DNA of 64,000 nt, taken from assembly GCF_009914755.1 (NCBI RefSeq), contig NC_060938.1; one strand, 5' to 3'. Below the pieces are notes generated by a model. It was not told where the DNA came from. It was given only the letters and a program-made list of their open reading frames with translations, and did not search any database. The stretch's first letter is position 1; every line of letters begins with the position of its first letter. Position numbers and translations under genes: made by a program. Below, piece after piece: positions 1 through 64,000 of the stretch. The DNA is from the human T2T-CHM13v2.0 reference genome, Homo sapiens.

Positions 1-240
1 AACCTCAAAGACACATCATTGATTGTACAGATGAAGTGAATGTACCCAGCAGCTGAAGCTGAACTTGAGCAATAATGGTTCAAAGAATGTGATTAATGGT
101 AGGAATCTTTAGGTGTATTATTCATATTGTCTTTTGGCCATTGACTCAATTCTGGATTTTGGGATTTATTAGAAATAGGATCCCTTAATCAAATCAAAGC
201 TAGATTAGTGGGGACTTAATTAATAAGTACTCTTTATTAA

Positions 241-1523
<1,283 letters not shown>

Positions 1524-1671
1524 CTAAAAGACACCCCCCTTGTGGTTTAATTGTGAGAAGTATGCTTTATGATTATAATTTTGATAAAATAAAAGCCTGC
1601 CTCCTCTGTTAGTAATGAATTAGAGCTGCAGGGAACTGGAAACAAAATGAAAGAGCCTGGATAATATAGGC

Positions 1672-1841
1672 TAATGGTTCTCAGACTTTAGCATGCGTTA
1701 GAATCACCTGTAGGGCTGGCTAAACCATGGATCCTGTGCTCAAGCTCTTGAGTTTCTGATTCAGTAGATTTGGTATGGAGCCTAACAAGTTCTGAAGTGA
1801 TGCTTATGTAGTTGGTCAAGTACCACACTCTGAGAACCACT
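1672..1841. mobile_element. MER5A-like hAT-Charlie DNA transposon remnant
   Basis: Termini tggttctca...tgagaaccact and internal cagaatcacctg-like sequence. Confidence 0.75.
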
Positions 1842-1895
1842 AACATTATAAATTCTAACTAACCTACCTGAAAGACATCCAGTTTACTGAAATAG

Positions 1896-4093
<2,198 letters not shown>

Positions 4094-4857
4094 CTTTTGT
4101 GCATTTTTTCCAAGTCCATTAGGGAAATTATCTTTAAAAGTATTTTCACATTGATGAATTTATTGTTCAGTCAGGTTGAGAAAATGAGCCATATTTATTG
4201 AAACCACAATGCAAACAATTAAAAATCAAATTATCAGTTAAATTATCAGCTAAGTAATGTAGATGCTGATTTGTCCAAATCAGCCAAGTAATGTAGATGC
4301 TGATTTGGACAAATCAGCATCTGTGAAGTAAAAGAATGATCGCAGTAAAATTGGATTAGCGAGGTCATCATTTACATATACAGTTGTTGATAGTGTGAGG
4401 GCAAAGTATTAATAGTAGAAATTTAGTTAGACTAGTGGAATTTTAACTTAAGCTATTCCTTTTTGTGACTTGTTAGCTATCAAACTGGCCTGGACCTGAA
4501 AGTTAGTCTTGCTACCTATCTCAAAAGCTTCTTTTGAGAAGATTCAGTAAGTAACCAAGGACTCTTTCTCTCCACTTGCCAGCAAATTTTGTAGAAGCAA
4601 CATGTTAAGCTGGGCAGTTTCCCTCATAGTTGTTTTATGGGCAAAGTGAAAATTGTATTCTTAGATTCATCAGTATGATTTCTTAAATATTTAAGAGAGA
4701 GAAAGCTTGGAAGGTAGTAGCTCCTTATTATTAGGCTTAACCTGAGTTTGATTTGGTAGATTTTAAAAAATATGTAATCTGTGTTTGATTCTTGGTTGTA
4801 TGTAATTTGTTCCTCATCTAAAGAATTTAACGATGGAAATAAACATTCGTGACATGA

Positions 4858-5183
<326 letters not shown>

Positions 5184-5369
5184 AAAAGTTACCCGCTTCT
5201 AAAGCTTTTTCTGTCCATCTATTTCCAGGCCAATTAATCATCCCTGTCTCTGCTCCCTGGCCTACTCTTCCCTGAGTACTCATTCATGTTGCTTCTAACT
5301 TATGAATGATATTATGATATGTAGTGATAATGAGGAAAAAGCTATATTTCCAGGGAAGCATTTGGTGAG

Positions 5370-7750
<2,381 letters not shown>

Positions 7751-7793
7751 TTAAACAAAAATATTTGATGCTCAGTGTTTAATTAAGAACTGA

Positions 7794-8895
<1,102 letters not shown>

Positions 8896-11775
8896 ATTTC
8901 ATACATTATCTTATTTAATCTCATAAGAGTCTGCAAAGTCTATTTTATAATTCCCATTTTACAGAAAAAACCAATGTTCAGAAAAGTAAATTACTTGTTT
9001 GTGGTCTTAAAGTTTGGAAATGGGGGCTGGGGTTTGAATATGTCTAATTCCAATGCCAGATAAGATAAAAACCTTTTTCAGTGTATTGCATTGCCTCTCT
9101 TAACCAAAAAGAAAGCAAAAAATAATGAGTTAGCAGAGTAAATGGTTTTGATTCTCATTTTAACCTGACAGAAATACATATTTTTTTTTCTTTTAAAGTA
9201 CTGCTCTTGTTTATCACTGGATTATTACACATTCAAGATATATATGCTTGCTTTATTTTGGGGATATTTGTTGTATAAGAAAATAGAGGAATATGCCTTT
9301 TTGTCCAAGCTAAATAAAACAACTTCATTATCCATTTTTATTGTTTTTTTATTTAATGATGGTTCTACTTTTAAAATACCACAGCAAAAATATCTTACAG
9401 GTATTTCTAGCCTTTTCAAATTATGTGCCTTCTAAGTGTCCTATTTATTTATTTCACAAATATTTGTTAACATCTGTGTGCACGTTACTTTACAAGTGTC
9501 GGTTGAATTAACTTTTGTAAATGTAATAGCAAAAACATTGTACAGGGTTCTGTAAATAGCCATAAAGTTAATCTTAGGGGAAAATTTTTTTCTTGTGCCA
9601 GCACTTACTGAGCACTTAACTGTATTATCTTTAAGGCTCACAATAACTCAGTAAGGTAGATACCAATCCCCACTTAACAGAGGAAGGAACTGAGGCATGG
9701 AGAGCCTACATAATTCATCTGAGATCACTAATACGTGATGGATTTACACCTAAGGTAGATTTAAATCCCTTACGATCATAGGTTTTCTGTCATAAGTATT
9801 AAAAGTTTCTATTAAACAACAAAATAGTTTATAGGGAAATATTATATTTGTCCTCACTAGTATTTTAAATTAAATCCATAATGTCCAATGAACCATACAC
9901 AAAAATTCATAGAGATTTTTTGTATGTGCTTTAAACTAGAACTAGCTGCAGTTAAAACCCAGATTGTAATTTTACAAACAAGGCCACCCCTAACAATATT
10001 AAAATAAAATGATATTATTCCCTGGCTTAAAGAAAAATTCTCCAATAACCATGGGAATGCTTGTGGTATGAAGACAGCATCTTAAATCTCGATGCAAGTC
10101 ATACACAAAGTGTTATTGCGATGAAAAAATAGTGGCGTGAATAATACCCGCTCACAGCCCAAGACATTTGATGTATCTTGGGCCTCAGTGTTTGTTGGAT
10201 TTTACAATTTCATGAGGAAGATTTGTATTTTTTTAAAAAGTTCTATATTTCTGTGTGTTCCACTTGATGTCAAATCTGTATTCTTAGGTTGTAGGGTTCC
10301 ATTAAAAAAAATAAATAATCTCAGCCCCTCCTCCCTCCACCCCCGTTTCCCCCCACACTCATTTTGTATAATATGGTAATGATATCACCGTAGCAGTAAT
10401 TACGGGTCATCTTCATTTCTTTCATCTCTGCCTGTTCTGGTGGCTTCATTCCTTTGACGGGAAAGATTTGGCTCTGGGTGCTATGATTATTTTGTTAAGC
10501 GTTATTCGAATAGACAGGAGTGAGAGAAATTAATCAATCCAAATGCAATTAGCATCATGTTTAACCCAGTGATGGACGTCTCAAGGTGAAACAGCCAGGG
10601 GAGTTTCAGACATTATTATTCAATCCAGTGGTTCTTATCTAAATTATAATCAAGAGAGGTTTTTATTGGCTTCTCAGTGTGAAGATGTAACCCTTTCCCT
10701 TCCCTGGGGGTCAAGAAGACTAGGCCTTCATCATCCCTAGACGTTAGCTGTTGCCAGCTGCCAGCCCCTTGAAGTCAGATAGACAGGGCAGGAAAGTTGT
10801 CTGAATATGCAGGTCATTTGAAATTATCTATACTGTGATCCTGGTCTGATTTTCCTGAGAGTGGAACCTAGCCTATGAATAAGCTACTCTGTCTAACTTG
10901 GGGCAAAATATTTTGTGTTCTGATCAAGTCACTTTGACTAGTTGTTGTTCTTCTATCTTAACCTTACATGATAGATTATTATTGCTGTTCTTACTTTATG
11001 GATGAGGATATTAAGTCTGTGAAGCTACTAGCCTTTGGTCATAATAAGTGTTTCACCAGGATGTATTACTATGTAAAGGCCCTGAAGCATGAATGTTCTG
11101 CACAAATTTATGAGTATTTAATAAAAGTTCTAGCCCCCAGAGTATTAATTCATTGCTCTGATCTCATTGCCTTTCATTCAATTGAGTTGTACCCTTGAAA
11201 AGGAAACCAAGTAAAACTATGAAATAGACCTGTCAGGTCCTCAGAAAAGGAAACAAAGTGCAGCTAAGAAGTTGTTAGCTCTCATTTCTCGAACACAGAT
11301 CTTTGGGGGTTTTTTGCTGTTGTTTTGGTTTGTTTCTAGTAGGAAGAAGGATGATAAGAATACATATTTGAAATCTAGTCTTGTTTTGCTCTTAAAAGAG
11401 GGCAGAGCAAGGAGAGTTGATGGAGAAACAGTCTTTCACTTGAATGCAACATTTTTCAAATGCCTGACAATTAAGATTCTTCTACTTCTGCCTTCAATCA
11501 TCAGGCATCATGGCTGACACTTCCCATATTTTATGTTCCTGCTTGATGTTTTATATTCTGAAAATAAATCTGTTGGTTGGATATTTCTGTCCTTTTTTTT
11601 CTGTTATGAAAAGCCATTAAAATTATTTTCCATATTGGAACTGTCCAAATTTGTTTACCTGCACATTGAGTCCTGGCTTTTCTTTTTCATATTACTTCTT
11701 GGATAAAACACTGTCTGCAAATGGGTGTTACTATGAATTGAAGAAAAAAAGTTTGATATAAAATTATCTTTCTCA

Positions 11776-13729
<1,954 letters not shown>

Positions 13730-14020
13730 ACTAAACTGGGATTTTATGTGTTCCTTTTGGCTAGAAGTATCTACTGGTATAGTTAAAGAAGGTAGCTCCA
13801 CCTAGTACCCGACATTACTCCAGCCAGGCTTAATACACCACAGTATGCCTTCATTCACACAGATGCAAGTCATTTGTGTTACCATTTATCTTGCATTGGA
13901 AGATCTTTTTAGAAATAAATAGGTCTTTTGTCACTCCTGGTGCTATGTATGTGCTTACTTGGTGTAGATCTGGTACCTCCTGTAAAGCAGCAGCTAAGGA
14001 GACTCCACGGCTTACCATGA

Positions 14021-14401
<381 letters not shown>

Positions 14402-15008
14402 TGAAGGTGGAGGGGTAGGATAGTTCAGTGGTGCAGTCTAAGATTAAGAGGCATACACCACTTGGTAGACTAATGAAAGCTCGTTGTGAACAACAGTATA
14501 TCAATGAGGCAGATCAGATTCCAATTTGATGGGCAGCCAATTAATGAGACAGACACACCTGCACAGTTGGAAATGAGGATACAATTGATATGTTCCAGCA
14601 GCAGACAGGAGGTGTCTACTACAAAGGGAACCTGCTCTTTACTGCAGAACTCCATTCCCACAGACCAGGAATACATTCTCAGAAAACTACAACTCCGTTG
14701 AATTCCATCCTGACTACAAAAGTGTAGGGTTTTTTTTGTCCTTTCGTGTACCCCTTTCTCATTCCTTTACTGTGCATAAAGTGACTGGCATTTGTGCACA
14801 AGCATATTACCTTTTTATTTTTAAACTAAATGGCCAATGATATGTTTTGATCAACATCAGATGGAGATAAGATGGGGATAAATACTGATTCTGTGGCAAT
14901 GCCCCCTTTCTCCATTAGTGGCATGCTCATTCAGCTCTTATCTTTATACTTCATTAAGTTATTTTGCCTCATCATTTAATAAAAATCAATAACAAAAAAT
15001 CCTTCCAT

Positions 15009-15225
15009 GCTTGAAGCTAGTAGTTCAAGATCCTGTCTCCACAAAAAAAAAAAAAGAAAAAAATTAGCCAGGTATTGCATGCCTGTAGTCACAACTACTT
15101 AGGAGGCTGAGGCAGGAGGATCACTTGAGTCCAGGAGGTTGAGGCTGCAGTGAGCTATGGCTGCACCACTGCACTCCAGCCTGGGTGACAGAACGAGACC
15201 TTGTCTCTTATAAAAAAAAAAAAAA
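15009..15225 (+). mobile_element. 5'-truncated Alu (AluJ-like) in the SUMO2 pseudogene 3'UTR
   Basis: TSD aaaaaatccttccat on both sides; right arm has J-type gaggctgcagtgagctatg. Confidence 0.88.
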
Positions 15226-16622
15226 TCCTTCCATACCTTGTTAAATTTGAGAATTTTGGTGTTTTTCACGTGTCATTCTAAAACCAACCAGTTTTTAAAC
15301 TCTTGTACATAGCTGTTACATGTAGGGCAATATGTCTTTAAGTAGGGATAAGTTACTCTAAAAGAAATGAATCTTAGATAGTTTTCCCACCAGGCATCCT
15401 ATTGCTTAAGTAAACTTTCTGTTTGAAATGAAACAAATAGTTTTACAGTAGCTAGCATTTATTGAATGCCTGTGTGACTTTGTATTAATCCTACCTTGAA
15501 TGAATGAGGAAAGGAGCTCAGAAAAATAACTTGGTAATTTGCCTATGTGGCCCAGGGTCAATGTAAGAGCTGAAGTCCTGCTCTTTTCACAATATTACAT
15601 TGTCTCCTTTGTTTCCTGGCCACTCATATTACAATCTCCTAAAAGCAACCTGTTATTGCTCTTCTGAATATGAGAAACCCAGTGGAAAGTAATTTGTCCC
15701 CGCTTCACAAACATTTTTAATTATGTTGAGGCATAGAAATATTTAAAGTAGTTTGCATTGGAATTGAAAAACTGAACTATGAGTTTCTTCCACTTCATTA
15801 AAAAGTTTCTTAAACTTTACATTGTTCCCTACATAAAAGCTGAGCAGAATTTTATCAGGCAATTGCCTCAAAGTTATAATCTGGACAATCTTTCTGTAAT
15901 AAAACCCATATGTCATTGGGGAAAGGTGCAGAGCCCTGGCAGAGAGGGCTGGTCTTGAGAGAGGTTCTGCACCCAATCTCGTTAACCAGGGTGCCTCTGG
16001 TAATCCCTCATCCCTCACCAGTGAGAAATCAATCTGTACCACTGAATCTTTTTCAACCAGCCACCAGAAAAATTTACTGCAGAGAAGGCAGTTTGGGGAT
16101 AGTTATCGTGGAAAGTGAGCCAGAAGCAAGGCTAAATGTAGGATGGAGGAATTGGAGAGTCTAAAGAAGAGATTATATTAAACCACACACCACTTTCAGA
16201 GCAGGCACAGTGGAGTCCTCCTTTCAGCCCTGACCTCTCCAAGTATACCCAGGTATTTACAGCTGCCATGAACTGGATAGCCCTGGAGGAACTACGAAAG
16301 TGGTGGGGGATAACAGAAACAGTGGAAACCTGAAAGTTGATTGTAGTCTATCCATTTGCTGTCTCTCAGTGTGTAGTAGCCAGTCCCCTCTCCACACTCT
16401 GCAGCATTTCACATGTTAACCCTATAGTGACAGTTTCAATTGTGGCTTTCTCAATTTGTGATCTATGTACGACATAATAGGGCCTGTAAATCATGACTTG
16501 ACATAGGGGTCATGCTTCTCTCCTGCACGGCATACACCAGTAGCTGATGACCAGTGGGCCCCTCTTGGCATAGTTATTAGAATGGAAGCGGTGTTGCCTT
16601 CCTGTGAAACCTTGTAATCTTA

Positions 16623-16950
<328 letters not shown>

Positions 16951-17326
16951 AAAATAGTTGACAGATTTCACTGACTCTATATAACACTCTCTCTCTCCCA
17001 ATCTTGTTGTGTCTAGAATTGTTTTCTATATAATATAATACATTATGGGGAACAAAGAAAAAGGAGAAAATGGAGGAACTGGGAGTGCCAAGCTGAAGAA
17101 CATGTAGTCTTACTCTGGCCATTCATCCTAGAATTATACCAAGCTACAACCATTGTGAAGAAGAAGGGACAGAACCAGGCAGTGGGGAATAGAAATGGCT
17201 TTCTCTTCTCTGTAAGCAGGCAGTAGTCATCTCTAAAGATTTTTCCCCAAAGAGATTTGAAATTCCTGATGGGAGCTTAAAAAGCTAAGAGTAAAATACA
17301 TTTATTTATAAGACCCTACTAGAAGA

Positions 17327-17379
17327 GGTGTGTGTGGGTGTGTGTGTGTATGTGTGTGTGTGTGTGTGTGTGCGCGTGT
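17327..17379. repeat. (TG)n microsatellite ending in CGCG
   Basis: Read directly from the sequence. Confidence 0.95.
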
Positions 17380-17591
17380 AGACGAGGAATACAGAATAGT
17401 AGCAGAAGGCTGTCTCCCTACTCCTAATGGGATTTTGTAGCAGTATGTGCAAGTTTGTTTCAGAAGTCAAAAATGAACAGATGTTAGTATAAATTACCTC
17501 TGTGTCTGATGTCTTGCAAATTAAAAGCGCAGTTGGCATCACTAAACAATTTCACTAGGTTTGGGGGGGTGCGGTTAGCGGGCGGTGATTA

Positions 17592-17730
17592 CTGTAGCAG
17601 GTCGGTAAGAATCTTCGCCCTGCAGCAGAGCAAGGATAAAGAAATGAGGAATAAAATAAGGGCTATATGAATTAATCAGAAATGTTAACATCTCTGATGA
17701 CAAGTGAACAGGAGGGCACGTGCTCTGGAG
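17592..17730 (+). repeat. 139-bp local duplication, copy 1
   Basis: Identical to 19075-19213 except for 3 substitutions. Confidence 0.97.
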
Positions 17731-19074
17731 CAGCCCCTGACCCACAGCAATTTCTCTGTGCACAAAAAGGGGTTGGTGCTTAGCATCTGATTTATAGGGC
17801 ACAGCCCTCTTTTAGGGAGCGGCTGTGTCATACATTCGTATATCTCCTGTATGGGACTGGCGAGTAGGAAAACTTTCTCTCCTCCCATGTAGGAGATGAT
17901 GTCTTTTGAATTACTTCTACTTTTACAGTGGTTTCCTGCAGCTCTGTGTACTTGGATTAGGTTGAAGGGGGAGGAATGATTGAGTAGAAAAAGGGTTGTT
18001 AAAAAGGATTGGTTAAATTCAAGGAGAGCTTGCCACTGAGAGACTTCAGAATATCTATTTATTTTTCCTTTTAAACCCTTTTGACCCCTTAAATTGTGTG
18101 GATCTTTTAAAATTCTAAGTCTTAAAATATTGGTCATTTTCCCATTTGGGGAAAAACAGTAAGGAGTTGGTGAGTCTGAAGGTCAGCAGGCAGAAATCAT
18201 TGGTTAGAGCAATGCAGTGCTCCAGGCCCAGGATTTTTGGAACAAGGCTCTATTCTCTCCAGAAGACTTTTGTATTGACCGTGTCTGGTTTCCAGAGCTC
18301 CTGCTTCTAGCCATGTTGCAGGATCATTAGTTACATGTTTAAACTTGAGAGTAGACAGATAACCCATCTAGTAGAAATAAGTGAGACCCAATCTGCCCAA
18401 AAGTATAAGTAAATTTCTTTTCCTTCAAGCTGAGGGAAAAGATTCCAAGGAACGGAGTTTTGTTTGCTAGCCTCCCTTTGTGCAGTTTGTTCATTCATTC
18501 ATTCATTCATTCACTCACTCAGAAAATACTAAGTGCGAGAGAACTTACCCCCCTCTGGAAAGTGTTGTGTTAATGATTAGCACTATACCAAGCATGTTCA
18601 TTGCTAATATCCAAGAGAAAAGTAGGGTATTAACATGCTCTCCGTTACAAATGAAGAGACTGAGGCTCAGAGATCTGCCCAGCCCAAGGTGTCACCCTGC
18701 TGCTAAGTGCTAGAGCTGAAACTTAAACTGAGTTCAAATCCTGTGTTCTCTGCAAGAAGCCCATGCTACCTCCTATGGGCAAGACAGTACTTGATTGGAT
18801 TTTCTCTAGAGTAGTTAGTCCTTGACCCCAGTCTCTCCATGAACTTGGCATTATTTGCATTAAGGGAAATGATTTTCTTGCCAAATAAGCAAGGCACATT
18901 TAAAAAGACTCCCATCATGTAGAGAATGGAGCACTGAGGGCCACTAACTAGTCATATTTGTTAATGGAAAGGAAGGAAACTAACATTTTTTGCATTTCTA
19001 CTTGGTTCTAGTTCTTTGGTGTATTATAATTTATCCAGTCAACACTTACTCAGCAGACACTGGGTCTGCTGAGT

Positions 19075-19213
19075 CTGTAGCAGGTCGGTAAGAATCTTCG
19101 CAGTGCAGCAGAGCAAGGATAAAGAAATGAGGAATAAAATAAGGGCTATATGAATTAATCAGAAATGTTAACATCTCTGATGACAAGTGAACAGGAGAGC
19201 ACGTGCTCTGGAG
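19075..19213 (+). repeat. 139-bp local duplication, copy 2 (part of a mosaic insertion)
   Basis: Copy of 17592-17730, flanked by a hairpin and by other locally copied pieces. Confidence 0.97.
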
Positions 19214-20717
19214 TTTGGATCTGATTGTGGATCTTTTGCCAAGGGAGAGAAGACCAAAGCTCTTAACAGTCTCTGCCTTCAGTTTTTACATTTTAGTGGA
19301 GGAAGACAACCATATAAGCTAGTAATTGCATGCAAGTCTTATGGGAACTTTCTTGTACAGGATTTGCTGTAAATCCATGAAGGAAGGAATGGTCTGTTTG
19401 ATTTGGTCTGGGTTGGGGTTGTGAGCACATGAGGCAAGACCCAACACTGGGCTTCTATGCCTAGTTAATGGAATTTCCTTTCCCTTTGTTGGGGCACAGG
19501 AACTAGTGAAAGATGGGGAATGTATAGACTGAAGTTACAAAAGCCTCCCTGTGGTCCCAGAGGTTGTGTAGTTTTTATTTCTTCATTGTACAAGAAAACA
19601 AGAAACTGTTAAACTTAAATTGGGGCAGAGGGGAGCTGGAGGCCATTCATCTAGCTCCATTTGCTCTGGACTTGGGAAAGGCAACAAGGAGGCCAGGGTG
19701 AAGGTCCTTCTCATTCCTGAGAGTGCCTCCCTAGCCACCTCACTTCTTTGGCCAGGACGGAGATGTGTTCTTGGGAGACCACACAGCCTACCCCGTGCCT
19801 ACTGCATGGTTCCAGAAGGCCTGGCTTCCAGAGCCAGCCATCAGCGATCAGAAACTTTCTGCACTGTTAAATCCATTTAAGAAATCTGAAAACATGGCCT
19901 TGCAGGATGAGGATGAGGATGAGGAAGGGGCTGTTACACTACGTATGCTTTCTGAGATCTAAAATGGGAGACCTCTGGAGTAGCCCTTGTAATTGAGAAA
20001 TGTTTTACTTTCATTTTGGAGCCTTATATGTAGGAAAGTAGCTGTATAAACCCACTTGTAACTATAGCATTCAAAGATTGATGGTGCTGAAAGCCGGAGA
20101 AAGACACATAAACCTTGGCTGGCTATATTAAATAGCTAAGGACTGACAATGCCAAGGGAGAGAAGACCAAAGCTCTATAAACCCTACTTTATGACACCAT
20201 CCACAGATGAACTGCACTGAGGGAATATAAACCCTGTTATATTACAGTATCCAGGGACTAACACTGCTGAGAGATAGGGTAAATGATCTCTAATTTTGAT
20301 TTGAGATTATAAATGTCCAGAGACCAGCAACCCAGAGAAGACTAATCTTGGTTGGATTTTAGGCTTCAAGAGCAAACCCCCTGAGATAGTGAACATGAGT
20401 ATTAGGTTAGATTCTAGAGACAGAGATAGGTTTTGGGGGAATCCCCTGGTGATTTGTTTAAAGGTGGATGATAAAATCTTTCCCAGTCATTTGGCATGTA
20501 TCTCAATTGCCAACTTCAGAATAGCTTTGTACAGTTTTAGTTGTCTATAGTGGTTTGTTTTTACCCCCTTTTAGGTTAGTTGGTGATGATTGAATCTGTT
20601 GTGATAGCAACTTGATATATAATTTAAATCAATCTGCATTTTTAAATTAAATCTTCCTATGATTCTTTTTTCCGATTTTAGGTTTTCATTGATCATTTGT
20701 TTGCTTTGTGATTCCAG

Positions 20718-20773
20718 CCAGAGAGATGACACGGGGGAAATTCCTCAATATTCTAGAGAAGCCCAAGAAGTAG
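20718..20773 (+). CDS. LIN52: LIN52 (DREAM/MuvB core subunit) final coding exon
   Basis: Acceptor gattccag|CC AGA GAG ATG ACA CGG GGG AAA TTC CTC AAT ATT CTA GAG AAG CCC AAG AAG TAG = (S)REMTRGKFLNILEKPKK*, the LIN52 C-terminus. LIN52 is the known upstream neighbour of VSX2. Not called in the ORF track. Confidence 0.93.
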
Positions 20774-21905
20774 CAGCTGCTTGCGGACAGGATGTCCTGG
20801 GGTCCGAAACCAAGCTCCCTTCCCGGTGCACCTCTAACAATGCACACCTCACTGCTTGCTTGGGAGAGGCCAGAGGGTGTACCTCCAGGACTGCCCTCTC
20901 CCCTGCTCCTGGCACTCTACACGTCTGAGGACATTCAGCAGCAAGAGAAGAATCTGCTCTACCCAAGGATCATTGCAGTTACTCAATCAACTTTCAGACT
21001 TGAACCTTCTTAGCCTCGGATATTGGTAACAGCTGAGGGCATATCATTCTTAAAGGTCGAAGTCCTGCTTTCTCATTTCTGGAAGTGATTCAGGAGCCCC
21101 AGGATCTTACGGTTGATTTGACTCAGTCATGGCAGTCAGTTGTGACATGTTGATTGGATGGGTTCTTTTGAATTGTTCTTGATCTCTTAGAAAGTGTTTA
21201 CGATGTGAGGAGACCAGAGACCAAGTAGATTCTGGACCAGACCATGCAGCCTGACCTGTGAACTCTCCAGTATATACTAAGTTCCCAGAATCCCCAGCTG
21301 AAGAAACCAGAATCTTCTCGAAATGTATATCTGTTTTTTAAAACTTCTATACCTCTTATGATAGTCCCATTTGCTTTTCATTCCTTACTTCCCAGCCCCA
21401 CCTTCTAGTTCTGACTTCGGGCAGAGGGATCCCTGAGTCCCTCCTGGAATTAGCTTGTATAGTGAAAGGCCCATCCAAGGTTGTCTAAAGACCAATGTGA
21501 AGGTGACAGAAAGGACTTTTGAGTTCTAATTAATCTGTTACAGCTTCAAGCAAGAAAGTCAGTATAGCCTGAAAGACAAGAGAAACGGGATGGTTTATAG
21601 GAGTTCCCATTTGGTTGAAAGCTAGAAGCCCTAATTGACCTTAAAGTAACATGCTATGGGATGGTGGGATTGTCCCCTCTGACAGCACATATGAAATAGT
21701 TCATCTATATAATAGAAACGCACACACACGAAAGAGAATCTTCTGACTTAAATACAACTTTCATGGAGTTCTTCACCACTTATCTGTCTCTGTTAAAATC
21801 TGAAAATCTAGCCCATGGCTAAAATCTATTATATGTGTTCTCCATATTTCTTGTATAAGCCAGTCCCCAGCATCTGATGTTTTGAGAAGTGCATGGAGTT
21901 TCCTA

Positions 21906-22328
<423 letters not shown>

Positions 22329-22599
22329 TCAGTTTAACAGCTGATCCATTAAACCTTTTCTGACATTTGTGCCTTGTTCTCATGCTAGAATTAATGCTGG
22401 ATTTTTCTCTCATTTGACCATCAATGTAGTTTTACTTATTGAAAGGAAAAAAGACTTAACACAAGATAGGAAAGATGAGTATGAGAAGTAAAACATTCTG
22501 CTGGGGTGCTACATAGAAGGTTAGGTTGTAGGGGCTTTGATTTTAATTTAAACTTATTATCGATTGATATTTCTGTATCTCACTAAATGCGGTTGAAGA

Positions 22600-22630
22600 G
22601 TGTGTGTGTGTGTGCGCGCGCGCGCATGTG
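22600..22630. repeat. (TG)7(CG)5 alternating purine-pyrimidine tract
   Basis: gtgtgtgtgtgtgtgcgcgcgcgcgcatgtg. Confidence 0.95.
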
Positions 22631-23009
22631 GCCAAAAAATAGTGCCATAATGTCAAATTCTTCCTTTGCTCTGTTTTTGAGAGTTGATGACATCAGGCAC
22701 TTTTCAGTGTTTGGGGAAATTGATTGGGATACCTCCCCCAAACCAACTCAAGTCTGTAACTGGAAGCCAGGTGGTTGGTTTTCTGGTCCGCTTTGTCCTC
22801 TTTCTTTTACCGTCATCCTATTCACCAGCACTTAATGTAAGTAGATGTTTTAGAATTGCAATATTTATTGGTTTAGTATTTGTCATCCTTAGAAATGTTA
22901 ATGATGTATTTTTATATTGATAATATAAATTTATGTACAGTATGTGTGTATATGTATTTCAGGATGTTATAGTATTGTACTTTGTATGTGATGGTTTTTG
23001 TGTCTTCAT

Positions 23010-23015
23010 AATAAA
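23010..23015 (+). terminator. Candidate main LIN52 polyadenylation signal
   Basis: AATAAA preceded by several TGTA (CFIm-type) elements, with a CA dinucleotide ~14 nt downstream and a gttttt tract after it. A second AATAAA lies at 23261. Confidence 0.65.
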
Positions 23016-23490
23016 TATGTCCCTTTTACAGGAGGGTGAGTTTTTCCTCAGAGGGCCGAGTTGGATATTTAAAGCACAGACCTCCCCAGAAAGTACAACT
23101 GTAATGATAAATAATCTACTGTTTTCCCCCTTAATATACTTAATGGATAGTTGGGGGCTTTACAGTCATCTACTTGGTCTCCTGCCTTCCATTCTATCCT
23201 ACCACTGCCCAACACCCGAAAGTAGTATTTAGAAACCCTTAATACCTTCCCGTGTCTACTAATAAAGTCTCAATCTCTTGACCCGGCATTTTAAGACTCT
23301 CTACATGTAATCCTAAGCAACCCTTCCGTTTCGTTTTCTTCCTCTCCTATATATGAAGTCTCTGTTGCAGTTACTCTGAACAGTTCCCAGTTTCTCACTT
23401 GAGTGCCTTTGCTCCTGCCTTTGAGTTCCTAGAAGGTCTTGGATCCCTTTTGCATCTAGCAAACCTATGCTTCCTATAATCTCCTGATGA

Positions 23491-23883
<393 letters not shown>

Positions 23884-25339
23884 ACTGAGTACATATCTTA
23901 TTGCCCTACTAAATTCAAAGCTTCTCAAGGTATAGCTGTCTCCTGCACATCTAGTTCTTCAGTGTCTTTGAACTAGGGGTTCAAAACCTGTTTGCTTGCA
24001 GGCTTCTGGTTACACATGATAGATTGAAAACAAGTATTTATCTGCCATCTTCTAAATCCCTTAGTGTGGGTTCCTTTTCAACCATGTTCAAGAACTAGAA
24101 AAGAGGAAGTACTCATTATTGCTACTGCTATCACTCATTGATAGTTTACCTGCTCTGGACCAGAATATGCCCTTTTAAAGAAAGCATTTCATTTTAAGGA
24201 AAGCAAATTGCTTCTCATCATAGGCCCATCATTTATTTCCAAAAAAGACATCTGGATGAACAGTAGATTTCTGTGATCTAGAAAAGCATGGCTGATTGAC
24301 TAAGTAGGGACAGTGTTAGGAGTGTTCTAAGTCTTTAGAGACTATTTTTACGGTAAGTAATTGTTTATTATTTGCCTACAGATATTTTTTCCCTTTTCCT
24401 TTGCCATTCCAAATACCATCCTGTAAAGCATCTGTCAGCTGTGAGCAGCAACATTCTGAAAAGCATAGTATTGGAGCTTGGAGACACATTTGCAAATTCT
24501 TATTGACATTTTTTTCTTACCAGCACTCTCATTATTTCTTGCTGTCTTCAGTCTCACAGATTCTAGGCCTCTGCTGATTTGCTTGGCCTGCCTTCCATAG
24601 GTTAGAACACTTAAAGTTCACAGGGTATTAATTGTGTTGATATTGAAATGCCATCATTCATTTTTATCTTTCCATTTTTGTCATATTTTTTAAATGGATG
24701 CTTGCTAACTGCTCCGTGGTTTTAGTTCTCTAGCTGCTCTTCTGGATGCTCCCAGATCAAGGCAGTGAAAATGGAACTGATGAAAGTCATTCCCTTGTCC
24801 CTGTGGCTTCAGAAGTGTGTTTGGACTTCCACAGGAGCTTTGAAATGAAGCCGAGAAATTTCATTTCCAGTGGGATTCCCTGACCCCTCCTGTTTCCTCC
24901 AGGATTAAGACATCACAAGAAGGTGAACAGGCAGAGCAGGAAGTGAGGAAATGGACAGTTGGGCCAAGGTGGATGGTCGCAGAAGCCAAATAACACAGTC
25001 TCTTACCAGTTCTCAGCTTCTGCACTAACTCCGTCTCCAAGAATTTGGTTATGTTCTCCATTTTCTGTTTTCTTCATCTCGTGAGAGCTACAAGGATACC
25101 TGGTCCCTATGTGGGCTTTGTTTCACCAGAGAGTCTTGCAACCCCCAACCCCAGAGAGTGGCAAAGGGTGGTGTCTCCACGGTTGTAAGTTCTGATGGAC
25201 TGGAACTGATTTTTCCTATCTATGTAGGCTTTTTGGCATTTGGGGTGTGTGTCCTTGTCTATGCCTAAAGAGGCCACTGGCCTTCCCACCCTTTGCCTGG
25301 CGCTTTTTCCTCTCGAGCAGCTGGGGGCTTCAGACGATA

Positions 25340-25810
25340 CCAGGTGTAACTGTGAGGCTCCTGGTTGGCGTGAGTGCTGGCAAAGCCTGTTAATTAGCAC
25401 AGAAACACCCCAGTGCTCCATTAGCTGGGCCAGGCATTTGGAACCTTCCCCTCCTGTGGGCCCCTTCCTCCTAATGAGAGCTGGAAGAAGGGCCCTCACA
25501 AAACACTGCCTCAGAATAATATTCTGCTTTGTCCCCACCAGTAACCAGGGCTGACAGGATCACTCTGTCCATTTCTCTTCTAATTAGCACAATTCCAGCA
25601 TGGCCTGAGCCAGCAAATAGAGAAAAGCGATCAAAAGCGATCGGACAACCGTACCGAATCACAAACACAAAGAGGGCCATTCCCTGTAATTAGGTGAGAC
25701 AATTCCTCAGTCTTTTCTCGGCTGGAGTTTGCCGCTAAGACTCTTGCTGTTTGGGTCCCAGCAACACAAGTTACATGTCTCCCTGGGACACTAATAAGCC
25801 CCAAATTGTC
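25340..25810. promoter_or_regulatory. Candidate distal VSX2 enhancer module (~-36 kb)
   Basis: TAATTAGC at 25391 and 25581, TAATTAG at 25687, plus cattagc, ctaatga, ctaataa and Sox-like acaat/ctttgt motifs in repeat-free DNA. Position fits the published Vsx2 super-enhancer. Confidence 0.7.
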
Positions 25811-27366
25811 TTCCGCTTCACACAACTCTACCCAGAGGACAGACATGGGGTGGTGGGGCAGGTGGCGGGGAGGGGGTGGGGCAGTGCAGTGAGGGGACGG
25901 GTCTCCCAACAAGCAGCTGCTGCAATGTTTCCCCAACTTCAAGAAGCAGACACTGGGGCTGTGGGCAGAGAGGTAAGAGTCAGTTGGCTTGAGAGAACTG
26001 CTCTTGGCACAGCCTGGCCCCTGTCACTTGAGCTGGAGTCTGAAGCACTGAGAATTTCTGACCCTCAGGGGAAGCCCCCTCTCAGCTATTTGCCCTACTC
26101 TGTTCATTCGCTGCCTCCTGTCTATGGCCCCCTCACTCCTCCCACCTCTGCAGACTGGTAGCATCACTCCAGGAACTACATTGAGCCCTTCACAAACTGT
26201 AAGCCCTACACAACTATAGTTACCATTGCAAAGAAAGCTAACACACAGCACGTGAGTGAATTCTGCCCTAGAAGACTGCATGACCTGGAAGGGGCACCCA
26301 CTGCCCCCCTCACTCTGGCCTTCATTTCTAGCACCCATCACCTTTATGTCCCTGATTGTGTCCCCAACCCCTGCCTACTATCTCCTCTCTCCTGAAAGAT
26401 CCCTGTTTTTTTAAAACAGAAAAGTGGCCCATCTGCCAGGGCAAGAAGCTGTAACTGGCCGCGCTCCATGTGGCTCAGAGGTTGGTCACTTAATGAACAA
26501 AAACAGCTCCCCCAGGATTGCAGCCCATTACGGGGATTACTTGGGGCGATACAGCCGTAAACTTGGTCATAGCCAGGGACAAAGGAATGCAGGGGAGAGT
26601 GGCAGTTGGAATCTCAATTAAACCCAAGTTCGGAGCAGAATTGGGCTCACATATTTTCATCTCTCTCTTGCCCTCTGCTTTCTGTCTCGATCTCTATACC
26701 TGATGTTTCTGAAAGTGACCTCCAATACCAAAGGAGATTCAGTTATGTAGAATCTGAGGAGCCAAAAAACTCAAGTAATCAGAGTTGCATTGTTTTTCTA
26801 CCTTCAGTTTTCTGAGGCACAGAGAGGATAATGATAAGATTTGACTTTTAAAAATAACTTTTGGGACATGCCAAAGAATTGATCCAAATTTGTTCAATTT
26901 CCTACAGTTTCTTTGGTTATAAACAGAACTACCTGGCACATAATAGGTGCTAAAATAAGCATTTGTTGAAAGAATGAACTGTGCCTTGACATTCGGTGTT
27001 CATAGCCTCATTGCTGGTCTAAGATATAGTAAGTGCTTGGATTTTGAGAGAGAGGCAGGGGTGATCTTGTGTAAGTTACTTCTCTCTAAGCCTTGGTTTC
27101 CTTAGGACTTTTTCCACTTTAAAGAGTCATATCAGCATCATGGATAAGGGCACAGGCTCTGAAGTCAGGCTGCCTGGGTGCAAATAGCACCTAACTACTA
27201 GGGTAGCTGTAGAGATTAAACGAGTATTGCAAAGTGTTGAGAATGGTGCATGGCATATCTTACCCATTACGTATATAATTGCTTGATGGATAGATCTATA
27301 AAACAGATTCCATGTAGTATTTAATTTTTTATTATACTCACATTTGTTAAAAATTGACAATCCCTA

Positions 27367-28499
<1,133 letters not shown>

Positions 28500-30599
28500 A
28501 GATAGTTTTCTATGGTGTGAGATTTGTCAGGTTCTCGCAAACCTGTCAGGTCCCTTTCCAGGACTAAGCAGGGTCCACTCAGGCTTCTGCTCCCGCAGCA
28601 GCCTCCTCTGGGCTTTGCCTTCTCTGGGAGCCCATGGAGAGACCCTCGCCTGACTGCAGCCTGAGGCCTCAGGGTCAAGCGAGGCTGAAGGTCACATCCC
28701 AGGGCCTTTCTGGACGCAGCCAAGCCCCAGGAGCCAAGCTGGCCTGAGCCAGTGACTTCACACAAAGGAGCAGCTGAGAAGAGTCAAGTTGGGAAAGTCA
28801 GTGACTTGAGGCTGAGTAGAAATGAGAAGTGCTGGCTGTGGCAGGACCCATGAAGGATATGTGAGGATTGGAACCAGAAATGATCTCTGAGGAATGGTGG
28901 TCGGGGAGGCTCATGGGGAAGCAAGGTCCTGCGAGCTGCTTCACCTTGGCCTCCTACTTCCCGCCATCCACCTCTGCTGCTGCTGCCTCTGCCTTCAAGT
29001 GGCCCAAAGGCTGTTCAGATGTGCAGCTGTTGAGTAAATCATGGTACATTCCCGTAGCGAACTGCCATGCAGCCATTTGGTGTGTTTGCAAAGAGGTTAT
29101 GATATCATGGAAGAAATGGTTTTGTCATAAGGATAAGTGAAATGGCCAGATATAACAATTACAGTGGGGTGGTGAATGGAAGGCAATAGGCGAAGGTGGT
29201 AATAGTGCTTGCTGCCTGGTTGGAGGAATATGGGGTATTGTTGTTTTCTTCTACATTTTCCAAACTCTCTACGGAAACAGGTATTGATTTTATAATACAG
29301 GGAGAAAAAAGCCTCTGGGGCCGGATATACAGATTTTAAAAGCCCTGCTTCTCAGCTCAGCCTGTTATCCTGCACACATGTGCATACATACATAGTTCAT
29401 CGATAACCTTTGTATATGGTAATGAAATTTGTTCTTTAGTATGCAAATGTATATCAATCTGTACACCAATAAGTGTTTACTGAGCACCTAATAAGCATCC
29501 AGCTATACCCTAGGATCTCTACCTCATTGCATGTAATGTGGAAAAAAAAAACTTGTTCCCTATTCATGACAGTCCCATCTCTCCCCACACTCCTCAGAGC
29601 CTTTGCCCAGGAGCAGAAAAAAATCATTCAGTCAGTAGGTGTTCAGTGTTGCCAAATAGCTATCTTTTTCCTCAGTCTTTCCTTACCTACCCTGAGAAAA
29701 TATGTCTCACCTAACTTTGCTGTAGAGTCGTAGCGTTAAGTTTCCCCCAGCTCTTGGACATGCAGCATCTTACTTCAGATGTGTTTGCGAGAGTTTCCTT
29801 CGCTACTTTCTCCTTGCTTCCCTTCCCCTTCCCAATTGGAGAGAAGGAAGAAAAGATGAGTTGGGGGTCAGGAGTAGAAATGGGTCAGAGAAGAGTCTGT
29901 AATTATACTCATGTTTTCATCACAAACAACCAGTTGGAGGCGCTGCACAATCAGGAAAGAGAAGGAAGTGCATTTCATCTGAGTTGGGGTCTGGAAGACA
30001 CAAGGGATATGTAGGAGGTGGTTCTCACTTTTATTGGGAGACAAGTGTGTATATAAAGTCAGTTTCCCTGCAGGATGAGAAGCATAGTCATGGAATTGCT
30101 AAAGAAGATATAAAACCCTCAGGACCAAATGACATGAGAAAATGGAGAAGAATTGACCTTGTCCCCAAGAAGTGACTTGACCACATCAGCCCCAGGTTCC
30201 CAGAATATACAAGCCCACACATCTGACTAGGCCTGGGCTAGAAAATGGGCGGAAATTGGGAGCACTCCCCATTTTCCTTGATAGAAATAGATGGAGCAAT
30301 GAGTAAAATTCTATGCCTGCCACATCTGCTGCGTCCTCCACTAATGTATGCACTTGTCCATCCTGTTTTCCAAAGAGGGACTGCTTTCTGTCCAGCTCAG
30401 AAGAGCAAAACGAAGAAGGAACAATGTCAGCCATGTGTAGCCCTGAATCCTGCCCTACCATTGCGGTCGCTCTAGGGCTTTCAGCCAGAACTGGGGTGGC
30501 CAGATCTGATCAGTCTTCCAAAGGAGCGAAGAGCACTCCAGAACAGACAGCTGAAGCAGTTGTTACAGCAGCAGGATTGCAGGGCAGGCGACGCTTCAC

Positions 30600-30900
30600 A
30601 ACATCACCAAAGACTGATGCAAATTGGTTTGGTTCTGACCCTGTCACACCAGGAAGGATAATGACTCCAGCAGCGCCAGGCATGGGAGGGAGCACGTGGT
30701 GGGGGCTGTGAGGATTGGTGTCTCACTTCACATCTTCATTAATGATCTGAAAGACAGGGGTAAACAGCATGCTAATGAAACCTGCAGATGATTGGTGTTA
30801 CAAACCCCAGAGAGGACAGAGAAATAGCACAACGAGACCCAGAGAGCTTAGAAATATGGGCAGGAGACTGTCAAATGAGACTCGTCCTAGGAAAATGAAA
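30600..30900 (+). mobile_element. CR1/L3-class LINE fragment spanning the RT catalytic region
   Basis: 30729-30792 reads HIFINDLKD / GVNSMLMKPADD with one frameshift, matching the CR1 RT motif FNIFINDL..G...L.KFADD. It is followed by an EDREI.QRD.E.LEIWA-like segment. Confidence 0.8.
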
Positions 30901-31992
30901 GTCGACACGTCAGGGAGGAATGATGAAGGTGCCTCTGGGTGGGGGCCTGCAAACCTGAAAAGCAGAGATGGGTGGCAGGGTCAGGAGGTTGAGGGATATG
31001 ATAAGGTTTGGGGTGTGTTGGAGGGAGACAGAGGAGCTGACCTTGAGGACCCAGGGGACAAATACCCTTGTGCATTTCTGGTCAGGACTGACCATGGGGC
31101 CAACAGTTCATGCAGCTGGGGAACCAAGCAGGTTGTACTGGCCCATTGGCCTGTGTCAGCTCCAGGACCCCTCTGCAACCCAGGACCTCTGATTTCACAG
31201 TCACAAGCTATGCCTATTTGCACCCAAGCCATTAAGGCTAAAAGCGCCATTTTGACCCGACCTGCTATTTTCCTAAAATGAAACAAGCCAAAATACATCT
31301 TTAACATTTTGCACTAAATTATTGGGGAATAGGAAATTCAAGAGCAGAGAAAGCAAAAAATGTCCGTATTTTCAAGGGTTTCCCATTCAATAAAGATTTA
31401 TCAGAGCGTAACTCATTTATATTAAATCTACAAATCTTAAGTGAACAGCTCAATGATTTTTTTCCTTGACCAAATCACTTCACTTCACCAAGTCTTGGTT
31501 TCCTCGTCTGAAATGAGCATAACAGCAGAACATATCTCACAGCTGTGTTGTAAAGATTAAATTAGACTCGGTAAAGCCCCTTGGGCACAGTAAGTACTCA
31601 CATATGGGGTGATTATTATTACTGTTTATTATCCTCTAATTTTATTCCTTAAGCTTTACTCTTAGCTCCCTAAGTAAATGATTAATTTCTTGAAGTCAAG
31701 GACTGCCTTAAACTTCTTTTCAGCTCATGGGTGCTGAATAAATCCTTGTTTGATGGATTAATGTGTTAGAAAATTCTTTTCATATAAATAATTTTATTCT
31801 TACCTAACTCAGATCTACTTTAAATGAAATCACTTTCTTCAAAATAAAACAAAAACAAGTAAAATCCTTATATCACAAGAGTGTTTTGAAGACAAAATAT
31901 TCTGCCTTGAGTCTATGTTAACACCATGTGCTGTCTGGTGAAATTTTAGGCCAGAGGAAATCCCAGCCTGATGATTAAGAGCTCACTTTTGG

Positions 31993-33158
<1,166 letters not shown>

Positions 33159-33179
33159 AATTCAAAGAATATACCTTTG

Positions 33180-33660
33180 CCTATTCCACTTATACCCAAC
33201 AAAAATGAGTTGACACCAAAAGACACGTGTGAAAACAATAGCAACTTTATTCATTCAAGTAAAAAACTGGGGAACAAAGGCCATCAGCAGGAGAATGGAT
33301 AGATTGTATATTCTATGTGGAATGCCAACTGGCAATAAAGAATGAACAAACTACCATGCCGCTTCACACAGTAATATGGATGAATCTCCCAAACACGAAT
33401 GAAGGGCACATACCGTATGACTCCATCTGTATGAAATTCTAGAACAGGCAGAACTAATCTATGTGATAGAAGTCTAAATAGTAGTAACCTTGGAGGTATT
33501 AACTGAAAAGGGGCCCGGGGAGCCTTCTGGGGTTTTGGAAATATTCTCTGTCTTGATCTGAGTGCTGGTTAACACAGGAGGGTATGTGTGTAAACATTCA
33601 TCGAGCTGTGCAGTTAGTGGCTGCACACTTTAGGTAAGCTGTGCCTTAAAAGAAATTAAG
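33180..33660 (+). mobile_element. L1M 3'-end fragment
   Basis: atggatgaatctc...tatgactccatctgtatgaaattctagaacaggcagaactaatctatg...cttgatctgagtgctggtt, typical of the L1MC/ME 3'UTR. Confidence 0.8.
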
Positions 33661-34326
33661 GTTCTCTGAGCCTCTAGAGGGAAGTGTTGATGAAAGCTGA
33701 TGGTTTTTATGTTTCAAACCACCCCATGGAAGCTATTTGGGGCAATAGCATAGGGGAATCTAGAGGACCCCAGACTCACCCTGGGTTCAAAGCTATGAAG
33801 TCAGAAAGAAGGACAGAAGATGGTCAACATGTCCCTTTGGCAGCTGCCACTCATGCTCCACCAGTGACTGAGCATAAGGGCTGGAGGGCCCTGTCCTGTG
33901 CCCTCACTCACCGTGACCTCAATGTGGGGGAGGGCTGTCAGTCAAACTCCAAGCCCAGATGCTGCACCCTTGGGCTCTCCTTCGAGGGAGCACCTTTGTC
34001 TACCCACCCTTTACTGAGAAATCAGTCCCCAGACTGGGGGCTCCTCAAGAGCGAGGACCAGATGTGTGTTTCTGTTTCTCCAGAGCCTGACCTATCATAG
34101 ATGTTCATTGTACAGTTGCCAAATGGATGCCTCCAGTGACCTAACTCATCACTTAAATTCTTCCCAGATGGAACTGGCCACTGATCTTAAAGCCAAAGAT
34201 AGGCTTTTTCACTCATGGATCATTCAGGCACTCCTTCCTAAAATAACTGGGATTCCAAGAGAGCTACCAGCATCTCTGACATGCTTCCGATCAGTGCAAT
34301 TCTGATTCTGTTAGAAAGGATCTTCA

Positions 34327-34582
34327 GGCCGGGCGCAGTGGCTCACACCTGTGATCCCAGCACTTTGGGAGACTGAGGCGGGCAGATTACCTGCGGTTGG
34401 GAGTTTGAGACTAGCCTTTATTTTTAAAATAAAATAAAATAAAATAAATTCAGTTTCTTAGTTGCGCTAGGCACATTTTGAGTGCTCAGTAGCCACTTAT
34501 GGCTACTGACTACCACTGTATTCGACAGTGCAGAACTGCATGCATTTCCATCATCATAGAAAGTTCCAGTGGACAATGATGG
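34327..34582 (+). mobile_element. Alu 5' fragment (34327-34417) abutting a MER3/MER33-like DNA transposon remnant
   Basis: aaattcagtttcttagttgcgctaggcacattttgagtgctcagtagccac...atttccatcatcatagaaagttc. Confidence 0.75.
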
Positions 34583-35989
34583 ATTCCAGGTGATCCTCTT
34601 GGAGCCTGTAGCGGAGGGGAGGAAGGAAATAGGTGGGTAGGACTGGGCCCCCACCCCCAGTTCAACCAGAGGCACTTTGCCTATAAATTCAGATTTCAAG
34701 TTAGATTTCATTTGGGAAAAAAAAGTATGACTTTTTAAATACTTTTTGAAAAGGTAGTAAATACAAACTATATTTAAAATGAACAGATTATGAAAAAATA
34801 CATCTTCTTGCCATCCCATAACCCTCAGACCACTAGTTAACAGCTTGTGGAAACTACACCTGTTCTGCAGCTTGCTTTTTTTTTTATCTTGGATCTTGTT
34901 CATATTGGTACCTAGAGATGTAACAGCTACATACTATTCCACTATATGGATGTGCCTTCAGTTACCTAGCCAGGCCCTGTGATGGACATTCAGGTCATTT
35001 CCTGTCTTCTGCTACTACGAACTATGTGGTGATGAGCAGATACCCTTGTGTTTAGGTATCTGTGGATATATCACTAGCAGGGGAATTGCTGGGTCAAAGA
35101 CCACATGCATTTTAAACTTTAATATATATTGCTGAATTGCATGCCCCGTGCCCAAAAGAGATGGCAACAACAAGAAGGTCTTTTCCCCACACCTTCCACC
35201 AGGCCACTGTGATCAGGCCTGCAGGTGTCCTGCAGGGTAACGGTGGCTTATCTTGGGAGGGGGTTGCCATTGCCTCCCCACAGCACTGGGGCCCATTCCA
35301 CCCAATCACTCTCTCTTCTTGTCACTCCTTCCTGCCACCAAGAATAGTTAACTTTTTATTTTAAAAAATTTTAATGGACTAGTTAACATTTGATTGAGCA
35401 CTCATCAGGCCCCCGGGTACAAATCCTGCTCAGCCTGACCCTGCTCATTCAATTCACAGATTTGTCCTTTACTTCGGTGCTTCATGGACTCTTCATGACA
35501 ACCTCCTGAGGCAGGTACCATTATTATTCCCATTCTACAGCGGAGAAGCCTGAGGTTTAGCGATTAAATCACTGGTTCACAGTCACCTAGCTGGTTAGTA
35601 GCAGAGCTAGGATCCAGCCCCAGGTCTGTGTCACCTCACAGCCTATGCTTAGTTCCAACAGGCTGTCCCACTCACCTGCTTCCCCTCATCCCTCCTCCCT
35701 TCATGGACACCAGCTCTCGCTCCCGCCCTCCGGCCCTGTTAATACCCCACTTCTCTTACGTGTCTTTGCTGAAGTACCCACAAGCCCTCACTCCCTGCCC
35801 ACTCTCTCCCTCTTAAGGTCAGGGCAGACACCTCCATCCGGACCCTTCCTCCCTCACTGCCTTGGCTTCCTCTACTCTTGGCCTTGGGACTGCCCCACCT
35901 GAACTCCTGGGTCGGCCCAGCCCTCCCCTAGGTGATCGCCTCAGCCTACAGGGGCCGGGAGAGCTGGGGAGGGAGAAGCAGCGGCTTGC

Positions 35990-36150
35990 ATCACCTGACC
36001 CTACTCAGCCAATTCACGAAGACAAGATGTCAAGTTAATGAGCCTGTGGGCCTCTAATTAGCTGTCAATTACCTCAAATTAATCACCTCCTCGCCTAATT
36101 AAGCATTATCGGCAGGTGGGCACAAAGCAGACCATTGTGTGAGAGCCATG
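35990..36150. promoter_or_regulatory. Candidate VSX2 enhancer module (~-25 kb)
   Basis: Within ~110 bp: Pax6-paired-like aattcacga, TGTCA (MEIS-type) twice, ttaatga, CTAATTAGC (36054-36062), caatta, aattaatc, ctaattaag and Sox-like cattgt. Confidence 0.75.
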
Positions 36151-36752
36151 AGAAAAGCTGGGCTGGCAAACTTGGTTAGGATCAGCTCTGTGCACTGCGC
36201 CCGCCTCCCCACAGTGCTCAGCCATGGGCCCAGCTGAGAGGCCCTGGGGCCCTCTGCCCACCACTGTCCCCAGACACTGGGGTACTTGGGGACCTCCTGG
36301 GAAGCTGAGTGGACTAGAAGGGAGGTACAGAGCCTAGAGGCAGGTGAGACAGCTTTGGGGCAGTGGGGCGGTAGGAACTGGAGGCCACGGAGAAGGGCGG
36401 AGCTTCAAGGCGTGGTGACCAGCTCCAGGCACTTACTGAGAGCCAAGGCGAGAGCTGGGCAGAGGGGACACCAGGTTGTGGCTGGGCGTCCAGGCCTGTG
36501 CGGGCAGGCAGAGCTGGCTTCCAATGCTGGCCTGGCCACTTGTGAGTTCTGTGAACCCAGAAAGAGACAATGTTTTTGAGCCACAGTTTCCATCCCTGGG
36601 AAGAAAATTTTTTTTGTTCTAAACACTGTCCTGGGTCTTTGTGAGGGTTCAGTAGGATCATGCTTGTGGAGCACCTGCCACATGGTAAATGTTCAATGTC
36701 TTTACTAGTGGCAACAGTGGACATGGGTGGTTTAAGACCCAGGGCCACCTCA

Positions 36753-39830
<3,078 letters not shown>

Positions 39831-41399
39831 ACCCTAACGCTGCTCTGCTACTGCCCCCATTTTACCAATTAGGACACAGAGAGGCTGACAGATGTACCTA
39901 GGGTCACACAGCGAATGCGTGGCAGAGCCGGAAACCCAGGGGGCCTGGCTCCGAACCCCCATGCCTCAGAGGATCTCAAGCACCTTCTTGTATCTTTCTG
40001 TTCAAGGGGAAACCGAGGCACAGAGCAAGTCTAGAGCATACTGTGTGGGTGGCCCAGTCTGCCAAGGACCGACAGGAGGCTAAAGCTAGGCGGCCAGCCC
40101 CTAGGCAGATGACCACAGCAGAAAAGCCTGTGGGGAGAAGAGGTGCCAGCCTGCCCCAAGGTGGGGGTGGAGGGGGCTGTTGGTGCCTCCCAGGATGGGT
40201 GACAGCTGCAGCCTTGGGTGGGAGGCCAGAGGCCCCACACGATAATAACTTTCACTCACTGCCCAAGAGCTAATCCCATTACTCTGCATGGACCCTCTGG
40301 GACCACCTCCCTAACCCCCCTTAATCCCCTGTCTCCCTCTGGGAATGGTCCAAGGGCCTCCCTGCCAGCCCATGCCAGCCCCAGGCACAGGCAGACCTTG
40401 CCCCTCAAGCTCTGTCAGACCACCTGTGCCCATGAATGCCCATCGTGCCTGATTCTTGGGGCCCCAAAGGGACAGCCAAGAAGGGTGGAGGTCCAACCTC
40501 TCTCACCCACCTTCCCTGCCATCCCTGACCCTGCCTGCCAGTCCCCAAGGCACCTTCCCAAAATAGCCTCCGGCTGGGATCCAGGTTTTCTGAGCCTCGT
40601 GTTCCTTTCTAAGCAGGCTTCTGGGGCTTGTTATCGTTTTTGTTGAAGGAATTGGCAGGAGAGAGCTTGGGTCCACAGTATATTCATCTGTAAAATGGAT
40701 GCAATCGCCCCCAATTTCTATAGTCGTTCCGAGGATACAATGAGACACTATGAGACACGGAGGACACAATGAGACACAAGCCTCCGGAGTGTTATTATCA
40801 GTGGTACAGAGCTGTCTTCAGATATGCAAAGGAAGTGGATTTCTTTTGTGTGTTACCAGAAGGAAGCTCCATGGCCAGAAGGCAGATGTTAGAGAGGAAG
40901 ATTCTGAAAGATACACACTGTCCTATAAGGGTGATAAGAGCCACCATGTACTTGTCTTGGTCTCTTCCTTAGGTGCCAGGCACTTAAGCTTCACAGCACT
41001 CTATGAGGTAGATACTGTCATTACCTGCGTTTTGCAGACGTGGGAACTAAGGTTAGGAAACGGCACACAGTGGTGGAGTTGGAATCAAAAACAGCTCTGA
41101 CTCCAGAATTTTCTGGGGCATTCTGCCTCTCAGGATCTGCTTCTAAAAGGGGGAGCTGATGTCTGAGAGCCACTCCGCCCCCAAAGTAGTGAGCTTCCCA
41201 TTTGCCAAAAGTGTTCAAGGTGATGCTGAGGGGCCACACCAGGAACCACCGGTCAGGAGCCCTGAGGTCCCATGGCAGCCCCCAATCCTCCCAGCATCCC
41301 CAGGCGCGGGTTTCCAGGAGGAGCCAGGCCACTGCCCCCTCCCCAGCCTGGACACAGGGGGGGCTCCGTTTGGCGCCCTGGGCCTCCCTCTCCCCCACC

Positions 41400-41590
41400 T
41401 TCTGCTGCTCCTCATTTACATAAATTATCCCTCTCCAATTATCCATCCAGCTGTCCCAACGGTGATCTGTGAATGAATTAAAAATGGAATATAATTTAAT
41501 AATGGCTGATTAGAAGGAGATTAGTTGTTATATAAAAATGAAAAGCCAAGAGCCAGCTAGTTGCCCTTAATCTGAGCCAATACCATCGTT
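41400..41590. promoter_or_regulatory. Candidate VSX2 enhancer module (~-20 kb)
   Basis: AT-rich island in GC-rich surroundings: POU-like atttacataa, several AATTA/GATTAG, E-box cagctg and K50 site cttaatct. Confidence 0.65.
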
Positions 41591-42499
41591 ATTCCGGAAA
41601 GGCCCCCTGGCCACCATCAGGCAAGGCAGACACGGGGACAAAGATTGGGGGAGTGCCAGGTGGGGCTAGACCACCCCAGAGAGAAGATAGGGCACTGGGA
41701 GGCTGGAATTTGCAGCATCTCTGAGCTGTGGGGCGTGGGCATCTCCTGTGGCTTCCTTCAAAACAGGTTTGGGTGGCTTCTGGGGTCCCTTTTTGCTCTA
41801 AATTCTAGTCATCCTCGAATCAAACCACTGGGCTTTCCCAAGGCAGCCAATGACTTACACCAGACCCTGCTAGGCATAGGATCTGGGGTTCAGGAGTTTC
41901 GTTCCTGCTCAGGCCCCGCCTCTAAGAACACATAGCAGTAGGGAACACAGACTTCCCCTGAGGGGGTCTACCTGTCTAGGACAGGTGGTCAGAGAGGGTC
42001 TCAAGCTTGGTTGGTCCAGACGGTCCACGGAGGATGGACTGGCTGAGACAAAGAAGGGTGAGTGTGCCCAGTGGGACCTCTGGGCCATCTGAACCTCAGG
42101 TTAATGACTAGATCTAGTGAAGGGGACTAGTGCCTCTCCTCCAGGAAGTCTTCCCTGATCTCCTGGGCTTTGGGGTGTCCCCAGTGTTTCTACGATGCCC
42201 TGTGTTTTCTCCATCAGTGCACTGAGCACTGCCGATGGGGTGTTCAGGCCCCCGTTTGTGAGCTCCATGGCTTCTTCATGTCTGTATCACCAGTGTTGGG
42301 CACACAGTGGTTGCTCTACCACATCATTGAACAAATAAAGACACCACCTCCAAAAAGCCTCTGTGATTGCCCTAGTGTAGGTTATGCGCTCCTTTCTTTG
42401 CTCCCCAAACACACTGTGATTATGCCTTTAAAAATAAGGCAAGTCATTGCTGTGGAGAATATAGAGAAGGACAAAATTTTAGGTAAAGGTGGATAGATG

Positions 42500-42720
42500 G
42501 AGATAGAACAAAGTGGTTAAGAGGAGCAGTTTGGAGTCAGACTGCCTGCGTATGCATCCCAGGTCCACCTCTTATTGCTGTAAGACCTGGGTGGGGCATG
42601 TTACTAATTTCTCTGTGCCTCAGTTTCCTCATCTATACAATGGGTGTATATAATAATAGTACCTACTCCATAGGATTTTGTGAGAATTAAATGGAAGCAC
42701 TTGTGGCTCTTATAATGCTT
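42500..42720. mobile_element. MIR SINE (representative; others at ~9590-9770, 18600-18760, 31470-31620, 35490-35640, 50890-51050, 54310-54430, 58320-58480, 63610-63670)
   Basis: MIR core ctctgtgcctcagtttcctcatctatacaatggg...ataatagtacctac. Confidence 0.8.
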
Positions 42721-44349
42721 GTCACACCGAGAGCCTCTCATCTCTGTTGATGGTGCTGGCTGGACAGTGGGCCTGCGCAAAGCCATCCCAACATCCCTGG
42801 CTGCTACTTTTACACTGCAGGGCCCACAGGGACACAACACTGTGGCGGGACCAGAATGTTTCACCAACCTCGGGCCTTCCTGAAGAGGCTCACAGCTCAT
42901 GACATGCCCATGAGAGGGGTCTGAGCCCCGGGGCTCAGGTCTGGGCAGCGAGGCCTGTGTGACTGACATAAGAGGATGTCTGCTAGGCCTGAGCTTGCAG
43001 AAAAGGAATGAAAGGGCCGGGTGGCCAGAGGAGTTGGGCATGCAGACCAGGAAGGGAAGGCTGAAGAGCTCTCTGCAGCCGCTGACTCAGGCCTCAGGGG
43101 CCATCATGGAGCAGACAGCCAAGGAAATATTGTCCACAGTACCAGAGGCTGGGAATGAACAGGGTGGGCACCAGAGGAGGCTGATTCTCTCAAAATGAGA
43201 GGCAGTACAGATTGTGCACAGCAAGTGTTTGTTGATTGGCTAACTGAGCTGCACCGGATTTTTCTAAACTTTCTTAGTCAAGAAAATCTTGATTTCTTAT
43301 GTTTGTAGAAGGGCCTGGGAATCCGCACATTTGACAAGAGCCCCCGGTGAGTCTCAAGAACAGGAGGTTTTGACCCCAAACTCCATCTGTCCCTCAGTCA
43401 CTGCTGCAGTGCCCTCTGGCAGTGGGGGCTGACTGGTGACCCCCACCTTGCCCACTACCCTCTGACACTCACTCCCATCTCCACAGCCTCAGCTTCAGTC
43501 ACTCCCAGGACAATCTCCCTGGTGAAGCCTGAGCACATCGGTCCATATTGCAGCCGGGGGAGGCCTCCCAGACCAGCCCAGGCTGTGGGATAATTTGATA
43601 TTCAAATCCTGGCAAAGACCTGCTTCAAATTGCTGCAAATTAAGCTGATTTTGCCCCTCTGAATGAGGGATTTGCTCCTGTGGATCAACCCTCTTCCCAG
43701 GACTTGATGAGGTCAGGATTAGAGACGGGGAGAAAAAGCCTGAGGCCGGAGGCCGGAGAGCTGGAGAGCTGAGGGGCGGGGGGAAGCCGAGACCCTGGAG
43801 TTAGTGAAGGTTCCCAGGGTCTCAAAAGGCAGCTCTACCCAGTGATAGCAGAGCCTCTGAGGCCCAAATGGGTCAGCCCCACTCCTCCATCCCCCCAGGA
43901 GAGCACAGCTCTGTACTGTTCCCAAAGCAGTTTGTGGACCTCATCCAATCTTTCCAAGCACCTGTGACCCAGGGCGGAACCGATCACCCCCATTTTACTG
44001 ATGAAAGGGGAGATGAGGCTTTATTGGCAAAGACAATCTGGACTCAACCACTGCCACCGACTTGCTACGTGACCTTGAGCAAGTGACCTCTCTCTGAGCC
44101 TCCTTGTAAGGATGACTGGCGATGCATACACAGTGCCAGGCACATAGCAAGCCCTCCATAGCATGGGCCAAGTTCCTAGCCAAAGCCCTGAAGCTAGAAA
44201 ATAGCTGAATGGAGAACGTGGGGCTCTCTGGACCTCAGGAAGAGTCAGTCCCCTGCCTTCACCTGGAGGTCTGTGCCTTCTCCCAACTGTACCCCTCCTG
44301 ATAGGACCTCCCCCATCCCTGGCAGAACCTCATTTCCATCTGTTTTCTC

Positions 44350-44900
44350 AGGGCCTGTACTGTATATTGCAGCAATTTCAAATGGCACCATTAAAGATTT
44401 TATGCTGGAGACGTTAAAATTAAAAAGATCTATGTGCAAAGAGTCACAACGAATTTAATCAACTTGATTTAATAGAAAACAGCAAATGGAATTTATGATG
44501 CTCCAAAAGACAAGGGAATTTTTTTTTCAACAAAAAATAATAAAAAGCACTTTGTGGAAAACAGAAAGTGGAGTGGGGTGGGGGTGGGGGCTCCCCATCT
44601 GAGAGTTGATCAGAACTTAATCCGCCGTGAACAACCCCAGTCGGGGCTGTTTGCCCACTAATCCCAGCTGCCATTAAAATATTAAAGATAAATCTAATCG
44701 TCTCTTTATCCAAAATAAGCGACTTTTGTGTGGGGAGAAAACATCTAACCCTTTGGGAGGAGAATTAGTCCTAATGCATCAAATGGAATTCGGTCCAGGC
44801 AGGGGCAGAATAGGGTTTACAGGCAAATGAGATGGTAATAGAAATAAAACCCAGAATAACAAATTAAAAACCCTCATTTACACGAATTAAAACAGCTCAC
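44350..44900. promoter_or_regulatory. Candidate VSX2 bipolar-cell enhancer module (~-17 kb)
   Basis: OTX2/CRX-type TAATCC twice (cttaatcc ~44616, ctaatccc ~44657), ctaatcg, cagctg, aattagtcctaatgcat and many ATTAA. The distance resembles that of the known mouse Chx10 bipolar element. Confidence 0.75.
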
Positions 44901-45218
44901 AAAAGAGCCGGAGGCCCAGCCCTGCCCTCCTCGGCCCCAGGCCCATTCCCCCCTCCCCTGGTCTCACCCACCCGCAGGCCCCAGAGGAGCCAAGGCCTGA
45001 CCTCATCCTTGCAACTTCTGCCCCACACCCTCCTGGATACTTACAGGAAAATGCACCCAACATCCGCTCTCCAAGACCAGGCGCAGGCTGGGTTTCTGAA
45101 GGCTCTCACTGAGTCTTCATTCATCTCCCCATCTCTCCTGCACCAGCTTTGGGGTCAGAAAGAACTTCATGCTTGTCCCAGTGCCCTCCCCTACTATGTG
45201 AGGTCTTGATTTGTTTCT

Positions 45219-49100
<3,882 letters not shown>

Positions 49101-49914
49101 TGACCAGCCGCTGGCAGGGAACTTCGGTATAGCAGGGGCATCTGGGAGTCATCGAGGCTGGGCCTTGTCTGAGCCCGGCAGGCTGGGGAATGGGAAGAGG
49201 TAAACCTAGGTCAAGAAGTAGAGTGGAGTAGAGGGGCCTGGAAGGCTCTGGGCCATGGGTGGCCCCTAGAATATTGGAAGCACCCCTGGGGCTAAGGAAG
49301 AAGGGGAAGGAGAAAAGCCTAGCGGTAGGGCAAGGATGGCAGAAAGAGGGGACGGAAGGAGGCCTAGGAGACACGCCATGCACAAAAAGTGCCCTGTGGG
49401 AAGAGGCAGAAGTTCAAAGCCAGTGAGCCCATGGGAAAGGGGCAGGAGGGTGCTGCATGCCAGGTTGAGGCCTTGGAATAGAGATGGCAGTGACCCTTGG
49501 GATGGGCATCTAGAAGCCCAGGGCCCACCCAGGGCTGAAAACAAAGGGGCTCTGAAAAGAAGAGGTTTGGAGGGACCACTGAGGTGAGGCTTCACTCCAG
49601 AGGCTGGATGGGCTTACTAAAAGAGATGAGTGCAGATGAAGCTTCTACACGGCCACTGAGTGGGGTCAGCACCAAAACTGCTTCTCTTCAGCATCCTCAT
49701 CACCAGCCTGGGAACTGTGCATCTGGTGAGGTTACAGGTTGGCCAACGACATTGAGTTCTTTTGGGGAAGGCCACAAGGAGCATGGCTTTTGGAGTGTCC
49801 TGGGCCTGGACTCAGACCTCATCTCTGCCACTCACTTCTCTTTGGCATTAGCCAAGCTACATACCCTGTCCGACCCTTATTCTCTAAAATGGGATTTGTA
49901 ACATAACAGGCAGA

Positions 49915-50270
49915 GTGTCTTAGTTAAGATCTTCTTTAGTTGATAGCGTGACAGAAACCCACATTGAACTGATGGGAATGCTGGAACATTACAGCTCAAC
50001 CTTGACCAGGGCAGGAAGGTGAACTTGAGCCAAAGGAGCGACTGGAGAAGGGACTCCCATGTTGGTCAACTCCCTCTTATCATCCTGATGCTCTGGCCAC
50101 GGACTTTCTTCAGAGGCAGAAAAAATGGTTGCTGACAACTCTCAGGATTGTTGTGTTACATCTTCTCCACCATCAGCAACAGACTAAACCCAAATCTCAG
50201 TCTCAAATCCAGAAATCCCAAGAAATTGCGGGGGGACCTAGGTCAGGTACCCATCCCTGAACCAACCTGA
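49915..50270. mobile_element. Old MaLR (MLT1-like) LTR remnant
   Basis: tgtcttagttaagat...tgacagaaaccc...ggtcaggtacccatccctgaaccaa pattern. Confidence 0.55.
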
Positions 50271-50324
50271 GAGATGAAGATGGCCTGAGAGATGAAGTCA
50301 TTTAGAACACAAAGAACAGAGTCA

Positions 50325-50481
50325 AATGATCCATCTGCCTCAGGCTCCCAAAGTGCTGGGATTACAGGTGTGAGCCACCACGCCCAGCCTATTCCTTTAC
50401 TTTCTTAACAAACTTGCTTTCACTTTACCGTATGGACTCACACTCTCTTGGGGTCTGGATCAGGATCCCCTTCTGGTAACA
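50325..50481. mobile_element. Alu fragment (-) fused to the 3' end of a MER41-like LTR (+)
   Basis: tattcctttactttcttaacaaacttgctttcactttac...ctctcttggggtctggatcaggatccccttctggtaaca matches an ERV1/MER41-type U5 end. Confidence 0.7.
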
Positions 50482-51484
50482 CTATGGCTTTGCACTGCTT
50501 GGATGTCCCTTAAGAAAGAACTTGCTATTCAGGTGCAAGAGTGCAGTTAATAGATGGCCTCTAGCTGTAGCCCCTCTGAACTCCACTGCAGTGTTTGAGT
50601 GACACAGGGTCTGGCCATTTCTGCCCAGCTCAAGCTCCTCTAATGGACAACCTTTGCTCTGAGCTCCCCGTTAGGTTGACTGAGATGGTCAGATGTACAC
50701 TGCAGTTTGAGGCTTCTTCTGCCCAGTTCTGCTTCCTCCTCTTCACCTTTCACAGGTGTCACCCCTCCCCTGATAAGCCACCTGCACTCCCCAGATTGTG
50801 TCCTAGCTGCTGCTTCCTTAGAGTCCCCAAACTGTTTGCTACAAAACCTCATTCGCTGAGTTCAATTACTGACTACACAACTTCACTAGCTGCCTGACTG
50901 TAACCATGCTGTAACTCAGTTTCCTCATCTGTAAAAACGAGATAATAGAAGCACCCACCTCATGGTTTTTTGTGAGTTTTAAATATAATAATCTGTATAC
51001 AGTGTTGAGCAAAATGCCTGGCACATAGTAAGCACTCAATAGACGTTAGCTGAGATTGCTAGAGGTAGTTGTAAATCTCAATAGATCAATGCTAGTCAGT
51101 CATATGTAAACGACAGAGGGTATAATACCAAGTCAACAGGAATAAATCTTCAGGTGGATCTTCAAAAGGCTGAAGAGTAAGAAATGTGGGAAGATGAGTC
51201 GCAATTGTGGACAAGTATAACACAGAAAAAATAACTAAAGCTTGTAAATGAGATGGTTGATATACTCTGAGTTATCATTTATAAACAAGAAACAGATGAC
51301 CAGACTTCTGCACAATCCTTCACCATCTTCGGAGCACTTTTCTGAGAGCCCTCTAAGAACGCCAGGACAGGCATCACTATCCCCAGTTTACAGACGAAAG
51401 AACTGAGGAAGAGAGAAGCTAAAAGACTCGCCCCACAGGACACCACAAGTACTAGAGGCAGGATTAGAACTATGACTGTAACTC

Positions 51485-52180
51485 TGAGGCAGGGCAGGGG
51501 AGCCCCCACATCGGGGCTCTGTCTGGGAAGGTTTTTGTTGTTGTTGTTTGTTTGTTTGTTTGTTTGTTTGTTTTTTTGAGACAGATTGTCAGTCTGTCGC
51601 CTAGGCTGGAGTGCAGTGGCACGATCTCAGCTCACTGCAGCCACTGCCTTCCAGGTTCAAACAATTCTCTGCCTCAGCCTCCCAAGGAGCTGGGATTACA
51701 GGTGCCCACCACCACACCCGGCAGATTTTTGTATTTTTAGTAGAGACGGGGTTTCACCATGTTGGCCAGGCTGGTCTTGAAATCCTGACCTCAGGCAATC
51801 CGCTTGCCTTGGCCTCCCAAAGTGCTGGGATTACAGGTGTGAGCTACCGCACCCGGCCGAAAACAGCTTTATTGAGATGGCAGTGTTGCAGCTCTGTGAC
51901 TGCCCCTGCAGAACAGGATGAACCCACAGGCAGTGTTGAGAGTAGCAGCTCCAGGGCAGGTCCGTAGTCACATTTATACCCACTTTAAATTGCATGCAAA
52001 TTAAGGGGTAAGTTATTCAGAAATTTCTAGAAAAAGAGTGGTGACTTCTGGGTGTTGCCATGGCTACAGTTAACTGTCATGGTGCACTGGTGGGTATGTC
52101 TTATGGGGAGGTGTTTTGCCTCTTCTCTGTTTCAGCCAGTCTTCAGTCTGGTCCGGAGTCAAGCCCTGCCCCCTACCTCA
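51485..52180 (-). mobile_element. ERV1 (MER4-group, MER41-related) solo LTR interrupted by an Alu at ~51532-51858 (-)
   Basis: TG...CA termini (tgaggcagg...cctacctca), reverse aataaa (tttatt ~51868) and internal LTR-typical motifs. Subfamily uncertain. Confidence 0.7.
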
Positions 52181-53178
52181 GCTTTTTCTGTGCAGAGAAT
52201 GCTGGGCGTTACGGAAAAAAAACACCAAAACAGAACAGTAAGGAGCTTCCCTGCAGCAAAGCCAAAGTTGGTGGTACCTAGACCACTGCAAAAGCTATTC
52301 TAGGGGCCATGACTCAAGACACTGGAGGAGGACATCTAGATGGCAGGGAAGAGAAGAAGATAAAGTGAATATCGAGTTCTATGAGGCTGGAGAGGAGAGA
52401 CAGATCCAAGAGAGATTTCCAGCTGTTAGGACTTGGGGACAAATCAGATCTCTGCTATGACAGCAACCCTTCCATTTTCCGGCAGGTCAAAATGTTTGAT
52501 TTCAAATGCTTCTCCATGGTATCACTGAGGAATCACTTGTGGCCTCTAGTAACAGAGATCAGAGACCAGCGGCTTAAACACTGAGCTCATTGGGGCAGTC
52601 CTGGGCTGATATGGCGGCTCACGGGTTTTTAGGCACCCAGACTCCGTCCTTCTTTCTGCTCTAATGTTGGCTTCCATCTTCAAGGTCACCTCATATCCAA
52701 AACAGCTGCTGGAATACTAGCCATCATGTCTGTGTTTCAGAAAGGAAGCCAGAAAAAAGGCGAAAAGAGCAAAAAGGGTGTGTGCCAAATGTCTTAGAGT
52801 CTTCTAGGATGAAGGAAGCTGGGAAGTGTAGTCTTTTATCTAGGCATAGTACCACTGAAAAAAAAATAGGGTTATCATACTAAGAAGGAAGGAGAGGGTG
52901 GAAATTGGTATGACAACTATCGGTCTCAGCCATACCCATAGAGCCAGAATTTACAAAGAGATCTCTCTCCAAAGACTTTCTCTTTATAATCCCATGCTAA
53001 TCACAGCTCAAATTTGGCCCAAATTAGATTATTTAGAGAAATGAATGTCCCCAGCTTAGATTGTGGTGGAGAGTAGGGTTAGGTACCACATTCACATCCT
53101 GTAATAGTTTGGGTTCTGGGTTACGAGCAACTCTGAATTTCACCAAAAAGGGGGTTTACTAGAAAGATACTGGGTAGT

Positions 53179-55718
<2,540 letters not shown>

Positions 55719-57700
55719 TCAAATGCCACTTGATTTCCTCCTTGGCATTTTTCACCTTCTTAGATGGTCTTGCTTATGTCCTTGCCTGTTTGTGAACTGT
55801 ACCCCACAAACAGAACATAAATTCCATGACAACAGAGGCTTTGCTGTCTTTCACCCCACTGTATTCCCACCAAGAATAGTAGCTGACACATAGTAGGTGC
55901 TCAATAAATATTTGTTGAAGGAATAAATACTCGACCAGATTGTCTTACAAAAGTATCATTGGGGCGGGGGGGGCTGTAAAACAGAACGCATGCCTTCTCA
56001 GGGCATCAGGATGGTGGCACCCATACCATCTGAGCCTGAAGGGGAACCTGAGACACAGCCCGAGGTGGCCAGCCAGGTGGTGATAGACAGTCCTGTATGG
56101 TTGCATCTTTCCATTGTTCCACACTGCCCGTAGCTGAACATGGCAGGAGAGACAAGGACATGGTGCGGGTGTCTTGCTTTTCCCTTGAGAGGCTAAGGAA
56201 AGGTTAATGCTGAGGGAGTCGTGATGTAGGGGCTGTGGGCAGCTGAAACCTGATAGGTAATGTTCTGCTGGATGAAACCCTCAGCTGAGCTACAAGAGGC
56301 ACCTTGAACATGACTGACAGAAGTCAAGGCCTTCTAGAGGGCTGGCTGGAGGCATTACCAAGAACCTGTTCCTTCCCTCCCACTCCCCCAGGCCCTCCGA
56401 GAAAACTCTAAGAGTACAGATGACTCCTTGGGCCCTTGGAAAACTAGAAGAAAAAACCAGGCCCAGGTGTTTGAGGTGAGATGCTCTTAGCAGCCCTGGG
56501 TTCTGGGGATGCCCCCCAGCCTGGACCTGGGTAGCCCTTCCCAAGCCCTCTGAGGACCCCTTCCTTTCTTCCCTCCCATTCTCCATGGGCCATGGTAGCT
56601 CAAGCATTTTTGGGGCAGGGTTCACCTCCCTCTATCCAGGATCCCTTCCTCTGCTTGAGGCTGTAGTTTCACCTTTAAGAAAACCAGAATGCAGTGAACT
56701 TGGACTCCAGCTTGGCCCTGGATAGCTGTGTGTTGTTGGGGAGGTCACCCAGCCTCTCCGAAGTTGCTCCCTCATTTGAAAAAATGATACACACCTTTCA
56801 GGGTAGTTGGAAGGATTCACTGAGACAATGCAAAAATTTCAGGAGTTAATAAATGTTCAGTGTGTGTAGGTTAAATGTGAATCAAAATCCCTCCTGTTTT
56901 CCTCCCATCATAAGCCTCTTTACTGAACAAAGGGAACCGAATATCTGGTCCAATGTCTGATGACAGCAGGAGGTGAGAGCAGGACCTTTGCCGAAGGCAC
57001 ATCGAGACTCTCTCAAGAGAACTGTCCAGCACAAAGAAAAATAAGGTTTACCCTTCAGGGTAAGCCCAAAATACACAAGCATATTAAAAAAGTGAAACAC
57101 TCATGGGTGACAGATTCATAATGGGATTATTGATTCAAACACAGATCCTGTCTCCTCCCTGCATTTTCCAACCCCTCCCAAAAAATTGTTGCTGATGGCT
57201 GGATAGTGACTCGGGGAGGCAGCTAGCAAGGGAGAATGATTTGGCTGTAGCTGGTGCTACAAATGACCAGTAACCAAGGCAAAGTATAGAGACAGCATCC
57301 TCCCTCTTCCCTAATCACCCTCTTGGAGCTTTAGTGTCTTATTTGTGACAAAGGGGACAGAACTTCTGGCCTCTCACAGAAGTTGAGTGGATTAGAGGTG
57401 ACAAGGGGCCTGGCACCCATTCACAATAGCAGTAAGAGCCACAATGTATTGAGTCCCCAGGGTCAGACACCATGCTAAGTGCTTTAAATATGTCACCTCC
57501 TCCCACCACTGGTCCAAGTTCCAGGAAGGCAAGGACCAGGTCTTTATTCCCCACCACACTGCCAGTCCCAAGTACAGTATCCTGCTGCATGGTAATAATA
57601 ATAGTAAACATCATAGGAGCCTTCATTTGTAGCCTTTTTGTATACTCACAGTCTACACTGATTCACCATGTGCAGCACTGGATAGCTCTAATCTTCATGA

Positions 57701-59022
<1,322 letters not shown>

Positions 59023-61119
59023 TAAGTCTGGGTCCAGCCCAAGCTGGGCAGCTGGGGAGCAGTAACAGTGACACCTCAAAAGCTCAGAGACAGCCCCGTA
59101 GCCAGGAGTCTGTCAAGGAGTCCAGCTCCCAGGGTGGAGCTGGCCGCAGGTGGAAGCTGAGTCCTCCCTTCACCTTCAGCCTCTGGCAAGGGTTTTTCTC
59201 AGGGGGCCTGGGGTTGTCCCGGTCTCCAACCTCCTACAGCAGGATGGCGACTATCTCTCTGATATTGGGAACTGGCAGCTTCAGACATGGGGTTTGGTCA
59301 AGAGATTTTTCATCCTCATCTGGCAAGAGCCAACTTCATCACTCACACACTTGTTTTCCATCACTCACGTTTGCCCATCAGCTGGCATCTGGCTCATCGT
59401 GGATGTCTCATGATAAGTCAGGGACATGACAGATGCCATTAACATAACATCCTCATCCATCCTCCCAGGGTGGGCTGGCATGGAGAGTGGGCTGAGAGAG
59501 GGATGGAGTCAAAAGAAAACAGCTTCTGACATCAGACTCATGCGCTGACTCATCTGACCTCTGATGCTTACTAGCTAGGTAACCTCTTAGGCAACATAAG
59601 TTTGTGTATCCATTAAATGGGGACAGAAATTCTTTTCTGGCAGGTGAGTCTACTGCTTTGCACAACTCCAGAGGGCACCATTCACATTGTTGTCTACGTG
59701 AGTGGTGTTACTTGGGACCCACCTCCATAGAATATAAGGTGAAGAATGCCTTGAGATTGTGTCACCAGAGATGACACCATGTAAGGGGCCTGGGATGATG
59801 TAGGCACACAGTAGGCATGGCCTTATTATGGGATACAGAGGCACCACTCTCCCAGATATCTCCTGCACCATGAGATGCCCCTACCTAATTCCAGCTGTTA
59901 TGTGGACCAAACCAATGGGAGTGGAGACCCTCCTCACAACAGCCCTGCTAGCAAGGTCTAGGTTCCACATCCTGAGGTGCCTCCTCTTACCTCTCAGGCT
60001 GGCCCCATGGCAGCCACGAGGGTACCAGACACCTTGGCAATAGGCCAGGTATGGCTAGGGGGTTTCCTTCCATTTGGGGGTTTGCACCTGACTGGCTAAG
60101 AAATCCTGGATGGAATCTTCCCAGCCTGGTTTTCCAATCTCTGCTTAAAGCAATGGACCTAGTCCTTATCTCCCCATAGGGTGCCTTCAATTCAAGGAAC
60201 CTACCATGAACTGACCATATGCTAGGCGCAGTGAAGAAGGGAGCCTCAAGGTCGATAAGATAGTTCCCAGCCCCAAGAAGGTCACAGAAGAGTTAGCTGA
60301 GGTGGTGGAGTGCAGGGGAAAGCAGCTTACCTTTTAATTTCCTCTCACCCCCTTCCTCCTTCCTCTCCCTCCACATCAACAATCCCTTCCTCTTCATTCT
60401 GTTTGCTCAATGAACTCTGAAGTATAGCAGGGCCCTTGCCTTGTCTGATTTACTGTGGAACCCCTGGCTACCAGGTCGGAGCTAGTAGCTCAATACATAT
60501 TAGTCGAATGAATTGGGTGGAAGAATCAAGTCCTCCCATGAAAGTTGGGCATGCTTCATGCTTACTCTAGGAAGAGGTTTGGATGTCCATGGTTGTTCTC
60601 CAAAAGTAATCATCACTGTTCCTCTTTCCCACCAGGGACCCCTCTTTCTGACCCATTTATCATTCATTCATTGGGCCAATATGTGTTGAGTAGCTCTTCC
60701 GAACTAGGCATTATACCTTGTGCTGGGGAAGCAAACTTTCCCTACCCCTACATCACCCTCTGCACACCTTGGCCTGATCTTTTCCCAGCTTACCACCACA
60801 CACACTGCCCCAGCACTTACCTCTCCCTTGTTCAACCGTTTACACAGAGGTGCCATATTCAGGCCGCCCTGATGCTGCCAACCTGCATAGGAGTTGAGGG
60901 AAGGAGGTCTCCCAGTCTCTCACCTCTGCCCTTAGCCCATCCTTCCACCTGACCTCAGGGACCTGTCCCTGCCAGAATCTGCCCAGAGCCCCAAGCCACT
61001 CTGCCTCCCGGAACAGCCCTGAACCTGAACCTGGTTGTCTCACTTCGGCCCCTGGGGTCCCTGCCCATGGGCATCCTGCAGAGCCCACCCGGTGCTCCAC
61101 CCCCAGCACCCTGGCCATT

Positions 61120-61743
<624 letters not shown>

Positions 61744-62988
61744 TGAGGAGAGGTTGCGCTGCTGCCTGACTGGGGGGCGACAGCCGGGAGCCCCGCGCCG
61801 TCGGCTCTCGCTTGCTGGACCAGGCCTCCAGGCGGAAAAGTTCCTGCCAGGCCGGGGGTCGCCGCCTGGGCCTTGGGCCGACGCGCCTGGTGATGGGGCC
61901 CGGGAGGATGCTTCGGCGTCCGCAGGGTTTCGGCCCCAAGCGTTTCGGGCGGCCGCGCAGTTCTCCAGTCCCCGCGTCGGGCAGGGCTCGGCCACGGCAC
62001 TCTGTTGGAGCCCCACTGAAAACTGGGTTTGGGGTGTCGGAGCCCGTGGTGCAGAGTCGCCGGCCGTGTCGGAGGGCCCCAGCACCGCTGCTCCACTGCG
62101 GCCCCGGCCTGGTGTAGGATCCGCACTCCTCGAGCCCGATGCTGTTCCGGCTCCGGCCCCATCCCTGGTGTCCAAAGTTGTCTGATTCCCAAATCCCGCG
62201 ATGGTCAACTGGGGTTTATTTTTCACCCCCACGAGCTCAGACAACCCGGCCATCGCGGCAGCTAAAGCGGCCGCCATCCTCTCCCACGTAAGCGCCACTA
62301 TATACTGGAGCCCGGGGACGCGCGGGCTCGGGGACCCTGGGTGACCTCTCCGCCTTCTCCCCGCGCTGCTTTCCGGGAGGTGTGTCGCGGCCCGCTCGAA
62401 CCTCCGATTCCTGTTTGAGCTTGGCAATTCCCCCGATTTTTCGTTGCGTTTTACTTTGTTTTACGTGGAAAGGCAACGAAAACCAGCGCGTCGCAGGCTC
62501 TCGGGCCTCGAGTAGGGACGCATTGTGCCGCCTTGCGAAAAGGACGGTGCTCGGCAGCCCCCAGTCTTCCCGGAGCCCAGCTCCCCACGCCTCCGCTCCG
62601 CTCCTCGCTCCTCGAGGCCAACTTTCCGGCCCGGGGCACTGGGGCTGGCCGCGCAGGGCAGGGCGCAGCAGGGTCGCGAGCGCTGCCGGGGATCTCTGCG
62701 GCCCCCTAAGGCTGCCTCGCTCTCCGTCGTCCCGGTCCCAAGCGCGCCGGGGCCTTTGCCTCTCTTACAACGAAATCTGTTCAAAACCTCCGGATTCGGG
62801 CCCCGGCGCGGGAGAGGTCAGCCTGAGCTCAGGGATGGGACGGCCACCGGGGCGCCCGCAGGCTTCCTGGGGAGACAGAGCAGGTCCCCGCCGCTCGCGG
62901 AGGCAGCCCGGGGTGGGGCCCTCGCGGGTTTCGGGCACAGCGGAGCGCGTCCCCCACTCTGCCGCATGTCCCTACGCCCGCTTTTCAG

Positions 62989-63073
62989 ATTCTGAAGATG
63001 TTTCCTCCAGCGATCGAAAAATGTCCAAATCTGCTTTAAACCAGACCAAGAAACGGAAGAAGCGGCGACACAG
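62989..63073 (+). CDS. VSX2: VSX2 coding exon 2 (85 nt)
   Basis: Acceptor cttttcag|AT and donor AG|gtgagg. Splices in frame with exon 1 to give (D)SEDVSSSDRKMSKSALNQTKKRKKRRH(R), the basic NLS leading into the paired-like homeodomain. The remaining exons lie beyond the window. Confidence 0.97.
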
Positions 63074-64000
63074 GTGAGGCCCCCGCTTTCTGTTACCTCT
63101 CCTGCCCGCGCACCCCGCTGCCGTCCCCCGTTCCGGGATCGGGTCTCTCGGACCCTATTTTCGCCGACAACGGATCTGAGGTCCGAGGCCGTGCCAGGGC
63201 GCAGACCACGGGTTGTTTGGCGGAATCTGCCCGGGGGCCTTGGCGTCCGCACCGGTTGAGCAGGATGAGTGGCCGCCGGGAAAGCGGCTCGGTTCGGGCT
63301 TTCTCCTCCTTGTTCAGGAGAAAGGAAAGGCTCCAACACAGGCCAAACTGAGCCACAGAGTGGGGGCGGTCCCCAGATCCCCGCACCAGTACATTCTGAG
63401 AGCCACACAGACCCCGCGGCGGGCAGATTAGCTCCCACCTCCTGCCAGAGCCGGTTCTTTGCCCTCGGCCTCAACCGCCGCCCCCATTTCTCTCCCGGGG
63501 TCCCTGTCCTCTCTGCCAACTCCCTAAGCTTTCTGCTCCCACCGTTCTCCAAAGCTGGAGCGATCTCTGCACTGACAGAGCATTTTCTTTTGGCTTCTGC
63601 TCATTCGTGATTCTGACCGAGTCGCTTCCCTTCTGTGAGCCTCAGTTTCCTCGTCTGCAAAATGGAGTGGTAGGCGATGTAGACTGGACGGTCCCACCAG
63701 CCGTAGCTGGAGTAGGGTGGACTGCATCGGGGTACAGACTAGAAAGGGTTTTGTTTTGTTTTGTTTTGTTTTTGTCTTTAAATGGAAATTACTTGCACAA
63801 AGTTAAAACTCAGTAGATGCCGACAGGTATATCTTGAAAAGTAACCTACCCTTCTCCCACCCCCGCCCTCATTCCCTTCCGCACCAGCCGCACTGCTACC
63901 AGTTCCTTGGGTACATTTGTAAGGTGGTTTTCAAGGAAATAAAGGAGAAAGAACCAAAAATCTGCCTGCCTGTCTGCGGGTGCTGCTCGCAGGTGCTGCC

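What the first reader, a model, noticed from the sequence alone, without database searches (positions are those of the whole stretch)
19048..19263. Mosaic templated insertion built from a fold-back hairpin and two or three nearby donor sequences
Seen, in order: (1) a perfect hairpin actcagcagac-actgg-gtctgctgagt (19048-19074); (2) directly abutting it, a 139-bp copy of 17592-17730 from 1.5 kb upstream, with 3 mismatches; (3) filler containing tgtggatctttt, identical to 18097-18108; (4) a perfect 27-bp copy of 20150-20176, which lies 0.9 kb downstream. There is no TSD, polyA tail or repeat-family homology. Inference: a single double-strand-break or stalled-fork repair event with serial template switching (FoSTeS/MMBIR or Pol-theta type) that became fixed in the germline. 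The low divergence suggests it is recent in primate terms. The copied block carries gaattaatc (homeodomain) and cacgtg (E-box) motifs, so it may have duplicated part of an enhancer ~42 kb upstream of VSX2.
Basis: partly seen in the sequence, partly recalled or inferred. Interest (0 to 1): 0.8.

Follow-up and report, generated by a model that had tools for sequence, protein, structure and literature searches.

The report
Mosaic copied-in insertion in LIN52 intron
A 200-base stretch in the last intron of human LIN52 is stitched together from a fold-back copy of its neighbour and copies of two unique sequences about 1 kb away, an ordinary though unusually clear scar of error-prone DNA repair or replication.

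Summary
The hairpin at 19048-19074 is perfect. 19075-19213 copies 17592-17730 (136 of 139). 19237-19263 copies 20150-20176 (27 of 27). In the whole 3.1-Gb assembly each of these two pieces has exactly two places, both local, so neither belongs to a repeat family. Similarity stops dead at the edges.

The third donor, a 12-mer at 18097, is at chance level. The 23-base filler is unresolved.

New here: removing exactly 19064-19263 (200 bp) joins the flanks into an imperfect palindrome with the junction in its 4-base loop. A strict control gives 36 of 20000 and a loose one 205 of 4000, so this is only suggestive.

Best reading (about 0.7): one break or stalled fork at that palindrome, fold-back priming, then template switches 1.5 kb back and 0.9 kb forward (MMBIR/FoSTeS class). 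Junction microhomology is only 0-1 base.

Three differences in 177 copied bases argue against an age older than the ape-macaque split (P about 0.003). No outgroup or second human assembly was available, so polarity, date and fixation are untested.

The enhancer idea is unsupported: published VSX2 modules lie 16-36 kb upstream. This is a new member of a known kind, of modest interest.

The parts
19048..19058 (.). Left arm of the perfect hairpin. Presumed native sequence and the template of the fold-back copy.
   Evidence: an 11-base arm exactly complementary to 19064-19074.
19059..19063 (.). Hairpin loop ACTGG. Presumed native. The presumed break or stall point lies after 19063.
19064..19074 (+). 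First inserted piece: an 11-base inverted (fold-back) copy of 19048-19058.
   Evidence: It abuts the 139-bp copy with no base between.
19075..19213 (+). Second inserted piece: a direct 139-bp copy of 17592-17730, 136 of 139 identical.
   Evidence: Only 2 places in the 3.1-Gb genome.
19214..19236 (+). A 23-base filler of unresolved origin. TGGATCT occurs twice inside it.
   Evidence: Candidate donors are the 12-mer at 18097 and an 8-mer at 17785, both at chance level.
19237..19263 (+). Last inserted piece: a direct perfect 27-base copy of 20150-20176.
   Evidence: Genome-wide there are 2 places at up to 3 mismatches.
17592..17730 (+). Presumed donor of the 139-bp piece, 1,483 bp upstream. It ends 4 bases after a 13-of-14 palindrome at 17713-17726.
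   Evidence: The 300-bp flanks show no residual similarity.
20150..20176 (+). Presumed donor of the 27-base piece, 913 bp downstream.
18097..18108 (+). Not distinguishable from a chance match.
19053..19062 (.). Left arm of the imperfect palindrome that forms if 19064-19263 is removed.
   Evidence: 9 pairs and 1 mismatch with 19267-19276, with the junction in a 4-base loop. Strict control 36 of 20000. Loose control 205 of 4000.
19267..19276 (.). Right arm of that presumed ancestral imperfect palindrome, now 200 bp away from its partner.

Best explanation
A single complex insertion of about 200 bp (19064-19263) was made by serial template switching during repair of a break, or restart of a stalled fork. 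The site is probably the loop of a small imperfect palindrome in the last intron of LIN52.

Inferred order, written for the + strand (the mirror order on the - strand is equally possible):
1. The 3' end at about 19063 folds back and copies 11 bases of its own upstream arm. This creates the perfect hairpin.
2. It switches 1.48 kb back and copies 139 bases (17592-17730). It leaves the template just past a palindrome.
3. It adds 23 bases of stuttered or untemplated filler.
4. It switches to a site 0.9 kb ahead and copies 27 bases (20150-20176).
5. It rejoins the original duplex at 19264.

What is shown: the pieces, their uniqueness in the genome, their sharp edges and their adjacency.

What is inferred: that this was one event, the polarity (19.1 kb as recipient), the order of the switches, the enzyme, and the ancestral palindrome.

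The event belongs to the MMBIR/FoSTeS class of replicative repair, with a fold-back first step like a Pol-theta snap-back or a short-range template switch. No function is indicated.
For:: 136 of 139 and 27 of 27 identity. Both copies are direct, and they lie 23 bp apart here but 2.4 kb apart at the other loci.

each long piece has exactly two places in the 3.1-Gb genome, and the flanks 17450-17900 and 18600-19700 are otherwise unique.

the 300-bp flanks of both repeat pairs show no residual similarity (shuffles reach the observed score in 185, 129, 157 and 187 of 200, against 0 of 200 for the core). This is not an old duplication or a conversion tract.

of 40 exact direct-repeat rows of 20 bases or more within 3 kb in the window, 3 are this locus, 3 are one 38-bp tandem array and 1 is a 34-bp-spaced pair. 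The other 33 carry sequence I recognise from recall as Alu.

the hairpin is strong (z -4.58), such hairpins are rare (4 loci in 64 kb), and this one abuts the 139-bp copy exactly.

removing exactly 19064-19263 gives a junction-spanning inverted repeat of 9 pairs with 1 mismatch and a 4-base loop. This is reached by 36 of 20000 random 200-bp deletions. Three other boundary choices gave 4, 5 and 5 pairs.

no Rfam family overlaps any piece.

PMC8421209 (passages): germline templated insertions built from up to three templates are described in normal human genomes and attributed to an MMBIR-like process.
Against: Junction microhomology is minimal. It is 0 bases at 19074|19075, 0 at 19263|19264 (TAA only if a 1-base gap is allowed), and 1 base (T) at 19236|19237 only if the chance-level 12-mer donor is accepted. 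PMC8421209 reports at least 1 bp at 138 of 155 and 135 of 148 germline junctions, and an average of 3.7 bp in a tumour.

The two long pieces are direct copies from 0.9-1.5 kb away. The MMB-TI definition in that paper is inverted copies within 100 bp.

The filler has no donor above chance.

The ancestral-palindrome support weakens under a looser control. 205 of 4000 random junctions fold at least as well with 9 or more spanning pairs, and 4 boundaries were tried.

No empty site was seen in any genome. One event, polarity and age are therefore argued from parsimony only.
Confidence: 0.7

Rival explanations
1. Stepwise origin. Two or three separate small events landed next to each other at a fragile palindromic site at different times: a short template switch making the hairpin, a 139-bp templated insertion and a 27-bp templated insertion.
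For: A palindromic site could be hit repeatedly. The pieces differ in divergence, at 3 of 139 against 0 of 27 and 0 of 11. With so few bases this difference is not significant.
Against: Exact abutment (0 bases) of hairpin and 139-bp copy, plus a second unique copy 23 bp further on, needs several rare events within 216 bp. Unique local repeats of this kind occur nowhere else in the 64 kb.
Confidence: 0.12
2. Tandem duplication of a 1,483-bp unit (17592-19074), followed by deletion of most of the second copy. The 27-mer would come from a further event.
For: The copy starts exactly one unit length (1,483 bp) after its source and directly after the end of that unit. The chance-level matches at 17785 and 18097 are collinear with such a unit.
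Against: It needs a duplication, one or more large deletions and a separate 27-base copy from outside the unit (20150 lies beyond 19074). No remnants of the deleted part remain. If it happened in one replication event, it is the same mechanism as the best explanation.
Confidence: 0.06
3. Reverse polarity. The block at 19.1 kb is ancestral, and 17592-17730 and 20150-20176 are copies sent out from it.
For: Nothing in one genome fixes the direction. Identity is symmetric.
Against: It needs two independent copy events out of adjacent sources into two sites. Neither other site shows a mosaic, a hairpin or other copied fragments beside it. Removing the 19.1-kb block restores an imperfect palindrome.
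Confidence: 0.05
4. Non-replicative capture. Free fragments excised from the neighbourhood were ligated into a double-strand break by end joining.
For: There is 0-1 base of microhomology at the junctions. A search listing (abstract start of PMC5087911, not read) mentions capture of ectopic chromosomal sequences at break junctions.
Against: Both donors are still in place, so they were copied and not excised. Both copies are in direct orientation. The first piece is a fold-back copy of the adjacent strand, which requires synthesis.
Confidence: 0.05
5. Assembly artefact of the T2T-CHM13 sequence.
For: Only one assembly could be examined.
Against: The copy differs from its source at 3 bases and has unique junctions and filler. 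Collapsed or chimeric assembly would not create a 23-base unique filler and a perfect fold-back.
Confidence: 0.02

Closest known systems
Germline MMBIR-type templated insertions (MMB-TIs), including multi-template events such as FG-16 (Osia et al. 2021, PMC8421209; passages read)
   Same: The insertion is made of several pieces copied from nearby templates in one locus. It is compatible with fork stalling or break repair by repeated template switching, it does not disrupt a gene, and it is carried in the germline.
   Different: MMB-TIs as defined there are inverted copies from within 100 bp, and most junctions have microhomology. Here only the 11-base fold-back fits that. The 139- and 27-base pieces are direct copies from 1.48 and 0.91 kb away, with 0-1 base of microhomology.
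Short-range template-switch mutations (Loytynoja and Goldman 2017, PMC5453318; Walker et al. 2021, PMC7954356; Monttinen and Loytynoja 2022, PMC8794818; search listings and abstract starts only)
   Same: An inverted copy of adjacent sequence creates a perfect hairpin stem in one step. This is what 19064-19074 looks like.
   Different: Those events return to the original template after the inverted copy. Here the fold-back is followed by 189 further inserted bases from distant direct templates and filler.
FoSTeS/MMBIR complex rearrangements at disease loci (Lee et al. 2007 and Hastings et al. 2009, recalled and not read here; PLP1 studies PMC4352052 and PMC6902434 seen in the listing only)
   Same: Serial switches occur between templates lying within kilobases. 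Short templated segments are joined at breakpoints, and inverted repeats act as initiating sites.
   Different: Those are usually kilobase-to-megabase copy-number changes with microhomology or microhomeology at the joins. This is a 200-bp net insertion with almost blunt joins.
Polymerase-theta end joining with snap-back templated inserts (Kent et al. 2016 and Schimmel et al. 2019, recalled and not read here)
   Same: A fold-back copy lies next to the break, followed by stuttered filler with a repeated 7-mer.
   Different: As I recall, templated inserts of that pathway are mostly a few to a few tens of bases from templates close to the break. A 139-base tract from 1.5 kb away is atypical.

Membership tests
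MMBIR/FoSTeS-type templated insertion | The inserted sequence is a copy of a nearby genomic template that remains in place. | tested here: met
   136 of 139 and 27 of 27 identity to sites 1.48 kb and 0.91 kb away. Both sites are still present.
MMBIR/FoSTeS-type templated insertion | Several templates are joined in one insertion (serial switching). | tested here: met
   a fold-back piece, the 139-bp piece and the 27-bp piece lie within 200 bp. That they arose in one event is inferred.
MMBIR/FoSTeS-type templated insertion | Microhomology at the switch junctions. | tested here: not met
   0 bases at 19074|19075 and at 19263|19264. 1 base at 19236|19237 only if the chance-level donor is accepted. 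TAA only with a 1-base gap. The ancestral flanks are unknown, so microhomeology cannot be excluded.
MMBIR/FoSTeS-type templated insertion | Absence of the insertion from the ancestral allele (an empty site). | not testable with these tools
   No primate or second human genome is held (one search says the genome has no relatives here). The supplement look-ups failed.
MMB-TI as defined for MMBSearch (PMC8421209) | An inverted copy of a template within 100 bp of the insertion, 10 bp or longer. | tested here: inconclusive
   Met by the 11-base fold-back (19064-19074 against 19048-19058). Not met by the two long direct copies.
Short-range template-switch mutation (four-point model) | A local inverted copy that turns adjacent sequence into a perfect inverted repeat. 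| tested here: met
   a perfect 11-bp stem. That it was imperfect or absent before the event is inferred.
Transposable-element or retrotransposition insertion | Multi-copy family, target-site duplication, poly-A tail or terminal repeats. | tested here: not met
   only two copies each in 3.1 Gb; no poly-A and no flanking direct repeat; no Rfam family.
Segmental or tandem duplication | Homology continues beyond the core, or decays gradually, in the flanks. | tested here: not met
   flank alignments are no better than shuffles (185, 129, 157 and 187 of 200 shuffles reach the observed score).
VSX2 super-enhancer module | Lies in a mapped, active, conserved module (hR0-36, hR1-25, hR2-20, hR3-16). 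| tested here: not met
   the insert lies 42.2 kb and the donor 43.7 kb upstream of the first VSX2 exon, inside LIN52. PMC11266796 section 6: conserved sequences overlapping Lin52 had no reporter activity. The figure with coordinates was not visible.

The most novel reading that the evidence does not exclude
The locus preserves the full record of one germline error-prone synthesis event, and that event may be young.

The event would run as follows: a break in the loop of an imperfect palindrome, a fold-back start, kilobase-range direct switches with almost blunt joins, and in-event errors.

The candidate in-event errors are two. One is the tandem CC to AG change 27-28 bases from the first junction. 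The other is a G to A change that turns a 13-of-14 palindrome around the E-box into a perfect 14-base palindrome (19196-19209), which would be a quasi-palindrome correction.

If the three differences arose during synthesis, the insertion could be very young, human-specific or still polymorphic. It would then have added a second copy of a motif-bearing block to the LIN52/VSX2 regulatory neighbourhood.
Probability: 0.08. Interest if true: 0.5.

Novelty: new member of a known kind. Interest (0 to 1): 0.3.

Why it matters
Clean, fully resolved mosaics like this one show that replicative template switching writes small multi-source insertions into the human germline. They give a natural record of switch distances (11 bases away, then 1.5 kb back, then 0.9 kb forward), tract lengths and join types. 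The near-blunt joins and long direct tracts fall between the usual descriptions of Pol-theta inserts and of MMBIR. If the empty site in other primates confirms a palindrome loop as the entry point, the locus would be a neat example of a small imperfect palindrome acting as a germline fragile point. No functional consequence is indicated. It lies in an intron, 1,455 bp from the last LIN52 exon, and outside the mapped VSX2 enhancer modules.

Tried and rejected
Repeat family: rejected. Whole-genome searches found two places only for each long piece.

Structured RNA or small-RNA gene duplication: rejected. The Rfam search of 16500-21000 gave 5 weak matches, all at 16658-17417 (Alu-like SRP, two miRNA families and SCARNA7, all below gathering scores). 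None lies in a piece.

Old duplication with a conversion tract: rejected.

Third donor (12-mer at 18097) and a further 8-mer (ATCTGATT, 17785-17792): both at chance level. The filler's internal 7-base repeat is matched by 905 of 20000 random 23-mers. I did not run a genome-wide search of the filler alone.

Microhomology or homeology that would fix the direction of synthesis: I compared both directions by eye and found nothing convincing.

Dating by outgroups: not possible. The held genome has no relatives.

Published structural-variant tables. In PMC6749001, 12 of 14 supplementary files were searched and LIN52 occurred 0 times. The only coordinate hit was an unrelated chr20 row. File 13 could not be read in time and file 14 was not searched. 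These supplements may therefore still bear on the date.

Earlier findings of this scan were not open.

Print check. A search for LIN52 together with template-switch terms listed 15 of 1,141 papers, none of which holds LIN52. A search for VSX2, LIN52 and enhancer found 8 papers. The passages I read in two of them do not mention this insertion.
Full report
**What is there.**
- 19048-19074 is a perfect hairpin: an 11-base arm, the loop ACTGG, and an 11-base arm.
- 19075-19213 is a direct copy of 17592-17730, 136 of 139 identical. The differences are 17619-17620 CC against AG, and 17715 G against A.
- 19214-19236 is a 23-base filler.
- 19237-19263 is a perfect direct copy of 20150-20176.
- There is no poly-A run and no flanking direct repeat.

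By the hub's annotation the site lies in the last intron of LIN52. It is 1,455 bp before the last exon and 42.2 kb before the first VSX2 exon.

**Is it more than chance, and is it a repeat family?**
The whole 3.1-Gb assembly that holds the window could be searched.
- A 231-base query over the segment found 2 places: itself and 17592-17730.
- A 451-base query around the source found the same 2 at E up to 10.
- A 1,101-base query over the insertion and its flanks also found the same 2.
- The 27-mer, at up to 3 mismatches, has 2 places on the forward strand, 0 on the reverse and 0 for the reversed control.

The tool warns that its first look is loose, and one search did miss the 27-base match. 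Short matches therefore need the pattern search.

Within the window there are 40 exact direct-repeat rows of 20 bases or more within 3 kb. Three are this locus, three are one 38-bp tandem array and one is a 34-bp-spaced pair. The other 33 carry what I recognise from recall as Alu sequence, and they coincide with the hub's masked stretches.

The 300-bp flanks of both repeat pairs are no more alike than shuffles. Shuffles reach the observed score in 185, 129, 157 and 187 of 200 trials, against 0 of 200 for the core. This is not an eroded duplication or a conversion tract between old paralogues.

The hairpin folds at -12.4 kcal/mol as DNA, with z -4.58 and 0 of 200 shuffles as good. Perfect stems of 11 or more with loops up to 8 occur at only 4 loci in the 64 kb. 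This one touches the 139-bp copy with no base between them.

Rfam finds nothing in any piece.

**What does not hold.**
The 12-mer shared with 18097-18108 is real but at chance level.
- Random 24-mers of the window find an exact match of 12 or more within 1.5 kb in 269 of 3000 trials, and within 2.5 kb in 366 of 3000. These controls include repeats, which inflates them. Matches of exactly 12 occurred in 49 and 94 of 3000.
- Shuffled fillers reach the real filler's best local score in 50 of 300.
- A further 8-mer (17785-17792) and the filler's internal 7-base repeat are equally unremarkable. The repeat is matched by 905 of 20000 random 23-mers.

The filler is therefore unresolved. The mosaic has two secure distant donors plus the fold-back.

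**A new observation on the entry site.**
If exactly 19064-19263 (200 bp) is taken out, the joined flanks form an imperfect palindrome. 19053-19062 pairs with 19267-19276 at 9 pairs with one C-C mismatch, and the junction lies inside a 4-base loop.
- Random 200-bp deletions in the window give a junction-spanning ungapped stem this good in 36 of 20000 trials.
- Three other boundary choices gave 4, 5 and 5 pairs.
- A looser control is less impressed. 205 of 4000 random junctions fold at -6.5 kcal/mol or lower with 9 or more spanning pairs.

I take this as suggestive support for two points. The insertion is the 200 bases from 19064. The entry point was the loop of a small imperfect palindrome, whose left arm then served as template for the fold-back piece.

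**Mechanism.**
The economical reading is one event. A 3' end was freed at the palindrome loop by a break or a stalled fork. It primed on its own upstream arm for 11 bases. It then switched 1.48 kb back for 139 bases and left that template 4 bases after a 13-of-14 palindrome (17713-17726). It added 23 bases of stutter or untemplated filler. It switched to a site 0.91 kb ahead for 27 bases, and it rejoined at 19264. The mirror order on the other strand is equally possible.

This places it in the MMBIR/FoSTeS class. The first step looks like a Pol-theta snap-back or a short-range template switch. Passages of PMC8421209 describe germline insertions in normal people built from up to three templates and assign them to an MMBIR-like process, so the kind is known.

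Several points count against a textbook fit.
- The resolved joins have 0-1 base of microhomology. That paper reports at least 1 bp at 138 of 155 and 135 of 148 germline junctions.
- The long tracts are direct and about a kilobase away, not inverted and within 100 bp.
- 139 bases is long for what I recall of Pol-theta inserts.

Enzyme, direction and single-event origin are inferences.

**Age.**
The secure copied bases number 177 (139 + 27 + 11), with 3 differing bases. That is 2 events if the adjacent CC to AG change is counted as one.

Two copies diverging since the insertion would be expected to differ about as much as two species that split at that time. Using recalled genome-wide divergences, the expected number of differences and the probability of seeing 3 or fewer are as follows.

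| Split | Expected differences | P(3 or fewer) |
|---|---|---|
| human-chimpanzee | 2.1 | 0.83 |
| human-orangutan | 6.0 | 0.15 |
| human-macaque | 11.5 | 0.0034 |

An origin before the ape-macaque split is therefore unlikely, and anything younger is open.

The estimate is an upper bound, because the differences may be synthesis errors.
- The tandem change lies 27-28 bases from the first join.
- The G to A change makes the palindrome around the E-box perfect in the copy (19196-19209). This is what a quasi-palindrome correction would do.
- The opposite history is not excluded: a later mutation may have broken a perfect palindrome in the source. Under random mutation that history is the likelier one.

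All three CpG sites are intact in both copies.

No outgroup genome or second human assembly was available. Published SV tables could not settle it either (see Tried and rejected). 'Fixed' and 'recent' therefore remain untested.

**The enhancer idea.**
The motifs are there, but they are common. CACGTG occurs 9 times and AATTAAT 12 times in the window.

Section 6 of PMC11266796 names the conserved human VSX2 super-enhancer modules hR0-36, hR1-25, hR2-20 and hR3-16, which lie 16-36 kb upstream. It states that conserved sequences of the super-enhancer overlapping Lin52 had no activity in the reporter assay. Passages of PMC8752785 agree for the mouse.

The insert (42.2 kb upstream) and its source (43.7 kb upstream) lie beyond those modules, inside LIN52. 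The figure with coordinates was not visible, so I cannot say whether this exact block was tested. The RefSeq functional elements listed by the hub do not overlap it.

**Verdict.**
It is a new, unusually clean member of a known kind, with modest interest (0.3).

Noticed in passing
window 4252-4325: A 22-base unit (AAGTAATGTAGATGCTGATTTG) occurs twice, 34 bp apart. Each copy is followed by an inverted copy of its own 3' part, giving two adjacent hairpins with stems of 9 and 13 bases. It looks like another small template-switch or duplication product.
   Followed up: partly
window 54550-54702: A tandem array with a 38-bp unit in about 4 perfect copies, between LOC105370564 and VSX2. It is probably a minisatellite.
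   Followed up: no
window 17713-17726 and 19196-19209: The E-box sits in a 14-base palindrome. It is imperfect (13 of 14) in the presumed source and perfect in the copy. One of the three differences between the copies is exactly the base that perfects it.
   Followed up: partly
window 17560-17587: A G-rich run (G7 and several GG/GGG groups on the + strand) ends 5 bases before the left edge of the 139-bp source. If synthesis ran leftwards on the + strand template, copying would have stopped just before it. It is not a canonical four-run G-quadruplex motif by eye.
   Followed up: no
window 20176-20185 and 20226-20235: A 10-base direct repeat, TATAAACCCT, is spaced 50 bp apart. Its first copy starts at the last base of the 27-base donor.
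   Followed up: no
window 16658-16942 and 17328-17372: Alu-like matches to the SRP RNA model, below the gathering score, and a (GT)n microsatellite of 22.5 units lie just upstream of the 139-bp source.
   Followed up: no
window 13047-13072 and 47477-47503: These are the two other perfect hairpins in the window with stems of 11 bases or more and loops of 4 bases or fewer.
   Followed up: no
window 17591-17603 versus 19048-19058: The left edge of the 139-bp source (ACTGTAGCAGGTC) resembles the hairpin's left arm (ACTCAGCAGAC): ACT, AGCAG and C are shared, with two small gaps. This is possible homeology between donor edge and entry site. Its significance was not tested.
   Followed up: no
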